Made by a program: the position numbers and the translations under genes. A stretch of 64,000 nucleotides of DNA, from positions 38,513 through 102,512 of the forward strand of contig DINS01000021.1 of NCBI GenBank assembly GCA_002426015.1, in the 5' to 3' direction. The stretch's first letter is position 1, and each line of letters begins with the position of its first letter. Positions 1 through 64,000 of the stretch are shown one piece after another. The DNA is from Flavobacteriaceae bacterium UBA5534. GTDB lineage: Bacteria; Bacteroidota; Bacteroidia; Flavobacteriales; Flavobacteriaceae. A model generated the notes under the pieces. The model saw nothing but the letters and a program-made list of their open reading frames with translations, did not search any database and had not been told where the DNA came from.

Positions 1-539
1 ATTCCTGAACCTCCTTGTGCCATTGGTAAAGCACTTAATGGTGGGTAAATTGTCCATCCAGCTGCTGCAGGTCCTGCTTCAACAAATAAAGAGATGACCA
101 TGATGACACTCGATAGGAAGAACAGCCAATACGATACCATATTTAAAAACCCAGATGCCATATCTCGTGCTCCAATTTGCAGCGGAATTAATAAGTTACT
201 AAACGTACCACTTAAACCCGCTGTCAATACAAAGAATACCATGATTGTACCATGTATAGTAACTAATGCCAAATAAATATCTGCATCCATAACACCTTCT
301 GGAGCCCATTTGCCCAATAAGGCTTCAAACAACACGTTAGGTTGTTCTGGCCAAGCAATTTGCATACGAAACATTAAAGACATGATGACACCAATAACTC
401 CCATGATGGTACCAGTAATCAAATACTGTTTAGCAATCATTTTATGATCTTGGCTAAAGATATACTTGGTTACAAATGTTTCTTTATGATGATGTCCGTG
501 ATCGTCGTCGTGTGCGTGAGTATCTGCGTGTGTTGACAT
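1..539 (-). CDS. ctaD: cytochrome c oxidase subunit I, N-terminal part (gene runs off the window at position 1)
   Basis: Absent from the ORF track because it is truncated. My reverse-strand translation from the ATG at 539-537 reads MSTHADTHAHDDDHGHHHKETFVTKYIFSQDHKMIAKQYL...LQIGARDMASGFLNMVSYWLFF...GWTIYPPLS, which is typical of heme-copper oxidase subunit I TM1-3. It lies directly downstream of subunit II. Confidence 0.85.
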   Translation of the reverse strand, partial: MSTHADTHAHDDDHGHHHKETFVTKYIFSQDHKMIAKQYLITGTIMGVIGVIMSLMFRMQIAWPEQPNVLFEALLGKWAPEGVMDADIYLALVTIHGTIMVFFVLTAGLSGTFSNLLIPLQIGARDMASGFLNMVSYWLFFLSSVIMVISLFVEAGPAAAGWTIYPPLSALPMAQGGSG

Positions 540-576
540 AATCTATATATACTTTTTTAAAACGATTTTTATTAGT

Positions 577-1647
577 TTAGTTTAAAGAATTTTTGAATTC
601 TTTCTGTTCTTTCATCCAAGCATCAAACTCTTCTTGAGTTTCTACGATGATTTTCATTTGCATGTTGTAGTGAGATTTACCACAAATCTTGTTACATAAC
701 AATAGATAATCAAAATCATAACGCTCTAAGGCTTCTCCGCCTTTTGCAACTAAATCTTTGCTTTTGTCTGCTCTTATTTCGTTGATGCGTTGTACTTTTT
801 CAACCATATCAGGGTTTTCCCTCATTTGAGCGGTTGTCACAGTTGGTGTGAAACCAAATTGAGTGATCATTCCAGGAACACAGTTCATTTGCGCTCTAAA
901 ATGAGGCATATAAGCTGAATGTAACACGTCTTGTGAACGCATTTTGAACAATACTGGCTTATTTACTACCAAATGAAGTTCTGTAGTGATAACATCGTCT
1001 TGTGCATTTGGATCGGCTTCATCCAATCCTAAAATGTTGGCTTTATCTAAATCAATCAATCTGACGTTAGCTTGCCCTAATACATTATCTTGACCTGCAT
1101 AACGGGCTTTCCAGTTGAACTGTTGAGCATATAATTCGACCATCATTGGGTCGTCATCTTCATTGACATTCATAATACTTGTCCATGTGAATAATCCGTA
1201 AATGATTAATCCTGCAAGCACAATTACTGGAATGATAGTCCAAATGGCTTCTAATGTGTTATTGTCAGCAAAGAACAGTGCTTTTTTACCCTTTTCGCCT
1301 CTGTATTTAAAAGCAAAGTAATGAAGTAAAAACTGTGTGATTGTCTGCACGATAAAAATGATTACCATAGAGATAATCATCAAGTTATCGAGTTCAGGTC
1401 CATGAGCAGATGCCGAGTTTGACATCAAAGGCAAATCGCCCCATTTCACAAAACACACAATTGTTATGGCATAAATGAAGAGTAGGAAACCTATCATTAA
1501 ATAGCCGTTTATTTTATTGTCATAGTCTGTGGCGACACCAGTATCTGATGTGCTCGTATTAACTTGAGCTAAATCAAATATTTTCACCATCTGCCAAATG
1601 GCAACAGCTACAAAAAGTACTATAATAATTGTTAAAAAAGCAGTCAT
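577..1647 (-). CDS. ctaC: cytochrome c oxidase subunit II
   Basis: 356 aa with N-terminal TM helices. CuA-type motif H...CxxxCGxxHxxM is present (DVLHS...CNKICGKSHYNM). Adjacent to subunit I. Confidence 0.85.
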   Translation of the reverse strand: MTAFLTIIIVLFVAVAIWQMVKIFDLAQVNTSTSDTGVATDYDNKINGYLMIGFLLFIYAITIVCFVKWGDLPLMSNSASAHGPELDNLMIISMVIIFIVQTITQFLLHYFAFKYRGEKGKKALFFADNNTLEAIWTIIPVIVLAGLIIYGLFTWTSIMNVNEDDDPMMVELYAQQFNWKARYAGQDNVLGQANVRLIDLDKANILGLDEADPNAQDDVITTELHLVVNKPVLFKMRSQDVLHSAYMPHFRAQMNCVPGMITQFGFTPTVTTAQMRENPDMVEKVQRINEIRADKSKDLVAKGGEALERYDFDYLLLCNKICGKSHYNMQMKIIVETQEEFDAWMKEQKEFKNSLN

Positions 1648-1675
1648 TGTCGTTTCTCTTCTTTATTTAATTTAA

Positions 1676-3037
1676 TTAATAATGGAAATGTTCACTTTCT
1701 TTAATGAATGGATTTCCTTTTGCCAGTAATGGTGCTTTTGTTAAAGCCGTAAATACTACAAATATGAATAATCCAGCAAATAATAATATCGAGCTAATTT
1801 CTGGAATACCTATAAACCAACGGTCTCCGACAGTTGCAGGCATTATCATATTGAAAATATCTATATAATGTCCGCATAAAATAACGATACCAGCCATCAC
1901 AACAAACCAAGGAATACGTTTGTAATCACTATTCATCAATATCAATAATGGGAACACAAAGTTCATAACGACCATTCCTAAAAATGGTAATTGGTAATCT
2001 TGGAATCTTGTTACGAAATAGGTTACTTCTTCTGGAATGTTTGAATACCATATCAACATAAATTGTGAGAACCACAAATACGTCCAGAAAATACTGATAC
2101 CAAACATAAATTTAGCTAAATCGTGTAAGTGACTATCATTTACAAATGGTAAAAGTCCTTTAGATTTTAAATACATCGTTACCATCGCAATTACAGTGAT
2201 ACCACTAACAAACATACTTGCAAATACGTACCATCCAAATAATGTTGAGAACCAGTGAGGGTCAACACTCATAATCCAATCCCAAGACATCATTGATTCT
2301 GTATAAATATAGAATACTAAAAACGCTGCTGAAATACGGAATGATTTTTTGAAATTACGATTATCGTTGACATCGGCATTATCTTGTGCAATAGAAAACT
2401 TACGTGCAAAATGTCTGTAAGTACACCATCCTGCAATAAATATCAGTCCTCTAATAATAAATCCAGTCATGTTTAAGAAGCCTGACTTACCTTGAATTAA
2501 TTTGTCATGAGCAACAACTTCTGGGTCCATCCAAACGAATAAGTTGTAATGTCCTATGGTTCCTGAAGCCACAGCAATTCCTAAAACAATTAATGCTCCT
2601 GGCAATAAATAGGCTGTGATCCCTTCCATGACTCTGAACAATACTGGAGACCATCCAGCTTGTGCTGCAAATTGTATTGCATAAAACGCTAAAGCGCCTA
2701 ATGCTATCATCATAAAGAAGAAAGCTGCTACATATAATGCAGACCAAGGTCTGTTGGCAATTTGATGCTGAACATGTTTTGCGTGTTCATCACCATGGTG
2801 AGCTTCTGCAACGTCAACATGAGCTTCTTCTGATGACTGTTCGCCGTGAGTAGCAACCGCTTCATGTGCTGCAGCTTCTCCATGACCACCTCCATGTGCA
2901 GATGCTTCTTCTGCAAGCATTGTTTTTACTTCATCTAAAGATTTGTGAGATGTCATAAAACCATATCCAACACCTAATAATCCTAAAATGATTAAGGCGA
3001 ATGAAAATGTCTTTAATTTATTTGAAAATGTATACAT
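1676..3037 (-). CDS. actF: alternative complex III (quinol:cytochrome c oxidoreductase) membrane subunit ActF
   Basis: 453-aa polytopic membrane protein, last gene of the actABCDEF order. Carries a His/Glu/Ala-rich insert after TM1. Confidence 0.7.
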   Translation of the reverse strand: MYTFSNKLKTFSFALIILGLLGVGYGFMTSHKSLDEVKTMLAEEASAHGGGHGEAAAHEAVATHGEQSSEEAHVDVAEAHHGDEHAKHVQHQIANRPWSALYVAAFFFMMIALGALAFYAIQFAAQAGWSPVLFRVMEGITAYLLPGALIVLGIAVASGTIGHYNLFVWMDPEVVAHDKLIQGKSGFLNMTGFIIRGLIFIAGWCTYRHFARKFSIAQDNADVNDNRNFKKSFRISAAFLVFYIYTESMMSWDWIMSVDPHWFSTLFGWYVFASMFVSGITVIAMVTMYLKSKGLLPFVNDSHLHDLAKFMFGISIFWTYLWFSQFMLIWYSNIPEEVTYFVTRFQDYQLPFLGMVVMNFVFPLLILMNSDYKRIPWFVVMAGIVILCGHYIDIFNMIMPATVGDRWFIGIPEISSILLFAGLFIFVVFTALTKAPLLAKGNPFIKESEHFHY

Positions 3038-3039
3038 AT

Positions 3040-3627
3040 CTATATTGAATCTTTAACAGTCTTATTTCCTCCTAATTCTGATTTTAAGTCCATAACGTAG
3101 TTAACTACTTGCCAACGTTCTTCTTCGTTAAGTTGATTGGCATAAGAACCCATGGCGTTTTTACCATAATAAATAGTATGATAAACACTTCCAGCAGTAA
3201 TTGCTCTACCAGCATCATCATAACTAGGTACACCCAAAATCTTTTCTCTTTTTACAAGGTTACCTTGTCCATCTCCTTTCTTTCCATGACAAATGCCACA
3301 GTAAATATCATATAACTGACCTCCACGAATGGGATCAATTTGTGTAGAATCTAACGGACTCACTACAGTTTCTTTAGCCAATAAATATCCATCATTGGTA
3401 TTATCAATGTCAAAAGGTGTAAATCCTCTTGGAATTGAACCTTCTGCTGGCAACTGGGCTTCAACACCATTTGCAAAAGCATTAGACTCACTGTAAGTTT
3501 CATATCCTACAGGTTCGTACATATTTGGCATGAATTGGTAATTAGGTCTTGTATCTTTTTTACATGAAGCAAAAGATACTAATACGATAACCAATATTGT
3601 TGTTTTAAATAAGCTTCTCATAATCAA
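3040..3627 (-). CDS. actE: alternative complex III monoheme cytochrome c subunit ActE (lipoprotein)
   Basis: 195 aa. Lipobox-like LVSFASC and a single CxxCH (CGICH). Position in the act cluster fits. Confidence 0.75.
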   Translation of the reverse strand: MIMRSLFKTTILVIVLVSFASCKKDTRPNYQFMPNMYEPVGYETYSESNAFANGVEAQLPAEGSIPRGFTPFDIDNTNDGYLLAKETVVSPLDSTQIDPIRGGQLYDIYCGICHGKKGDGQGNLVKREKILGVPSYDDAGRAITAGSVYHTIYYGKNAMGSYANQLNEEERWQVVNYVMDLKSELGGNKTVKDSI

Positions 3628-3630
3628 CTA

Positions 3631-4164
3631 TTAATGCGCTTTATCAATGATGTTAATTTCTACTGCTCCTGTCTCTTTTAATAATTGAGCTAATTCTTTT
3701 TCGTTATTGTGAATTGCAATTTCCATTAAGAAATGGTCATCAGTCGTTCTTGGATCAGGATTTTCAGCTTTTTTGAATGGCCACATCCTACTTCTTAAAT
3801 AAAATGTAATCACCATTAAATGCGCTGCAAAAAACACGGTCAACTCAAACATAATTGGCACAAACGCAGGCATGTTTTCAATATAACTGAAACTTGGTTT
3901 TCCACCAATATTTTGAGGCCAATCTTCGATCATGATGAAATTCATCATCACAATAGCAACGGTCAACCCAATGCATCCATATATAAATGAAGCAATTGCA
4001 ATACGTGTTGGGGCCAATCCCATGGCTTTGTCTAAACCATGCACTGGAAAAGGCGTAAATATTTCTTCTATATGATGTCTTTCAGCTTTCACTTTCTTGA
4101 CAGCTGACATTAACACATCATCATCAGTATAAATAGCGTGAATTACTTTTGAAGATTCTTCCAT
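3631..4164 (-). CDS. actD: alternative complex III membrane subunit ActD (DUF3341-like)
   Basis: 177 aa with two predicted TM helices. Lies between actC and actE with 3-8 nt spacers. Confidence 0.7.
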   Translation of the reverse strand: MEESSKVIHAIYTDDDVLMSAVKKVKAERHHIEEIFTPFPVHGLDKAMGLAPTRIAIASFIYGCIGLTVAIVMMNFIMIEDWPQNIGGKPSFSYIENMPAFVPIMFELTVFFAAHLMVITFYLRSRMWPFKKAENPDPRTTDDHFLMEIAIHNNEKELAQLLKETGAVEINIIDKAH

Positions 4165-4171
4165 ACTATTA

Positions 4172-5899
4172 TTAGTTTATTAGTTTTTTAGCTTGTCCAG
4201 ACCAATCATCACGTTCTGCTCTTCCTGGGAATGAGCCTGTGATTTCGTCTAACAAGTCGTATTCTCTTTTTGTCATTTTGCTCACTTGTAAGAATGTATA
4301 AATGCCTATACTATTCAGTACTTCTTCCATTTTTGGTCCAATACCATTTATTTGCTTAAGGTCGTCCGCTTTTTGAGTATTGGCATCAAACTTACCTATG
4401 CTTTCAAATAAACTATTGACTTTATCTGAAGTGTCTGCTTTTGCTTTTGAAGGTGATTTAACAGTACCTTGTTTTCCAGAAGTTCTTGGATCGGCACCTG
4501 TACCGACCAAACTATCACCTCTTTCTCTAATGTTTTTATATCGCTCACCAGATGATTTCAAGATTGTTTTTACTTCTGCCTGTGCTATTACAGGAAATGT
4601 ACGTGCGTATAATAAGAACAATACAAAGAAGAATCCAATGGTTCCGATAAAAATTCCTATATCAACAAATGTTGGTTGGAACATTGTCCAAGATGATGGT
4701 AAGTAATCTCTGTGCAATGAGGTTACGATAATAACGAAACGCTCAAACCACATACCCACGTTTACCACAATAGAGATAAAGAATGAGAACATGATACTTG
4801 TTCTTAATCTCTTGAACCACATAAACTGTGGCGAGAACACGTTACAAGACATCATCATCCAGTATGCCCAAGCGTAAGGACCTGTTGCTCTGTTTAAGAA
4901 TGCGTATTGCTCATATTCTACTCCAGAGTACCAAGCGATGAACAACTCTGTGATATATGCCACACCAACGATAGAACCTGTTATCATGATAACGATGTTC
5001 ATCAATTCGATATGTTGCACTGTAATATAATCTTCAAGGCTACATACCTTTCTCATAATGATAAGGAGGGTATTTACCATGGCAAATCCCGAGAAAATTG
5101 CTCCTGCAACGAAGTATGGTGGGAAAATTGTGGTATGCCAACCTGGTATTACTGATGTTGCGAAATCAAAGGATACAATTGTATGTACAGAAAGTACAAG
5201 TGGTGTTGCTAAACCTGCAAGTACCAAAGATACTTCCTCAAAACGTTGCCAGTCTTTTGCTCTACCTGTCCATCCAAAACTTAATAATGAATAGATTTTC
5301 TTTTGGAAAGGCTTTACTGCCCTATCTCTAATCATTGCGAAATCTGGCAATAATCCTGTCCACCAGAACACTAATGAAACCGATAAGTACGTTGAGATTG
5401 CAAAAACGTCCCAAAGTAGTGGTGAGTTAAAGTTGACCCAAAGTGAACCAAATTGATTTGGAATTGGTAATACCCAATAGCCTAACCATGGACGGCCCAT
5501 GTGAATGACAGGGAATAAACCTGCTTGAACCACCGAGAAAATAGTCATTGCTTCAGCAGAACGGTTAATCGCCATTCTCCATTTTTGACGGAACAGTAAA
5601 AGTACAGCAGAAATCAGTGTTCCTGCGTGACCAATACCAACCCACCAAACGAAGTTAGTAATATCCCAAGCCCAACCAACGGTTTTGTTAAGACCCCAAA
5701 CACCAATTCCAGTTGAAATGGTATAAATGATACACCCAATCCCCCAAAGAAATGCTACTAATGAAATAGAAAAAACTATCCACCATGCTTTATTGGCTTT
5801 TCCTTCTACAGGTCTTGCTACATCCACAGATACATCATGGTATGATTTTTCGCCTGTAACTAAAGGTCTTCTAATAGGTGCTTCGTAATGAGACGCCAT
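4172..5899 (-). CDS. actC: alternative complex III quinol-binding NrfD/PsrC-like subunit ActC, with about 125-aa soluble C-terminal extension
   Basis: 575 aa. NrfD-like polytopic core. Tail contains DDLKQINGIGPKMEEVLNSIGIYTFLQV...GRAERDDWSGQAKKL. Confidence 0.8.
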   Translation of the reverse strand: MASHYEAPIRRPLVTGEKSYHDVSVDVARPVEGKANKAWWIVFSISLVAFLWGIGCIIYTISTGIGVWGLNKTVGWAWDITNFVWWVGIGHAGTLISAVLLLFRQKWRMAINRSAEAMTIFSVVQAGLFPVIHMGRPWLGYWVLPIPNQFGSLWVNFNSPLLWDVFAISTYLSVSLVFWWTGLLPDFAMIRDRAVKPFQKKIYSLLSFGWTGRAKDWQRFEEVSLVLAGLATPLVLSVHTIVSFDFATSVIPGWHTTIFPPYFVAGAIFSGFAMVNTLLIIMRKVCSLEDYITVQHIELMNIVIMITGSIVGVAYITELFIAWYSGVEYEQYAFLNRATGPYAWAYWMMMSCNVFSPQFMWFKRLRTSIMFSFFISIVVNVGMWFERFVIIVTSLHRDYLPSSWTMFQPTFVDIGIFIGTIGFFFVLFLLYARTFPVIAQAEVKTILKSSGERYKNIRERGDSLVGTGADPRTSGKQGTVKSPSKAKADTSDKVNSLFESIGKFDANTQKADDLKQINGIGPKMEEVLNSIGIYTFLQVSKMTKREYDLLDEITGSFPGRAERDDWSGQAKKLIN

Positions 5900-5928
5900 A
5901 TCTTTATATAATTATTACTTAATTAATA

Positions 5929-8900
5929 TTATGCTTCAGTTGTATTTCTCACTTTAGTTTGATACATCACGTTTGGTTTTGTTCCAACGCTTTCTAACAA
6001 GTGATACATACGGTTATCTTCTTTAAGTTTTGCAACTTTACTTTCTTTATCATTGATGTCACCAAAGGTCATTGCTCCATTGCTACATGCAGAAGAACAA
6101 GCTGTTTGGAATTCACCATCTTTAATTTCACGTCCATCACGTTTAGCATCAAGAATTGTTTTTTGTGTTTTTTGAATACACATTGAACATTTTTCCATAA
6201 CTCCACGAGAACGAACAACCACATCTGGATTTAATACCATACGTCCTAAATCGTCATTCATATGATAATCAAACTCGTCATTTTCGCTGTATAAGAACCA
6301 GTTGAAACGACGCACTTTATAAGGACAGTTGTTTGCACAATAACGTGTACCTACACAACGGTTATAAGCCATGTGGTTTTGACCTTGACGACCATGAGAC
6401 GTTGCTGCAACTGGGCAAACAGTTTCGCAAGGTGCATGATTACAGTGCTGACACATTACAGGCTGGAATGCTACTTGTGGGTTATCAGCAGGAGATTCCA
6501 TTTCATTGAATCCACCAAGAGACCCATTATCTCCAAATAAACCAGAGAAGTTTTCTTTTTTAGTATCATCTCCCTCAAACGTATCTTCAGAAGAATAATA
6601 TCTATCAATACGCAACCAGTGCATATCTCTACTACGACGTATTTCTGATTTACCAACTACAGGAACGTTGTTTTCAGCATGACATGCAATAACACATGCT
6701 CCACATCCAGTACAAGCGTTCAAATCGATAGATAAATTAAAATGATGACCTATTGAACGATCAAATTCGTCCCATAAATCTACATCAGGTGACGTAACAG
6801 GAGTTTCAACGTGATTTAAAGATACTACAGGAATTGCATTCCAGTAATCTTTATCTTTTGTATTGAAAATTTCTAATGTTGTTTCTTTAATGATATCTCC
6901 ACGACCCATTAAAGTATTTTGTAATTGTACACAAGCAAACTCATGTTCTCCCGAAGCTGCTGTTACACTTACATTTTGAACTGTATTGAAGTTTTGGTAT
7001 AAGGCATAAGCATTAACACCAGTTTTCATTTCGTCTTTTAATCCAGCTGTTCTTCCATAACCTAACGATAATCCTACAGATCCATTAGCTTGTCCTGGTT
7101 GAATGATTACTGGCACATTTTTTATTGTCACACCATTAACAGTAACATTTGCATAGCTACCATTTAAACCTCCATTAGCAACGTGCCAATTTTTAAGATT
7201 TAATTGTTTTGCATCTGCTGTAGAAACCGTTAAATAGTTATCCCAAGACACTCTTGTTAAAGGGTCTGGAAACTCTTGTAACCATGGGTTGTTGGCTTGT
7301 TGACCATCACCCATTCCTACTTTAGTATATAAAGTTAACTCTAACCCTTCAGATTTAGCTGATGACGCCAATGCTCTTGCCGCATCACCTGATGAAGCTA
7401 CAGCTTCTGATGTATTAGTTTCAGTTGTTTCAGGTGTATTTTCCAATGTTGGCATAGCACCAACATAAATACCATCATGCAATGCTTTATTGAATGAATT
7501 GCCTCCTAAAATACCAGTATTCCAATTATCTTTAATAAAATCGTGGTAAGACATATCATTACCAGTCCATTTTAATAAAGCATCTTGAAATTGCCTTGTA
7601 TCAAACAAAGGACGAATCGTTGGTTGTGTTAAACCGTAATGTCCTTTTTTAAGTTCAACATCTCCCCAAGACTCTAAATAATGAGGTGCTGCAGCTATAT
7701 ATTGAGTAGCTGAAGCTGTTTCATCAGCTTTCATAGAGAAAGCAATAGATAATTCTGTTTTCTTTAATCCTTCTGCAAAATCATTTGCGTTTGGCAATGT
7801 ATATAATGGATTAACTCCACTCATAATGATAGCACCAACTTTTCCAGCTTTCATATCAGCCACTAAAGTTGCTACATCTGCATCATTACCTTGTCTTGTT
7901 TTTATTGGAGCAGACTTATCAAATACTTTACTGCTTAAATAAGCATTGATTTCTAACGCAACAGTTTGTGCATTAACATCTTGAATTCCTGTTACAACAA
8001 CACCATTACTTCCAGCTTCTTTTAATTGTGAAGCTGCCTTACGAACTGCATCATCAATTTGTTTTGGAAGATCTCCAGAAACTGAACCACCAACAACGTA
8101 ACTATATAATTTAGCTAACGCTAATTTTTGTTGGCTTGGCGTTGCAGGCACACGCTTATCAGCATTTGCTCCAGTTAATGACATGTTAGCTTCAATCTGA
8201 ATATGTCTAGACATTTTACCTTCTTGAGGCACGCGTCCTTTAGCATAACCTGAATCGAAACCACCACCTTGCCAATCTCCTAAAAAGTCAGCACCTACAG
8301 AAACTATAGTTGAAGCTTTTGAGAAATCGTAATTAGCTAAAGCGCGTTCTCCATATTTAGCTTGGTATGCATCTAATGCAGCAGATTCTGAAACAGCATC
8401 GTAAACTACATGACGGACATTACCATATTTTTCTTTGAAGTTTGATATCAATTTACTTGTTGAAGGACTTGCAAAAGTTTGTGTTAATAACACAATCTCT
8501 TTACCAGCATTCATTAAGTCGGTTAGCTTTTGATTCGTTTCTAAATCAAAAGTGCTCCAAGAAATTGATTTACCATCTTTCTTTGGTCCTTGAACCCTTA
8601 AACTATCATACAATCCTAAAACTGAAGCGTTCACTCTGGCATTTGCACCACCTTTGGTAGTAGCCATCGTATTGTTTTCAATTTTAATTGGACGCCCTTC
8701 ACGAGTTTTAACTAAAACACTTGCAAAGTCAAACCCATCTGCAATGGTAGTTGCATAGTAATTGGCAACACCAGGAATAATTTCTTCAGGCTGCACTACA
8801 TAAGGAATCGACTTAATCACTGGTCCTTCACAGGCAGCAAGTGATGCTGCTGCTGTACTAAAACCAACATATTTTAAGAAATCACGACGTGTTGTAGAAG

Positions 8901-9042
8901 AAGCTTCCAATGTGCTTTTATCTCCTAAAAACTCATCAGTAGGAATTTCTTCAACAAATTCGTTTTGTTTAAGCGCCTCAACAATAGAGCTATTTTCGTT
9001 TAGCTCCTCAACACTTTTCCAGTATTTCTTGTTTGATGACAT
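5929..9042 (-). CDS. actB: alternative complex III molybdopterin-like / 4Fe-4S subunit ActB
   Basis: 1037 aa. Tat signal (RRDFLKYVGFSTAAASLAAC). C-terminal ferredoxin-type Cys clusters (CTGCGACVIAC, CQHCNHAPCETVCP, CVGTRYCANNCPY). Confidence 0.88.
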   Translation of the reverse strand: MSSNKKYWKSVEELNENSSIVEALKQNEFVEEIPTDEFLGDKSTLEASSTTRRDFLKYVGFSTAAASLAACEGPVIKSIPYVVQPEEIIPGVANYYATTIADGFDFASVLVKTREGRPIKIENNTMATTKGGANARVNASVLGLYDSLRVQGPKKDGKSISWSTFDLETNQKLTDLMNAGKEIVLLTQTFASPSTSKLISNFKEKYGNVRHVVYDAVSESAALDAYQAKYGERALANYDFSKASTIVSVGADFLGDWQGGGFDSGYAKGRVPQEGKMSRHIQIEANMSLTGANADKRVPATPSQQKLALAKLYSYVVGGSVSGDLPKQIDDAVRKAASQLKEAGSNGVVVTGIQDVNAQTVALEINAYLSSKVFDKSAPIKTRQGNDADVATLVADMKAGKVGAIIMSGVNPLYTLPNANDFAEGLKKTELSIAFSMKADETASATQYIAAAPHYLESWGDVELKKGHYGLTQPTIRPLFDTRQFQDALLKWTGNDMSYHDFIKDNWNTGILGGNSFNKALHDGIYVGAMPTLENTPETTETNTSEAVASSGDAARALASSAKSEGLELTLYTKVGMGDGQQANNPWLQEFPDPLTRVSWDNYLTVSTADAKQLNLKNWHVANGGLNGSYANVTVNGVTIKNVPVIIQPGQANGSVGLSLGYGRTAGLKDEMKTGVNAYALYQNFNTVQNVSVTAASGEHEFACVQLQNTLMGRGDIIKETTLEIFNTKDKDYWNAIPVVSLNHVETPVTSPDVDLWDEFDRSIGHHFNLSIDLNACTGCGACVIACHAENNVPVVGKSEIRRSRDMHWLRIDRYYSSEDTFEGDDTKKENFSGLFGDNGSLGGFNEMESPADNPQVAFQPVMCQHCNHAPCETVCPVAATSHGRQGQNHMAYNRCVGTRYCANNCPYKVRRFNWFLYSENDEFDYHMNDDLGRMVLNPDVVVRSRGVMEKCSMCIQKTQKTILDAKRDGREIKDGEFQTACSSACSNGAMTFGDINDKESKVAKLKEDNRMYHLLESVGTKPNVMYQTKVRNTTEA

Positions 9043-9071
9043 ATTATATAATTGAATTACTTCTTAATAAA

Positions 9072-10364
9072 TTAATAATGACACTTACCACATTCTAAAC
9101 CTCCCATTTGTGCAACGGTAAGTTTATCAACTCCATACTTTTTAGATAACTGTTCGTGTATCTTGGTATAGTAGGCATTGTCTTCAACTTTTACATTTGT
9201 TTCTCTATGGCAATTGATACACCATCCCATTGTTAATGACGAGAATTGATACATTACTTCCATTTCTTCAACAGGACCATGACAGGTTTGACACTCAATA
9301 CCTCCAACAGTTACGTGCTGTGAGTGATTGAAATATGCAAAATCTGGCAAATTATGAATCCTTACCCATTTAACAGGCTGTGGTGTTCCAGAATATTTTT
9401 GCTCCGCGTCATTCCATCCAGCTGCTGCATAAAGCTTTTGGATTTCTCCATCATAAAATTCTTTACTAAATTCTTCGGTCGCTGTAGACTCAGCAACTTC
9501 AGTAATTGATTTGTGGCAGTTCATACACACATTCAATGATGGAATCCCTGACGTTTTACTTACTCTCGCAGACGAGTGACAGTACTTACAGTCTATACCA
9601 TTGTCTCCAGCATGTATTTTGTGCGAATAATGTATTGGCTGAACTGGCATATACCCTTGATCGACTCCAACTTGCATGAAATATCCATACACAAAATATC
9701 CACTTGCAAGCAAGAAGAATATTGCTGTCACCAAAACCAAGAATTGATTTTGAACAAAAGCTTTCCAGATTGGCACTCCCTTTTGCGAGGCAACTTCTAC
9801 GCCTTTAGCTTCTGCAAAACGATTTAATGTACGTCTTACCAACACCAAAGCCATTGCCAACAAACCGAATAATAAAGCTAAAGCACCTAGAATAAGTTTG
9901 TTTGAAGTGGTATCTGTTGAAGGGTTAGGATTTACACCTCCTACTGTTGCAGTTCCTGTTTCAGCTGGAGCAGCTTCTTCAGCTGTATAAGCTAAAATAT
10001 CACTGATATCTTGGTCAGACAATTGTGGAAAAGCTGTCATGGCAGTGCCATTGTACTCATTGAAAATCTTGACAGCATAAGCATCGCCTGCCTTTACCAT
10101 TCCAGCACTGTTATGAATCCAATCTGTAAGCCAAGCTCTGTCTAAACCCTGTTCATCAGCAAGTCTTTGCTCAATATTTCGAAGTGCAGGACCTGTCATT
10201 TTCTTATCGAGTTTATGACAAGCAGCACAGTTTGTATTGAATAAAGCTTTTCCTTTTATAGGATCACCTTCTTGAGCGTGAAGTGAAGTTGAAAGCGTAA
10301 GTAAAATAATAAACCCTAAATATAGAATCTTTGAGGTTAATTTACGGTGTATCACCTGTTTCAT
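9072..10364 (-). CDS. actA: alternative complex III multiheme cytochrome c subunit ActA with fused N-terminal class I cytochrome c domain
   Basis: Six CxxCH motifs (CAACH, CKYCH, CMNCH, CQTCH, CINCH, CGKCH). The signal peptide starts at MKQVIHRK, so I place the start at the ATG at 10364 rather than the TTG at 10445 used by the track. Confidence 0.8.
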   Translation of the reverse strand: MKQVIHRKLTSKILYLGFIILLTLSTSLHAQEGDPIKGKALFNTNCAACHKLDKKMTGPALRNIEQRLADEQGLDRAWLTDWIHNSAGMVKAGDAYAVKIFNEYNGTAMTAFPQLSDQDISDILAYTAEEAAPAETGTATVGGVNPNPSTDTTSNKLILGALALLFGLLAMALVLVRRTLNRFAEAKGVEVASQKGVPIWKAFVQNQFLVLVTAIFFLLASGYFVYGYFMQVGVDQGYMPVQPIHYSHKIHAGDNGIDCKYCHSSARVSKTSGIPSLNVCMNCHKSITEVAESTATEEFSKEFYDGEIQKLYAAAGWNDAEQKYSGTPQPVKWVRIHNLPDFAYFNHSQHVTVGGIECQTCHGPVEEMEVMYQFSSLTMGWCINCHRETNVKVEDNAYYTKIHEQLSKKYGVDKLTVAQMGGLECGKCHY

Positions 10365-10548
10365 ATTGTTAGTTGAATTATCTTCTAAACTTTGGTATGA
10401 TTTTTTCATTAACAAGAAAAAAATACAGTTAAAAATCTCACGCAAAAGTAATACTTAAAGTCGATTTTAGAAATGTTAGGGAACTGTTAATTGTTAATTT
10501 ATAAACATTCTAAATAATAATTTGAATGATATTTAAGTTTAATAAATT

Positions 10549-10556
10549 TACATTTG
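10549..10556 (+). promoter_or_regulatory. Bacteroidetes -7 box TACATTTG upstream of the SPOR gene
   Basis: Perfect TAnnTTTG 20 nt before the ATG at 10576. The nearest upstream TTTG (10521) is 24 nt away, which is long. Confidence 0.35.
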
Positions 10557-10575
10557 TATAAAATTAAAAATAGTT

Positions 10576-10959
10576 ATGATAAAACCATGTTTTAAAGTCG
10601 TTTTTATTTGCCTGATAGTCATTGGGTTTTCGGTGAAAGCACAAGCACAGGAAGGTCGCGTGATTATTGACCAAGATAAAGACATCGAAAAATTATTGGA
10701 GTTTAAAAAAGATATAAAAACGGTTGATTTATATAAAATCAGAGTGTTTTCTGGCGATCGAAGCAGTGCAGAGTACACAAAAAGCCAAGTGACCAGTCTT
10801 TATGGTGATTGGCCAATTGCAATGGAATATGAAACACCTAATTATAAAATATATGTTGGCGCATTCAGAACCCGATTGGAAGCTGACAGAGCATTATTGA
10901 AGGTTAAGAAGAGCTACCCTGGAGCTTTGATACTGTTCTTTAAAAAAGAACGTAATTGA
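10576..10959 (+). CDS. SPOR domain-containing protein
   Basis: 127 aa. Signal peptide, then a SPOR-like C-terminus (YKIYVGAFRTRLEADRALLKVKKSYPGA). Confidence 0.6.
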   Translation: MIKPCFKVVFICLIVIGFSVKAQAQEGRVIIDQDKDIEKLLEFKKDIKTVDLYKIRVFSGDRSSAEYTKSQVTSLYGDWPIAMEYETPNYKIYVGAFRTRLEADRALLKVKKSYPGALILFFKKERN

Positions 10960-10980
10960 TTTCTAGAACCAATTTTACAT

Positions 10981-11011
10981 AAAAAAAGCGACCAAATTGG
11001 TCGCTTTTTTT
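10981..11011. terminator. bidirectional intrinsic terminator between the SPOR gene and infB
   Basis: aaaaaaaGCGACCAaattTGGTCGCttttttt. Perfect 7-bp stem flanked by an A-run and a T-run. Confidence 0.8.
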
Positions 11012-11050
11012 GTTGTTCCCGACTTTGCTCGAGCTGACAGTTGTTTTTAA

Positions 11051-13786
11051 TTATTTCAATTTCTTTTTTACCTCAACCTCATGGAATGCCTCTATAACGT
11101 CATCAACTTGAATATCGTTGTAGTTTTTAATTTGCATACCACAATCGTATCCTTTAGCAACTTCTTTAACATCATCCTTGAATCGTTTAAGCGACGATAA
11201 CTCTCCTGTATAGATCACAACGCCTTCTCTGATTAAACGAATATTTGAGTTTCTAAATATTTTACCATTGGTAACCATACAGCCTGCAATGGTTCCAATT
11301 TTAGACACTTTAAAGATTTCTCTGATTTCTGCGGTACCTGTAATCTCTTCCTTAAGTTCTGGAGACAACATACCTTCCATGGCATCTTTAAGGTCATTGA
11401 TGGCATCGTAGATAATCGAGTACATTCTGATATCGATTTCTTCTTTATCAGCAATTTGACGTGCATTGCCCATTGGTCTAACGTTAAATCCGATAATAAT
11501 CGCATCTGACGCAGTAGCCAATAACACATCACTTTCTGTAATTGCACCAACACCTTTATGAATAATATTTACTTGAATTTCTTCAGTCGATAATTTTTGG
11601 AATGAATCTGTCAATGCCTCCACAGAACCATCCACATCACCTTTAAGAATGATGTTCAATTCTTGGAAATCACCAAGTGCTATACGACGTCCAATCTCAT
11701 CAAGAGTGATATGACGTTGTGTTCTTACCGATTGCTCACGTTGTAATTGTGTGCGCTTTGCAGCAATTTGTTTTGCTTCACGTTCGTCTTCAAATACGCT
11801 GAACTTATCACCTGCTTGTGGTGCACCATCCAAACCTAATATAGATACAGGAGTCGATGGGCCTGCAGATTTTACATTGTTGCCACGTTCATCGTGCATA
11901 GCACGAACTTTACCGCTGTTCTTTCCTGCAAGTACATAATCACCTACATTCAAAGTTCCGGCTTGCACCAATATGGTTGACACATAACCACGACCTTTAT
12001 CAAGGAAAGCCTCAACAACAGTACCACTTGCGTGTTTATTTGGGTTTGCTTGAAGTTCTAACAATTCGGCTTCGAGCAATACTTTTTCTAATAATTCTTT
12101 AACTCCTTGCCCAGTTTTTGCAGATATGTCGTGTGATTGGATTTTTCCTCCCCAATCTTCAACCAATAAATTCATGTTAGCTAATCCTTCTTTTACTTTT
12201 TCTGGATTTGCCCCTGGTTTATCGATTTTGTTAATTGCAAAAATGATTGGCACATTGGCTGCTTGTGCATGGGCAATGGCCTCTTTTGTTTGTGGCATGA
12301 TAGCATCATCGGCAGCAATCACAATAATTGCCAAATCGGTTACTTGTGCACCACGAGCACGCATCGCTGTGAAGGCTTCGTGACCTGGTGTGTCTAGGAA
12401 GGCGATTTTTTGACCTCCTTCTAATTGCACTCCATAAGCACCAATATGTTGGGTGATACCTCCTGATTCACCTGCAATTACATTCTCTTGACGAATATAA
12501 TCGAGAAGTGATGTTTTACCATGATCGACGTGACCCATCACAGTAACGATTGGTGCACGAGGTTTTAAGTCTTCAGGCTTATCTTCTACTTCTTCAATAT
12601 TATCTTCTAAATCGGAAGTGACAAATTCTACTTCATAGCCGAATTCATCAGCTACAACAGATAACGTTTCTGCATCGAGACGCTGGTTCATCGTTACCAT
12701 CATACCCAACGACATACATGCAGAAATAATTTGTGTTACTGGAACATCCATCATCGTGGCGACTTCACTTGCAGTAACAAACTCAGTTACTTTTAAGATT
12801 TTGCTGTCTGCTTCTTGTTGTTCAAGATCTTTTTCTGACTGTTGACGGTGTTGGTCTCTTTTATCTCTTCTGTATTTTGCACCTTTTCCTTTAGATGACT
12901 TGCCTTGAAGCTTTTCAAGTGTTTCTCTAACTTGCTTTTGAACTTCGGCTTCACTTGGTTCTTCTTTTACGGTACTTGTACGTTTGCCGCCTTGGGTTTT
13001 TCCTCTGAAGTTTCCTTTTTGGTTATCTCTATTGTTTGAGAAATTAGGTTTGGAATCGCCTCCTGCTGCCGGCCCTTTGCTTATACGGCGTCTTTTCTTT
13101 TTGTTAGCGTCGTTAGCATCTGTTTTTTTCTCTTCCTTTTTCTTTTTTGGTTTATTGAATTGAGATAAATCGATTTTTTCTCCCGCAATTTTAGGCCCTG
13201 AAAGCTTTTGGTATTTTGTTTTTAAAGTTTCATCCTCTTCTTCCTCAACTTTTGTGGTTTCGGTTTTTGGTGATTCTTTAGGTTTTTCAACTTTAGGCTG
13301 TTCTGTTTTTGGTTCTGTGTCCTGCTCTGTTTTTACCTCCACTTTTGGTTTTTCGGTCTCAACAGGTTTTTTCACTTCTGGTTCGACAGCTTTTTCTTCA
13401 ACCTTTGGTTCTTCTTTTTTTGGCTCTGGTTTTGTTGGGTTCAAATCTATTTTCCCAACTTGTTTAGGGCCACTCAACTCTGCTTTGGCTTTTACAACTT
13501 GCTTGCTTGCTTCTTCACGTTTGTGTTTTTCTTCAAGCTCACGCTCACGTTGCTCGCGCAATTCTTCCTTTTCTTTGAGTTTTGCCTCACTGACTTCTTG
13601 GGATTCAGCCTTTTTGTTGGCATCCGTCTGAAATTCGTTAGAAAGAATCGTGTGAACTTCCTCTGATATTTTGGTATTAGGACTTTTCTCCACGTTGACG
13701 CCTTTTGATTCTAAAAAATCAATAGCACGATCAATGGAAATGTTGAGTTCGCGTAATACCTTATTTAATCTAATTGTATCAGCCAT
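11051..13786 (-). CDS. infB: translation initiation factor IF-2
   Basis: 911 aa. GTPase motifs [13 protein letters not shown] and NKID. K/E/P-rich N-terminal region. Downstream of nusA. Confidence 0.97.
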
Positions 13787-13816
13787 AAATTGCTTGTAAT
13801 ATACTTTAAATATGTG

Positions 13817-15049
13817 TTATTCTTCAAATTCTTCTTTAAGAATTCTAATAACGTCAATAATTGTTTCTTCTTCTAAATCGGTTCTTTTAACCAAATCAGC
13901 AACATCTTGTTCTAAAATGCTTTTTGCTGTATCTAATCCTGCTTTGCTAAATTCTGCAATGATCCAAGATTCTATTTCGTCAGAGAATTCAGATAATTCT
14001 ACATCTTCTTCAGCGCCTTCTCTGAATACATCTATTTCATAACCTGTCAATTGCCCAGCCAAACGTATGTTATGACCACCTCTACCTATGGCTTTTGATA
14101 CTTCTTCTGGTTTAAGCAATACTTCAGCACGTTTGGTCTCTTCATTCAATTTTACTGAAGTCACTCTCGCAGGACTCAATGCTCTTGTGATGAACAATTG
14201 AATATTGCTTGTATAGTTGATAACGTCAATGTTTTCGTTACCTAACTCACGTACAATTCCATGAATTCTAGATCCTTTCATACCAACACAAGCTCCAACT
14301 GGATCTATTCTATCGTCGTAAGAATCGACAGCTACTTTTGCTTTCTCGCCTGGAATTCTTACTACATGTTTGATGGTAATCAATCCGTCAAAAACCTCTG
14401 GTATTTCTTGTTCAAATAATTTCTCCAAGAAAATAGGAGCTGTTCTGGACATAATAATTGTTGGCTTGTTTCCTTTAAGCTCAACACTTTCGATGATTCC
14501 TCTTACATTTTCTCCTTTTCGGAAGAAATCTGAAGGAATTTGCTTTTCTTTTGGTAAAATGATTTCATTGCCCTCATCATCTAAAAGGATGATGGCTCTG
14601 TGACGAATATGATGCACTTCTGCTGTGTAAATTTCGCCAATCAAATCTTTAAATTGTTTATAGATATTGGTATTGTCGTGTTCGTGTATTTTAGAAATCA
14701 AATTTTGACGTAGCGCCAAAATAGAACGTCTTCCAAGGTCAATCAACTTTACAGCTTCGGCAACATCTTCTCCTACTTCAAAATCTGGTTCAATTTTACG
14801 TGCTTCAGATAAGGCAATTTCTTGGTTAGGCTCTTCAACTTCATCATCAGCAACGACAATTCTATTTCTCCATATTTCCAAATCCCCTTTATCTGGATTG
14901 ATAATGATATCAAAGTTATCATCATCACCATATTTCTTTTTTAGAGCGTTTCTTAATACGTCCTCTAAAATCGCCATTAACGTTACACGATCGATTAATT
15001 TATCATCTTTAAACTCTGAAAAAGAATCAATTAATGCAATATTTTCCAT
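13817..15049 (-). CDS. nusA: transcription termination/antitermination factor NusA
   Basis: 410 aa with S1/KH-like regions (VGACVGMKGSRI, AIGRGGHNIRLA). Classical rimP-nusA-infB order. Confidence 0.95.
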   Translation of the reverse strand: MENIALIDSFSEFKDDKLIDRVTLMAILEDVLRNALKKKYGDDDNFDIIINPDKGDLEIWRNRIVVADDEVEEPNQEIALSEARKIEPDFEVGEDVAEAVKLIDLGRRSILALRQNLISKIHEHDNTNIYKQFKDLIGEIYTAEVHHIRHRAIILLDDEGNEIILPKEKQIPSDFFRKGENVRGIIESVELKGNKPTIIMSRTAPIFLEKLFEQEIPEVFDGLITIKHVVRIPGEKAKVAVDSYDDRIDPVGACVGMKGSRIHGIVRELGNENIDVINYTSNIQLFITRALSPARVTSVKLNEETKRAEVLLKPEEVSKAIGRGGHNIRLAGQLTGYEIDVFREGAEEDVELSEFSDEIESWIIAEFSKAGLDTAKSILEQDVADLVKRTDLEEETIIDVIRILKEEFEE

Positions 15050-15061
15050 ACCTACTATGAA

Positions 15062-15529
15062 TTAAAATTTTATAATCACTTTTGCCTCTAAAATGTCGTC
15101 AAACGCAATTTTAGCTTGCTTATTAACTGTTATTTTACCTTTGCCCACTGGCTTTGGTTCTTTTGTTTTCCATTCTAAAAGTATTTGTTCATCACCAACT
15201 TCTGTTAGTTTGGCTTCTACTTTTACGTTGTCTTTGGCTTTTACTTGGAGCGTTCTGCCAATATTTTTTTTGTACTGTCTTTTATTTACTAAAGGTGTTG
15301 TGGCACCAGCAGATGTGACTTCAAGCGAAAAATCTTCTTCTTCAAGATCTAAATTATGCTCAATGGCTCTGCTTATAAATATACAGTCTTCGACACTCAC
15401 CCCATTATCTCCATCGATGACAACATAAATCTTGCTGTCTGATGAAATCGTAAAATCAATTAGAAAAAGATCCGGTCTTTCTTCTAATCCGTTCTCTATC
15501 AACGATTGAACTATGGTCTGATTCAGCAT
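15062..15529 (-). CDS. rimP: ribosome maturation factor RimP
   Basis: 155 aa immediately upstream of nusA. Size and position are typical. Confidence 0.85.
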   Translation of the reverse strand: MLNQTIVQSLIENGLEERPDLFLIDFTISSDSKIYVVIDGDNGVSVEDCIFISRAIEHNLDLEEEDFSLEVTSAGATTPLVNKRQYKKNIGRTLQVKAKDNVKVEAKLTEVGDEQILLEWKTKEPKPVGKGKITVNKQAKIAFDDILEAKVIIKF

Positions 15530-15540
15530 TTTTTTAGTAT

Positions 15541-15566
15541 AAAAAGAGGGGACTTTTTGTCCCCTC
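15541..15566 (-). promoter_or_regulatory. terminator-like hairpin in the rimP-nusA-infB leader (candidate attenuator)
   Basis: The minus strand reads GAGGGGACaaaaaGTCCCCTC followed by TTTTT, ending 11 nt before the rimP ATG. Confidence 0.5.
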
Positions 15567-15593
15567 GCGTTATCTTTTTTTCATACAACGCTG

Positions 15594-15626
15594 CAAATAT
15601 ACAACTTTTAAATTGATATATCCAAA
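15594..15626 (-). promoter_or_regulatory. candidate promoter of rimP-nusA-infB
   Basis: Minus strand has TTTG (15626-15623), a 21-nt spacer, then TATATTTG (15601-15594). Confidence 0.45.
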
Positions 15627-15685
15627 GGTTATAAAGTCGATTTTTATTATTAAATTTATGACAAATAAATCAACCACACCTGAAT

Positions 15686-16510
15686 ATGAAAAAAATTTTA
15701 GTTCCAACTGACTTTTCTAAAGAAGCCGAAAATGCTCTTAAAGTTGCGGCTCAACTTGCAAAAAAACACGACTGCGAAATTTATTTGTTACATATGTTAG
15801 AATTGCCTCTTCATGAGGTCGATGCTTTGAGCACACATAGTGCTTTGCCTGAAGCCATGTTTTTTATGAAACTGGCACACCAAAAGTTTGAGGACGTGAT
15901 GTCAAGCTCTTTTTTAGACGGTATCACAGTTCACGAAACCGTCAAAGCCAACAATACGTTTACAGCTGTAATAGATACATGTCATGAGCACGATGTTGAT
16001 ATGATTGTTATGGGATCACATGGGGCAAGTGGATTTAAAGAAATGTTTATTGGTTCTAATACCGAAAAAGTGGTACGCACTTCTGATATTCCTGTATTGG
16101 TTATTAAAAATGAGCATGCCAACTTTACCGTTGACAATTTTGTCTTTGCATCTGATTTTAAAAATGACAATAAAGAAACTTACAAACAAGCTGTTGATTT
16201 TGCTAAATCGTTTGATGCCAAAATACATTTGTTGATGGTCAATACACCTAACAATTTTAATACCACAGAGGTTTCCAACAAGCGCATTCGTGAGTTCATA
16301 AAAGATTATCCGTTTAATAATTTTAGCATCAATATTTATAATGATGAAACGGTAGAAAAGGGCATTTTGAATTTTTCTAAAATGATAGATGCTGATTTAA
16401 TCGGGATCAGTACTCACGGACGACAAGGTATTTCACATTTCTTCAATGGAAGTATCAGTGAAGATTTAGTGAACCATGCCAAACGTCCTGTGATTACTTT
16501 TAAAATCTAA
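15686..16510 (+). CDS. universal stress protein (tandem UspA domains)
   Basis: 274 aa. Two Usp-like halves (MKKILVPTDFS...VMGSHGASGF and ...IGISTHGRQGISHFFNGS). Confidence 0.8.
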   Translation: MKKILVPTDFSKEAENALKVAAQLAKKHDCEIYLLHMLELPLHEVDALSTHSALPEAMFFMKLAHQKFEDVMSSSFLDGITVHETVKANNTFTAVIDTCHEHDVDMIVMGSHGASGFKEMFIGSNTEKVVRTSDIPVLVIKNEHANFTVDNFVFASDFKNDNKETYKQAVDFAKSFDAKIHLLMVNTPNNFNTTEVSNKRIREFIKDYPFNNFSINIYNDETVEKGILNFSKMIDADLIGISTHGRQGISHFFNGSISEDLVNHAKRPVITFKI

Positions 16511-16530
16511 TACCCTTTTTTATAAAATGC

Positions 16531-16562
16531 AAAAAGTCTTCCTAAAAAGGAAGACTTTTTTG
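16531..16562 (+). terminator. intrinsic terminator after the usp gene
   Basis: AAGTCTTCCtaaaaAGGAAGACTT followed by tttttt. Confidence 0.8.
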
Positions 16563-16596
16563 TTGCCCTACTAGGGCTTACCTCGACTTCGCTCGG
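16561..16596 (-). pseudogene. degenerate copy of the 3' part of tRNA-Gln
   Basis: tgttgccctactagggct (16561-16578) matches tgttggcctactagggct (16673-16690) at 17 of 18 positions. Weaker similarity continues for about 18 nt more. Confidence 0.45.
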
Positions 16597-16632
16597 CATA
16601 AACTTCTCGCCCAAATTAATTCATTTTAAAGC

Positions 16633-16662
16633 AAAAAATCCCGACTTATTTCTAAATCGGGA
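16633..16662 (-). terminator. intrinsic terminator downstream of tRNA-Gln
   Basis: The minus strand reads TCCCGATTTagaaatAAGTCGGGA followed by TTTTTT. Confidence 0.7.
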
Positions 16663-16674
16663 CTTCAATTTTTG

Positions 16675-16747
16675 TTGGCCTACTAGGGCTCGAACCTAGA
16701 CTCTTCTGGACCAAAACCAGACGTGTTGCCAGTTACACCATAGGCCA
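16675..16747 (-). tRNA. tRNA-Gln (anticodon UUG)
   Basis: The reverse complement TGGCCTATGGTGTAACTGGCAACACGTCTGGTTTTGGTCCAGAAGAGTCTAGGTTCGAGCCCTAGTAGGCCAA folds as a cloverleaf. Acceptor stem is TGGCCTA/TAGGCCA, anticodon loop is TTTTGGT, and the T-loop is GGTTCGAGCC. No encoded CCA. Confidence 0.9.
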
Positions 16748-16764
16748 ATCTCTAAATGAGGATG

Positions 16765-16795
16765 CAAATTTAGTACAAAGTTTGATTTGCACAAA
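16765..16795 (-). promoter_or_regulatory. candidate promoter of tRNA-Gln
   Basis: Minus strand has TTTG (16795-16792), a 19-nt spacer, then TAAATTTG (16772-16765). The -7 box ends about 18 nt before the mature tRNA 5' end. Confidence 0.55.
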
Positions 16796-16899
16796 CATTT
16801 TTTAAAGAAAATAACATCATTTACTTAACGTTTACTTAAAAACCTTTAGACCTTATTTTTTTATTCTTAAATTCGCCACTTCTACAAAACATAGATTTT

Positions 16900-19800
16900 A
16901 TGACAAAATTCAGCTTTAAAAAATGGAATACGATTTTAGGTTGGTTCGTTTTTTTAATTTCACTTATCGTTTATGGATTAACAATTGAGCCAACGGTAAG
17001 TTTTTGGGACGCTGGCGAATATATTTTGACCTCATCAAAATTGCAAGTTGGACATCCACCAGGAGCGCCTCTGTTTCAAATGTTTGGAGCATTCTTTTCT
17101 ATGTTTGCAATAGAACCTTCACAAATTGGGATGATGCTCAACATGATGAGTGCGGTAGCAAGTGCTTTTACCATTCTGTTTATGTTTTGGACCATTACAC
17201 TACTATTAAAAAAGTTAGTTGGAACTGAAGAAAAGTTGACGCAAAACAATAAAGTAGCGATTTTAGGTAGTGCTTTAGTAGGTAGTTTGGCGTTTACATT
17301 TACTGACTCATTTTGGTTTAATGCAGTAGAGACCGAAGTGTACGCCATGGCAACATTGATCATGGCAATTCTTTTTTGGCTTGCTTTGCGATGGGAACAA
17401 GAAATGGATGAGCCACGAGGCAACCGATGGTTGGTACTGATTGCTTTTGTTATTGGGCTTTCGTTTGGGGTTCACTTTATGGGATTACTGACCATTCCTG
17501 CGATCGGACTCATTTATTACTTTAAAAACTATAAAACCATAACGGTAAAAAATTTCATTATAGCCAATTTGATTTCGGCAGCTATCCTTTTATTCATTTT
17601 CAAATTATTACTGCCTAATGCCCTGAAGATTTTCAGTGCTTCGGAAATATTTTTTGTCAATACTTTTGGGCTTCCTTTTAATTCGGGAACCATCATCGCA
17701 TTCCTCATTGTCATAGCTGCTTTTTATTTTAGTTTAAAATATACCAAAGACAAAGGCAAACAAATTGCAAACACGCTCATACTCTGCCTGATGTTCATTT
17801 TTATCGGTTTCTCATGCTGGTTGATGTTGCCTATACGTGCCAATGCCAACGTAGTCATCAATGAGAATAATCCGTCTGATGCCAGAGAGTTGCTAGCTTA
17901 CTATAATCTTGAGCAATATCCAGAAACTCACTTGTTTTACGGTCCTTTATTTACCGAACAATATACTGGACTTGATGAAAACGAGCCTTATGTTGACGAC
18001 AAGCCTAATTATGAAAAAGACTATAAAACTGGCAAATATGTCATCATAAACGATTGGAAAAATGCCAAACAAAATTATAATTCTGAACATGCGGCAATAT
18101 TGCCTAGAATGTGGAGCACCGAAAATGCCGAAAACTACATGATGTTTACTGGCTTATTGGATTTTTCCATAAAACCAGAATATCAAATGCAAAACGAATT
18201 GCGTTCAATCGTAGCTGACTTTAAAAAGAATGTAGCGGAAGGACAAGTCGATTATGAAGATTATCATAATTTCCTTAAACAATTTGGAACCTATCTTGAT
18301 GTTGAAAAACCATCCTTAATTCAGAATATTGGGTATATGTTTGAATACCAATTAGGATATATGTATTGGCGCTATTTTATGTGGAATTTTGTCGGACGCC
18401 AAGATGATATTCAAGGTAAATATGACGATTTGCATGGCAATTGGATAAGTGGTATCAAATTTATAGACGAATGGCACCTCAACATGTCTCAAGACAATCT
18501 GCCAAGTGATGTTAAAAACAACAAAGCCAGAAATACATATTATTTCTTACCATTGATATTAGGACTCATTGGATTTTTATTCTTATTGAGCAAAGACAAG
18601 AAAACCTTTTGGACGATGCTGGTCTTTTTCTTGATGACAGGACTCGCCATACAATTTTACACCAATGTAAGACCATTCGAACCTCGCGAACGCGATTATT
18701 CGGTCATTGGTTCATTTTATGTGTTTGCTATTTGGATTGGTTTTGGCGTGTATGCTATCTATGAATCCATTAAAAAATATAGTTCTTCAAATTTATTGGC
18801 TCCAGCGATTACTTTAGTTTGTTTAGTATTAGTGCCAGGCATTTTAGCTGCCAACAATTGGGATGACCACGACCGATCAAACAAAGAAACTGCACATTCA
18901 ATGGCTGTGACATATCTCGAATCGTGTGCTCCAAATGCCATTTTGTTCACTATTGGTGATAATGACAGTTTTCCTTTGTGGTATGCACAAGAGATTGAAG
19001 GTATTCGTCGCGATGTGAGAGTTATCAACACTAGTTTGTTCCAAACCGATTGGTACATCGATCAAATGAAACGTAAAGCTTACGATAGTGACCCAATCCC
19101 TTCACAATTGACACATGAGCAATATCGCTATGGGACCCGCGACTACATCATGCGACAAGAAGTCACCAAAGACACCATATCAATTAAAGATTTTATGGCC
19201 TTTGTGACAAGTGACAATCCTCGTGCCAAATTAAAGTACATATTGCAGCAACAAGGCGAAGACACAAGCGTGTATCCTAATCAGATGCTGAACTCAAATT
19301 TTTTCCCAACCAAATTTGTTAGTATTCCAGTTGACAAAGAAACTGTATTAAAAAACGGTATTGTGAAAGAAAAAGATGCCGATAAGATTGTTGATGAAAT
19401 TGTTATCGAAATAAAGGGAAGCGCACTATACAAAAACCGTTTGTTGATGTTGGATATTATTGCCAATAACAACTGGGAGCGACCAATATACTTTACAGGT
19501 GGAAGTTTTGGTGATGACGATTATATTTGGATGAAAGATTACCTTCAGCTCGATGGTTTATGTTACAAATTAGTGCCTATCAAAACACCAGTTGATAAAG
19601 CCAATCCTTTTGATATGGGACGCGTCGATAGTGATTTGATGTACGAAAAAGTCATGAAATGGCAATGGGGAAATAGCGGTACAGATATATACCATGATGT
19701 AGAAACTCGTAAAAACGGCATTACATATAGAGGGAATTTGGCTCGTTTGGTGGAGCAATTGATCAATGAAGACAAATTGGATAAAGCCGAAAAAATAGCC

Positions 19801-20208
19801 GATTTGGCTATGGAAAAAATGCCTGTGGATGATTTTGGTTTTTATACTTTATTGGAACCTTATATCAGTGCTTACTATGAAATTGGCAACAAAGAAAAGG
19901 GCAGAAAACTCTACAAAGATGTGACCAAAAAGTATCAAGAAAACCTAACCTATTACAGTGGCTTATCAGAAGATAACCAAAAGCGTTATCTAGACGAAAT
20001 AGTGACCGATATTCAACGTTATCGAAGCTTAGTTGATATTTTGGTGGTTTATAAGGACAAAGAATTTGCAACCAAAGAAACAGAGAAATTCAACAATTAT
20101 CTAAAACTGTTCAGCCGTTTTGCAGGTGATGAACCAGAGCCAGAAACCATTAGAGAAGATAGAGACCTTTCTGTTGATACGATTGATAGCATCTTAAAAT
20201 TAGAATAA
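16900..20208 (+). CDS. DUF2723-type large polytopic membrane protein (glycosyltransferase-C-like fold suspected)
   Basis: 1102 aa. About 12 N-terminal TM helices, then a large soluble C-terminal region. Family assignment is from memory of similar Bacteroidetes proteins. Confidence 0.65.
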   Translation: MTKFSFKKWNTILGWFVFLISLIVYGLTIEPTVSFWDAGEYILTSSKLQVGHPPGAPLFQMFGAFFSMFAIEPSQIGMMLNMMSAVASAFTILFMFWTITLLLKKLVGTEEKLTQNNKVAILGSALVGSLAFTFTDSFWFNAVETEVYAMATLIMAILFWLALRWEQEMDEPRGNRWLVLIAFVIGLSFGVHFMGLLTIPAIGLIYYFKNYKTITVKNFIIANLISAAILLFIFKLLLPNALKIFSASEIFFVNTFGLPFNSGTIIAFLIVIAAFYFSLKYTKDKGKQIANTLILCLMFIFIGFSCWLMLPIRANANVVINENNPSDARELLAYYNLEQYPETHLFYGPLFTEQYTGLDENEPYVDDKPNYEKDYKTGKYVIINDWKNAKQNYNSEHAAILPRMWSTENAENYMMFTGLLDFSIKPEYQMQNELRSIVADFKKNVAEGQVDYEDYHNFLKQFGTYLDVEKPSLIQNIGYMFEYQLGYMYWRYFMWNFVGRQDDIQGKYDDLHGNWISGIKFIDEWHLNMSQDNLPSDVKNNKARNTYYFLPLILGLIGFLFLLSKDKKTFWTMLVFFLMTGLAIQFYTNVRPFEPRERDYSVIGSFYVFAIWIGFGVYAIYESIKKYSSSNLLAPAITLVCLVLVPGILAANNWDDHDRSNKETAHSMAVTYLESCAPNAILFTIGDNDSFPLWYAQEIEGIRRDVRVINTSLFQTDWYIDQMKRKAYDSDPIPSQLTHEQYRYGTRDYIMRQEVTKDTISIKDFMAFVTSDNPRAKLKYILQQQGEDTSVYPNQMLNSNFFPTKFVSIPVDKETVLKNGIVKEKDADKIVDEIVIEIKGSALYKNRLLMLDIIANNNWERPIYFTGGSFGDDDYIWMKDYLQLDGLCYKLVPIKTPVDKANPFDMGRVDSDLMYEKVMKWQWGNSGTDIYHDVETRKNGITYRGNLARLVEQLINEDKLDKAEKIADLAMEKMPVDDFGFYTLLEPYISAYYEIGNKEKGRKLYKDVTKKYQENLTYYSGLSEDNQKRYLDEIVTDIQRYRSLVDILVVYKDKEFATKETEKFNNYLKLFSRFAGDEPEPETIREDRDLSVDTIDSILKLE

Positions 20209-20215
20209 TTTTCTT

Positions 20216-20899
20216 TTGAACATCATTCCGATAAAAACACCTTTGGTGGTCAAAAAACTATTTCCTGATTATATCTGGGACAAGGCTACCATTGATAAGG
20301 TTTTGTATCTCACTTTTGATGATGGACCAACCCCAGAAATAACCAACTGGACTTTGCAAGAGTTAAAAAAACACAATGCAAAAGCCACTTTTTTTTGCAT
20401 TGGCAATAATATTGAAAAACATCCGAAAATCTTTCAACAGATTCTGGAAGAAGGCCATGCCATCGGTAACCATACACACAACCACATCAAAGGCTGGGAA
20501 ACGAAAACCAAAGATTATATTGAAAACGTTTTGGAAGCTCAAAAAGCAATAAGCAATCAAATTCAAAATTCAAAATTCAACGATTCTGAAATCAACAATC
20601 CTCAATCGTCAATCGTCAAACTTTTCCGTCCACCTTACGGTAGAATCACTCCAAAACAAGGAAAAAAATTAATGGAACAAGGTTACAGCATTATCATGTG
20701 GGATGTATTGTCTTTTGATTGGGACAAAACAATATCTAACGACGATTGCTTTAACAATGTCATTTCTAAAACAAAAAAAGGAAGCATTATTGTATTTCAC
20801 GATAGTGTAAAAGCCAATGAAAGGCTTCAATATGCACTCCCAAAAGTATTGGATTATTTTACTAAAAAAGGTTACGAATTTAAGTCCTTACAAGACTAA
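20216..20899 (+). CDS. polysaccharide deacetylase (CE4) family protein
   Basis: 227 aa with a TTG start. NodB-type motifs LTFDDGP and HTHNH. Confidence 0.8.
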   Translation: MNIIPIKTPLVVKKLFPDYIWDKATIDKVLYLTFDDGPTPEITNWTLQELKKHNAKATFFCIGNNIEKHPKIFQQILEEGHAIGNHTHNHIKGWETKTKDYIENVLEAQKAISNQIQNSKFNDSEINNPQSSIVKLFRPPYGRITPKQGKKLMEQGYSIIMWDVLSFDWDKTISNDDCFNNVISKTKKGSIIVFHDSVKANERLQYALPKVLDYFTKKGYEFKSLQD

Positions 20900-21192
20900 A
20901 TATACTCTTGTATTATACCTATTAAGGTATTGGCATCTTGCTCTCCACTATGTCGCCATTTCATCTCACCACTTTTATAAATAATGAGTGTTGGCAATCC
21001 TTTGACGCGCAATGCTTCTGCCAACTCTTTGTTTTTGTCAACATCTATTTTGATGACCTTGGCTTTGTCGCCAAGTGCAGCAGCTACATCTCTTAGCACA
21101 GGATGCATTGCAGTAGATTGTTCGTTCCATTCTGTAAAAAAATCCAACAAAACAGGAATATCGACATCTATTAATTCCCCAAATTTTGACAT
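20896..21192 (-). CDS. thioredoxin-fold protein lacking the CxxC active site
   Basis: 98 aa and thioredoxin-like throughout (LDFFTEW....MHPVL...GLPTLIIYKSGE). The WCGPC position reads WNEQS and the protein contains no cysteine. Confidence 0.7.
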   Translation of the reverse strand: MSKFGELIDVDIPVLLDFFTEWNEQSTAMHPVLRDVAAALGDKAKVIKIDVDKNKELAEALRVKGLPTLIIYKSGEMKWRHSGEQDANTLIGIIQEYI

Positions 21193-21294
21193 ACATTAAA
21201 GGTTTAAGTCAAATGCGTTATTACAAACCTACATATTTTTTTTTATATTAAGCTATATCCTATACAAATAGGTTGCTTTTACTGAATAATTAGA

Positions 21295-22539
21295 TTAAGA
21301 AATTTGCGTTTTTGACCCTTTTTTGAGTTCAATCACTGTAATTTCTGGCCAAATCCCTACGCGCCCAGGAAATGCATGATACCCAAATCCTCGATTGACA
21401 TTGATATATCTGCCAAATTCTTCATACAGCCCAGCCCATTGTTTATAGACATATTGCGAAGGGCTCCATCTAAAAAACCCAGGAATTTCAATCCCCATTT
21501 GCAAACCATGTGTGTGACCACTTAAGGTTAGATGATAATTGAAATCGTTTTGCTTCACTTTGTATTCCCAATGAGAAGGGTCGTGTGATAATAAAATTTT
21601 AAAATCTTCTTTATTGATTCCTGTTGATGCTATTGCCAAATCTCCAGCTTGATTAAAACCTTTTCCCCAATTTTCTATCCCTACAATAGCTATTTTTTGA
21701 CCATCTTTTTCAATATATCGATGTTCATTCAACAATAAATCAAACCCTATTTTTGGATGAATATCTTTGACTGCCTGAAAATTATTCTTTTTGTCTTCTT
21801 TGGTATTCCAATTGACATAATCACCATAGTCATGATTACCCAAAATAGAAAACTTTCCTAAAGGCGCATCGAGTTGTTTAAACACCTCAATCCAAGTATC
21901 CATTTCATCTGCTTTGTTATTGACAATATCACCTGTGAACAGCATAATATCTGACTTTTGCTCATTAATTAAATCGACACCATACTGAATTTTTTCTTTG
22001 TTGGTAAAACTTCCTGAATGGATATCGGATATTTGAGTAATGGTCAAGCCATCAAAAGCATCTGGTAAATCGTCAAATGTCAATTGGTACTTTAATACTT
22101 TATAATTATAGCGTCCTTGGATAATCCCATACAGAAAAGATGCAAAAGGTATCGCCGCAAGACCTAACGCTATTTTAGAGATAAAAGCCCTCCTACTGGC
22201 CAAAGGTTTTGTGTCACCAGCACTTATCCACGATATTGTTTTTTGAACAACCCTAATGATATCTTCTCCAAACATCATAACAACTAAAACCAACTTGGGA
22301 ATTAGAAATGTGAGTAATAATCCAGCGGCCAATTGAAAACCTTGTGTTTGACCAGAGCTTCTTGGTGTTGAAAATAGGGTATAAAACAGATTGAGGTAAA
22401 CTACCAATGCTACAACAATCCAAATCCATTTGATAACTTTATTCTTTGTGAGCGTTTTAATAGCCTGAAAAGCATAAAATTCAATGAAAAAAAATAAAGC
22501 AGAAAATATGAGTAATGGAATAATGAAACGCGCCATCAA
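21295..22539 (-). CDS. membrane-anchored metallophosphoesterase
   Basis: 414 aa. N-terminal TM helices. Calcineurin-like motifs DIHSG, GDIVNN, GNHDY and GHTHG. Confidence 0.8.
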   Translation of the reverse strand: MMARFIIPLLIFSALFFFIEFYAFQAIKTLTKNKVIKWIWIVVALVVYLNLFYTLFSTPRSSGQTQGFQLAAGLLLTFLIPKLVLVVMMFGEDIIRVVQKTISWISAGDTKPLASRRAFISKIALGLAAIPFASFLYGIIQGRYNYKVLKYQLTFDDLPDAFDGLTITQISDIHSGSFTNKEKIQYGVDLINEQKSDIMLFTGDIVNNKADEMDTWIEVFKQLDAPLGKFSILGNHDYGDYVNWNTKEDKKNNFQAVKDIHPKIGFDLLLNEHRYIEKDGQKIAIVGIENWGKGFNQAGDLAIASTGINKEDFKILLSHDPSHWEYKVKQNDFNYHLTLSGHTHGLQMGIEIPGFFRWSPSQYVYKQWAGLYEEFGRYINVNRGFGYHAFPGRVGIWPEITVIELKKGSKTQIS

Positions 22540-22596
22540 AAAAATCTTTTTTCAAAGATACTTCAATTAAACTGTTATTAAAATCTTATGATTAAA

Positions 22597-22627
22597 TTTA
22601 ACCATCCCTTAAGATTTAGTATATTTC
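22597..22627 (+). promoter_or_regulatory. near-consensus promoter upstream of the GH92 gene
   Basis: TTTA (22597-22600), 19-nt spacer, then TATATTTC (22620-22627). This supports the ATG at 22654 as the true start. Confidence 0.35.
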
Positions 22628-22653
22628 GGAAGCATTTTGAACAAGTATCACAA

Positions 22654-25611
22654 ATGAGAGTATTTTTATCATTACTTTTTGCCTTTTTTCTAATCGTTGG
22701 CTGCAACAATAAGCCCAAAACCGAACCTGCAAAGAAGGATACATCATTAATTTCTTATGTCAATCCATTTATAGGAACAGGTGGTCATGGACACACCTAT
22801 CCAGGAGCAACCATGCCTTTTGCGATGATGCAATTGAGTCCAGACACGCGTCTGGATGGTTGGGATGGCTGTTCGGGCTATCATTTCAGTGACAAACACA
22901 TTTATGGATTTTCTCATACACACTTAAGCGGAACAGGCGTGAGTGATTATGGCGATATTTTATTGATGCCAACAACGAGTGTACAGTTCAACAATGGAAG
23001 TGATGGCAAAAAAGGCTATCGTTCAAGATTTTCGCATAAAAACGAGGTAGCTCAACCAGGATTTTACAAAGTATTATTAGACGATACAAGTGTCGACGTT
23101 GAATTGACCGTATCTGAACGTTCTGGGATTCACAAATACCAATATCCAACTGCGCAAAATCAAATGTTGATTCTCGATTTGTTGCATCGTGATGAATTAT
23201 TGAGCGGAAGCATCAAACGAATTTCTGATACAGAGCTTTCTGGTCATCGTCATTCAAAAGCTTGGGCAAAACAGCAAAAACTTTATTACTATATCAAGTT
23301 TTCACACCCTATTTCGGTCGATTTGGGAGCTTCTAAAAGTCAATACAAAAACAAAAAAGCAGCGTTCCAGTTTGATAATCCTAAAAATGAGCCAGTTTAT
23401 GTCAAAATCGGTATCAGTCCAGTAGATGAAGAAGGTGCTCGCAAAAACATGGAAACCGAAATTGGCGATAAAACCTTTGATCAAATAAAAGAAATTGCAC
23501 AATCCACTTGGGAGAAACAACTCGAAAAAATTGTTGTTGAAAGCGATAACAAAGATTATAAGACCAACTTTTATACTGCATTGTACCACACGATGATTGC
23601 GCCAAATCTCTATCAAGATGTGGATGGTCGCTATCGAGGTATGGATTTAAAAGTGCACGAAACCAAAAAATTTGACTATTATACTGTGTTTTCCCTTTGG
23701 GACACTTATAGAGCAGCACATCCACTATACACCATCATTGAGCAAGAACGCACCAATGATTTTGTAAACACATTTATTTCTAAATATAACGAAGGCGGCA
23801 TTATGCCCATTTGGGATTTATCTGGCAATTATACAGGCTGCATGATTGGTTACCATGCTGTTCCTGTCATTGCTGATGCTTATCTGAAAGGTATAAGAGG
23901 TTACGACGCTGAAAAAGCTTTTGAAGCCATGAAATTTTCTGCGACACGCAATTGGCAAGGGTTAAAATCATATAAAGAATTTGGTTTTGTTCCAGTAGAA
24001 GAAGAAAGCGAATCGGTTTCAAAAACCTTGGAGTATGCTTATGATGATTGGACGATAGCCAAAATGGCTAAAGAAATGGGCAAGGATGACGATGAAGAAT
24101 TATTTACCAAGCGTGCACAATATTACAAGAACGTTTATGACCCAGAAAGCAAATTTATGCGAGGTCGTTTTCGCAATACGTGGTTTTCCCCTTTCGATCC
24201 CTATGAAGTCAATTTCAACTATACCGAAGCCAACGCATGGCAATACAGTAATTATGTGCCACAGGACATTTCTGGGTTAATGAAGTTAATGGGCGGAAAA
24301 GACTCATTAGACCAACAATTGGATGTTTTATTCACTGCAAAGTCAGAAACTTCAGGTCGTAACCAAGCCGATATTACAGGATTGATTGGTCAATATGCAC
24401 ACGGTAATGAGCCAAGTCATCACATGGCTTATTTATATAATTTTGTAAATAAACCCTACAAAACACAAGAAAAAGTACATCAAATTTTGACTACACTTTA
24501 TAAAAATGCTCCTGATGGCATTTCGGGTAATGAAGATTGTGGTCAGATGAGTGCTTGGTACGTCTTTAGCGCTATGGGATTTTATCCTGTGACACCAGGC
24601 TCCAATCAATATATTATCGGAACACCTTTGTTTAAGAAAACAACAATTAACCTTGAAAATGGCGAAAAGTTCCATATCAAAGCATATGATGTAAGTGATG
24701 AGAAGAAATACATTGCGTTTGCAAAGCTAAACGGAAGAACATTAAATGAAACCTACCTCTCTCATGAAGACATTATGGAAGGTGGCACTTTAGAACTTTG
24801 GATGACTGACCAACCAACAGACTGGGGAACATCAGAAGGGGACGAACCCATTACCGAAATTGATGATTATGTGATCGTGCCTGCGCCTTTCATTGCAAAA
24901 GGTGATGTGGCTTTCAAAAATGAAACAGAAATTACTTTAGCAAATGCAGATGCAGATGCTTCTATTTTTTATACATTGAACGATTCAACCTTTATAAAAT
25001 ATGAACAGCCTTTCAAGATAGCTGAACCAACTATTTTGAAGGTGTATTCTGAAAAAGATGATGAAAAAAGTGCAATCATAACGACGTCGTTTTATAAAAT
25101 TGACCCTAACGTGTCTATTGTTCTAAAAACAGACTATGCCAATCAATATAATGGTGGTGGACAAACCGCTCTCATTGATGGTATAAAAGGTACTAAAGAT
25201 TTTAGGACTGGTTCTTGGCAAGGCTATCAAGATAAAGATTTGGTGGCTATTGTCGATTTGGGATCTAACAAACCAATCGAAAATGTGAGTGTCAACTTTT
25301 TACAAGATCAACGTTCTTGGATATTTTATCCTACCGAAGTGCTCTGTTATGTATCGAGTGATAATCAAAATTATCAATTGATATCGAGCCAAAAAATTGA
25401 TGCGACCAAAGGTTCAGAAAAAGCAGACATAAAAACCATTCAATTTGATTTAAAAAACAAAAAAGCACAATACCTTAAAGTCGTTGCAAAAAAACTTGGC
25501 AAACTACCAAAATGGCATCTTGGCTATGCATCTGATGGTCGCAGTTGGTTGTTTGTGGACGAAATCAGCGTTAAAGTCGGCAGTTTACAGTCTTCAGTTG
25601 GCAGTCAGTAA
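22654..25611 (+). CDS. GH92 family alpha-mannosidase with C-terminal Fn3-associated and discoidin (F5/8 type C) domains; lipoprotein
   Basis: Start chosen at MRVFLSLLFAFFLIVGC (lipobox). GH92 signatures are present (GTGGHGHTYPGA, FSHTHLSGTG, GNEPSHH, GNEDCGQMSAWY). Confidence 0.85.
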   Translation: MRVFLSLLFAFFLIVGCNNKPKTEPAKKDTSLISYVNPFIGTGGHGHTYPGATMPFAMMQLSPDTRLDGWDGCSGYHFSDKHIYGFSHTHLSGTGVSDYGDILLMPTTSVQFNNGSDGKKGYRSRFSHKNEVAQPGFYKVLLDDTSVDVELTVSERSGIHKYQYPTAQNQMLILDLLHRDELLSGSIKRISDTELSGHRHSKAWAKQQKLYYYIKFSHPISVDLGASKSQYKNKKAAFQFDNPKNEPVYVKIGISPVDEEGARKNMETEIGDKTFDQIKEIAQSTWEKQLEKIVVESDNKDYKTNFYTALYHTMIAPNLYQDVDGRYRGMDLKVHETKKFDYYTVFSLWDTYRAAHPLYTIIEQERTNDFVNTFISKYNEGGIMPIWDLSGNYTGCMIGYHAVPVIADAYLKGIRGYDAEKAFEAMKFSATRNWQGLKSYKEFGFVPVEEESESVSKTLEYAYDDWTIAKMAKEMGKDDDEELFTKRAQYYKNVYDPESKFMRGRFRNTWFSPFDPYEVNFNYTEANAWQYSNYVPQDISGLMKLMGGKDSLDQQLDVLFTAKSETSGRNQADITGLIGQYAHGNEPSHHMAYLYNFVNKPYKTQEKVHQILTTLYKNAPDGISGNEDCGQMSAWYVFSAMGFYPVTPGSNQYIIGTPLFKKTTINLENGEKFHIKAYDVSDEKKYIAFAKLNGRTLNETYLSHEDIMEGGTLELWMTDQPTDWGTSEGDEPITEIDDYVIVPAPFIAKGDVAFKNETEITLANADADASIFYTLNDSTFIKYEQPFKIAEPTILKVYSEKDDEKSAIITTSFYKIDPNVSIVLKTDYANQYNGGGQTALIDGIKGTKDFRTGSWQGYQDKDLVAIVDLGSNKPIENVSVNFLQDQRSWIFYPTEVLCYVSSDNQNYQLISSQKIDATKGSEKADIKTIQFDLKNKKAQYLKVVAKKLGKLPKWHLGYASDGRSWLFVDEISVKVGSLQSSVGSQ

Positions 25612-25691
25612 TTATTAGCCTAAAACTGAAAAATATTCGTGTACTGGTGGCAAAAAAAAAAATTTAACTATTAAACCTGGAATTTAAAAAT

Positions 25692-27002
25692 ATGACCCAA
25701 CAAAAATCCTATCGTTCTTCCTTTATATTGCTAACCACCTTATTCTTCCTTTGGGGATTTATAACCGTATTGGTCGATTCATTGATTCCAAGGCTTCGTG
25801 AGCTGTTTACACTGACTTATTTTCAGGCTGGATTGGTACAGTTTGCGTTTTTTGGAGCCTATTTCTTGCTGTCGATTCCTGCAAGTTATATCCTTTCAAA
25901 AATTGGTTATAAAAGAGGGATCATTCTTGGATTATGTACAATGGCATTGGGTTGTTTACTGTTTTATCCTGCAGCTTCCTATCGTGTGTTTGGTGTTTTT
26001 ATGTTGGCCTATTTTATTTTGGCTGGTGGCATGACCATATTGCAAGTGGCAGCCAATCCGTATGTCGCTGTTTTAGGAACTGAAGATGGAGCATCGAGTC
26101 GATTGAACCTATCACAAGCTTTCAACTCTTTAGGAACAGCTATTGCTCCAATTATTGGTGCTTTATTTATATTGAGTGATACCATTAAAACGGAAGGTGA
26201 AATCGCTGCACTTTCTGGTAACGAAAAAGGATTGTATCTCGCTACAGAAGCTGCTGCAGTACAAAAACCGTTTGTAGGATTGGCTATTTTTATCTTTATC
26301 ATCGCAGGTATTTTCTTTTTTGCTAAACTTCCAAAACTCATCAATGAAAAAACCGTCGGCACCTATGGCGATGCTCTCAAAAACAAGAATTTAATGATGG
26401 GAGTTCTCGGTATCTTTTTCTATGTTGGTGCCGAAGTGGCCATTGGTAGTTATTTAGTAAATTATTTCTTGGATATGAATCTCGTAGAGGTTATTAAAGA
26501 AAATGGTTTTATGAAATCCATAGCAGAAGGTTTGTTGAGTTCTGGAATTACTGAAAATGACAATAAAGCCATTGTTGGCGTCTTTGTGACCTTCTATTGG
26601 TCTGGTGCGATGATTGGTCGATTTGTAGGTGCTTACCTCACTAAAATTATGAAACCAGGAAAGGTTTTAGGTATTTTTGCAACCATAGCAATCACCTTGA
26701 TTTTAATTTCTATCAGTACCACTGGTTTGGTAAGTATGTGGAGTATCTTGGCAGTCGGATTATTCAACTCTATAATGTTCCCAACCATATTTACATTGGC
26801 AATTGATGGTTTGGGCGAATTGAAACCAAAAGCTTCAGGCTTGTTATGTACAGCTATTGTTGGAGGTGCTATCATTCCACCAATGTTTGGGTTTTTAACT
26901 GATCATATTGGCTTTAAGTCATCATTGATTTTTGTAATGTTGTGTTACGGTTATATCCTATATTTTGGATTTAGAAATAGTAAAAAACAAGTTGTATTAT
27001 GA
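25692..27002 (+). CDS. MFS sugar transporter, FucP / glucose-galactose transporter type
   Basis: 436 aa with 12 predicted TM helices. FucP-like N-terminus (FILLTTLFFLWGFITVLVDSLIP). Confidence 0.8.
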   Translation: MTQQKSYRSSFILLTTLFFLWGFITVLVDSLIPRLRELFTLTYFQAGLVQFAFFGAYFLLSIPASYILSKIGYKRGIILGLCTMALGCLLFYPAASYRVFGVFMLAYFILAGGMTILQVAANPYVAVLGTEDGASSRLNLSQAFNSLGTAIAPIIGALFILSDTIKTEGEIAALSGNEKGLYLATEAAAVQKPFVGLAIFIFIIAGIFFFAKLPKLINEKTVGTYGDALKNKNLMMGVLGIFFYVGAEVAIGSYLVNYFLDMNLVEVIKENGFMKSIAEGLLSSGITENDNKAIVGVFVTFYWSGAMIGRFVGAYLTKIMKPGKVLGIFATIAITLILISISTTGLVSMWSILAVGLFNSIMFPTIFTLAIDGLGELKPKASGLLCTAIVGGAIIPPMFGFLTDHIGFKSSLIFVMLCYGYILYFGFRNSKKQVVL

Positions 27003-27997
27003 AACGCAGAAACTTTCTAAAGAACGCATCACTTACAGGAGTCGGATTGGCAGTTGGAAGCACGCTGGTTAATTGTGGAAATCCTAAAGAAGGAAAACCA
27101 ATAGTGACTTCGAATGAAAAAGCTTCTTTACCTTTAGTCATCGCCACTTGGGATGTTAAGAATGCGACTGCCAAAGCTTGGGAGATACTGCAAGCAGGTG
27201 GCAATGCACTCGATGCTGTTGAACAAGGTTGCCGAGTGGAAGAAGCCGACGAAAAAGGCCAATCAGTTGGCAAAGGTGGCTTACCAGACAGAGATGGCAA
27301 TGTTACTTTGGATGCATGTATCATGGACAAACATGGCAATTGTGGCGCTGTCGTTTATCTTCAAAATGTGGTGCATGCGGTTTCTGTAGCTCGGAAAGTG
27401 ATGGAAGACACACCTCACGTCATGCTTGCTGGTCATGGGGCTGAACAATTTGCCTACGAAATGGGTTTCCCTAAAGAAAACTTATTGACAGAAGCCTCCA
27501 AGAAAGCATGGGAAGAATGGAAAGTGACCTCACAATACAAACCCATCATCAATATCGAAAATCACGACACCATTGGTATGTTAGCTATTGACAAAAATGG
27601 TGATATTTCTGGCGCTTGCACTACAAGTGGCTTGGCATATAAAATGGCTGGACGTGTTGGCGACTCTCCTATTATTGGTTCTGGATTATTTGTTGATAAT
27701 GAAATTGGAGCTTGCGTTGCAACAGGATTGGGTGAAGAAGTCGTTAAAACCGTTGGTAGCTTTTTGGTAGTTGAATTGATGCGTCAAGGCAAAACACCTC
27801 AAGAAGCATGCGAGGAAGCCATCAGCAGAATTGTCAATAAGCCGAATAGCAACTACAAAGATTTTCAGGTTGGCTACATAGCTGTGAATAAGCAAGGCAT
27901 TACTGGTTCATACTCAATTCATCAATGGTTTAGCATGACCAAATATCAGGATGGAACGAATGAACAGATACAATCTGATTATTTTAATAAAACATAA
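26999..27997 (+). CDS. N4-(beta-N-acetylglucosaminyl)-L-asparaginase (glycosylasparaginase), Ntn hydrolase
   Basis: 332 aa with a Tat-like signal (MKRRNFLKNASLTGVGLAV). Autoprocessing motif HDTIGM. 4-nt ATGA overlap with the MFS gene. Confidence 0.85.
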   Translation: MKRRNFLKNASLTGVGLAVGSTLVNCGNPKEGKPIVTSNEKASLPLVIATWDVKNATAKAWEILQAGGNALDAVEQGCRVEEADEKGQSVGKGGLPDRDGNVTLDACIMDKHGNCGAVVYLQNVVHAVSVARKVMEDTPHVMLAGHGAEQFAYEMGFPKENLLTEASKKAWEEWKVTSQYKPIINIENHDTIGMLAIDKNGDISGACTTSGLAYKMAGRVGDSPIIGSGLFVDNEIGACVATGLGEEVVKTVGSFLVVELMRQGKTPQEACEEAISRIVNKPNSNYKDFQVGYIAVNKQGITGSYSIHQWFSMTKYQDGTNEQIQSDYFNKT

Positions 27998-28016
27998 TTG
28001 CTAATACCAACATCTC

Positions 28017-29429
28017 TTAAAACCACTTCAAGGTCAAATCAATCAACTTCTGCTTAAAATTATTATAAGGAGGATACAACAAATCGGTGGCTCCCATTGT
28101 GTGTTGTTTCACTAATGAACGTCTATTAGAGAATGCCTCAAACCCAAAAAACCCATGTGATTTTCCGATGCCGCTATTATTGCTTCCTCCAAAAGGCAAA
28201 TTGGGATTCAAGAACTGTAGTAGATTGTGATTGATGCAACCAGTACCAGCTCTGGTGTTGTTCATGATGTAATCAATGTTCTTTTTGTTCTTGCTGTAAA
28301 TATAGAGTGCTAAAGGTTTTTCTTTAGAGTTGATATAATCAACCGCCTCCTCAATTTTTGAATAGGTCTTAACAGGAAGTATTGGGCCGAAAATTTCATC
28401 TTGCATCAATTGAGATGCTTCAGGTGCATTAAAAACCAACGTAGGTTCGATGTAATTATCTTCCAAATTGAAATTTCCTCCAGAAACAATTATCGCTTGA
28501 TTTTGTTCAGCCTCCTCAATATAAGACTTCAGCCTTTCAAAATGCTTTAGATTGACAATCCTACAATAAGAGTTTGAGGTTTCAGCGTTTTCATTATAAA
28601 ATTTAACAATTTTTGATTTGAAAATTTTAGTAAATTCATCTTTCAAATCAGACTTGAGCAAAATATAATCTGGCGCAATGCAGGTTTGTCCTGCATTGGT
28701 GAACTTGCCAAAAATGATTTTTTGGACTGCTTTCTCTAAACTCGAGCTACCATCGATAATGGTAGGCGATTTACCTCCCAATTCTAACGTTACAGATGTT
28801 AGATGTTGGCTTGCTGCTTTCATCACTATTTTTCCAACTTGTGGCGAACCTGTAAAAAAGATATGATTAAATGGGAGTTTCAATAATTCTTGCGACACCT
28901 CAACATCACCTTCTACCAAAGCGATTTCATCTTCCCTAAACAGGTCTTTAATTATCATCGCCATCACTTTTGAAATATTTAAAGTCTGTTCTGATGGCTT
29001 TATAATGACTGTATTTCCAGCTGCAATGGCAGAAACCAAAGGGCTAAAGGTCAAATTAATAGGAAAATTCCAAGGAGAGATAATCAAGCAAATACCTTTC
29101 GGTTCATATTTAATATAAGAGGATGCTCCAAGTAAAGCCAGAGGTGTGTCAACCTTTTGCAGTTTCATCCAAGATTTTAGGTGCTTCTTGATAAATTTGA
29201 TTTCACTCAACACTGGATAGATTTCGGTCAGGTCAACTTCTAATTTTGGTTTTTTGAAATCGTCATACATCGCTTTTCGAATAGCCTCTTTATAAGTTGT
29301 CTCTAAAGCAATCTTTAATGCATTCAATTTTTTGACACGCTCTTTATAGGTAGTGCTTCCTATTTTAAATTGATTGGTTTTTTGAGTATTAAATAATTCT
29401 AAAAACCTGTTATCCTTATAATCTTCCAT
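28017..29429 (-). CDS. NAD(P)-dependent aldehyde dehydrogenase (ALDH3-like)
   Basis: 470 aa. Motifs ELGGKSP and catalytic Cys in GQTCIAPDY. Confidence 0.9.
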   Translation of the reverse strand: MEDYKDNRFLELFNTQKTNQFKIGSTTYKERVKKLNALKIALETTYKEAIRKAMYDDFKKPKLEVDLTEIYPVLSEIKFIKKHLKSWMKLQKVDTPLALLGASSYIKYEPKGICLIISPWNFPINLTFSPLVSAIAAGNTVIIKPSEQTLNISKVMAMIIKDLFREDEIALVEGDVEVSQELLKLPFNHIFFTGSPQVGKIVMKAASQHLTSVTLELGGKSPTIIDGSSSLEKAVQKIIFGKFTNAGQTCIAPDYILLKSDLKDEFTKIFKSKIVKFYNENAETSNSYCRIVNLKHFERLKSYIEEAEQNQAIIVSGGNFNLEDNYIEPTLVFNAPEASQLMQDEIFGPILPVKTYSKIEEAVDYINSKEKPLALYIYSKNKKNIDYIMNNTRAGTGCINHNLLQFLNPNLPFGGSNNSGIGKSHGFFGFEAFSNRRSLVKQHTMGATDLLYPPYNNFKQKLIDLTLKWF

Positions 29430-29604
29430 TTAATCGTTAACGTATTTATTGGGCTACGAGCCGAATTTGTGCATTTCGTCGATGTTTTTTGTGTTGGTGT
29501 TCATTTAACCGTTTATCGATGTTTTTTATCTAATTTATTATTTTTCACTGACTTTGTGATGTTTCTTTGACTTGTAATTGAAACCAAAAATAAATTTAAT
29601 AGTC

Positions 29605-29856
29605 ATGAAAAAAGTTTTAATCCTTATCTCATTTATTGCTTTGCCTCTAATTTCTGTAGGACAAAATAATACATCTGATGCTTTAAAGCAAAATGACTCT
29701 ACCGCTACAATTAAAACTGACGAAAAAACAGTTTTAAGTTCTGAAATGAAAGCTGAAGTAAACGAGATCAACTACAAAAAAAGTAATGATATCATCAGCA
29801 TAAAAGCTTACAGAAAAAGTCTTCAAATTAAGGTAAAAGAAATTAAAAATTGTTAA
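29605..29856 (+). CDS. small secreted hypothetical protein
   Basis: Start moved to MKKVLILISFIALPLISVGQ (signal peptide). No recognisable domain. Confidence 0.4.
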   Translation: MKKVLILISFIALPLISVGQNNTSDALKQNDSTATIKTDEKTVLSSEMKAEVNEINYKKSNDIISIKAYRKSLQIKVKEIKNC

Positions 29857-29891
29857 TCAGACAATTTTAAGACACCCTTCTATTCATATTT

Positions 29892-29933
29892 AAATTCGAG
29901 CTATATCAATATTGAAATAGCTCGAATTTTTTT
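29892..29933. terminator. bidirectional terminator shared by the small ORF and cphA
   Basis: TTCGAGCTATatcaatattgaaATAGCTCGAA flanked by aaa and ttttttt. Confidence 0.7.
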
Positions 29934-32589
29934 ATTTGTTAGGAATATCATCTGTTGAAAACCCATACAACTTGCCGGCTTCCTCTTCTTTTAACTTTTG
30001 AACTAGTTCCAAAGCATCAGGAATGACGTCGCTGCAAATAACAATCAATGAATCCTTTTTTGCGTTTTTGATGGCAAAGGTTGCCGCTTCCTTTTCATTG
30101 GGAATAATAGTGGTTTTCTTATTTGGATCTTTCATTTTAATACCAGCGTCCAACATATTAATGAGTTCGGTTTCTGTTTTCCCTCTTAAATTCTTGTCTT
30201 GTCGAATGATGATTTCATCAAACATTTCGGCAGCAATACTTCCTATTTCATTAGTATCTTCCTCTCGTCTATCACCAACACCTGCTATAATTCCAATTTT
30301 AATGCTTGCATCAATATTTTCAATAAATTTTTGCAAAGCTCGCATTCCTGCTGGATTATGTGCATAATCTAACAATACCTGAAAATCTTTGAACTGAAAC
30401 AGATTTAATCGACCAGGTGTTTGTGCTGGAGACGGAATAAAGGTTTCTAATCCAATCTTGATTTCGTCAATGGTAAATCCTCTCACATAGGCTGTAATGA
30501 CTGCTGGCAAGACATTCTGGATCATAAAGGTTGCACGTCCACCATAAGTTAGTGGTACATTAACGGCTTTAATGACTCGTAACTTCCACTCGCCTCGACA
30601 GATTGTGATGTATCCATTTTCATAAACAGCCGAAATACCTCCTAATTTTTGCATTGCTTTGATACGCGGATTATGTTCATCCATAGAAAACAAAGCCACG
30701 TTGCAATTAACGGTTCGTCTCATTTCATATACCAAATCGTCATCTGCATTTAAAATGGCATAACCATCTGGTAATACGGTTTCGGGAATGACGCCTTTTA
30801 CTTTGGCAAGCTGCTCAATGGTATGAATTCCTTTTAAGCCTAAATGGTCAGCAGCAACGTTGGTCACGATGCCAATATCACATTTATGAAACCCAAGTCC
30901 TGCTCGCAACAAACCACCACGAGCACACTCTAAAACTGCAAAATCGACAGTTGGGTCTTTCAACACAAATTCGGCACTTGCTGGACCTGTACAATCGCCT
31001 TTCATCAATAATCGGTTTTGGATATAGACACCGTCACTTGTTGTATAGCCTACTTTATAGCCTTTCATTTTTGCCAAATGTGCAATAAGTCGAGTGGTGG
31101 TTGTTTTTCCATTGGTCCCTGTGGTGGCAACAATAGGGATTCGACTTGTAGAACCTTGTGGGAATAACTTATCAATCACATGGGCTGCAACATTGCGAGG
31201 TAATCCACTAGTTGGTGCTAGGTGCATCCTAAAACCTGGCCCTGCATTCACTTCGAGAACAGCGCCTCCTGTGTCTTCCAATGGTTGACTAATATCTGTA
31301 GTCATCACATCGATACCACAAATATCCAAGTCAATGATTTTTGAGATGCGCTCTGCCATAAACACATTGGCTGGATGCACAATATCAGTTACGTCTTCGG
31401 CAGTTCCACCTGTGCTTAAGTTTGCAGTGTCTTTTAACAATAAACGCTCGTCTTTTTTAAGAACGAAATCCAACGTGTATCCATTTGCCTTGATGATGCT
31501 CAATGTCAAATCGTTTACTGTGATTTGTGTCAGGACATTTTCGTGCCCATAACCACGTCTTGGGTCTTTGTTGACCTCATCTATCAATTGTTGAATCGTG
31601 GATTTTCCATCACCAATAACATGTGCTGGCGTACGCACAGCTGCAGCCACCAATTTGTGATTGATGACCAACAAACGATAATCATCTCCAGTAATGTATT
31701 TTTCGATGATGATAGCGCCACTTTTAGAGCTTTCTTTGGCGCTTCTAAAGGCTACCAAAGCATCTTCATAGTTTTTGATGTTCACGGTAATCCCTCTTCC
31801 ATGGTTGCCATCAACGGGTTTTACTACCAATGGAAAACCTACATAACGACAGGCTTCTTCAAGACTGCTTTCTCGTCTGATGATATCGCCTCTTGGTGTT
31901 TGCACTTCGGCTTGTTCCAATAAATATTTGGTATCTTCTTTATCACAAGCCAATTCCACACCAATACTACTTGTTTCGCTAGTTACAGTAGCTTGAATAC
32001 GTTTTTGGTTGGCTCCATAACCTAATTGACATAACGAATATTTATTTAAACGTATCCAAGGAATGCCACGTGCTGCTGCTTCCTCTACTATAGAACCAGT
32101 ACTTGGACCAAGACGTTCTTCCTCGCGCAATTCACGCATTTTCTGGATATCGTCGGTTAAATCATAATCCTTTCCATCAATCAATGCTTGACATATTTCT
32201 ACCGAAACTTTTGCAGCATAACGCCCTACAGATTCTTCCATATAAGCAAAAACCACATTGTAAACACCTTTTTCACCATAACCTCGTGTGCGTCCAAAAC
32301 CGACATCCATTCCTGCCAATGTCTGGATCTCGAGTGCAATATGTTCAATGATGTGCCCCATCCAGGTGCCTTCTTCGACACGTTGGAAAAAACCTCCTGG
32401 AGTTCCAACCGAACAACGATGTTCATACATTGTAGGAAACATTTTTTCAAGTCGCTCTTTAAATCCTTTTATTTTATCAGATGGTCTTTCTTCCATTTCT
32501 TCAAGGTCGAGCACCATAACAATCAGTTTATGTCTTCTTACTGACCAATAATTGGGGCCTCTCATGGCATTTATCTCACGTATTCTCAT
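29932..32589 (-). CDS. cphA: cyanophycin synthetase
   Basis: 885 aa. Characteristic N-terminus MRIREINAMRGPNYWS, a central ATP-grasp domain, and a C-terminal Mur-ligase-like domain (TGTNGKTTT). Confidence 0.92.
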   Translation of the reverse strand: MRIREINAMRGPNYWSVRRHKLIVMVLDLEEMEERPSDKIKGFKERLEKMFPTMYEHRCSVGTPGGFFQRVEEGTWMGHIIEHIALEIQTLAGMDVGFGRTRGYGEKGVYNVVFAYMEESVGRYAAKVSVEICQALIDGKDYDLTDDIQKMRELREEERLGPSTGSIVEEAAARGIPWIRLNKYSLCQLGYGANQKRIQATVTSETSSIGVELACDKEDTKYLLEQAEVQTPRGDIIRRESSLEEACRYVGFPLVVKPVDGNHGRGITVNIKNYEDALVAFRSAKESSKSGAIIIEKYITGDDYRLLVINHKLVAAAVRTPAHVIGDGKSTIQQLIDEVNKDPRRGYGHENVLTQITVNDLTLSIIKANGYTLDFVLKKDERLLLKDTANLSTGGTAEDVTDIVHPANVFMAERISKIIDLDICGIDVMTTDISQPLEDTGGAVLEVNAGPGFRMHLAPTSGLPRNVAAHVIDKLFPQGSTSRIPIVATTGTNGKTTTTRLIAHLAKMKGYKVGYTTSDGVYIQNRLLMKGDCTGPASAEFVLKDPTVDFAVLECARGGLLRAGLGFHKCDIGIVTNVAADHLGLKGIHTIEQLAKVKGVIPETVLPDGYAILNADDDLVYEMRRTVNCNVALFSMDEHNPRIKAMQKLGGISAVYENGYITICRGEWKLRVIKAVNVPLTYGGRATFMIQNVLPAVITAYVRGFTIDEIKIGLETFIPSPAQTPGRLNLFQFKDFQVLLDYAHNPAGMRALQKFIENIDASIKIGIIAGVGDRREEDTNEIGSIAAEMFDEIIIRQDKNLRGKTETELINMLDAGIKMKDPNKKTTIIPNEKEAATFAIKNAKKDSLIVICSDVIPDALELVQKLKEEEAGKLYGFSTDDIPNK

Positions 32590-32659
32590 AAAAAATTAGG
32601 ATTTTGTTGGTTTGATTGAATAATCATAAATATAGAATTTTTTTGTAATTAATTAAGTT

Positions 32660-32667
32660 TATTTTTG
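32660..32667 (+). promoter_or_regulatory. -7 box TATTTTTG upstream of cphB
   Basis: Perfect TAnnTTTG 26 nt upstream of the ATG at 32694. Confidence 0.4.
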
Positions 32668-32693
32668 CAAATTGCTAATTCTAATTGATAAGA

Positions 32694-33554
32694 ATGACGA
32701 TTAAAGGAATATTGATTCCCATAGGTGGAAATGAAGATAAAGGATTTGAAGATGATGAAATCCACAGACTTGATTATATAGAAGAAGGTATCTTATCGCA
32801 TGTGGTAAATGCTGCTGGAGGTGTAAATGCCAAAATTGTTGTAATCCCAACAGCATCTAGTATTCCTGTTGAAGTAGGCGAAAATTATTTGACTGCATTT
32901 TCAACGTTAGGATGCAAAAACGTTGACGTATTAAACATCAAATCAAAAAAAGATTCTGAAAAACCTGAAGCCATTGCACTTATAAAAAATGCAGATTGCA
33001 TCATGTTCTCTGGAGGTGATCAATCTAAAATTTCAAAGTATATTGGCAATACAACAATACATAAGGTTTTGTCAGAAAGATATATAAACGATGCTAATTT
33101 TGTGATTGCTGGAACAAGTGCAGGAGCTATGGCCATGGCAAACGAAATGATTGCTGGAGGCAGTAGTGCAAAAGCGTTTGTAAAAGGAGCTGTTATTATG
33201 AGAAAAGGATTGGGACTGTCACCAAAAGTCATTATTGATACGCATTTTATTCAGAGAGGTCGTTTTGGCCGTCTATCGGAAGCTGTCGCAAAATTTCCAA
33301 ATTTACTTGGCATTGGATTAGCAGAAGATACAGGTTTAATGATAAAAAACGGAAACGATTGCACCGTTATTGGCTCTGGAATGGCCATTGTTTTTGATGG
33401 GAGTCATCTGACCCATAATAATGAAAAAATATTGCAAAAAGGAACACCAATGACCATGACCAATCTTAAGGTTCATGTATTGGCAAATGGAGATCATTTT
33501 AATATTGATGATCGCCAAATAAAAGTTCTTCCAATAGAATCGCCTTTTGTCTAA
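32694..33554 (+). CDS. cphB: cyanophycinase (peptidase S51)
   Basis: Nucleophile motif GTSAGAMAM. Divergent from cphA. The ATG at 32694 is preferred over the track's TTG at 32685. Confidence 0.88.
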   Translation: MTIKGILIPIGGNEDKGFEDDEIHRLDYIEEGILSHVVNAAGGVNAKIVVIPTASSIPVEVGENYLTAFSTLGCKNVDVLNIKSKKDSEKPEAIALIKNADCIMFSGGDQSKISKYIGNTTIHKVLSERYINDANFVIAGTSAGAMAMANEMIAGGSSAKAFVKGAVIMRKGLGLSPKVIIDTHFIQRGRFGRLSEAVAKFPNLLGIGLAEDTGLMIKNGNDCTVIGSGMAIVFDGSHLTHNNEKILQKGTPMTMTNLKVHVLANGDHFNIDDRQIKVLPIESPFV

Positions 33555-33608
33555 TTTTTTAGGAAAAGTACTTTTTTTCGAATACTTTCATTTCAATTAT
33601 TCAAACTT

Positions 33609-33950
33609 ATGAGAGTTAGATTTTATATAGGCATCTTATTCCTTTCTATACAACTTGCGAGCATAGTTTATGCACGTTTTATACCTGAACGGTTTTTTTG
33701 CTGGGCACCTTATGATAGCCATACGTTATTTGAGGTTTTTGTAACTATTGATGGTAAAACACTCTCACAACAAGAAACAGAAAAACGTTACGGTTATAAA
33801 ATGAAAGGTTGGGAACAACGGTCAATCGATAATATTTTTTCTCTCATAAGGCAATATGAAAGAACCTATGGCAAAAATGATCGTGCAGAAGTAAAAGTAA
33901 TCTATTCAACTAATGGACATCCTGAAAAAGAATGGAAACTAACACGGTAA
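33609..33950 (+). CDS. hypothetical single-pass membrane protein
   Basis: 113 aa with one N-terminal TM helix. 19-nt overlap with the next gene suggests co-translation. Confidence 0.4.
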   Translation: MRVRFYIGILFLSIQLASIVYARFIPERFFCWAPYDSHTLFEVFVTIDGKTLSQQETEKRYGYKMKGWEQRSIDNIFSLIRQYERTYGKNDRAEVKVIYSTNGHPEKEWKLTR

Positions 33951-35062
33951 TTCAACAATCATCTTTCTGGAAACGACCTTTACAATTTGAAGGTACGCCT
34001 TTGTTACCAAATGTTTTGTTGATGTGCAAATTAATTGTACTGCTCTTGTTGGCTCACCATATTTTTGCTAAAATCGAAGACCCTTTTATTCCGTTTATTC
34101 CAGCTTTAGATATTTTTCATACTATCCCAAACCTATTCAAACTGGTTTTAAGGAGCTTACTTGTCATTTCGGTTACCACACTTTTTTTTAATTTTTATGT
34201 CAGGACATCTGTCATTGTAATAGGCAGCATCGTTATCTTAAGTATTTTAGCTTCAAAACCAGATTTTTATAATCATACTTTTATTTGTGGTTGTGCCTTG
34301 TTCCTATCAGGATTGACAAATAACAAACAGCCTCCATATTTGCTTTTTTTACAATTGGGGCTTGTGTATTTTGGCGCCTCAATTAATAAAATTTTTGATG
34401 CCGATTGGTGGTCAGGAGCCTTTATGCATAATTGGTTGGCTGTAGCTAGAGAAAATCCTTTTTATTTACTCGTTTCAAAATGGTTTCCACATCTTTGGTT
34501 TGCAAAATTTTTATCTTGGACTGCCATTTCTACAGAATTTATCATTGCTTTTATGGTTATAAGCAAAAAGTATAGAAACTTTGGTATTTGGTTTATTATC
34601 ATTTTTCATACGATTTTATTCACAATGACATCTTTTCGATATGGTCATTTTATTGAATCGTTAGCGTTGATATTATTGGCTTTTTTGGCTTGGCCAAAAG
34701 GCAACATGCTTGTAGAGCATAAACCCAATGCTTATCATCTATTTAGAAAAATAATGCGCTTGATGGATTGGGACAATAAAATTATTTGGAAAGAAAAGAA
34801 GTTTGAAGATAATTCATTTATAGAATTAACAACTCAAACAAAAAAAGTAACCAATGATGTTGCTATAAAAAATATCATTTTATATACTCCTGCTTTTTAT
34901 ATCATTCTTGTGGTTTCAGATATGGTGTTATATGTCATTTTATACAATCATAGAACAACTCTATTTGTATTAAATGCAATCACGATATGGGCTTTAATTA
35001 TTTACTTTTTACCAATTAATTGGTCAAACTATTTTAATAAAAAGAAGACTACTTATAAATAG
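33932..35062 (+). CDS. hypothetical polytopic membrane protein (weak HTTM-like layout with a DUF393-like tail that lacks CxxC)
   Basis: 376 aa with about 8 TM helices. The family resemblance is my recollection only, so confidence in it is low. Confidence 0.45.
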   Translation: METNTVIQQSSFWKRPLQFEGTPLLPNVLLMCKLIVLLLLAHHIFAKIEDPFIPFIPALDIFHTIPNLFKLVLRSLLVISVTTLFFNFYVRTSVIVIGSIVILSILASKPDFYNHTFICGCALFLSGLTNNKQPPYLLFLQLGLVYFGASINKIFDADWWSGAFMHNWLAVARENPFYLLVSKWFPHLWFAKFLSWTAISTEFIIAFMVISKKYRNFGIWFIIIFHTILFTMTSFRYGHFIESLALILLAFLAWPKGNMLVEHKPNAYHLFRKIMRLMDWDNKIIWKEKKFEDNSFIELTTQTKKVTNDVAIKNIILYTPAFYIILVVSDMVLYVILYNHRTTLFVLNAITIWALIIYFLPINWSNYFNKKKTTYK

Positions 35063-35987
35063 CAATCGTTTCTTTCCCTTGCGAGGTTTTAAAAGCGCGA
35101 TACATCCCTTCGGTATTGAATGGCATAGCGATGTTTCCTTTTGCGTCAATTGCAATCAATCCACCATCTCCTTGTATTTTAAGGATTCTTTTATTTATAA
35201 CTTCGTTTGACGCTTCCTCAACAGACATCCCTTTGTGCTCCATTAAACAGGACACATCATAAGCTACAACACCTCTAATAAAATATTCGCCACTTCCTGT
35301 ACAACTTACAGCACAGGTTTTATTGTTTGCATAAGTACCAGCGCCAATCATTGGGCTATCACCAACGCGTCCCCATTTCTTGTTAGTCATTCCTCCTGTC
35401 GATGTTGCCGCCGCAATATTCCCTTTTTGGTCGCAAGCAACTGCTCCCACAGTTCCAAATTTGCCATCCTTTTTTGCACTATGATCCAATTGAAAATTGT
35501 CACTGTCTTTTATATCTTGCCATTGTTGGTATCGTAAATTATCATAAAAATACTCTGGTGTTTCAATGGTGTGACCATTACTTTTAGCAAACTTCATAGC
35601 ACCTTCACCAGCCAAAAAAACATGATAACTTTTATCCATGATATCGCGAGCTAATGACACAGGGTTTTTAATTCCGGTCACTAAAGAGACTGCACCAGCT
35701 TTAAGATTTTCACCGTCCATAATTGCAGCATCCATTTCGTGTGTACCTTCGGCTGTAAATACCGAGCCTTTCCCAGCATTAAATAGTGGAGAATCTTCCA
35801 ATAATTTGACTGCAACCTCAACTGCATCAACTGCGCTTCCACCTTTTTCTAAAACAGTATAACCTTGCGATAATGCATTTTGTAAAGCAGCTTTGTATTG
35901 AGTTTCCAGTTGTTCAGTCATCAAACCTTTTACGAGTGTTCCAGCACCTCCGTGAATGGCAATTGAAAAATTATTCATTAGTATCAT
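35049..35987 (-). CDS. iaaA: isoaspartyl peptidase / L-asparaginase (Ntn hydrolase)
   Basis: 312 aa. HGGAG near the N-terminus and autoprocessing Thr in FGTVGAVA. Confidence 0.88.
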   Translation of the reverse strand: MILMNNFSIAIHGGAGTLVKGLMTEQLETQYKAALQNALSQGYTVLEKGGSAVDAVEVAVKLLEDSPLFNAGKGSVFTAEGTHEMDAAIMDGENLKAGAVSLVTGIKNPVSLARDIMDKSYHVFLAGEGAMKFAKSNGHTIETPEYFYDNLRYQQWQDIKDSDNFQLDHSAKKDGKFGTVGAVACDQKGNIAAATSTGGMTNKKWGRVGDSPMIGAGTYANNKTCAVSCTGSGEYFIRGVVAYDVSCLMEHKGMSVEEASNEVINKRILKIQGDGGLIAIDAKGNIAMPFNTEGMYRAFKTSQGKETIAIYK

Positions 35988-36079
35988 TATTTATGGGCGA
36001 AAATTACAAATTGCATTTCATTTAATTTCAATTCGACCCATAAGTTTTGTAGTTTTATGGTCTTCAATACAAAAACACA

Positions 36080-38917
36080 ATGTCAGACCAAAAACGACTT
36101 TTTTTAGTAGATGCTTATGCATTGATTTTTCGTGGCTACTATGCCTTTATAAAAAACCCTAGAATTAATTCTAAGGGACTTGATACTTCAGCCATATTAG
36201 GTTTTACCAACTCATTGTTAGATGTCATAAAACGTGAACGCCCAGATCATTTAGCGGTTTGTTTTGATAAAGGCGGAAGTGTCGACCGAGTTGAAATGTT
36301 TGATGCATACAAAGCCAACAGAGATGCAACACCAGAAGCTATTAAGATTGCTGTGCCTTACATAGAACAGATTTTAAGAGCCATGCACATCCCTATTATG
36401 GTCAAAGATGGTTTTGAAGCTGACGATGTTATTGGGACACTTTCTAAACAAGCTGAAAAAGAAGGCTATAAAACTTTTATGGTGACACCAGATAAGGATT
36501 TTGCACAATTGGTAAGCGAAAACATATTTATGTACCGACCAGTTTTTGGTGGCGGATACGAAACTTGGGGTATTGAAGAAGTAAAAGCAAAATTTGAAGT
36601 TGAAGACCCATTGCAGGTCATTGACTTTTTAGGCATGATGGGAGATTCATCCGACAATATTCCTGGACTGCCTGGTGTTGGTGAAAAAACAGCCAAAAAG
36701 TTTATTGCGCAATATGGAAGTATGGAAAACCTTTTGGCTAATACACACGAGCTAAAAGGAAAAATGAAAGAAAACATAGAAGCCAATAAAGAACTGGGAT
36801 TGCTCTCAAAAAAATTGGCAACAATCATGCTCGATGTTCCTGTGGATTTTGATGCTAAAGATTTTGAAATGTCAGAGCCCAATATTGAAGAGGTTACCAA
36901 TATTTTTCAGGAGTTAGAGTTTAGACAACTACTCACAAACTTTCAGAAAACATTTTCAGCAGAAACCACTACCGAAACACCGCAACCGAATTCCACAGAA
37001 AAACCAAAAGAGGTCAAAAAACCAACATCAGCAGGCGCTGGTCAATTCTCGTTATTTGATGCTCAAGGCAATGAAGAAGCAATTATAACATCTCAAAATG
37101 CCAGAATCACATCAGCAACAAACTCGCATTTTTATCAAAGTGTGGCATCAGGAATGGCCACCAAACTATTTATACAAAACCTGATGAAACAAACCAGTGT
37201 GTGTTTTGATACCGAAACCACTGGCATTGACCCAATAACTGCAGAATTAGTTGGTATTGCTTTTTCTTGGGAAGCTGGAAAAGGCTTCTATTTACCATTC
37301 CCAGAAAATAAAGACGAAGCACAAGAACTTATTGAGCAATTACGTCCGTTTTTTGAAAGTGAAACCATTCAAAAAATAGGTCAGAATTTAAAATACGATA
37401 TTAAGGTTCTTCGAAAATATAATGTAAAAGTAAAAGGCAAACTGTTTGATACCATGTTAGCACATTATCTCATAAATCCAGATATGAGGCATAACATGGA
37501 TGTATTAGCAGAAACTTATCTAAATTATACGCCTATTTCTATAGAAGAATTAATAGGTAAAAAAGGGAAAAATCAGCTTTCAATGAGAGACGTTCCTTTA
37601 GATAAGCAAACTGAATATGCTGTGGAAGATGCAGATATAACACTTCAGCTAAAAGAGCATTTTGAAAAAGAATTAGGCGACGCTAATACTCAAAAATTGT
37701 TTGATGAGATCGAAATTCCACTACTTCGTGTCTTGGCTGATATGGAACTTGAAGGAATTAATCTAGATGAAGATTTTTTAAATTCACTTTCGGAACAATT
37801 GGATAGCGATATCAAAACTTTGGAAGCGAATATTTATAAAGAGGCAGGAGAGGAATTCAATATTGCATCACCTAAACAATTGGGTGATATTTTATTTGAT
37901 AAACTTAAATTGGTCGATAAGCCAAAGAAAACAAAAACAGGACAATATGCGACCTCTGAAGATATTTTGAGTTATTTGGCAAAAGATCATGAGATTATTC
38001 AACATATTTTGGATTATCGAGGTCTTGCAAAACTGAAAAGCACTTATGTTGATGCTTTGCCTACACAAGTAGAGCCATCTACTGGAAGGGTTCATACCGA
38101 TTATATGCAAACCGTTGCCGCAACAGGACGTTTGAGCAGCAATAACCCTAACCTACAAAACATTCCAATCCGTACCGAACGCGGACGCCAGGTAAGAAAA
38201 GCATTTATTCCAAGAGATGAAAATTACATTTTACTAGCGGCAGATTATTCTCAAATAGAGCTACGCATTATTGCCGCTTTGAGCAAGGAAGAAACCATGA
38301 TCAATGCCTTCAAAAAAGGAGAAGATATTCATGCTTCAACAGCTTCAAAAGTATTTAATGTCCCCATAGAGGAAGTTACGCGTGAACAACGTAGCAACGC
38401 CAAAACGGTCAATTTTGGAATCATCTATGGTGTATCTGCCTTCGGATTGAGCAACCAAACCGATTTATCACGTGGCGAGGCCAAAGAGCTAATTGACACC
38501 TATTATGCCACCTATCCTAAATTGCGAAATTTTATCAGCGAACAGGTTGATTTTGCACGCAACAATGGCTATGTACAAACCGTTTTGGGCAGGCGTCGTT
38601 ATTTAAACGACATCAACTCCAGAAACGCAGTTGTGAGGAGTGCTGCCGAACGTAATGCTGTCAATGCACCAATACAAGGAAGTGCGGCAGATATTATTAA
38701 AATTGCGATGATTAACATCCATAAAAAACTGGAAGAAGGCAATTACAAAACCAAAATGTTGTTACAAGTACACGATGAGTTGGTGTTTGATGTTTATAAA
38801 CCAGAATTGGAGCCCATCAAAACCCTCGTTAAAACTGAAATGGAAAACGCCTATATATTGGACGTACCATTAGATGTCGATTTGGGCGTTGGCAATGATT
38901 GGCTAGAGGCACATTAG
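36080..38917 (+). CDS. polA: DNA polymerase I
   Basis: 945 aa. Contains a 5'-3' exonuclease domain, a 3'-5' exonuclease domain (FDTETTG), and polymerase motifs (DYSQIELR, QVHDELVF). Confidence 0.97.
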   Translation: MSDQKRLFLVDAYALIFRGYYAFIKNPRINSKGLDTSAILGFTNSLLDVIKRERPDHLAVCFDKGGSVDRVEMFDAYKANRDATPEAIKIAVPYIEQILRAMHIPIMVKDGFEADDVIGTLSKQAEKEGYKTFMVTPDKDFAQLVSENIFMYRPVFGGGYETWGIEEVKAKFEVEDPLQVIDFLGMMGDSSDNIPGLPGVGEKTAKKFIAQYGSMENLLANTHELKGKMKENIEANKELGLLSKKLATIMLDVPVDFDAKDFEMSEPNIEEVTNIFQELEFRQLLTNFQKTFSAETTTETPQPNSTEKPKEVKKPTSAGAGQFSLFDAQGNEEAIITSQNARITSATNSHFYQSVASGMATKLFIQNLMKQTSVCFDTETTGIDPITAELVGIAFSWEAGKGFYLPFPENKDEAQELIEQLRPFFESETIQKIGQNLKYDIKVLRKYNVKVKGKLFDTMLAHYLINPDMRHNMDVLAETYLNYTPISIEELIGKKGKNQLSMRDVPLDKQTEYAVEDADITLQLKEHFEKELGDANTQKLFDEIEIPLLRVLADMELEGINLDEDFLNSLSEQLDSDIKTLEANIYKEAGEEFNIASPKQLGDILFDKLKLVDKPKKTKTGQYATSEDILSYLAKDHEIIQHILDYRGLAKLKSTYVDALPTQVEPSTGRVHTDYMQTVAATGRLSSNNPNLQNIPIRTERGRQVRKAFIPRDENYILLAADYSQIELRIIAALSKEETMINAFKKGEDIHASTASKVFNVPIEEVTREQRSNAKTVNFGIIYGVSAFGLSNQTDLSRGEAKELIDTYYATYPKLRNFISEQVDFARNNGYVQTVLGRRRYLNDINSRNAVVRSAAERNAVNAPIQGSAADIIKIAMINIHKKLEEGNYKTKMLLQVHDELVFDVYKPELEPIKTLVKTEMENAYILDVPLDVDLGVGNDWLEAH

Positions 38918-38926
38918 ATTAACAAT

Positions 38927-40111
38927 CTACTTTTTAAGAGCATTCATCGTACCCAAACGTTGACCCATAAGTATAGAGATTGAACTAAAAACGTCTTTTT
39001 GGTATAGCATAATATTGAGAGAACCTCCATAAGCAAAGTACCCAAGTTCATCTCCTTTTTTAATAGGTACTGGAACAGATCCTGGAGGGACCATGGTTGA
39101 TTTGTTATTGACAACAGAAGGATGAATGGAGCTTATAGTGTTTAGTCCCACAGGTATTAAAGCAACATAACCATAATCTTTAGTTTCTATAATAAAATAA
39201 GCACGATGAAAGTCTTCAAAAATGCTAAAATCGGTTGTACTCTCACCTATATCACCTTTATTAAACCAATCTTCGCCATCCAAAATTCCGTTATAAATCC
39301 CTGCAACTTCTTGTGACTCTACAATTTTTCCGGTTACTGGTGCATGATAATGATGGTAACTATTTGGCATCAAAACACAAGACACAGCAGTTCCATCAAC
39401 AAAGTATTTGGCATATTTTGAGCCATTCAAGAGGTCATGTACATTGATATGTCTTGTTTTTACTTTTAATGGTGTTGTTAAGGTTAAATCGGACTCAATA
39501 AAATTAATTTCTGTATCACCTGAAGCAACAACGACAGAGTCATCATCTGCACTCGCAATTGGTCTTGGGTCTTTAGATATTTTTAGTTTTCGCGTGAAAA
39601 ATTCATTGAACGATTTGAAGCCTCCTTCTGGAACTACAAAATCGTCAATTTTAGTAGAAGGGTCTTCCATCCATTTCTTAATGTACAGCAATGATTCTGG
39701 TGAATCCATAAAGTTGCCTCGCGCTTTGATAAACTTTACTGACCAATTAAAAATCTCTTTAGAATAAGGTACATTTGAATTTTTTCGACTTTCAAACGTA
39801 TTGAGAAAGTCAAAAGCTTTTTTGTTCTCCAAATAAAAATAAGTAAATGGCATAATCTTACCCAAACCACCTACTGGAGTAGGCAAAAACGTAAACCAGT
39901 TTTCAAAATACGTAACTAAATAATCAATCTTTTTACCTATCCAAGGGTTTGGCTTCCCATTTTGCAACGTAGGTGTTAAATTAGCAATGGCTTCATCAAA
40001 AGCTTTTACGACTTCTGGGTTGCTTACTATCTCTCTTAATTCTTGCATCAGTTGCTTCATTTCAGAATTTAAAGGTGGTTGCAAGTCGGTTAAATCGATG
40101 TCTTGACTCAT
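38927..40111 (-). CDS. long phosphatidylserine-decarboxylase-family (pyruvoyl) enzyme with PSDC/PsiD-like N-terminal domain
   Basis: 394 aa. PSD motifs SYHHYHAPVTG and GDELGYFAYGGS (Gly-Ser self-cleavage site). The N-terminal region of about 180 aa is absent from short housekeeping Psd. Confidence 0.75.
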   Translation of the reverse strand: MSQDIDLTDLQPPLNSEMKQLMQELREIVSNPEVVKAFDEAIANLTPTLQNGKPNPWIGKKIDYLVTYFENWFTFLPTPVGGLGKIMPFTYFYLENKKAFDFLNTFESRKNSNVPYSKEIFNWSVKFIKARGNFMDSPESLLYIKKWMEDPSTKIDDFVVPEGGFKSFNEFFTRKLKISKDPRPIASADDDSVVVASGDTEINFIESDLTLTTPLKVKTRHINVHDLLNGSKYAKYFVDGTAVSCVLMPNSYHHYHAPVTGKIVESQEVAGIYNGILDGEDWFNKGDIGESTTDFSIFEDFHRAYFIIETKDYGYVALIPVGLNTISSIHPSVVNNKSTMVPPGSVPVPIKKGDELGYFAYGGSLNIMLYQKDVFSSISILMGQRLGTMNALKK

Positions 40112-40132
40112 GATCTTATTATTTTGAAAACG

Positions 40133-41887
40133 TTATATTGATTTTAATTGTGCCTCACTTATATCGATAATGGTACAAACTTCTGTAACCGTAACAAACT
40201 CATCTGATTCGTACATGCCATTACTAATTAAGTGTGTAATCGCAGGAGGTGTATTGAATTCTATTTTTTTAGGGTCTTTTATATACAAAGCTTTGGCGTT
40301 TTCAAGGTCTTGCTTACAACCTTCCATAAATTGCACATAAGCATCTGTTGGAGATACTGTACCTCCTTTTATAATGCTATCCCAATGTGTTACAACTCCT
40401 AAAAGTGCCCATGCAGCAATAGCTTTTGGCATTGGATCGCTTTTTACAAAATCCAAAATGCCTTTAAAGCTTTTTAGTTTTTTAAGTTCGTCGTCTAAAT
40501 TATTGGATGCATCGTTTTTACCACCATAAGCAACAACTAATTCTTCAAAGGTTGCTTTTAAATAGCTATCTGGATTTTTAGCTGCATTCATTTTAGCGTC
40601 AGCAATCATTAACTTATCAACGATTGGCATCGCATGCCATAAATAATTCAATTTACTAATTCCCATTCTGTCATCTATGGTATCCATAAAACCTAAAATA
40701 ACAGCACTACACAAAATAGGCCCTACATCTAGCATATCTGCATACATTTGAACAATATCAAAAATGACATCTGCTGATGTTTGTGCTGCCCAAGATGTTG
40801 CTTTATCGGGAGGTAATGGTTTTTTACCTTTAAAAGAACCCATATCCCCATTAATTCTCGCTTTTTCATAGGCTTCGTATTCGGCTAATGTAAACGGTCT
40901 GATTTGTTCAACCGTTAAGCCTTGTTGCTTCCAAACAGGCTCAAAATACGTTTCGTCTGATGGCAGAAATCCAGGATCTGGACCAATGACATTGTTATAA
41001 AACAGTTTGAATTTTTTAAATAAATCGGCACCTTCAGTTGTACCATATACTTCCTGAAATGATGCTAAATTGTGTGGCAAGTTTAAAGCAATCGTAGCGA
41101 CCAAAGTTTTATGTGCTGCACAATAGGTGTTCCAGGAATCATCAGTGTGTAAATAGCTTTCATAATTAATCCAGTCTCTATAAAACATGAGTGCTGTGTT
41201 AATATCAACTGGCCTGAATTTGGAATGCTTATAAATCTGTGCATTTGCGCTTGGAAATTCCACACCACTATTCAAACAAACATCCACATAAGTCAAATTT
41301 TTATTTACCGTTGCTTGCGGCACATTTTTAAGTGATATAATTTGAACATTGGCTGGATACCCAAATATCGTCTGATTGGCTTCACCAGTAACACCAAATC
41401 GATGCCAATGGTACAACATTGGCGCATTGGTCGTGTAGCCTTTCCCATAGTAGGCACCAAGATGTGTGAAGCCCATTTCGATTTTTTCGGAGGTTGGCGA
41501 CAATAGTTCTTGAATGGTTCCTTTATTCAGTTCCGGATGAAAATAATTGATGAGCGCATATATAGGCTCATTGGCTTTGAGATTCATTTTCTTACGGAGG
41601 AAATCATCTATATAATAAAAGCCCGATTTATAGTTTTTATCAGGTCCCATAATACTATCGTTATTGCTTACAGGTACAAAGTGCATTCCGACGCTTCCAT
41701 CAGCTAGCCTATATTGATAATCTTTAACAACAAATGAAGCGCCATTAGGAAGTATGACTTCAGTAGAGCCAAATTTGTCTCTGGCAATTTTGTAATTTTT
41801 AAGGGCTTGGTCAGTTAATTCGAAATCACCAGCATAGGTTGATTTACCGGCATCGTGAAAGATTGGATTTCTGTAAGGGATTTGCAT
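40133..41887 (-). CDS. hypothetical protein, 584 aa, no recognisable family
   Basis: Long uninterrupted ORF with no signal peptide or TM helix. Lies 21 nt upstream of the PSD-like gene on the same strand. Confidence 0.6.
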   Translation of the reverse strand: MQIPYRNPIFHDAGKSTYAGDFELTDQALKNYKIARDKFGSTEVILPNGASFVVKDYQYRLADGSVGMHFVPVSNNDSIMGPDKNYKSGFYYIDDFLRKKMNLKANEPIYALINYFHPELNKGTIQELLSPTSEKIEMGFTHLGAYYGKGYTTNAPMLYHWHRFGVTGEANQTIFGYPANVQIISLKNVPQATVNKNLTYVDVCLNSGVEFPSANAQIYKHSKFRPVDINTALMFYRDWINYESYLHTDDSWNTYCAAHKTLVATIALNLPHNLASFQEVYGTTEGADLFKKFKLFYNNVIGPDPGFLPSDETYFEPVWKQQGLTVEQIRPFTLAEYEAYEKARINGDMGSFKGKKPLPPDKATSWAAQTSADVIFDIVQMYADMLDVGPILCSAVILGFMDTIDDRMGISKLNYLWHAMPIVDKLMIADAKMNAAKNPDSYLKATFEELVVAYGGKNDASNNLDDELKKLKSFKGILDFVKSDPMPKAIAAWALLGVVTHWDSIIKGGTVSPTDAYVQFMEGCKQDLENAKALYIKDPKKIEFNTPPAITHLISNGMYESDEFVTVTEVCTIIDISEAQLKSI

Positions 41888-41995
41888 GTTTCAATGGATT
41901 TAAAATGTTTAAGTTACGAATTTTTTACATTATAGATTATGTATCTACTTGATTATTAATTTAATACATTCGTTCATCAACGAAAAACCATTATT

Positions 41996-44089
41996 CTATG
42001 ATTTAGTTGTCATATGGCCGCTCTTAATTAGGTCTAGATAGTATTGGGCTGCTTTATCTTCATTAAAAATTTCCAAAGTGGCTTTAAACAGCACATTTGC
42101 TTCCGAAAACAATTGGTCTTCATATAACTGAATTGCTTTTTCAAAAGGCTCTTTAATTAGAAGTTTTAGTGCTTTGAGATCCTTCGTGTCAAAAGAAAAC
42201 ACTTCATAAATAGCAACCGATTTACTTTTTCCCTTTACAGGTACATTCCCAAGAAATCGGTAATCAATCTCCATATTTTCCTTTACTTCCAGCAACACTT
42301 TTTCGCTAACTATAATATTGGCATCAAACAATTTTGATAAGCCTTCCAATCGCGAAGCAATATTTACCGAATCTGAAATAACTGTTCCATCCATTCGTTG
42401 GTGCTCACCAATAGTGCCAAGCATTAGCGTTCCCGAATTGATTCCGATGCCTAATCTTATTGGTATCAATCCCTTTTTGGTATGGGATTTATTGTATTCT
42501 TCCAGTTCTTTTAAGACTTGAGCGGCAGTTAAAATAGCGTCTGATGGGCTGTTTGGGAATAATGCCATAATGGAATCTCCTATGAATTTATCGATAAACC
42601 CATTGTTTTTTCTCACAATAGGTCCGAATCTTTGTAATAGGGAGTTGATAAAATGGAAATTGTCTTCTGGTGATAAACTTTCCGAAATGGTAGTAAAAGA
42701 CCTTACATCAGCAAAAAAAACAGTCATTTCTTTTGTGACGTGATCACCAAGCTTAACATCGACAACACTATCTTTGCCAAGAAAACTTAAGAACTCACTG
42801 GGAACAAAACGACTATTAGCAATATTGATTTTTTTGATGTTTGAAGATAGTTTCTTAATGGCTTTAAAGGCGTTGGAAAATTTTAGCGAGAGTAAAAAAG
42901 ACTGACTAAAAATAAATATCACCAATCCGTAAGGCGAATAATACCCTGTATTAATGACATTATTATCATACAAAATATCATTAAACACGGTAACAACTAT
43001 GACTGATATCCCAATTAATGCTATTGAAGACCCTTCTCTTTTTCGTACACAAGCTTTAATTACTACATATAAGAGATAAATATAAGAGGTGACCAAAACC
43101 AGAGCATAAGGCATCAGAACTTTTGTTGAAACACTGGCAGGAAACAACAACGAACCTGCAAAAAGCACTCCAATAAGCATATATATTTTACCCAAAACAA
43201 CTTTTGCATCTAGTGGAAATAATTTTTGAATAAAGAGGATAAACAAAGGTGGTCCTATAAAATATCCTATAAAAATCAATCGTGTATAGGCTTCAAAGTT
43301 GAAGTCTGGGAACAATTCTATCAAAAATGTTTCCCCTAAACCAATGGTCCTAAACATAACCAAAAAACAGACAATACTAAAATATAAGGTATATACTTCC
43401 TTTTTCATTAGGTAGTAGAGCCCTAAATGGTGGAATGCCATAATAAACAAGATGCCTGCCAAAAACAAATCTAAAGCTACTTGCCGAGATTGCAGTGCCT
43501 TTATTTGCCTTTCCAACCCAAACTTATAAGGAGCTGGCGCACCTCCTTTATCGAAATGATAATTAGAAACTTGTAATATCATATAAATATCATTGCCTGT
43601 AGATGTAAAGTAGATATATTTGGGCAATGTTTGCGGCGTACTGTTTAGTTTCGAATCTGATACTACGCCGTTTTCGGCAACCAATTCATCATCAATCCAA
43701 AGCCTGTAAGCTGTAAAATGGTAAGGAATACGAAGCCCTAGTTTTTCGTTATTGAGATTGTTCTTTATTTTGAGTCTAAAGGTTGCAAAGCCTTGGCCAG
43801 GTAGATTTTCTCCATTTTGTCCAAAGTCATTCCAAACGCCAGGTAAGTTGGCAAAAGATGGGGATCCATTGTCTGGAATACTGTCAGTTTCTAAAAGTTG
43901 ATTCCAATAAAACTCCCATTCACCATTTAAGTTGGAGATTCCATTCTTGCTAAAGTCCCAATGGGTTAAGTCTAAAACACCTTGTTTGGCCTTCTGTCTT
44001 TTAATGCCACTGCAACCTGTAAACAGGAGCATAGCAATGAAAAGTAACATCAATAGCCAAAAGGATGTTTTTTTTGTCTTCACTTTCAA
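41996..44089 (-). CDS. 7TMR-DISM sensor adenylate/guanylate cyclase (class III)
   Basis: 697 aa. Lipobox LLFTGCSG, a DISMED2-like extracellular domain (GEWEFYWNQLL), 7 TM helices, and a cyclase domain (VFFADVRSFTTISE...GDSIMALF). Confidence 0.85.
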   Translation of the reverse strand: MKVKTKKTSFWLLMLLFIAMLLFTGCSGIKRQKAKQGVLDLTHWDFSKNGISNLNGEWEFYWNQLLETDSIPDNGSPSFANLPGVWNDFGQNGENLPGQGFATFRLKIKNNLNNEKLGLRIPYHFTAYRLWIDDELVAENGVVSDSKLNSTPQTLPKYIYFTSTGNDIYMILQVSNYHFDKGGAPAPYKFGLERQIKALQSRQVALDLFLAGILFIMAFHHLGLYYLMKKEVYTLYFSIVCFLVMFRTIGLGETFLIELFPDFNFEAYTRLIFIGYFIGPPLFILFIQKLFPLDAKVVLGKIYMLIGVLFAGSLLFPASVSTKVLMPYALVLVTSYIYLLYVVIKACVRKREGSSIALIGISVIVVTVFNDILYDNNVINTGYYSPYGLVIFIFSQSFLLSLKFSNAFKAIKKLSSNIKKINIANSRFVPSEFLSFLGKDSVVDVKLGDHVTKEMTVFFADVRSFTTISESLSPEDNFHFINSLLQRFGPIVRKNNGFIDKFIGDSIMALFPNSPSDAILTAAQVLKELEEYNKSHTKKGLIPIRLGIGINSGTLMLGTIGEHQRMDGTVISDSVNIASRLEGLSKLFDANIIVSEKVLLEVKENMEIDYRFLGNVPVKGKSKSVAIYEVFSFDTKDLKALKLLIKEPFEKAIQLYEDQLFSEANVLFKATLEIFNEDKAAQYYLDLIKSGHMTTKS

Positions 44090-44447
44090 AATTTTTTAAT
44101 GCTATCAATTTATGGGGAAGACTCTTAAGCATCTGATTAGTTAGGTAATACAAATATGAAGAAAATTAATCAGATAGCATAAAACTTGTTAGGAAACATT
44201 ATATAATATCCATTTAAAGAAACCGTATTAAATTTATCATAGCCAGAATAACATTATCAAACAAGGCGCATAATTCATTACTTTACAAACTACCATCTTT
44301 GGTTTTTTAAGCTGTAAATACTACTTTCAAAACTTTATTCTGGTACATTATGACCTCTTTTTACTATTAAAGACAACGTATCTCAAAAAATATTTAATAC
44401 ATTAATTTACAAGCTGATAAATTGTCTGTAAAAATTACTCCATACTA

Positions 44448-44478
44448 TTTGGTAATCACATAGATTATCGTAAATTTG
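44448..44478 (+). promoter_or_regulatory. consensus Bacteroidetes promoter of rplM-rpsI
   Basis: TTTG (44448-44451), 19-nt spacer, then TAAATTTG (44471-44478), 48 nt before the GTG start. Confidence 0.6.
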
Positions 44479-44525
44479 CAAACTCTTTTTGAGAGAGGAA
44501 TGTTTAATAAGTAAAATTAATAAGT

Positions 44526-44981
44526 GTGGATACATTAAGCTACAAAACGATTTCAGCAAACAAAGCTACTGTTAATAAGGAGTGGATTTTGGTTGATGCT
44601 GAAGGTCAAAGTCTAGGGCGTCTTGCTTCTAAAGTTGCAAAACTTTTGAGAGGTAAGCACAAGCCTAACTTCACACCACACGTTGATTGCGGAGATAACG
44701 TTATTGTTATCAACTCTGAAAAAATCAACTTAACAGGTAACAAGTGGAATGACAAAACGTACATTCGTCACACAGGTTATCCAGGTGGTCAAAGAAGTTT
44801 ATCTGCTACAGAAATGTTTGGAAAAGATCCAGCACGATTAGTAGAAAAATCAGTAAAAGGAATGCTCCCTAAAAACAAATTAGGTGCAGATTTATTCCGT
44901 AACCTAACTGCTGTGGTTGGAACAGAGCATGCTCATGCTGCTCAAAAACCAAAAGCAATTAACTTAAACGAATTTAATTAA
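44526..44981 (+). CDS. rplM: 50S ribosomal protein L13
   Basis: 151 aa with a GTG start. Typical L13 sequence (WILVDAEGQSLGRLAS). Confidence 0.95.
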   Translation: MDTLSYKTISANKATVNKEWILVDAEGQSLGRLASKVAKLLRGKHKPNFTPHVDCGDNVIVINSEKINLTGNKWNDKTYIRHTGYPGGQRSLSATEMFGKDPARLVEKSVKGMLPKNKLGADLFRNLTAVVGTEHAHAAQKPKAINLNEFN

Positions 44982-45367
44982 TGGAAGTAATTCACAAAAT
45001 CGGCCGTAGAAAAACGGCTGTTGCTCGCGCGTATGTTGCCAAAGGAAAAGGGAACATCACAATCAATAAAAAAGACATGGCGACTTATTTTCCTACTGCA
45101 ACCTTGCAGTACAAAGTAAATCAACCTTTGGTCATGACTAACAATGAAGGCAACTTTGATATTACAGTAAATGTATATGGAGGTGGTATTACTGGTCAAG
45201 CAGAAGCGATCCGTTTAGCATTATCTCGCGCAATGTGCGAAGTCGATGCAGAAAACAGAGGCATTTTGAAACCAGAAGGATTGTTGACAAGAGACCCAAG
45301 AATGGTAGAACGTAAGAAATTCGGACAGAAGAAAGCTCGTAAGAAATTCCAGTTCTCTAAACGTTAA
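44981..45367 (+). CDS. rpsI: 30S ribosomal protein S9
   Basis: 128 aa ending in KKFQFSKR. TAATG overlap with rplM. Confidence 0.95.
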   Translation: MEVIHKIGRRKTAVARAYVAKGKGNITINKKDMATYFPTATLQYKVNQPLVMTNNEGNFDITVNVYGGGITGQAEAIRLALSRAMCEVDAENRGILKPEGLLTRDPRMVERKKFGQKKARKKFQFSKR

Positions 45368-45382
45368 TCTTATTACCAACTC

Positions 45383-45425
45383 GATTGGAAATATCATCAG
45401 ACATATTTCCAATCAAGTTTTTTTC
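45383..45425 (+). terminator. intrinsic terminator after rpsI
   Basis: GATTGGAAATATcatcagacATATTTCCAATC, then aag and tttttttt. Confidence 0.75.
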
Positions 45426-45527
45426 AAAAAACAAATTTTAACCCAGTTTTAGTTTAGCATCTAAATGAAGCCTAGCGCCAAAAGCCAAATGGAACATTGC
45501 TAATTAACAGAACGTAAACTATTAAAA

Positions 45528-46310
45528 ATGAAAGTAGAAGTAAAAGAATTATTAGATGCAGGTGTACACTTCGGTCACTTGACACGTAAATGGGATCCAA
45601 ACATGGCTCCTTACATTTATATGGAACGTAACGGTATCCATATCATCAACCTTTACAAAACAGCAGCAAAAATTGAAGAAACGTCTCAAGCGCTTCACAA
45701 AATTGCAGCTTCAGGAAAGAAAATCCTTTTTGTAGCCACAAAAAAACAAGCCAAAGACATCGTTGCTGAAAAAGCAGGTGCAGTCACTATGCCTTACATC
45801 ACTGAAAGATGGCCAGGCGGAATGTTGACCAACTTCGTAACCATCAGAAAAGCCGTTAAGAAAATGGCGATGATCGATAAAATGAAGAAAGATGGAACAT
45901 TCTTGACATTATCTAAAAAAGAACGTCTTCAAGTAGATCGTTTGAGAGCTAAACTAGAGAAAAATTTAGGTTCTATCTCTGACATGACTCGTTTACCAGG
46001 CGCTTTGTTTGTAGTAGACATCAAACGTGAGCACATCGCCATTAAAGAAGCACAAAAACTAAACATTCCAATCTTCGCAATGGTTGACACGAATTCTGAT
46101 CCACGTCAAGTAGATTATTTAATTCCTGCAAATGATGATGCATCAAAATCTATTGATAAAATTTTAACTCTTGTCACATCAGCTATTGCAGATGGTTTAT
46201 CTGAACGTAAGTCAGACAAAACAGAAAAAGAAGAAGGTGCTGACACTGAAGTAAAAGCAACAAAAAAATCAGCAGCTAAAAAGAAAGTAGCTGTTGACGA
46301 AGAAGAATAA
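45528..46310 (+). CDS. rpsB: 30S ribosomal protein S2
   Basis: 260 aa with the GVHFGH motif. Confidence 0.95.
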   Translation: MKVEVKELLDAGVHFGHLTRKWDPNMAPYIYMERNGIHIINLYKTAAKIEETSQALHKIAASGKKILFVATKKQAKDIVAEKAGAVTMPYITERWPGGMLTNFVTIRKAVKKMAMIDKMKKDGTFLTLSKKERLQVDRLRAKLEKNLGSISDMTRLPGALFVVDIKREHIAIKEAQKLNIPIFAMVDTNSDPRQVDYLIPANDDASKSIDKILTLVTSAIADGLSERKSDKTEKEEGADTEVKATKKSAAKKKVAVDEEE

Positions 46311-46332
46311 ATAACAATTACACAACATCAAT

Positions 46333-46382
46333 AAGTCGTTTAGTTCTTTTCTTTGTTGAAAATTAATTGAACGACTTTTTTA
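46333..46382 (+). terminator. weak hairpin plus T-run between rpsB and tsf (possible attenuator)
   Basis: AAGTCGTT, about 28-nt loop, AACGACTT, then tttttt. Confidence 0.35.
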
Positions 46383-46396
46383 AATTTTAAAAATAT

Positions 46397-47371
46397 ATGG
46401 AAGCTATGGTAAAAATAACAGCCGCAGAAGTAAACAAATTAAGACAAGCTACAGGTGCCGGAATGATGGACTGCAAAAAAGCATTGGTTGAAGCTGAAGG
46501 AGATTTTGATAAAGCAATTGACGTATTACGTAAAAAAGGTCAAAAAGTTGCAGAAAAAAGAGCTGACAGAGAATCTTCTGAAGGTGCTGCAGTTGCTAAA
46601 ATAAATGCCGACAATACTGTAGGTATCGCTATCGTTTTAGGTTGTGAAACTGATTTTGTAGGTAAAAACGAATCGTTCGTTGCTTTAGCAAACGACATTG
46701 CTGATATCGCAATTAACTGTAATTCTAAAGAAGACGTATTGGCTGCTGATTTTGGAGGCATGACTGTTGCAGATAAATTAGTTGAGCAAACTGGTGTCAT
46801 CGGTGAAAAAATTGACCTAAATGCTTTTGAAAGATTAGAAGCACCATACGTTGGTTCTTACGTTCACATCAATAAAATTGCTGCGATTGTAGGTTTTTCT
46901 GCAAAAGTTAACAATGTTGAAGAATTAGCTAAAGACGTAGCCATGCAAATCGCATCTATGGGAGCTACAACATTATCTTACAAAGATTTTGATCCTGCAT
47001 TCATCGCATCAGAAACTGAAGCAAGAATCGCTGTGATTGAAAAAGACAATGAAGAATTGGCTCGTTTAGGCAAAACTCTTAAAAATGTACCTTCTTATAT
47101 CTCAATGGCGCAATTAACTCCAGAAGTATTGGCTAAAGCTGAAGAAGCTGCCAAAGCAGAATTGAAAGCTGAAGGTAAACCAGAACAAATTTGGGACAGA
47201 ATCCTTCCAGGTAAAATGGAGCGTTTCATTTCTGACAACACGACTTTAGATCAAGAAAAATGTTTGTTAGACCAAACATTCATTAAAGACGAAAAAATGA
47301 ACGTAGCTAAATATGTTGCTTCTTATGGCGACGTAAAGGTTACAGATTTTAAACGTGTGTCTTTAGGATAA
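46397..47371 (+). CDS. tsf: elongation factor Ts
   Basis: 324 aa. UBA-like N-terminus (VNKLRQATGAGMMDCKKAL). The start could instead be the ATG at 46406. Confidence 0.95.
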   Translation: MEAMVKITAAEVNKLRQATGAGMMDCKKALVEAEGDFDKAIDVLRKKGQKVAEKRADRESSEGAAVAKINADNTVGIAIVLGCETDFVGKNESFVALANDIADIAINCNSKEDVLAADFGGMTVADKLVEQTGVIGEKIDLNAFERLEAPYVGSYVHINKIAAIVGFSAKVNNVEELAKDVAMQIASMGATTLSYKDFDPAFIASETEARIAVIEKDNEELARLGKTLKNVPSYISMAQLTPEVLAKAEEAAKAELKAEGKPEQIWDRILPGKMERFISDNTTLDQEKCLLDQTFIKDEKMNVAKYVASYGDVKVTDFKRVSLG

Positions 47372-47391
47372 ACCTAATTTAAATATTATGC

Positions 47392-47427
47392 AAAGAGCCT
47401 TTCATTTATTTGAGAGGCTTTTTTTTA
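47392..47427 (+). terminator. intrinsic terminator after tsf
   Basis: aaAGAGCCTTTcatttatttgAGAGGCTtttttttt. Confidence 0.6.
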
Positions 47428-47451
47428 TCATCTAAAAACAAAAAAATTATG

Positions 47452-47459
47452 TAGTTTTG
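47452..47459 (+). promoter_or_regulatory. -7 box TAGTTTTG upstream of pyrH
   Basis: Perfect TAnnTTTG 19 nt before the ATG at 47479. Confidence 0.4.
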
Positions 47460-47478
47460 CTAAACTTTTAAAATCATT

Positions 47479-48186
47479 ATGAAGTATAAAAGAATCCTCC
47501 TCAAACTTTCAGGTGAAGCCTTAATGGGAACACGTCAATATGGTATTGATCCTCAACGTTTGGCAGAATATGCCGAAGACATTAAAGCCATTACCGAAAA
47601 AGGTGTCGAAGTAGCCATTGTCATTGGTGGTGGTAATATTTTTAGAGGTGTAGCAGGTGCAAGTAATGGTATGGATCGTGTACAAGGTGACCACATGGGA
47701 ATGTTAGCAACCGTTATTAACGGACTTGCATTACAAAGTGCTCTCGAAGATGCTGGCGTCCCAACTCGTTTGCAATCTGCGGTTCACATTAATCAAGTTG
47801 CCGAACCCTTTATTCGTCGCAAAGCAATGCGTCATTTAGAAAAAGGTAGAGTGGTCATTTTTGGTGGAGGCACAGGAAACCCTTATTTCACAACTGATTC
47901 GGCTGCTGTACTCCGTGCAATAGAAATCGAAGCTGATGTGATTTTAAAAGGCACTCGTGTAGACGGTATTTACAATGCGGACCCAGAAAAAGATATAAAT
48001 GCCATAAAATTTGACCATATTACTTTTGATGATGTATTGCGCAAAGGTTTAAAAGTTATGGACACCACAGCATTTACTTTAAGTCAAGAAAACGAATTGC
48101 CAATTATTGTGTTCGATATGAACAAAAAAGGGAATTTGCTTAAGGTTGTTGCTGGCGAAAAAATTGGAACCAAAGTTAATTTATAA
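47479..48186 (+). CDS. pyrH: UMP kinase
   Basis: 235 aa. Typical N-terminus [13 protein letters not shown] and the GGGNIFRG motif. Confidence 0.95.
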
Positions 48187-48243
48187 TCCGAGATACATTT
48201 TGGCTTGTTTTTTGAAAGCCACACATATTAAAGTTTAAAAAAA

Positions 48244-48801
48244 ATGAACGAAGACATTCAATTTATATTAGACACCGCAAAGGAAGCGATGGATGCAGCC
48301 CTTAAGCATCTCGAAAAACAATTTGTAAACATCAGAGCTGGTAAGGCAAGCCCTGCCATGTTAGGTAGTGTTATGGTTAACTATTATGGCTCGCAAACAC
48401 CATTGCACCAAGTTGCCAACGTCAATACTCCAGATGGACGTACCATTACTGTGCAGCCTTGGGAAAAAGGTATGATTCAAGAAATTGAAAAAGGAATACA
48501 AATCGCAAATTTGGGCTTCAACCCAATGAATAATGGCGACACAATCATTATAAGTGTACCACCTTTAACCGAAGAGCGTCGTCGTGACTTAGCCAAACAA
48601 GCAAAAGCCGAAGCTGAAGATGCAAAAATTGGTATAAGAAGTGCTCGTAAAGATGCCAATTCTGAAATCAAAAAATTAGACGATGTTTCTGAAGACCTTC
48701 AAAAAAATGCGGAAGTAGACGTGCAACATCTCACGGATAAATACGTTAAAAGAATAGATGACATTTTAGAAGTCAAAGAAAAAGAAATCATGACTGTTTA
48801 A
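48244..48801 (+). CDS. frr: ribosome recycling factor
   Basis: 185 aa. Follows pyrH as in most bacteria. Contains LTEERRRDLAK. Confidence 0.95.
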   Translation: MNEDIQFILDTAKEAMDAALKHLEKQFVNIRAGKASPAMLGSVMVNYYGSQTPLHQVANVNTPDGRTITVQPWEKGMIQEIEKGIQIANLGFNPMNNGDTIIISVPPLTEERRRDLAKQAKAEAEDAKIGIRSARKDANSEIKKLDDVSEDLQKNAEVDVQHLTDKYVKRIDDILEVKEKEIMTV

Positions 48802-48807
48802 AATTTT

Positions 48808-48832
48808 AAGCGACTCTTTAGTCGCTTTTTTG
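48808..48832 (+). terminator. intrinsic terminator after frr
   Basis: AAGCGACTctttAGTCGCTT followed by ttttt. Confidence 0.75.
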
Positions 48833-48857
48833 TTGCAACCTTTATCTATTTTTATAA

Positions 48858-50138
48858 ATGAAAAAAATCTGTGCTATTTACTTTTTATTGCTCTGTAGTT
48901 TAATAGCACAGTCGCAAATTATACATGTTCAAAACGATTCAACAGGAGTTCAAAATGATTCAACTTCAAAGAAAACCGAACTTTTAAAACAATTGGGGAA
49001 TGGTTATTTTCCGACCAAGTTTGTTAATATTGATTTACGTTATCTTGTAAAATTCAATCAATACGAAGGCTTTAGAACTGGTCTTGGAGGCATAACCAAT
49101 GATGCCTTTTCTGAAAAATACCGCATTAACAGTTATGTCGTTTATGGGTTTAGAGACCATAATTTCAAGTATAGTATTGGTGGTGGTTTTAGAGTTGCCG
49201 AAGCGACCAATACTTGGGTGAATTTTTCATATACCGATGACTTACAAGAAACCGGAAGTTCTGCTTTTTTAACTGATAAGCGTTTCTTTTCTTTTTTTGA
49301 GCCTCGCCTGCTTAACATCGATTTGTTTCATCGGCACATTACTAAAGCCCTTTCTTTAGAACACCAATTTACACACAATCTAATTTCTGAAACACAATTG
49401 GCAATTAGCAATATCTCACCAACCTACAATTATATTTTTTCTACTGACGATCACTTGTACAGGGAGTTTCACTTAACGACTGCAAAAATTGCTTTGCAAT
49501 GGTCTCCTTTCAGTGAATTTGAACAAACCAAAAATGGCATTGTAGAAAAAATTGATGGCTATCCGAAATTCACCTTACAATACACCAAAAATATTGACAA
49601 CCTACTTGGAAGCAATCTAAACTTTTCTAAACTAGATTTCAGGACCATCTATCAACTAAAGCACAAAAACGCATCGGTAACCGAAGCCACCATTACTGGA
49701 GGCTTTGCTTACGGAAATGTCCCTTTGACACATTTGTATCATGCTTATCCCAATAACATAAGAAAATCGACTATTATGCAACGTTTTTCCGTTGCTGGCA
49801 TCAACAGTTTTGAAACCATGTTTTTCAATGAGTTTTTCTCTGACCGATTTACAACATTCCAATTTAAACACTATGTCAATCCTTTTAAAATTGCACCGCG
49901 TTTTAAACCACAATTAGTACTTATTACCAGATATGCACTTGGCGATATGAGCCATATTGAGCGCCATCAAAATGTTACTTTTGGGACATTAGAAAAAGGT
50001 TATTCTGAATCAGGTTTTGAAGTCAATAAACTTCTTTTCGGGTTTGGTTTGAGTTTTGCCTATCGATATGGTGGTTACCATTTACCTGCTTTTGAAGACA
50101 ATGTAGCCTTTAAGTTTACGTTTAATGTAAATTTGTAA
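48858..50138 (+). CDS. hypothetical outer-membrane protein (beta-barrel suspected)
   Basis: 426 aa with a signal peptide. Alternating aromatic/hydrophilic beta-strand-like pattern. No named family recognised. Confidence 0.5.
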   Translation: MKKICAIYFLLLCSLIAQSQIIHVQNDSTGVQNDSTSKKTELLKQLGNGYFPTKFVNIDLRYLVKFNQYEGFRTGLGGITNDAFSEKYRINSYVVYGFRDHNFKYSIGGGFRVAEATNTWVNFSYTDDLQETGSSAFLTDKRFFSFFEPRLLNIDLFHRHITKALSLEHQFTHNLISETQLAISNISPTYNYIFSTDDHLYREFHLTTAKIALQWSPFSEFEQTKNGIVEKIDGYPKFTLQYTKNIDNLLGSNLNFSKLDFRTIYQLKHKNASVTEATITGGFAYGNVPLTHLYHAYPNNIRKSTIMQRFSVAGINSFETMFFNEFFSDRFTTFQFKHYVNPFKIAPRFKPQLVLITRYALGDMSHIERHQNVTFGTLEKGYSESGFEVNKLLFGFGLSFAYRYGGYHLPAFEDNVAFKFTFNVNL

Positions 50139-50184
50139 GCAGATAATATCCTGCAATAAGTCTATCTAATCCTTCCCTTTTTTC

Positions 50185-50192
50185 TACCTTTG
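50185..50192 (+). promoter_or_regulatory. -7 box TACCTTTG upstream of the RND/MMPL gene
   Basis: Perfect TAnnTTTG 19 nt before the ATG at 50212. Confidence 0.4.
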
Positions 50193-50211
50193 TCGCTTCG
50201 TAAACGATCGT

Positions 50212-52599
50212 ATGTTTAAATTATTTACAAAAAGCTTTTGGGAAATCGTTGCGCGACTGATTTTGCGTAACAAAATAGGGATACTTATTGTCATCGCATT
50301 GATGACCCTTTTTCTAGCCACAAAGTGGGAAAACATGCGTTTTACCTACACAGAAGCCAATTTGCTACCCTATGACCATGAGGTAAATATTACTTACCAG
50401 GAGTTTTTAGATGTGTTTGGCGAAGAAGGCAATCTTATCGTATTAGGCGTTAAGGATTCTTCCCTGTTTACAGTTGAGAAGTTGAACGCTTGGAATCGTC
50501 TCTCTGAAAGTTTTAAAACTTATAGCGAAGTCGAATCTGTCCTATCAATTAAGGATTTACAAAAGTTAGTCAAAAACACCCAAAAAGAAACCTTTGAGTT
50601 GGAGCCTTTTATCAAGGATTCACTGCATTCTATAGCTCAAATAGATACACTAAAGCAACAACTTTTTGAGCAATATCCATTTTATGATAACTTTTTGTTC
50701 AATAACGACACCAAAACCATCCGAACTGCCATTTATCTAAAAAAAGATATTGTCAACACAGCAGCTCGTAAAGATTTTGTGATTGATGTCCTGGAACAAA
50801 GAGTCGCTGATTTTGAAGCAGCCAACAATTTGGATGTTCGCGTTTCTGGGATGCCTTATATAAGAACTTTAAATGCCCAAAACATTGTTGACGAAATAGG
50901 ATTGTTTGTAGCTGCTGCACTGTTAGTAACTTCCCTCATTTTCTTTTTCTTTTTTAGATCGTTTAGAGCCACCTTTATTTCGCTTATCGTAGTGAGTGTT
51001 GGTGTTATGTGGACATTGGGAATTATTGGTTTACTTAATTATGAAATAACTGTTTTAACCGCCTTAATTCCTCCTTTGATTATCGTTATAGGAATTCCTA
51101 ACTGTATTTTTCTTATCAACAAATATCAAAATGAGGTTAAATCTCATGGTAATAAGGTCAAATCGTTACAGCGAGTCATTACAAAAATTGGAAACGCCAC
51201 CTTGATGACCAACATCACAACTGCTTCTGGTTTTGCAACTTTCATTCTCACAGAAAGCACCTTGTTAAAAGAGTTTGGTATTGTGGCCTCTTTGAGCATC
51301 ATCGCTATTTTTATGCTGTGCCTGCTCATTATCCCTATCATTTACAGTTTCATGCCTTACCCAAAAGATCGACATTTAGAACATTTAAACAGACGTTGGA
51401 TTGGTGGTTTTGTCAACTGGATAGAACGCATGGTCAAAGAGCGACGGATTACGATTTATTTCTCGGCAGTCATCTTATTGGTTTTAAGCATTATCGGCAT
51501 TTTCCAAATACGTATTTCTGGTAGTCTTATTGAAGATATGCCAAAAAATGCTGAATTTTTTGAAGACATCCGTTTTTTTGAAGATGAGTTCAATGGTGTG
51601 ATGCCTCTCGAAATTGTTGTAGATACCAAACGCAAAAAAGGGGTTATGAAGTTGAGCACGCTTAAGCGTATGAACGAGCTAGAGGAGTTGATCGATGAAA
51701 TTCCAGAGTTATCTCGTCCAATATCTGTGGTTAGCCTTGTCAAGTATTCTAAACAAGCCTATTATAATGGCAACCCAAAATATTATCAATTACCAACAAG
51801 TCAAGAAAACAGTTTCATTTTATCATATGCCAAAAACTCATCTTCTGAAGCTAACCTTCTTAAAAACTTCGTAGATAGCACAGGTCGATATGCTCGAATC
51901 ACCACCTTTATGAAAGATATAGGCACAGATAAAATGGAGGATATCGAAGATGATCTACAGGCTAAAATCGACAAAGTTCTTCCTGCCGAAAATTATAATG
52001 TCACGATGACCGGAAAAGCTTTAGTTTTTCAAAAAGGGACCACCTATTTGGTAAAGAATTTAGCCATTTCATTATCGCTTGCCATTTTATTGATTTCGTT
52101 ATTTATGGCTTATATGTTCCGTTCGTTAAGAATGATATTGGTATCATTAATTCCAAACATCCTTCCATTGTTCATTACAGCTGGGTTAATGGGATATTTT
52201 GGAGTCCCTATAAAACCATCGACTATTTTGGTGTTTAGCATCGCTTTGGGGATTTCAGTAGATGACACCATTCACTTTTTAGCAAAATACCGACAAGAAC
52301 TTCAAGCCAATCATTGGAAAATCAGAAAGTCAGTTTATGGCGCACTACGCGAAACTGGTGTAAGTATGTTTTACACCTCCATTGTGTTGTTTTTTGGGTT
52401 TTCAGTTTTCACAATTTCAAGTTTCGGCGGAACCGTTGCGCTTGGCGCATTGGTATCTATGACCCTTTTATTTGCCATGCTTTCTAATTTGCTCTTATTG
52501 CCTTCTCTTTTACTATCATTAGAACGCAGTATTGCCAATAAAGAAGTATTAAAAGAACCATCCATCAATATTATTCCAGAAGATGATGATGAGGACTAA
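50212..52599 (+). CDS. RND superfamily transporter, MMPL/HpnN-like (two sterol-sensing-domain-like TM bundles)
   Basis: 795 aa. Two repeats, each a TM helix, a large loop and a 5-TM bundle. No adjacent periplasmic adaptor or TolC-like gene. Confidence 0.8.
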   Translation: MFKLFTKSFWEIVARLILRNKIGILIVIALMTLFLATKWENMRFTYTEANLLPYDHEVNITYQEFLDVFGEEGNLIVLGVKDSSLFTVEKLNAWNRLSESFKTYSEVESVLSIKDLQKLVKNTQKETFELEPFIKDSLHSIAQIDTLKQQLFEQYPFYDNFLFNNDTKTIRTAIYLKKDIVNTAARKDFVIDVLEQRVADFEAANNLDVRVSGMPYIRTLNAQNIVDEIGLFVAAALLVTSLIFFFFFRSFRATFISLIVVSVGVMWTLGIIGLLNYEITVLTALIPPLIIVIGIPNCIFLINKYQNEVKSHGNKVKSLQRVITKIGNATLMTNITTASGFATFILTESTLLKEFGIVASLSIIAIFMLCLLIIPIIYSFMPYPKDRHLEHLNRRWIGGFVNWIERMVKERRITIYFSAVILLVLSIIGIFQIRISGSLIEDMPKNAEFFEDIRFFEDEFNGVMPLEIVVDTKRKKGVMKLSTLKRMNELEELIDEIPELSRPISVVSLVKYSKQAYYNGNPKYYQLPTSQENSFILSYAKNSSSEANLLKNFVDSTGRYARITTFMKDIGTDKMEDIEDDLQAKIDKVLPAENYNVTMTGKALVFQKGTTYLVKNLAISLSLAILLISLFMAYMFRSLRMILVSLIPNILPLFITAGLMGYFGVPIKPSTILVFSIALGISVDDTIHFLAKYRQELQANHWKIRKSVYGALRETGVSMFYTSIVLFFGFSVFTISSFGGTVALGALVSMTLLFAMLSNLLLLPSLLLSLERSIANKEVLKEPSINIIPEDDDED

Positions 52600-52664
52600 A
52601 TTTTAAAATTCCAAATTTCAATTCCCGAATATTTTGGGTTTGTTTTTTGATGTTTTGGATATTG

Positions 52665-52684
52665 AAAGCCGAAAGGCTTTTTTT
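52665..52684 (+). terminator. intrinsic terminator after the RND gene
   Basis: AAAGCCgaaaGGCTTT followed by tttt. Confidence 0.6.
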
Positions 52685-52691
52685 ATCTTTG
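52684..52691 (+). promoter_or_regulatory. -7 box TATCTTTG upstream of asnS
   Basis: Perfect TAnnTTTG 20 nt before the ATG at 52712. An ATTG lies 19 nt upstream of it. Confidence 0.4.
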
Positions 52692-52711
52692 CACCTTTAA
52701 AATAAATTATA

Positions 52712-54145
52712 ATGACATCACAAACTATTGCTGGTTTATTAAAAACGGAAGCAAAATCTCAAGATATAGAAATCAAAGGTTGGGTTCGTACCTTCAGAGC
52801 CAATCGTTTTATTGCGCTAAATGATGGCTCTACATTACAAAATATTCAATGTGTTGTCGATTTTGAAAAAATGGATGAAACCATTTTGAAGCGCATCACA
52901 ACAGGAGCGGCTCTACATATCAAAGGACAGTTGGTAGAAAGCCAAGGGAAAGGCCAAAGTGTTGAAATCGTCGTTACTTCTGTAAAAATACTTGGCGATT
53001 CTGACCCAGAAACTTATCCAATTCAGCCTAAAAAGCACTCGTTTGAATTCTTACGTGAAAATGCACATTTACGCACACGAACCAACACTTTTAGCGCTGT
53101 GATGCGTTTACGCTCAACCTTATCATTTGCTATCCATAAGTATTTCAACGACCATGGTTTTTACTACATGCACACGCCTATCATTACAGGAAGTGATGCC
53201 GAAGGTGCTGGCGAAATGTTTAGAGTGAGCAATCTCGATGCAAAAAATCCACCTTTAAATGAGGATGGCACTGTGAATTATAAAGAAGATTTCTTTGGAA
53301 AAGAAACCAACTTAACCGTTTCTGGCCAATTGGAAGCTGAAACTTATGCGATGTCATTAGGGAAAGTTTACACATTTGGCCCAACTTTTAGAGCCGAAAA
53401 CTCCAATACATCTCGTCATTTAGCGGAGTTTTGGATGATTGAACCAGAAGTGGCTTTTATGGATTTGGCAGGCAATATGGACTTGGCGGAAGACTTTATG
53501 AAATCGGTTTTAAAATATGCCTTGGAACACAATCGTGAAGATTTAGAGTTTTTAGAACAACGATTATTGGACGAAGAAAAAACCAAACCACAAGCCGAAC
53601 GTTCTGAAATGAGCCTAATTGAAAAAATCAATTTTGTGGTTGACAACCACTTTAAGCGTGTAAGTTATACCGAAGCTATTGAGATTTTAAAAGACTCTAA
53701 ACCAAACAAAAAGAAACAGTTCAAATATATTATTGATGAATGGGGAGCCGACTTGCAAAGTGAACACGAACGCTTTTTGGTAGAAAAACACTTTAAATGT
53801 CCAGTGATTCTATTTGATTATCCAGCCAATATCAAAGCGTTTTATATGCGTTTGAATGAAGAAGGAAAAACCGTTCGTGCCATGGATATTTTATTTCCAG
53901 GTATTGGTGAAATGGTCGGAGGCTCACAACGTGAGGAACGTTTGGACGTATTGAAAGCAAAAATGAAGGCTCTTGATATTGATGAAGAAGAACTGTGGTG
54001 GTACCTCGATTTGCGAAAATATGGAACCGCTGTTCATTCTGGTTTTGGGCTTGGCTTTGAACGCTTAGTAATGTTTGCAACAGGAATGGGCAACATTCGA
54101 GATGTGATTCCTTATCCAAGAACACCTCAAAATGCCGAGTTTTAA
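52712..54145 (+). CDS. asnS: asparagine--tRNA ligase
   Basis: 477 aa class IIb synthetase (FRAENSNTSRHLAEFWMIEPE, GFGLGFERL). Confidence 0.95.
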   Translation: MTSQTIAGLLKTEAKSQDIEIKGWVRTFRANRFIALNDGSTLQNIQCVVDFEKMDETILKRITTGAALHIKGQLVESQGKGQSVEIVVTSVKILGDSDPETYPIQPKKHSFEFLRENAHLRTRTNTFSAVMRLRSTLSFAIHKYFNDHGFYYMHTPIITGSDAEGAGEMFRVSNLDAKNPPLNEDGTVNYKEDFFGKETNLTVSGQLEAETYAMSLGKVYTFGPTFRAENSNTSRHLAEFWMIEPEVAFMDLAGNMDLAEDFMKSVLKYALEHNREDLEFLEQRLLDEEKTKPQAERSEMSLIEKINFVVDNHFKRVSYTEAIEILKDSKPNKKKQFKYIIDEWGADLQSEHERFLVEKHFKCPVILFDYPANIKAFYMRLNEEGKTVRAMDILFPGIGEMVGGSQREERLDVLKAKMKALDIDEEELWWYLDLRKYGTAVHSGFGLGFERLVMFATGMGNIRDVIPYPRTPQNAEF

Positions 54146-54170
54146 TAAAAAATTAAGCTAATCATATTAT

Positions 54171-54211
54171 AAAACAATCTATATTTATCACTTATATAGA
54201 TTGTTTTTTTT
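54171..54211 (+). terminator. intrinsic terminator after asnS
   Basis: AACAATCTATATttatcactTATATAGATTGTT followed by ttttttt. Confidence 0.75.
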
Positions 54212-54238
54212 AATTTTAAAGTCATTCAAATTTTATAT

Positions 54239-55705
54239 ATGCTTAAACAGTATTTACAGTTCAAATTGTCACAAAAATTGTCGCCTCAACAGATTCAGTT
54301 GATGAAACTGATTCAGTTGCCCACACAAGCATTTGAACAACGTTTAAAGCAAGAAATGGAAGAAAACCCAGCCCTTGAGGGAGGAAAAGAAGACAATGAC
54401 GATGAGTTTGGTGACTCTTTTGATGAATTTGACAATACAGACGACAACTACGACGATACAGAAACCATTGGTGAAGATATCAACGTAGATGAATATTTGA
54501 GTGATGATGATATTCCTGATTATCGCACACAGACCAGTAATTATAGTGCTGACGATGACGACAAAGACATCCCTTTTGCAGCAGGCACTTCGTTTACACA
54601 ATACTTAACAAACCAACTAAACACCTTTCGTTTATCAGATGACGAACGTGATATTGCTGAATTTTTGGTAGGCAGTGTAGATGAAAGTGGTTACATACGT
54701 CGGTCTTTGGCTGATATTGCAGATGATTTGGCATTTACCCAAAATGTCTATACAGATGAAAAGAGTATTGAAAAAGTGCTTCACATTGTTCATCAGTTAG
54801 ATCCTGCAGGTGTTGGTGCTCGTAACCTTCAAGAATGTTTGAGTATTCAATTACATAGAAAAGAAAAAAATCCAGATGTCGAATTAGCTATTGCAATCAT
54901 TGATAAAGCTTTTGATCAATTCACAAAAAAGCACTACAAAAAACTCATTCAAAAGTTTGACATTACCGAAATGCAGCTAAAAGATGCTATAGACGAAATA
55001 GAGCATTTGAACCCAAAACCAGGAGGTTCATACTCTGGAAATAACAAAATGGTCGAACATATCGTTCCTGATTTTGCCATTAAAATTGTTGATGGTGAAC
55101 TTGAGCTAACATTAAACGGTCGAAATGCACCAGAACTTCATGTCTCTCGTGAATATACTGACATGATGAAAGGCTACAAGGAAGCCAAAGACAAGTCAAA
55201 ATCACAAAAAGATGCCGTTATCTTTATCAAACAAAAATTAGATGCAGCCAAATGGTTTATTGAAGCCATCAAACAACGCCAACAAACCTTGTTTGTTACC
55301 ATGAGTGCCATCATGCACTATCAGAAAGACTATTTTTTAACTGGTGATGAAACCAAGTTAAAGCCAATGATTCTTAAGGATATTGCCGACGAGATAGAAA
55401 TGGACGTCTCTACAGTATCTCGTGTAGCTAACAGTAAATATGTGGACACGCCTTATGGCACAAAACTTATTAAAGAATTCTTTTCAGAATCGATGACCAA
55501 TGACCAAGGTGAGGAGGTATCGACTCGAGAAATCAAAAAAATATTAGAAACGGTTATCGAAGACGAAAACAAACGCAAGCCATTGACAGACGATAAATTG
55601 GCAGCCATTTTATTGGAAAAAGGCTATCCTATTGCGCGACGTACGGTTGCAAAATATAGAGAACAATTGGATATTCCTGTCGCAAGGTTAAGGAAGAAAA
55701 TATGA
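54239..55705 (+). CDS. rpoN: RNA polymerase sigma-54 factor
   Basis: 488 aa. Acidic region II, then an RpoN box-like ARRTVAKYR near the C-terminus. Confidence 0.93.
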   Translation: MLKQYLQFKLSQKLSPQQIQLMKLIQLPTQAFEQRLKQEMEENPALEGGKEDNDDEFGDSFDEFDNTDDNYDDTETIGEDINVDEYLSDDDIPDYRTQTSNYSADDDDKDIPFAAGTSFTQYLTNQLNTFRLSDDERDIAEFLVGSVDESGYIRRSLADIADDLAFTQNVYTDEKSIEKVLHIVHQLDPAGVGARNLQECLSIQLHRKEKNPDVELAIAIIDKAFDQFTKKHYKKLIQKFDITEMQLKDAIDEIEHLNPKPGGSYSGNNKMVEHIVPDFAIKIVDGELELTLNGRNAPELHVSREYTDMMKGYKEAKDKSKSQKDAVIFIKQKLDAAKWFIEAIKQRQQTLFVTMSAIMHYQKDYFLTGDETKLKPMILKDIADEIEMDVSTVSRVANSKYVDTPYGTKLIKEFFSESMTNDQGEEVSTREIKKILETVIEDENKRKPLTDDKLAAILLEKGYPIARRTVAKYREQLDIPVARLRKKI

Positions 55706-56310
55706 TCGATCGTGTACTAAAAAGTATTTCATTTATTTTTCATCCTATCATCATGCCTTTGTTGGGTGTGTTATTTTATTTCTCTAAAACACCACGTTTT
55801 ATTCCAGATCCTGTGATTAAAGCAAAAGTATTCTCTGTAGCGATACTTACACTCATACTGCCAATATTAATTTATTATCTTCTAAAAACATTAAAAACTG
55901 TCGATTCTGTCTATTTAGAAAGCACTAGAGAGCGTATTGCGCCATTGTTGATCAATTGTGCCATTGTGACACTTATCCTTTACAGAGTGCTGCCATATAA
56001 CGAGGTGGAAGAGTTGTATTATTTTTTTGTTGGTGTCCTTTGTTCTACTTTAGCTTGTTTGATTTTGGCAATCTTAAAATTTAAAGCGAGCATCCATATG
56101 ATTGCAGCATCTGGATTTTTTATGTTTGCCGTTGCCTTGAGTATCCATTTCAAAATTAATATCAACGGAACAATTGCTTTGATGTGTATTATTTTGGGAG
56201 CCATTGCAACTTCGAGATTACACCTTAAAGCCCATACGAATATCGAATTGATTATTGGTTTTTTTATTGGATTGTTACCTCAACTCATCATACTCAACTA
56301 TTGGTTGTAA
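55702..56310 (+). CDS. hypothetical polytopic membrane protein
   Basis: 202 aa with about 6 TM helices. ATGA overlap with the rpoN stop codon. Confidence 0.45.
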   Translation: MIDRVLKSISFIFHPIIMPLLGVLFYFSKTPRFIPDPVIKAKVFSVAILTLILPILIYYLLKTLKTVDSVYLESTRERIAPLLINCAIVTLILYRVLPYNEVEELYYFFVGVLCSTLACLILAILKFKASIHMIAASGFFMFAVALSIHFKININGTIALMCIILGAIATSRLHLKAHTNIELIIGFFIGLLPQLIILNYWL

Positions 56311-56373
56311 GTAGATTATAAAATCTTTTAGCTGTTAGAGCCAAGAATCACAGCAAAAAATGCAGGTTAAAAG

Positions 56374-57069
56374 CTATAAAATATAAAACATCAATCCAAT
56401 TTTGATGCTACTTGTATCGATTGATTCTCCATTGAGTTTTGCCGAGTTTTTAAAAATGGGATTTAGTCCATAATACACATGAAAATTCCATGTAGAATAC
56501 CCTAAACTTAAGGTAAGACCGTACCGCAGTTTTTCAATGTCATCGATAGCTGTGCTTTTAATGGTGCCCAAATCACCTTTATATTTTGAAGAGTTAGCAA
56601 CCACATAGCCAAATTTAACTCCTGTATAAACTCTCCAGAATGTATAATCGGCAGCTGTTGAAGTACGCCATCTAAACTCTAATGGCGCCTCAACCACATA
56701 AGTAGTAAACTTATTTTTGCTAAAAGCTCCTTCAATGGGAGAGTAATTCAAGTTATTAGAATCATCTTTCTCGATGAGCATATTTTGGTTATAGGAATTG
56801 GATGAAAGACCTAGGCCAATCCCTATAGCGAGATTTCGTTTGTCATTAATAGGCATGTCTCTAATAAACCCTAGATGAAATCCGCTAGAAAACCCGCTTT
56901 GTGACATTCCGCTTGGCTTATTATTTAAAAGATTATAAGTTACAGATACATAAAACTGGTCTTCTCTGTAACGTGTGTCTATTTTGGTATAATCAACAAC
57001 TTTCTCCTCTTGAGAAAAGCAAGAGAGGGTTATGAGTAATAAAAATATAAATAAAACATTCTTATTCAT
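56374..57069 (-). CDS. outer-membrane beta-barrel (porin-family) protein
   Basis: 231 aa with a signal peptide, alternating beta-strand pattern and an aromatic-rich C-terminus. Confidence 0.6.
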   Translation of the reverse strand: MNKNVLFIFLLLITLSCFSQEEKVVDYTKIDTRYREDQFYVSVTYNLLNNKPSGMSQSGFSSGFHLGFIRDMPINDKRNLAIGIGLGLSSNSYNQNMLIEKDDSNNLNYSPIEGAFSKNKFTTYVVEAPLEFRWRTSTAADYTFWRVYTGVKFGYVVANSSKYKGDLGTIKSTAIDDIEKLRYGLTLSLGYSTWNFHVYYGLNPIFKNSAKLNGESIDTSSIKIGLMFYIL

Positions 57070-57107
57070 ATTACAAATATAATTATTAGAGCTTTAAGAA
57101 TTGGATT

Positions 57108-57142
57108 AAAAAAAACATCCTGAATAAATTATATCCAGGATG
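57108..57142 (-). terminator. intrinsic terminator after the exbB-exbD operon
   Basis: The minus strand reads CATCCTGgatataatttattCAGGATG followed by TTTTTTTT. Confidence 0.7.
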
Positions 57143-57169
57143 CTTTAAAAGTATTTCTAACAAATAAAA

Positions 57170-57661
57170 TTAATAGTTTCCTTTTTTGTTTGCTGATATG
57201 TCACCTTCACGAGTGGTGTAGTTTATTTTTAAAGCATTTGCTTTACGCAATTCTTGCTTTATATCTCCTATCAATCCCATATTGGCTTCTTTATCAACTT
57301 TTAATGCTGCAGTAAGATAGTCTCTCAACTCTTCACGTTTACTAGCGCGTTCTGCCGCTACAAAAGCTTGAATATCGCTAACATCAGCAAATTTATCATT
57401 CAACTGAATACGAGATTCTTTACCATATTTACCTTGAAATCTTTCTTGAGGTTGTCCTGCATAAATGTACATGATCAAATCTTTCTTATCTAGTTTTTCA
57501 ACTTCTGTTGCACTAGGTAGTCTGTTTTCAATCATCAACGTGTTTTCACGCATTACAGTAGCAACCATAAAAAAGAATAGTAGCATAAATACAATATCTG
57601 GTAAGGATGCTGTAGATATGGCTGGTAATTCTCCCGATTTTTTCTTTTTAAATTTAGACAT
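57170..57661 (-). CDS. exbD: ExbD/TolR family biopolymer transport protein
   Basis: 163 aa with an N-terminal anchor LPDIVFMLLFFFMV. Confidence 0.8.
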   Translation of the reverse strand: MSKFKKKKSGELPAISTASLPDIVFMLLFFFMVATVMRENTLMIENRLPSATEVEKLDKKDLIMYIYAGQPQERFQGKYGKESRIQLNDKFADVSDIQAFVAAERASKREELRDYLTAALKVDKEANMGLIGDIKQELRKANALKINYTTREGDISANKKGNY

Positions 57662-57681
57662 AGAGTTTTATATTTTCTAAA

Positions 57682-58284
57682 TTAGTTTTGTACTTCAGAT
57701 AATTTTTGAGGATATTCAAGTTTTATCTTTTCGATTTTCTCTTTTAGTTTTTCTTTATTACCTGTAAAATTGACATCACTATAGCTCTTTTCCATTTCTT
57801 TAAATGAAACGCCATAAAGATCTTGAGCTCTTCTATCTCTTAATACATTATAAGCAGCTACTAATTCATTTTGAACAGAAATGTATGTTGCATAGGTCGT
57901 TTCTCTTTCATTTTTAAGAGAGATAATTGCTTTGTCTGGATTATCAGATGAAGCTGGGTCTTTTTTACCTTTACAGTAGCTACATGCGTCTTCTCCTTGA
58001 CCTCCACCATTATCTAGAAACTCAATTGCTGCTTTACGTAAATCTTTAAGTTCCATCAGTTCTTCTTCTACCAACAACTGATTGTCTTTACTGATCAATA
58101 CTGTAAATAAGTTTTTTTCTTTAATAATAGGTGGCTCTTGATTAGTCTCATCAATAGGAGGCAACTTACGACTGATACCAGAATCGGTTTCAATAGTTGT
58201 GGTTACCAAAAAGAAAATAAGAAGTAAAAACGCAATATCAGCCATTGAGCCTGCATTTACTTCGGGTGCTGATCGTTTTGCCAT
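57682..58284 (-). CDS. exbD: ExbD/TolR family biopolymer transport protein
   Basis: 200 aa with an N-terminal anchor MADIAFLLLIFFLV. Confidence 0.8.
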   Translation of the reverse strand: MAKRSAPEVNAGSMADIAFLLLIFFLVTTTIETDSGISRKLPPIDETNQEPPIIKEKNLFTVLISKDNQLLVEEELMELKDLRKAAIEFLDNGGGQGEDACSYCKGKKDPASSDNPDKAIISLKNERETTYATYISVQNELVAAYNVLRDRRAQDLYGVSFKEMEKSYSDVNFTGNKEKLKEKIEKIKLEYPQKLSEVQN

Positions 58285-58286
58285 AA

Positions 58287-58730
58287 TTATTTATTCATCA
58301 TTTTTTTGACTCCAGAGAACATCATTGCTCCTGCTGCAGCAATAACTAAAATATAAAAGGTTCTGATGCCTGTTTCTATCCATCTCGATTCTGAAGCTGT
58401 TAAGACATCTCCTCCATCGAGTGCTTGTTCTGTACCACTGGACATGACAAAAGCTACAATGACAACCAATGCAAATAAACCAACAGCAATCAATGCTTGC
58501 TTTAGTTTTGCAGGGCTAGACAATAAGTTTTTGACACTGAACAATAGTGTGATAATCGTTGTTATTGCCAACGTAATAATAGCTAAAGTGATAAATGATG
58601 AAACAATTCCTTGTTGCGAAGCATCAGCTTCAATAACTTCATCACCAATCATCATTATTCTTATCAAAAAGAATAACGCAATTACTCCAATTATTAGTAC
58701 AGCAATTTTTATTATTTTTTGTAAATTCAT
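58287..58730 (-). CDS. hypothetical 4-TM membrane protein inside the exbBD cluster
   Basis: 147 aa. 2-nt spacer to the downstream exbD gene. Confidence 0.5.
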   Translation of the reverse strand: MNLQKIIKIAVLIIGVIALFFLIRIMMIGDEVIEADASQQGIVSSFITLAIITLAITTIITLLFSVKNLLSSPAKLKQALIAVGLFALVVIVAFVMSSGTEQALDGGDVLTASESRWIETGIRTFYILVIAAAGAMMFSGVKKMMNK

Positions 58731-58760
58731 AAGTATTAATATTTGAAAATAATTGGATTA

Positions 58761-59534
58761 TTATTTTTTGTTTCTAATCAATAAATCCATAAGAGTTATT
58801 GAAGCATCTTCCATATCATTTACAATGCTATCGATTTTTGCAATAATATAGTTATAAAATACTTGAAGGATAATTGCTACAACAAGACCAAATACAGTTG
58901 TTAAAAGTGCTACTTTAATACCTCCAGCAACAAGTGATGGTTGCATATCTCCAGCAGCTTCAATTTTATCAAATGCTTGAATCATACCAATTACAGTTCC
59001 CATGAAACCAAGCATTGGTGCTAATGCAATAAATAATGAAATCCAAGAAACGTTTTTCTCTAATTGTCCCATTTGAACACCTCCATAAGCTACTACAGCT
59101 TTTTCAACGGCATCCATACCTTCGTCAGTTCTATCTAATCCTTGATAGAAAATAGAAGCAACAGGTCCTTTTGTGTTTCTGCAAACTTCTTTAGCTGCTT
59201 CAACTCCACCTGATTGTAAAGCGTCCTCAACGTTTTGAGTTAACTTTTTAGTGTTTGTAGTTGATAAGTTTAAAAAGATAATTCTCTCAATAGCAATTGC
59301 TAATCCAAGAATTAAACATAACAATACAATACCCATAAACCCAGGGCCTCCTTCAATAAAACGTTTTTTTAATTCTTGAGTAAACCCTAATTCAGGTTCA
59401 GCTGCAGCATCTGCATCTTGAATTGTTGTTGCAACAGTTGTTGCGCTTGACGTTGTAATAGCATTTGTATTTGCATTAACAGTCCCGAAAGCCATCATAC
59501 CTGCAATGGCTAGAATAGAAAATAATCTTTTCAT
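58761..59534 (-). CDS. exbB: MotA/TolQ/ExbB proton channel protein
   Basis: 257 aa with a signal peptide and a conserved C-terminal channel region (LGFMGTVIGMIQAF...GGIKVALLTTVFGL). Confidence 0.85.
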   Translation of the reverse strand: MKRLFSILAIAGMMAFGTVNANTNAITTSSATTVATTIQDADAAAEPELGFTQELKKRFIEGGPGFMGIVLLCLILGLAIAIERIIFLNLSTTNTKKLTQNVEDALQSGGVEAAKEVCRNTKGPVASIFYQGLDRTDEGMDAVEKAVVAYGGVQMGQLEKNVSWISLFIALAPMLGFMGTVIGMIQAFDKIEAAGDMQPSLVAGGIKVALLTTVFGLVVAIILQVFYNYIIAKIDSIVNDMEDASITLMDLLIRNKK

Positions 59535-59609
59535 TGTTCTTAATCTTAATTTTATTAGTTAAAGTGTTAAAGATATAAAAAATTTGCAATTAAAAAATAA
59601 AAATTACAG

Positions 59610-59697
59610 CAGAGAGGAAGGGATTCGAACCCTCGATACCCTTTTGGGGTATACACACTTTCCAGGCGTGCGCCTTCGACCGCTCGGCCACCTCTCT
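59610..59697 (-). tRNA. tRNA-Ser (anticodon GGA)
   Basis: The reverse complement AGAGAGGTGGCCGAGCGGTCGAAGGCGCACGCCTGGAAAGTGTG...GGTTCGAATCCCTTCCTCTCTG is 88 nt with a long variable arm. Anticodon loop is CTGGAAA. Confidence 0.9.
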
Positions 59698-59770
59698 AAA
59701 TTTGTACTCTTCAATTATAGTGTCAAATAAAGAAAAAAACTTTCAAGGCAAAAAATTTTGTTCGTTAATT

Positions 59771-60802
59771 TTAGGACATTTCACCACGTAAAGCTGTTTC
59801 AAATATGGTTTTGAAGGTTTTATGTGAAATCTTTTCGCCCAATAAATACATTAATTTAGTAATTGCAGCTTCTGTTGTGATGTCTTTTCCTGAAATTACT
59901 CCTATTTTTTTGAGCTGTGAACTTGTTTCATACTGTCCCATATTAACACTTCCACCCGAACATTGAGTGACATTAATAATAGGTATGCCTTTTTTTATGG
60001 TGCTTTCCAACAGCTGAATAAACCAATCTTCTGTTGTGGTGTTGCCAGCTCCATAAGTTTCTAAAATAATCCCTTTAATATCTGGAGAACTGAACAAACA
60101 GCTCAAAACCGATTGCGAAATACCTGGAAATAGCTTGACCAAAGCAATGTTGGTGTTAAATGTTTTTCTCACTACTAACTTCTTTCTTGTGTTGGGTTTG
60201 AACAGGTTTTCGTGATATACCTTTAAGTGCACTCCAGATTCTGATAGATGCGGATAGTTTAGGGACTCAAATGCTTCAAAATGCTCGGCATTTATTTTAG
60301 TGGTTCGGTTGCCTCTATACAGTTTGTACTCAAAATAAAGGCCCACCTCTTTAATCACTGGCTTACCATTGTGCTGCAATGATGCCATCTGTATGGAAGT
60401 TATCAGATTCTCTTTAGCGTCAGTCCTCAAATCTCCAATTGGCAATTGTGATCCGGTAAAAATGACTGGCTTTGCCAAATTTTCGAGCATGAAACTCAAT
60501 GCAGATGCCGAATAACTCATCGTATCACTACCATGCAACACCACAAAACCGTCAAAATCATCATAATTGCCCTCAATTATTTTGGCTATTTGAGCCCAAT
60601 AGGTAGGATTCATATTGGATGAGTCTATTGGCTCCTCAAATGAGAGGGTCTTTATATTGCAATCCAATAATTTCAATTCTGGTATTTTCTTTAACAGGTT
60701 ACTAAAATCGAAAGCTTTCAACACTCCAGAATTTGGATCTTTAATCATCCCAATAGTACCTCCTGTATAAATAAGTAAGATGTTAGGTTGTTGGCTTTTC
60801 AT
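59771..60802 (-). CDS. ansA: type I (cytoplasmic) L-asparaginase
   Basis: 343 aa with the active-site motif IYTGGTIGM and HGSDTM. Confidence 0.88.
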   Translation of the reverse strand: MKSQQPNILLIYTGGTIGMIKDPNSGVLKAFDFSNLLKKIPELKLLDCNIKTLSFEEPIDSSNMNPTYWAQIAKIIEGNYDDFDGFVVLHGSDTMSYSASALSFMLENLAKPVIFTGSQLPIGDLRTDAKENLITSIQMASLQHNGKPVIKEVGLYFEYKLYRGNRTTKINAEHFEAFESLNYPHLSESGVHLKVYHENLFKPNTRKKLVVRKTFNTNIALVKLFPGISQSVLSCLFSSPDIKGIILETYGAGNTTTEDWFIQLLESTIKKGIPIINVTQCSGGSVNMGQYETSSQLKKIGVISGKDITTEAAITKLMYLLGEKISHKTFKTIFETALRGEMS

Positions 60803-60805
60803 TTG

Positions 60806-61573
60806 TTAAATATTAAAAATTGATCTTGAATTTTGAGTAGTAATTTCGGCAATTTTTTCTTGGGGCAAACCATAAAGTTCAGATAGTTTTTCCAGTACCT
60901 TTATTATATAAACGCTTTCGTTACGTTTTCCTCTATATGGCTTTGGAGCCAAATATGGCGAATCGGTTTCCAATACAATGTGTTGTAAATCTATTTGATT
61001 GATGAATTGATCTATTTGTCCGTTTTTGAACGTTACAACACCTCCAATACCCAATTTCATGTTATAGGAAATTGCTCGTTTAGCTTGCTCCAGATTTCCT
61101 GTAAAACAATGAAAAATACCGAATAGGTCATCACTCTTTTCGGTTTCCAAAACTTCAAAAATTTCATCAAACGCATCTCTACAGTGAATGACTATCGGCA
61201 ATTGGTGGTGCTTTGCCAATCGTATTTGGTGTCTAAAGGCTTCCCGTTGTATCTGCAATGTGCTTTTATCCCAATATAAATCGATACCAATCTCGCCAAC
61301 TGCATAAAATTTTCGCTTTGTGAGCATTTCCTCAACATGCTCCAATTCGTCTTTATAGTTTTCTTTCACATGAGTAGGATGCAATCCCATCATCAAAAAA
61401 ATATGGTCTGGAAAATCGGCTTCCAATTGAAGCATCGATTTGGTATAAGTTGAATCGATAGCAGGAATAAAAAAACGTGTCACATTTTGTTCGATGGCAC
61501 GATGGATCATTGCGTGTCTATCTTCATCAAATGCTTCACTATATAAATGGGTATGTGTGTCGGTTATGATCAT
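60806..61573 (-). CDS. tatD: TatD family metal-dependent hydrolase
   Basis: 255 aa. N-terminal DTHTHL and later ETDSPYL. Confidence 0.9.
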   Translation of the reverse strand: MIITDTHTHLYSEAFDEDRHAMIHRAIEQNVTRFFIPAIDSTYTKSMLQLEADFPDHIFLMMGLHPTHVKENYKDELEHVEEMLTKRKFYAVGEIGIDLYWDKSTLQIQREAFRHQIRLAKHHQLPIVIHCRDAFDEIFEVLETEKSDDLFGIFHCFTGNLEQAKRAISYNMKLGIGGVVTFKNGQIDQFINQIDLQHIVLETDSPYLAPKPYRGKRNESVYIIKVLEKLSELYGLPQEKIAEITTQNSRSIFNI

Positions 61574-61600
61574 AAAGCAAAAATATATGTTTTACATCAT

Positions 61601-61608
61601 TATCTTTG
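61601..61608 (+). promoter_or_regulatory. -7 box TATCTTTG upstream of the retropepsin-like gene
   Basis: Perfect TAnnTTTG 17 nt before the ATG at 61626. Confidence 0.4.
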
Positions 61609-61625
61609 TATGAAATTAGTAAGAT

Positions 61626-62066
61626 ATGGAACTGTTACAGGAATTTCTTCTTAATAAAGGATATACTAAAGTTAAATTAAAACTCACAAAAACAAATCAT
61701 TTTGAAATAAAGGCCACCATCAATGGCGTAAAAGGTTTATTTATTCTGGATACTGGTGCCTCCAGTAGCTGTGTGGGTTTTGAAGCTATTGAAACCTTTA
61801 AGCTCAATGCCAAAGACAGCGAAGTTAAAGCCGCTGGTGCTGGCGCTATTGACATGCTGACTCAAATTTCAAAGAAAAACACCTTAAAGATAGGAAAGTG
61901 GAAACAGAAAAAAGTCGCATTGATTTTATTCAATTTAACGCATGTCAATACAGCATTGATAAATCATAAAGCAAAACCTGTCGATGGCATCATCGGTGCA
62001 GATATTTTGAAGAAATCCAAAGCCATCATTGATTATAACAAAAAGTATTTATACCTTAAATTGTAG
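61626..62066 (+). CDS. retropepsin-like (clan AA) aspartic protease, single domain
   Basis: 146 aa. Catalytic motif ILDTGASSS and a later GIIGADIL flap/dimer motif. No signal peptide. Confidence 0.7.
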   Translation: MELLQEFLLNKGYTKVKLKLTKTNHFEIKATINGVKGLFILDTGASSSCVGFEAIETFKLNAKDSEVKAAGAGAIDMLTQISKKNTLKIGKWKQKKVALILFNLTHVNTALINHKAKPVDGIIGADILKKSKAIIDYNKKYLYLKL

Positions 62067-62133
62067 TATAATTCTTTATAAGTAATTAAAATGTACTTAT
62101 ATTTATAATCTAAATCCCTCTTATTAATAGCAA

Positions 62134-62757
62134 ATGAACGCATCTATCATTATAGCTGATGATCATCCTCTTATACTTAAAGGACTGAATGACTTTTTGT
62201 TAGAAAAACAATATACTATTTTGGCATGCGCCAAAAATGGTAAGGAAGCTTTCGAGTTTATTGAAGAGCATTCGCCCGACATCGCTATTTTAGATATACA
62301 AATGCCTTTTTTGACTGGATTGCAAATTGCACAAAAATGTCAAGAACTGAAATTAGAGACAAAAATCATCCTCATCACTTTTGAAAAAGATGAAACTATC
62401 TATAACCAAGCAAAGAAATTGGGTGTTTATGGCTATATCCTTAAAGAGTTTGCGCTTGAAGAAATAGAAAACTGCATTGCATCAGTAATGAAAAACAAAG
62501 CCTATTTTAGTCCAGAGCTGTTAACTTATCTTGAAATTGAGGAAGTCCCGGAAGAATTGGAATTACTGACGCCAACTGAAAAAGAAGTTCTAAAGCTTAT
62601 TGCCCAAAATAAAACTGCAAAAGAGATTGGAAACATCTTATTTGCTTCATATAGAACTATTGAAAAGCACAAGCAGCATATCATTGATAAGCTGGATTTA
62701 GAGTCAAAAGGAGGTAGCTTGATCTTATTTGCTAAAGAAAACGAATCTTTTTTATAA
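62134..62757 (+). CDS. response regulator, NarL/FixJ (LuxR-type HTH) family
   Basis: 207 aa. Receiver residues DD (9-10) and ILDIQMP (Asp54). C-terminal LuxR HTH (LTPTEKEVLKLIAQNKTAKEIGNILFASYRTIEKHK). No histidine kinase gene adjacent. Confidence 0.85.
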   Translation: MNASIIIADDHPLILKGLNDFLLEKQYTILACAKNGKEAFEFIEEHSPDIAILDIQMPFLTGLQIAQKCQELKLETKIILITFEKDETIYNQAKKLGVYGYILKEFALEEIENCIASVMKNKAYFSPELLTYLEIEEVPEELELLTPTEKEVLKLIAQNKTAKEIGNILFASYRTIEKHKQHIIDKLDLESKGGSLILFAKENESFL

Positions 62758-62760
62758 AAA

Positions 62761-62780
62761 AATACGTAGTTCTACGTATT
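62761..62780. promoter_or_regulatory. perfect 9-2-9 palindrome AATACGTAGttCTACGTATT (candidate operator), copy 1
   Basis: Read directly. Contains two TACGTA hexamers 10 bp apart centre to centre. Begins 4 nt after the response regulator stop codon. Confidence 0.6.
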
Positions 62781-62850
62781 GTTTGGTGTTTACTTATTCA
62801 CGATATTTACAGTGCTATTAATTCTTAGGGAGAATTATTTTTACTTAAAA

Positions 62851-62882
62851 GCTCTGGATTGTCATTGATTCAGGGCTTTTTT
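62851..62882 (+). terminator. intrinsic terminator of module 1
   Basis: GCTCTGGATTgtcattGATTCAGGGC followed by tttttt. Confidence 0.65.
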
Positions 62883-62950
62883 GATTTTTTTACTTATATT
62901 TTAAAAAATAGATGGCTGTATATCAATAAATTAAGAAGCGTGTTGTGAAA

Positions 62951-62970
62951 AATACGTAGTTCTACGTATT
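62951..62970. promoter_or_regulatory. identical palindrome, copy 2
   Basis: Identical 20-mer. Confidence 0.6.
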
Positions 62971-63038
62971 GTTTGGTATTTGTTTATTGTCGAAATTTAC
63001 ATTGCTATTAATTAGTTAAGTAAAGGGAGATTAATGAG

Positions 63039-63069
63039 AGCTCTGGATTGTCATTGATTCAGAGCTTTT
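63039..63069 (+). terminator. terminator-like hairpin of module 2
   Basis: AGCTCTGGATTgtcattGATTCAGAGCT followed by ttt. Confidence 0.5.
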
Positions 63070-63105
63070 AATTAAAATTTTCCGTGGTTCCCAAATCCCA
63101 GCAAT

Positions 63106-63216
63106 ATGAAACAAATGAAAAATCAATTTCATCAAGAAAACAGACTTTTAATTATAGGGTTAATTGTCAGTGTCATCTTAATAATAACCGCAAATATTCT
63201 TGTTAATTTTTTTTAG
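63106..63216 (+). CDS. candidate small hydrophobic peptide (36 aa)
   Basis: Below the ORF-track size cut-off. My translation is MKQMKNQFHQENRLLIIGLIVSVILIITANILVNFF*, a polar head plus one TM-length helix. It lies between module 2 and a strong terminator. Confidence 0.35.
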   Translation: MKQMKNQFHQENRLLIIGLIVSVILIITANILVNFF

Positions 63217-63240
63217 TTATTAGTTAGTTATATTATCAAG

Positions 63241-63275
63241 AAAAAAGGGCAACTTAATTATAAGTTGCCCTTTTT
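63241..63275. terminator. bidirectional intrinsic terminator (small ORF and sucB)
   Basis: aaaaaaGGGCAACTTaattatAAGTTGCCCttttt. Confidence 0.8.
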
Positions 63276-63300
63276 ATTTTTAATACAGCTTTTCAATAAA

Positions 63301-64000
63301 CTATAACTCTAATGCTTTCTTAACATCACTATTCATTAATAACTCTGTCGGATTTTCCAATGCTTCTTTAACAGCAACTAAAAACCCAACACTTTCTTTT
63401 CCATCAATGATTCTATGATCGTAGGATAAAGCCACATACATAATTGGTCGTATTTCAACTTTGCCATTGACAGCAACAGGGCGTTCAACAATATTATGCA
63501 TTCCTAAAATACCACTTTGTGGTGGATTGATGATAGGTGTCGATAACATACTTCCAAACACACCACCATTGGAAATAGTAAAGGTTCCTCCTGTCATTTC
63601 ATCAACAGTTATTTGTCCATCACGTGCTCTGATTGCTAAACGTTTGACCTCATTTTCAACACCTCTGAAAGATAAATTTTCGGCATTTCTGATAACTGGC
63701 ACCATTAATCCTTTTGGTCCTGAAACTGCAATACTGATATCACAAAAATCGTAACTGATCATTTCCTGTCCATCAATCATTGAGTTAACTGCAGGGTACA
63801 TTTTTAATGCTCTAACCACAGCCAAAGTAAAAAAGCTCATAAACCCTAGACCAACACCATGTTTGTTTTTGAAGGTTTCTTTGTGCTCATCACGCAATGC
63901 AAAAATTGGAGACATATCAACTTCATTAAAAGTCGTCAACATGGCTGTTGTATTCTTTGCTTCGACTAAACGCTCTGCAACCTTGCGACGCAACATTGAC
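63301..64000 (-). CDS. sucB: 2-oxoglutarate dehydrogenase E2 (dihydrolipoyllysine succinyltransferase), C-terminal catalytic domain; 5' end lies outside the window
   Basis: Catalytic motif [10 protein letters not shown] and [15 protein letters not shown]. The reading frame stays open to position 64000. Confidence 0.88.

Follow-up and report, generated by a model that had tools for sequence, protein, structure and literature searches.

An unannotated protein family, X, encoded between a sensor nucleotide cyclase and a PsiD-like decarboxylase in Bacteroidota

Genes at the locus

The window, the whole 64,000-nucleotide stretch of Flavobacteriaceae DNA that was analyzed, contains three consecutive genes coding for a sensor nucleotide cyclase, a protein referred to here as X, and a pyruvoyl-dependent decarboxylase (Table 1). 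Gene X was described in a first-pass annotation as a long, clean open reading frame without a signal peptide or transmembrane helix, and this is borne out: the frame opens with an ATG, the strings quoted from the protein (LYHWHRFGVTGE and WNTYCAAHKTLVAT) are present, and the highest 19-residue Kyte-Doolittle mean (1.65, at residues 381-404) is only borderline and falls on short, broken, buried helices of a confident globular model. Its coordinates are also correct, although the strand was absent from that annotation and is added here. Within the window, the three genes have housekeeping genes around them, polA and ribosomal protein genes among these.

Table 1. Coordinates of genes, spacers, and conserved codons at the X locus
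Feature	Position in window	Strand	Comment
PsiD-like pyruvoyl-dependent decarboxylase, 394 aa	38927..40111	minus	PF02666, E = 4.9e-32
X-decarboxylase spacer, 21 nt	40112..40132	minus	no terminator
Gene X	40133..41887	minus	ATG start; 584 aa, soluble; probable founding member of an unannotated family
Asp373 codon	40769..40771	minus	start of helix 371-382; codon checked; proposed third triad member
Cys256 codon	41120..41122	minus	first residue of helix 256-269, motif TYCAAHK; codon checked; proposed nucleophile
His142 codon	41462..41464	minus	beta-strand 140-146; codon checked; proposed catalytic base
Cyclase-X spacer, 108 nt	41888..41995	minus	no terminator, no significant structure
Sensor nucleotide cyclase	41996..44089	minus	lipoprotein-like N terminus, 7TMR-DISM 7TM domain, class III cyclase domain; conserved first gene of the module

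X is a genuine, conserved protein family and not a chance open reading frame, because full-length homologues exist (from 90% down to ~25% identity) and its AlphaFold (AF2) model is confident (pLDDT 92.4, pTM 0.92). The model has a beta-rich N-terminal region and a large helical region, and its C-terminal strands rejoin the sheet.

The downstream gene codes for a member of PF02666, with a score of 111.6 bits against a gathering cutoff of 22 and a self-cleavage motif, FAYGG|S, at residues 359-364 (Ser364 is encoded at 39020-39022) that lines up with FHFGG, where the PsiD beta chain ends. It had been annotated as PSD/PsiD-like, and the decarboxylase assignment stands, with PsiD (an L-Trp decarboxylase) nearer than the membrane-bound PSD: the best PDB matches are PsiD structures 8zia and 8x4q (E = 1.5e-9), with Escherichia coli PSD behind them (E = 3e-6). 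A bona fide phosphatidylserine decarboxylase is rejected by this ranking and by the NCBIfam PSD equivalog models, as the protein falls below every one of their cutoffs (at best 107 bits versus 371). Because it resembles soluble PsiD over membrane PSD, amine chemistry is likelier than the lipid head-group chemistry that the first-pass annotation had offered beside it, and the substrate is more likely to be an amino acid than a lipid.

The upstream cyclase is recognized by PF07695 (E = 1.1e-22) and PF00211 (E = 7.1e-19). A terminator scan finds none in either spacer flanking X, its sole match falling inside X, and the close approach of the X stop codon to the decarboxylase ATG on the same strand is as had been described. 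The longer spacer following the cyclase is likewise present, but its folding does not exceed that of shuffled sequence (z = 0.43), so that the weak hairpin attributed to it is not significant. A sigma-70 promoter scan, which does not extend to Bacteroidota promoter types and so has no bearing on an internal promoter, also performs no better than shuffled sequence. The spacing and the synteny described below suggest that X and the decarboxylase are co-transcribed.

Relatives and genomic settings of X

Profile searches and a predicted-structure search yield no match of X to a known family, and its description as having no recognizable family holds against Pfam-A, NCBIfam, PADLOC, PDB sequences, and PDB and BFVD structures. 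Pfam and NCBIfam return no families at E <= 1, PADLOC returns no match, and a Pfam scan of 35 diverse family members at E <= 10 places nothing across the X region. PDB sequence searches with the single X sequence and with a profile give nothing above noise, the matches being an MHC chain (E = 2.3) and helical bundles (E > 0.2), and a repeat profile search with the X-only alignment (A3) recovers the same family and no annotated relatives. With a fold match defined as Foldseek E < 1e-3 or TM > 0.5, neither the full model searched against PDB and BFVD nor residues 1-310 searched against PDB has a neighbor, the best E values being 0.1-0.8, and the predicted fold of X is thus without a detectable relative. 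No description of the family was found in literature on PSD-like clusters, bacterial PsiD-like enzymes, 7TMR-DISM proteins with decarboxylases, or cyanobactin-like clusters with unknown domains. X is probably the first known member of a previously undescribed family of enzymes ~580 residues long.

The family is rare, with 62 loci among 185,579 species genomes, and is represented by ~117 clusters at 90% identity and about 167-170 clusters or representatives at 50% identity. The genome loci, whose neighborhoods were clustered with filters on coverage and GC3, divide into 29 non-Myxococcota loci and 33 Myxococcota-type loci. The order cyclase-X-decarboxylase is present in all 11 loci of clade A, the close Bacteroidota relatives, which include the window and cover Flavobacteriaceae, Cyclobacteriaceae, and Arcicella. 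The cyclase had been annotated simply as lying upstream of X; this is correct, but it is more than a neighbor, as an orthologue lies directly upstream of X at each of the 11 loci and is a conserved part of the module. At 2 of the 11, X and the decarboxylase are fused into a single protein, and fusions of 985-989 aa are represented by P0015, P0017, P0030, and locus L017; the existence of these fusions reinforces a functional link between the two proteins. The flanks of the module vary between genomes.

In the wider family the pairing with a decarboxylase is not constant. A decarboxylase lies within ~5 kb of X at 17 of the 29 non-Myxococcota loci, and at four loci (L020, L022, L024, and L066) the PF02666 neighbor is replaced by a PLP-dependent Pyridoxal_deC protein, which comes from an unrelated decarboxylase family. 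A 502-aa partner of X in sphingomonad loci (L023) was considered as a divergent PSD and rejected, having no BLASTP similarity and no Pfam match. The neighbor of X is a cyclase (18 loci) or a TIR_2+TPR protein (4 loci) at 22 of the 29, the TIR protein taking the place of the cyclase at some distant loci. Myxococcota homologues lack both the cyclase and the decarboxylase; they are fused to LysM and have NlpC/P60 and TldD/PmbA peptidases as neighbors. Because the decarboxylase is absent from all 33 Myxococcota-type loci, its link to X belongs to certain clades rather than to the family at large, and a PF02666 gene is nearby at only 13 of the 62 genome loci. The synteny that the first-pass annotation emphasized therefore holds in every close relative but not family-wide; since X also has no confident match to a well-characterized housekeeping family, that annotation's interpretation is supported overall.

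Some distant homologues carry X as an inserted domain within Peptidase_S8-X-PatG_D-PatG_C proteins, which resemble the PatA/PatG cyanobactin proteases and have X set between the S8 protease and the PatG DUF. A YcaO/nitroreductase cluster contains at least one such gene, which adjoins nitroreductase and YcaO genes and a Cys-rich small open reading frame, and another S8-X-PatG locus adjoins a Cys-rich open reading frame of 91 aa. Canonical PatA and PatG are not known to have such an insert. The S8 and PatG domains (PF00082; PF18047/PF18065) are confined to distant homologues such as P0127, P0129, and P0277, whereas X of the window has neither, and no RiPP genes lie near it. An X-like domain is not mentioned in the curacozole paper (PMC11575548). 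Since these distant homologues are domains of PatA/PatG-like RiPP proteases, the chemistry of X may involve peptide or amide bonds; the LysM fusions and peptidase neighbors of the Myxococcota members point in the same direction.

A candidate active center

Three residues of X stand out by their invariance. His142 is kept in 229 of 229 aligned family sequences and Cys256 in 228 of 229, and position 373 is acidic in 221 of 224 (Asp in 203, Glu in 18). Asn269 (227 of 230) and Tyr146 (222 of 227) are also highly conserved. The same invariants, position 373 among them, recur in alignments A2 and A3, in which identity extends down to 21-25% and the RiPP fusions are included. On the basis of conservation and secondary structure, His142, Cys256, and Asp373 would form the active center.

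In the confident predicted model, Cys256 is placed at a helix N terminus and His142 on a strand. A Cys at a helix N terminus together with a His on a strand is the layout of thiol-dependent hydrolases and acyl- or peptidyl-transferases, and because Cys256 begins a helix, the model suggests that X is a thiol-dependent hydrolase or transferase, a candidate chemistry that we infer from the predicted structure. X resembles the Cys-His-Asp thiol enzymes (papain-like, transglutaminase-like, NlpC/P60, LRAT, and NAT, with lasso-peptide leader peptidases as an example) in having an invariant His, Cys, and acidic residue, in a Cys that, from its helix N terminus, may face a His-bearing beta-region, and in its ties to peptide pathways. 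It differs from them in lacking sequence, HMM, or Foldseek similarity and, at ~580 residues, in far exceeding the size of those domains. Foldseek detects no cysteine-hydrolase fold in X, HMM searches give no similarity to papain-like or transglutaminase-like enzymes, and the residue order in X is His...Cys...Asp rather than Cys...His...Asn/Asp; the helical location of Asp373 also departs from papain-like triads, in which the third residue is not on a helix.

Metal binding by these three residues is just as conceivable, and X might then be a metalloenzyme in which His142, Cys256, and Asp373, perhaps with His117, Glu119, His160, and His259, coordinate Zn, Fe, or Cu for redox or lyase chemistry on the decarboxylase's amine or amino acid, such as oxidation, hydroxylation, or cyclization. 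Oxidative tailoring enzymes are common partners of amino-acid decarboxylases, and X has many conserved His and Tyr residues besides the three invariants (His117, Glu119, His160, and His259 are 87-94% conserved), with a CxxH spacing that puts Cys256 and His259 one helical turn apart. The additional His residues nonetheless vary: Phe, Asn, Gln, or Leu can take the place of His259, and Arg, Glu, or Tyr that of His160. X shows no detectable fold or motif of a known metal enzyme, and a His/Cys/Asp trio with the Cys at a helix N terminus is more typical of a nucleophile. We regard a metalloenzyme as unlikely.

Possible roles of the module

X is probably part of a small-molecule or peptide pathway that has yet to be described. 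The reading that we tentatively adopt, at somewhat below an even chance, is that X is a thiol-type enzyme acting through His142, Cys256, and Asp373 in a two-step amine pathway with the decarboxylase and a signal-linked cyclase. The module consists of a 7TM-receptor nucleotide cyclase, X, and a probable amino-acid decarboxylase of the soluble, pyruvoyl PsiD type, in that order. It would most likely carry out two successive steps, with X forming or cleaving an amide or ester bond in a substrate derived from an amino acid. X would free or conjugate the amino acid from which the decarboxylase then makes an amine; alternatively, it would acylate the amine product of the decarboxylase. The cyclase would couple the module to an external signal, but it may serve only as a regulator or have nothing to do with the chemistry; the sequence of steps, the identity of the substrate, and this role of the cyclase are all elements that we infer.

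If this is correct, X would be new both as a protein fold and as an enzyme family, its candidate active site is already defined, and it is readily testable, as expression of two or three genes suffices. As genomic evidence that X works on, or together with, a decarboxylated amino acid, the fusions and the interchange of pyruvoyl and PLP decarboxylases are unusually strong, and they point toward an amine chemistry of marine and freshwater Bacteroidota that has not been described. Its repeated pairing with 7TM-receptor cyclases or TIR proteins hints that amine metabolism is tied to nucleotide second-messenger signaling, and its presence within PatA/PatG-like proteases suggests unrecognized tailoring or processing in azole-type RiPP pathways, with possible use in peptide engineering. 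A broader and rather improbable extension is that X, as a new fold with a His-Cys-Asp center, combines with interchangeable pyruvoyl or PLP amino-acid decarboxylases and a signal generator (7TM cyclase or TIR) in an unrecognized bacterial module that would make or process a signal molecule derived from an amine or peptide, or would itself be a conflict effector, the same domain having been recruited into PatA/PatG-like proteases for new RiPP tailoring or macrocyclizing.

The prevalence of cyclase and TIR neighbors also raises conflict- or defense-type signaling, in which the class III cyclase (or TIR in sphingomonads) would activate or cooperate with X and the decarboxylase as effectors, generating, for example, a toxic amine or a modified nucleotide-amino-acid conjugate. 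Outside Myxococcota, X most often has a class III cyclase or a TIR protein beside it, recalling Pycsar (PycC cyclase plus effector) and Thoeris (TIR plus effector), and in PADLOC the TIR protein matches Thoeris and SAVED-TIR models and the cyclase domain matches PycC models. Locus L010 adjoins methylase, GmrSD, HEPN, and toxin-antitoxin genes, L005 adjoins an integrase, and the differing flanks of the module are in keeping with such a role. However, a PycC match would be expected of any class III cyclase because Pycsar cyclases share that domain, X and the decarboxylase fall outside PADLOC, no cNMP- or ADPR-binding domain is detected, and the cyclase in the window is of the 7TM environmental-sensor type. 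The window's module is also surrounded by housekeeping genes, and tblastn of X against 72,556 plasmids and 50,697 phages finds no homologue. A Pycsar/Thoeris-type system was rejected for the module as a whole, as only the cyclase and TIR domains match and there is no recognized effector, and defense signaling is distinctly improbable.

Close adjacency to the decarboxylase and natural fusion with it could instead reflect a non-catalytic partner, with X helping the enzyme to mature or become active, in the manner of PanZ/PanM with PanD, or being a scaffold or regulatory subunit; helper proteins can be needed by pyruvoyl proenzymes (PMC3496974). Most X loci lack a PF02666 gene, so that the strict co-occurrence of a PanZ-like activator with its target fails, and other loci have X beside PLP decarboxylases that need no cleavage or inside RiPP proteases. 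At 65 kDa, and with His, Cys, and Asp strictly invariant, X resembles an enzyme, and we consider a purely accessory role very unlikely.

An equally doubtful proposal is a lipid head-group pathway, in which X would make a serine- or amino-acid-bearing lipid, as PssA does, for decarboxylation by the PSD-like enzyme, an order of events that recalls the PssA-PSD logic of making a conjugate and then decarboxylating it; the neighbor does belong to PF02666, but its closer likeness is to soluble PsiD and it scores far under the cutoffs of the PSD equivalogs, and X has neither a membrane segment nor similarity to PssA or any transferase family. Group II (PLP) decarboxylases act on free amino acids, and it is to this family that the substitute decarboxylases belong. 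Lipid-related genes do adjoin X at several loci, a fatty-acid desaturase at L020, L022, and L024 and a DAGK_prokar protein at one Myxococcaceae locus, the latter pairing being confined to a single lineage.

X and its module in the window

The 584-aa protein X, together with its homologues, and the cyclase-X-decarboxylase gene triad are rated here as a putative new protein family and fold and a putative new gene module, judging from sequence searches and predicted structures. Pfam-A and NCBIfam contain no match to X at E <= 1, PADLOC contains none, and PDB sequences yield no meaningful match with either the single sequence or a 40-sequence profile as query; with Pfam relaxed to E <= 10, nothing spans the X region in 35 diverse family members. 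The AlphaFold2 model, built from 40 aligned sequences, has high confidence (mean pLDDT 92.4, pTM 0.92). Its predicted layout runs from a beta-rich part (~1-190) through a large helical one (~190-555) to a pair of C-terminal strands (565-581), and Foldseek finds no match to the model in the PDB (best E = 0.19, TM <= 0.12) or BFVD (best E = 0.8). Because long helical regions could hide an N-terminal match, residues 1-310 were modeled separately (pLDDT 86, pTM 0.85) and searched, also with no match (best E = 0.1, TM <= 0.19). Membership tests against HMM libraries, PDB sequences, and Foldseek on two models all failed for X, and the first-pass annotation's "no recognizable family" holds under both profile-HMM and predicted-structure checks; of X and the decarboxylase, only the latter can be classed, as a PF02666 member of PsiD-like type. 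The X fold could be a variant of a known thiol-enzyme fold under more sensitive structure comparison.

Genes of the module and convergent genes in the window
Feature	Position	Strand	Description
Membrane protein gene	33932..35062	plus	376 aa, multi-pass
Asparaginase-like gene	35049..35987	minus	name given from its sequence alone
polA	36080..38917	plus	
Decarboxylase gene	38927..40111	minus	394 aa; Pfam PF02666 (PS_Dcarbxylase), E = 4.9e-32
X gene	40133..41887	minus	584 aa; ATG start
Cyclase gene	41996..44089	minus	697 aa; Pfam 7TMR-DISM_7TM + Guanylate_cyc; TTG start as listed

The X ORF proposed earlier is real and has the coordinates first given, on the minus strand, and its close linkage to a PSD/PsiD-like gene is borne out by the PF02666 match and a terminator scan: the X stop and decarboxylase start are 21 nt apart on the same strand, the cyclase end lies 108 nt before the X start, also on the same strand, and neither spacer has terminator-like sites. 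The sensor cyclase domains and the length of the second spacer are as first described, but the reported weak hairpin is not sustained, as this spacer shows no more folding than shuffled sequence does (z = 0.43). X lacks a signal peptide, and its most hydrophobic 19-residue stretch (mean 1.65, residues 381-404) is predicted to sit in short buried helices of the confident globular model, in agreement with the earlier view that it also has no transmembrane helix. The cyclase N-terminus (MKVKTKKTSFWLLMLLFIAMLLFTGCSG) is lipoprotein-signal-like with a lipobox Cys and is followed by an extracellular region, the 7TMR-DISM domain, and a class III cyclase domain; no NCBIfam model matches this protein.

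The family is rare. A word-indexed search gives 117 clusters at 90% identity, every one unnamed or "hypothetical protein," and exhaustive phmmer of 1.84 billion representatives gives 167 at E <= 1e-3; the window X is itself present, as an exact sequence, among public proteins, and its cluster at 90% identity includes WP_148457510.1 of Formosa maritima, a "hypothetical protein." Across 185,579 species, each represented by a single genome, relatives are encoded at only 62 loci, in Bacteroidota (Flavobacteriaceae, Cyclobacteriaceae, Runella/Arcicella, and Saprospiraceae), Sphingomonadaceae, a Pseudomonadales MAG, Acidobacteriota, Spirochaetales, and many Myxococcota. No homologues are present on the plasmids or phages searched, and repeating the profile search with an alignment restricted to X did not bring in any other family.

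Decarboxylases and other partners of X

The decarboxylase comes nowhere near any NCBIfam PSD equivalog cut-off (its best score is 107 bits, versus a cut-off of 371). Its best solved relatives are the Psilocybe PsiD L-tryptophan decarboxylase (8zia, 8x4q; E ~1.5e-9) and then E. coli PSD (E = 3e-6), and both the HHYHAP region and a FAYGG|S364 site are retained, the latter lining up with the PsiD beta chain end. Because of the sub-cut-off PSD scores, the closer relationship to PsiD, and the kept motifs, the PF02666 gene more likely codes for a soluble amino-acid decarboxylase than for a lipid enzyme.

Neighbors were translated and clustered at 64 loci (the distinct fetched loci and the window), all of which were also searched with partner proteins from the window and other loci. 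Clade A X proteins share at least 57% identity with the window X, those of clade B share 42-49%, and clade C comprises 33 Myxococcota-type loci. All 11 clade A loci including the window, from Flavobacteriaceae, Cyclobacteriaceae, Arcicella, and metagenomes, code for a 7TMR-DISM cyclase, X, and a PF02666 decarboxylase with order and strand kept, and since the flanking genes vary between these genomes the triad behaves as a module in its own right. Fusion of X and the decarboxylase into a single 985-987 aa protein is seen at loci L010 (protein P0017) and L017, and P0015 and P0030 are additional fusions. At L010:568-4190, on a metagenomic Bacteroidota contig, the cyclase and fusion genes lie just downstream of DNA methylase, GmrSD, HEPN, and ParE/YoeB-type genes, a defense-island-like setting.

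Clade B is more varied. In Runella (L021, L032) and at L025, X is accompanied by a different soluble cyclase and a PF02666 gene, and in Flavobacteriaceae (L020, L022, L024) and Saprospiraceae (L066) by a soluble cyclase and a PLP-dependent Pyridoxal_deC protein replacing PF02666, with a DJ-1/PfpI protein additionally present in L020, L022, and L024. The operon beside X at L020:9779-13772 (also L022, L024, L066) codes for a 645-aa weakly Pyridoxal_deC-like protein, the DJ-1/PfpI protein, and a soluble 445-aa class III cyclase, and a fatty-acid desaturase and an amino-acid permease are encoded on the opposite side. The Qipengyuania locus codes for TIR_2+TPR, a PF02666 protein of 497 aa, and X, and in the Pseudomonadales MAG the PF02666 gene is divergent from X. 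Sphingomonad loci L023, L027, and L028 have TIR_2+TPR, then X, then a 502-aa protein, which is also downstream of X at L030, a short contig starting near X. This conserved Pro-rich ~500-aa protein (9718-11226 in L023) has no Pfam or PADLOC match; it was considered as a PSD relative and ruled out, having no similarity to PSD, and is a second unannotated partner family of X. Among 29 non-Myxococcota genome loci, several of the remainder being on truncated contigs, X is near a class III cyclase at 18, a PF02666 decarboxylase at 13, a PLP-dependent decarboxylase at four, and a TIR_2+TPR protein at four.

Clade C X proteins commonly carry an N-terminal LysM domain or Pro/Thr-rich extension, and their neighbors include NlpC/P60+PG_binding_1, PmbA/TldD, OmpA, and a sigma-54 regulator. 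At L006:9856-10500 (Myxococcaceae MAG), a 214-aa DAGK_prokar (diacylglycerol kinase-like) membrane protein is encoded 8 nt after X; it is the only lipid-related partner found, in a single lineage. One homologue, from Bacteriovoracaceae, carries a signal peptide. The decarboxylase and cyclase are absent from all 33 clade C loci, and the proposed pairing with a decarboxylase across genomes is thus upheld by clade A and the fusions but does not extend to clade C. Taken together, the fusions, the strict clade A synteny, and the swap of a pyruvoyl for an unrelated PLP decarboxylase are strong evidence for a functional coupling, in clades A and B, between X and an amino-acid decarboxylation step.

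X domains in RiPP-type proteases and a candidate active site

More distant homologues are domains of larger proteins, not stand-alone: eight (P0127, P0129, P0130, P0133, P0135, P0153, P0277, and P0278; 1085-1219 aa) have a Peptidase_S8–X–PatG_D–PatG_C architecture, P0123, P0126, and P0128 combine X with a PatG DUF, and P0138 combines S8 with X. At L074 (3609-10666) a Cys-rich small ORF (C-terminal end ...CTQQCRYCYANEQCSSSEWCRQNQPNFPLGCFP) comes after the S8-X-PatG gene, with genes for a nitroreductase, a 356-aa protein, and YcaO next, and together they make up a typical azol(in)e RiPP cluster. A Cys-rich 91-aa ORF is directly upstream of the S8-X-PatG gene at L077 (1701-5255), and at L076 (8125-11809) that gene adjoins a PKS gene and an 85-aa ORF. 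These loci may be an undescribed cyanobactin-like RiPP class with X as a built-in domain; no description of the domain was found in searchable literature. The X fold has thus been recruited into peptide-maturation enzymes, which fits amide-bond chemistry by a thiol nucleophile.

Alignment of ~230 family sequences to the family HMM gives His142 (229/229; predicted strand 140-146), Cys256 (228/229; first residue of predicted helix 256-269), and an acidic position 373 (Asp in 203 and Glu in 18 of 224; Asp373 opens predicted helix 371-382), as well as Asn269 (227/230), Tyr146 (222/227), and Thr572 (210/213). Two further alignments, down to 21-25% identity and with RiPP fusions included, show these residues as their only invariant polar positions, and the His, Cys, and Asp are kept in the S8/PatG-fused domains. 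Thiol-dependent hydrolases and acyl- or peptidyl-transferases are characterized by an invariant Cys at a helix N-terminus together with an invariant His and an acidic residue, and our preferred reading of these residues and the model is that X is such an enzyme. It may work like papain- or transglutaminase-type thiol enzymes, but is not demonstrably a member of either, because its residues run His...Cys...Asp, the third of them lies on a helix, and the searches detect no similarity of fold.

Possible roles of the module

We tentatively favor, as a possibility with somewhat less than even chances, a scheme in which X, with a His-Cys-Asp thiol centre, would form or cleave an amide or ester bond of an amino-acid-derived substrate before or after the PsiD-like decarboxylase step, with the 7TM cyclase tying the module to an external cue. 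The main alternative to the thiol reading is that the same residues form a metal site and X is a metal-dependent oxidoreductase or lyase, which we consider unlikely. A defense- or conflict-type signaling module around a cyclase or TIR signal generator is less likely still: the cyclase/TIR association of X and the L010 context speak for it, against which stand the lack of PADLOC, plasmid, or phage matches for X and the housekeeping context in the window. It is very unlikely that X is a non-catalytic maturation partner of the pyruvoyl proenzyme, since it is found with PLP decarboxylases, with no decarboxylase at all, and inside RiPP proteases. Of the amine or lipid head-group chemistry suggested at first, the amino-acid/amine side is favored, and a lipid pathway is likewise very unlikely, weakened by a decarboxylase closer to PsiD than to PSD.

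Beyond the module, polA and the decarboxylase gene are convergent, with 9 nt separating their stop codons and no terminator-like structure between them (38917-38927). The membrane protein and asparaginase-like genes are also convergent and overlap by 14 nt (35049-35062).

Follow-up and report, generated by a model that had tools for sequence, protein, structure and literature searches.

OmrA and OmrB of Enterobacteria are EnvZ-OmpR-dependent sibling small RNAs (sRNAs), activated by a two-component response regulator, and Guillier and Gottesman are said to have found in 2008 that they repress the mRNA of their own regulator, which yields negative feedback. In Vibrio, the sibling sRNAs Qrr1-5 are activated by LuxO; the qrr1 gene adjoins luxO, and the RNAs feed back on the luxO mRNA. 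Feedback can also run through a protein, as with MgrB, a small protein that acts back on a sensor kinase. Marine Flavobacteriaceae play a major part in breaking down algal biomass, and to our knowledge their post-transcriptional regulation is almost unexplored. From the same phylum, the multicopy sRNAs FopS and GibS of Bacteroides thetaiotaomicron have been described, which repress translation at start-codon regions (PMC11697453), and Bacteroides has no obvious Hfq or ProQ homologue (PMC7366714). The paralogue context of OmrA and OmrB, and the RstA-SamT type of circuit, with feedback from the small protein to the sensor kinase, are treated in PMC13425233.

The window analysed here is a stretch of 64,000 nucleotides from the assembly of Flavobacteriaceae bacterium UBA5534. 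Near its end, two tandem modules, each with a palindrome, a conserved block and a terminator-like hairpin, follow the gene of an orphan LuxR-type response regulator (Table 1). The modules apparently represent a strongly conserved, undescribed sRNA family that is coupled to LuxR-type regulators in marine Flavobacteriaceae and whose kind of regulation is already known. We consider it probable that each module is an sRNA gene dependent on the response regulator encoded directly upstream, and that its RNA pairs with targets including the regulator mRNA. At the level of sequence, the locus has the general attributes of regulator-dependent sibling sRNAs, namely a promoter with a regulator site, non-coding transcripts, a terminator, a seed and paralogues, and by sequence or covariance model it belongs to none of OmrA/B, Qrr, CsrB/Rsm or GibS/FopS.

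Table 1. Features of the regulator-RNA unit, with positions in the window
Feature	Position	Strand	Basis or remark
Predicted -7 box of the regulator gene, TATATTTA	62098..62105	+	Read from sequence; TAnnTTTA equivalents in orthologous leaders
Putative sRNA target site in the regulator 5' UTR	62115..62131	+	Inverted repeat, duplex energies, motif counts
TCCCTC, complement of the AGGGA loop	62115-62120	+	
ATTAATAGC, complement of the sRNA 5' end	62123-62131	+	3' end 3 nt upstream of the ATG
Orphan response regulator of NarL/FixJ type (207 aa) with receiver and GerE/LuxR helix-turn-helix	62134..62757	+	Pfam
Operator 1, palindrome AATACGTAG-TT-CTACGTATT	62761..62780	.	Centred ~43.5 nt before the predicted start of transcription
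Predicted -7 box of sRNA1, GATATTTA	62802..62809	+	Fixed place before GCTATTAAT
sRNA1 (predicted), ~69 nt	62814..62882	+	Fold, terminator scan, covariation, covariance model (72 bits)
sRNA1 5' seed, GCUAUUAAU	62814-62822	+	
sRNA1 hairpin 1, AGG in the loop	62819-62837	+	AGGGAGA at 62827-62833
sRNA1 terminator stem-loop, then U run	62847-62880	+	
Operator 2, palindrome identical to operator 1	62951..62970	.	Palindrome and repeat scans
Predicted -7 box of module 2, GAAATTTA	62992..62999	+	Geometry as in module 1
sRNA2 (predicted), also leader of the small ORF, ~66 nt	63004..63069	+	Fold; covariance model (59 bits)
Conserved 36-aa single-helix membrane protein, MKQMKNQFHQENRLLIIGLIVSVILIITANILVNFF	63106..63216	+	Alignment, tblastn
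Strong two-way terminator, closing the unit and the convergent sucB	63242..63275	.	Inverted repeat and terminator scan

Like OmrA and OmrB, the two predicted RNAs are encoded by adjacent tandem paralogues with a conserved 5' seed, a conserved 3' terminator and a variable middle. They have, however, no sequence or Rfam relationship to OmrA/B, which depend on Hfq; moreover, OmpR is a winged-helix protein whereas the regulator here is of the LuxR type, and omrAB does not lie beside ompR. The locus shares with the Qrr system the presence of several sibling sRNAs under one response regulator, an RNA gene adjoining the regulator gene, and predicted feedback. LuxO differs in being a sigma-54 enhancer-binding protein: a domain search of the present regulator found no AAA+ or sigma-54 interaction domain, and instead of a sigma-54 (-24/-12) promoter, the modules have a predicted promoter of sigma-A type with a Bacteroidota -7 box. 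Furthermore, qrr1 and luxO are divergent whereas the RNA genes here stand head-to-tail with the regulator gene, and the Qrr RNAs are Hfq-dependent and show no sequence match to the present RNAs. The GacA/UvrY-RsmX/Y/Z and CsrB/C systems resemble the locus in their NarL/FixJ regulator, palindromic upstream site, several (sometimes tandem) RNAs and GGA loops, but here each RNA has one GGA-type motif, the palindrome is a different one and the evidence points to base pairing. In PhoP with MgrR and MgrB, and in RstA with SamT, a single regulator likewise switches on an sRNA together with a very small membrane protein; in the present locus, the RNA and the small-protein gene are instead fused in one array. 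FopS and GibS, which come from the same phylum, have a single-stranded 5' seed, a Rho-independent terminator and many paralogues in common with the modules. The FopS genes, however, are dispersed, with canonical promoters and no known dedicated regulator, and FopS associates with RbpB (PMC11697453). Neither FopS nor GibS matches the present RNAs by sequence or covariance model, the presence of FopS in Rfam 15 being taken from the statement of deposition in PMC11697453.

The Rfam check suggested in the preliminary description of this DNA was carried out and assigned no family to the modules: in a permissive scan of positions 61500-64000 with Rfam 15, nothing on the modules scored better than E = 1.3. 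The top matches there were SAM-Chlorobi (19.5 bits, against a gathering score of 35) and mir-355, and seven related loci yielded no match at gathering level. A partial match to Rfam's CsrC at 63242-63275 was discarded, as it spans nothing but the two-way terminator hairpin. In the literature on the palindrome sequence, on sRNAs of flavobacteria in connection with LuxR or response regulators, and on the F. psychrophilum transcriptome, we found no matching description, nor any Flavobacteriia sRNA linked to a named transcription factor.

The regulator contains the Pfam domains Response_reg (89.6 bits) and GerE (45.9 bits), and residues D9, D10, D54, T82 and K104 are invariant among its orthologues, in agreement with a NarL/FixJ response regulator. 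It reaches no NCBIfam equivalog; the top model is MctR (MctR/NarL-like), at 118 bits versus a cut-off of 300. As had been noticed, it has no adjacent kinase: it stands between an aspartyl protease-like gene and sucB, and among the genes adjoining it, no kinase gene was seen either in the window or in orthologous loci. The conserved gene order is asparaginase, TatD, aspartyl protease-like gene, regulator, RNA array, small ORF and convergent sucB. Because these neighbours are housekeeping genes in synteny, co-location of the regulator and the RNA array could by itself be due to vertical inheritance. The predicted -7 box of the regulator gene implies a 5' UTR of ~22-24 nt.

The perfect 20-bp palindrome reported earlier does occur twice in identical form, 190 nt apart, with the first copy starting 4 nt past the regulator stop codon. 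Each copy has perfect 9-nt arms, chance expectation is none, and the 64 kb contain no third copy. The conserved block described after the palindrome is likewise present in both modules, as part of a direct repeat with a period of 190 nt (66 nt at 89% identity, 62758-62823 / 62948-63013) that also includes a hairpin block of 31 nt at 97% identity (62850-62880 / 63039-63069). Across modules the operator has the consensus ATACGTA(G/A)-NN-(C/T)TACGTAT, and the distance from its 18-nt core to the invariant GCTATTAAT is exactly 34 nt in 220 of 258 modules. A -7 box of the form (T/G)AnnTTT(A/G), which is TAnnTTT(A/G) in relatives, ends 5 nt upstream of GCTATTAAT. This form fits the Bacteroidota -7 consensus, TAnnTTTG; the -33 promoter element was not identifiable in Flavobacterium johnsoniae (PMC7366714). 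The preliminary description had found no clean TAnnTTTG box, and the boxes in the window do depart from this consensus (GAnnTTTA), but candidate boxes could be located in both modules. From their position, transcription is predicted to start at or near the G of GCTATTAAT, which puts the centre of the palindrome close to -43.5. In the mechanism that we propose, a phosphorylated dimer of the NarL/FixJ-type regulator would bind ATACGTA(G)-NN-(C)TACGTAT at about -52 to -35, the usual place of the -33 promoter element, and would activate a sigma-A-type promoter with the -7 box (G/T)AnnTTTA. Transcription from the G of GCUAUUAAU to the intrinsic terminator would then produce sibling sRNAs of ~66-69 nt.

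Both predicted RNAs fold well on the + strand (sRNA1, -21.5 kcal/mol, z -4.1; sRNA2, -20.0 kcal/mol, z -3.5), whereas the - strand reaches -10.7 and -9.0 kcal/mol, respectively, because G-U pairs turn into mismatches there. sRNA2 has the same 5' end as sRNA1, and the AGGGAGA noted in both copies lies at 63024-63030 in the second one. T runs follow both of the near-identical stem-loops, as had been stated, and the terminator scan detects the first hairpin; that of sRNA2 (core at 63040-63065) has a short U run behind it (TTTT, then AA), which makes read-through plausible. When the proposed check for covariation was made, both hairpins were found to have undergone compensatory changes. In an alignment of 53 sequences, this holds for all 12 pairs of the terminator. 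The RNAs of the window are of a kind that we call type A, in which GCUAUUAAU is followed by a short hairpin with an AGG/UAGG loop; type-B siblings have the same 5' end and terminator and another middle. Hairpin 1 was found in 85 of the 90 distinct type-A RNAs, with 59 different stem combinations and AGG/UAGG in the loop, and its contiguous stem averages 7.2 bp, versus 4.35 bp in flank shuffles. A hairpin with a T run is present in 205 of 217 distinct modules, for which transcripts of 60-72 nt are predicted.

These transcripts are non-coding: none of the 217 contains an ORF of at least 15 aa, and an ATG follows GGGAG in just 9 of 105 modules. In agreement with the initial reading, the ORF list shows no ORF of normal size in the modules of the window, and a mini-ORF of module 2 (MRALDCH) was rejected as coding sequence because it is not conserved. 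A covariance model of the RNA has two strong matches in the window, sRNA1 and sRNA2, both of which were in its training set. An apparent third copy on the - strand (57113-57177, 30 bits) proved to be an ordinary terminator downstream of exbD that relatives do not share.

Searches of other genomes recovered a conserved unit. An exact scan for the 20-mer, with one genome per species, returned more than 118 loci, mostly from Flavobacteriaceae and often with 2-4 tandem copies of like architecture. An independent search by alignment of the regulator protein gave 581 relatives, the best 80 of which (63-78% identity) were fetched; among these 80, Gelidibacter and Subsaxibacter are the genera closest to the window regulator, and a palindrome lies within a few tens of bases past the regulator stop in every one of the 80 orthologous loci. 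A further 1-3 palindromes follow downstream at these loci, on the same strand. More distant orthologues (41-52% identity; Olleya, Lacinutrix and Wocania) keep the arrangement with up to six modules; the number per regulator locus ranges from 1 to 6. As judged from these sequences, the unit of regulator, palindrome and RNA is conserved in about 30 genera and hundreds of species. This comparative evidence (a conserved unit, covarying hairpins and the absence of coding potential) supports the original suggestion of two paralogous small RNAs or leaders that share one operator. A dispersed family of REP-like repeats, which had been named as the finding that would overturn that suggestion, is not what was observed: there are two copies in 64 kb, and elsewhere the modules are tied to regulator genes. 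The palindrome also occurs upstream of other genes at further loci of these genomes; these genes are heterogeneous, with no clear functional theme.

The strongest evidence at hand for the identity of the palindrome-binding protein comes from a scan that used the RNA sequence alone (GCTATTAAT-N0-10-TAGGGAGAAT). Some 15 additional genera were found to have type-A RNA, among them Algibacter, Hyunsoonleella, Mariniflexile, Flavivirga, Yeosuana, Jejuia and Tamlana. At some of these loci, ATACTCAA-N-TTGAGTAT takes the place of the ACGTA palindrome at an unchanged position, and the gene directly upstream of such modules encodes a 256-aa regulator with PAS_3 and GerE domains (PAS-LuxR). When all distinct modules are counted, the ACGTA operator lies behind a response regulator in 281 cases and behind PAS-LuxR in none, whereas the ACTCAA operator lies behind PAS-LuxR in 33 cases and behind a response regulator in none. 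At one locus, a third operator type, ATACCCA-N4-TGGGTAT, lies behind a pair of kinase and regulator paralogue. RNA positions +1 to +30 are conserved across modules with differing operators. The split therefore means that the operator changes together with the regulator, around an RNA that remains the same, and from this we infer that the LuxR-type protein encoded upstream binds the palindrome. In addition, the identical 20-mer was seen just downstream of pairs of kinase and NarL-type regulator in Chloroflexota and in a gammaproteobacterium. The adjacent regulator had been put forward as the candidate binder on the ground of its position, and the perfect co-variation of palindrome type with regulator type strengthens that proposal.

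A likely target of the RNAs is the leader of the regulator's own mRNA. The sole other occurrence of GCTATTAAT in the window is as its reverse complement, ATTAATAGC, in this leader, close to the complement of the AGGGA loop. The duplex predicted with the leader amounts to -17.6 kcal/mol for sRNA1 (9 bp, internal loop, 5 bp) and -19.2 kcal/mol for sRNA2, and among the 158 sRNA-by-start-region pairs in the window, the regulator start region ranks first for sRNA2 and third for sRNA1. None of 500 shuffles was as good as -17.6 kcal/mol (shuffle mean, -8.2 +/- 2.4). In relatives, the exact 9-mer complement is present in 47 of 104 distinct regulator leaders, and a version with one mismatch in 15 more; the resulting 62 of 104 compare with 4 of 575 upstream regions of other ORFs. 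The 9-mer is located at -15 to -10 from the ATG, its orientation is antisense in 47 leaders versus sense in none, and a CCC motif is present in 46 of the 104 regulator leaders versus 2 of the 575 controls. The mean duplex energy is -13.8 kcal/mol, versus -7.9 kcal/mol for neighbouring genes, with 56 of 671 controls as good. At some loci, the predicted duplex does not surpass that of controls, and ~40% of regulator leaders have no good 9-mer match. The Olleya/Lacinutrix/Wocania clade has a leader that is arranged otherwise and still complementary, with a perfect 12-mer at one locus (L090), for example.

Cognate pairs do not extend further past the 9-mer than non-cognate ones do, and covariation between RNA and leader was accordingly not found. 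PAS-LuxR leaders show weak complementarity (-9.7 versus -7.2 kcal/mol; 23 of 96 controls as good), and a few of them carry GCTATTAA in sense orientation at the start. Other transcripts behind this palindrome do not begin with GCTATTAAT, which identifies that element as a feature of the RNA and not as a promoter requirement. According to the proposed mechanism, the sRNAs would base-pair through their single-stranded 5' end and the AGGGA hairpin loop, and the regulator mRNA would be one target, since its predicted 5' UTR of ~23 nt holds UCCCU and AUUAAUAGC just before the AUG. Pairing over these two elements would block translation, and negative feedback of the RNA on the regulator is accordingly regarded as likely, though not universal. 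The reuse of this RNA scaffold behind the PAS-LuxR regulator of other genera makes it likely that further targets are shared.

Module 2 is followed, after 36 nt, by a small ORF. ORFs of 32-37 aa of the same family, with the pattern ...NKLLIIGLILSAILIITANILVNFF, lie behind the last operator at 25 of 30 sites examined, and tblastn detected the ORF in 80 of 128 loci, its short length notwithstanding. The protein has no Pfam or NCBIfam family, and an exhaustive search among 1.8 billion proteins returned just 5 representatives, none of them annotated. In Gelidibacter, an operator of its own and a plain leader precede the small ORF, apart from the RNA modules; in the window and many relatives, the leader is itself sRNA-like with a weaker U run, which suggests that module 2 is both a sibling RNA and a leader. 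With its weaker terminator, it would thus double as a leader for the co-regulated gene of the 36-aa membrane protein. From the examples of MgrB and SamT, we speculate that this protein may modulate the kinase of the regulator. At the other end of the array, no terminator separates the regulator gene from sRNA1; the regulator mRNA therefore probably ends at the sRNA1 terminator and would carry sRNA1 as its 3' UTR.

Such an arrangement could also be read in purely cis terms, with module 1 as the 3' UTR and terminator of the regulator mRNA, pairing with that mRNA's own 5' UTR, module 2 as a leader or attenuator, and no trans-acting sRNA at all. The lack of a terminator from the regulator stop codon (62757) to module 1, the complementarity of the regulator 5' UTR to module 1, and the weak U run of module 2 with a conserved small ORF 36 nt further on would all fit. 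Against this, an operator and, at a fixed distance, a -7 box belong to every module, arrays reach six modules with strong terminators, no small ORF follows the RNA where it stands behind the PAS-LuxR gene, and the Gelidibacter ORF has its separate operator and plain leader. We therefore consider a purely cis role unlikely.

Quite unlikely, too, is a sequestration mechanism of the Csr/Rsm kind, in which the AGGGA loops would titrate an RNA-binding protein (CsrA-like or RRM) or even the anti-Shine-Dalgarno sequence of the ribosome, and the regulator would act like GacA/UvrY. The NarL/FixJ family membership of the regulator and its palindromic upstream site, the GGA-containing motif in a covarying hairpin loop, the tandem gene copies (up to 6 per locus) and the use of one scaffold behind different regulators are all compatible with it. 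Yet each type-A RNA holds a single GGA-type motif (one AGGGA), where Rsm/Csr RNAs have several; many type-B siblings have no AGGGA motif; the modules match no CsrB or Rsm family of Rfam; and the GacA box TGTAAG-N6-CTTACA is absent. We know of no CsrA in Bacteroidota. Sequestration would also leave unexplained why the regulator leader contains exact complements of both motifs.

It is very improbable that the locus works at the DNA level only, the palindromes being a cluster of binding sites (for titration or autoregulation) or a REP-like repeat and the hairpins ordinary terminators. The additional palindromes upstream of unrelated genes would agree with this, but positions +1 to +30 are conserved despite different operators, hairpin 1 covaries, the fold is strand-specific through its G-U pairs, and the window holds just two copies. 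Finally, a type I toxin-antitoxin system, with the 36-aa hydrophobic protein as toxin and the tandem RNAs as antitoxins, is suggested by the proximity of a small hydrophobic ORF to repeated small RNA genes but is scarcely credible, since the RNAs and the ORF lie on one strand without overlap, sRNA1 is not complementary to the ORF mRNA (-11.9 kcal/mol, against -12.2 +/- 2.6 kcal/mol for shuffles, 97 of 200 of which are as good), the ORF has the same regulator-dependent promoter type as the RNAs, and PAS-LuxR cassettes contain the RNA without such an ORF.

With regulator-dependent sibling sRNAs as the preferred reading, the predicted circuit would be complete, comprising a regulator, an operator, 1-6 sibling sRNAs with a seed, a feedback target and a co-regulated micro-protein. 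The exchange of operator and regulator around one RNA would be a rare natural specificity swap and could help to study DNA recognition by LuxR-type helix-turn-helix domains. The RNAs could also reveal how sRNAs and targets pair in a phylum of which no studied member is known to have Hfq or ProQ, and addition of the family to Rfam would annotate many intergenic regions that now appear empty.

A bolder and more doubtful extension, which we put forward tentatively, is that the ~67-nt RNA serves as a portable output module wired to at least three LuxR-type regulators with matching palindromes, combining autoregulation in cis and in trans with feedback of the peptide on the kinase. If this were true, a single RNA seed would be the meeting point of several signals; in the regulator cassette, the target site (in the 5' UTR) and the regulatory RNA (in the 3' UTR) would belong to one transcript, which could hence act in cis and in trans; and a second feedback loop, on the kinase, would run through the co-transcribed 36-aa membrane peptide. 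The three regulators concerned are the orphan response regulator, the PAS-LuxR one-component sensor and a kinase-linked paralogue of the regulator.

Beyond the arrangement seen in the window, the same type-A sRNA (the predicted RNA of ~67 nt) was found in a second cassette, which runs from a gene for a 256-aa PAS_3 + GerE regulator through the palindrome ATACTCAA-N-TTGAGTAT to the RNA. Hosts of this cassette include Algibacter, Hyunsoonleella, Mariniflexile, Tamlana and others (comparison loci L239, L242, L206, L229, L271 and ~30 more), and across these loci the type of regulator and the type of operator agreed without exception. A third operator type, ATACC(C/T)A-N4-T(A/G)GGTAT, precedes the same RNA 5′ end in L248 (Seonamhaeicola), L218, L233 and L258; in L248 it lies downstream of a kinase gene paired with a paralogue of the window's regulator (32% identity).

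In distant phyla (L011, L014 and L118, Chloroflexota; L017, Piscirickettsiaceae; L024; L006), the identical 20-mer AATACGTAGTTCTACGTATT was also located 40-200 nt 3′ of gene pairs that encode a kinase and a NarL-type regulator, with TadE-like genes downstream of it in the three Chloroflexota loci. Its recurrence beside NarL-type regulator genes in such distant lineages suggests that the specificity of this putative operator is conserved across phyla.

Upstream of the regulator, 125 of the 128 loci carry a retropepsin-like aspartyl protease gene, which is more strongly conserved (77-88% identity) than the regulator itself (41-78%). In L245 (Gilvirhabdus luticola), a degenerate palindrome and a type-A sRNA come immediately after this gene, and no regulator ORF was called between gene and RNA; the regulator may have been lost here and the RNA kept.

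Coordinates of features in the window and in selected comparison loci
Feature	Locus	Position	Strand or orientation
Retropepsin-like aspartyl protease gene, 146 aa	Window	61626-62066	+
Two-way terminator, perfect 15 bp, between small ORF and convergent sucB	Window	63242-63275	
PAS_3 + GerE regulator gene	L239	3103-3873	reverse-complement coordinates
RNA	L239	from 3933	reverse-complement coordinates
Regulator gene	L248 (Seonamhaeicola)	4071-4688	reverse-complement coordinates
Third-type operator	L248	near 4790	reverse-complement coordinates
RNA start	L248	near 4841	reverse-complement coordinates
Type-A sRNA	L245 (Gilvirhabdus luticola)	789-814	

Two further matches in the window were rejected. 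The sRNA covariance model scored 30 bits at 57113-57177 (- strand), the 3′ end of an exbB-exbD-exbD operon, where ACTATTAAT overlaps the stop codon and a CCTGGAT...ATTCAGG hairpin is present; this resemblance is attributed to chance, because relatives show merely a variable terminator at this site. A partial Rfam CsrC match at the two-way terminator was spurious, covering the terminator hairpin alone.

A further class of predicted palindrome-driven transcripts was observed at dispersed loci of Winogradskyella and relatives (L005, L013, L030, L038, L043, L047, L056, L073 and L089). Their -7 region reads CTAACTTCGCT and is followed by a conserved element of ~60 nt, TAaC..GATATAGTc-ATTaAAAC-gACtATATC-AcTAAaGTTGtACA, which contains a hairpin. 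These transcripts, which adjoin highly diverse genes, some of them defence- or mobile-element-like, may constitute another RNA family of the same regulon.
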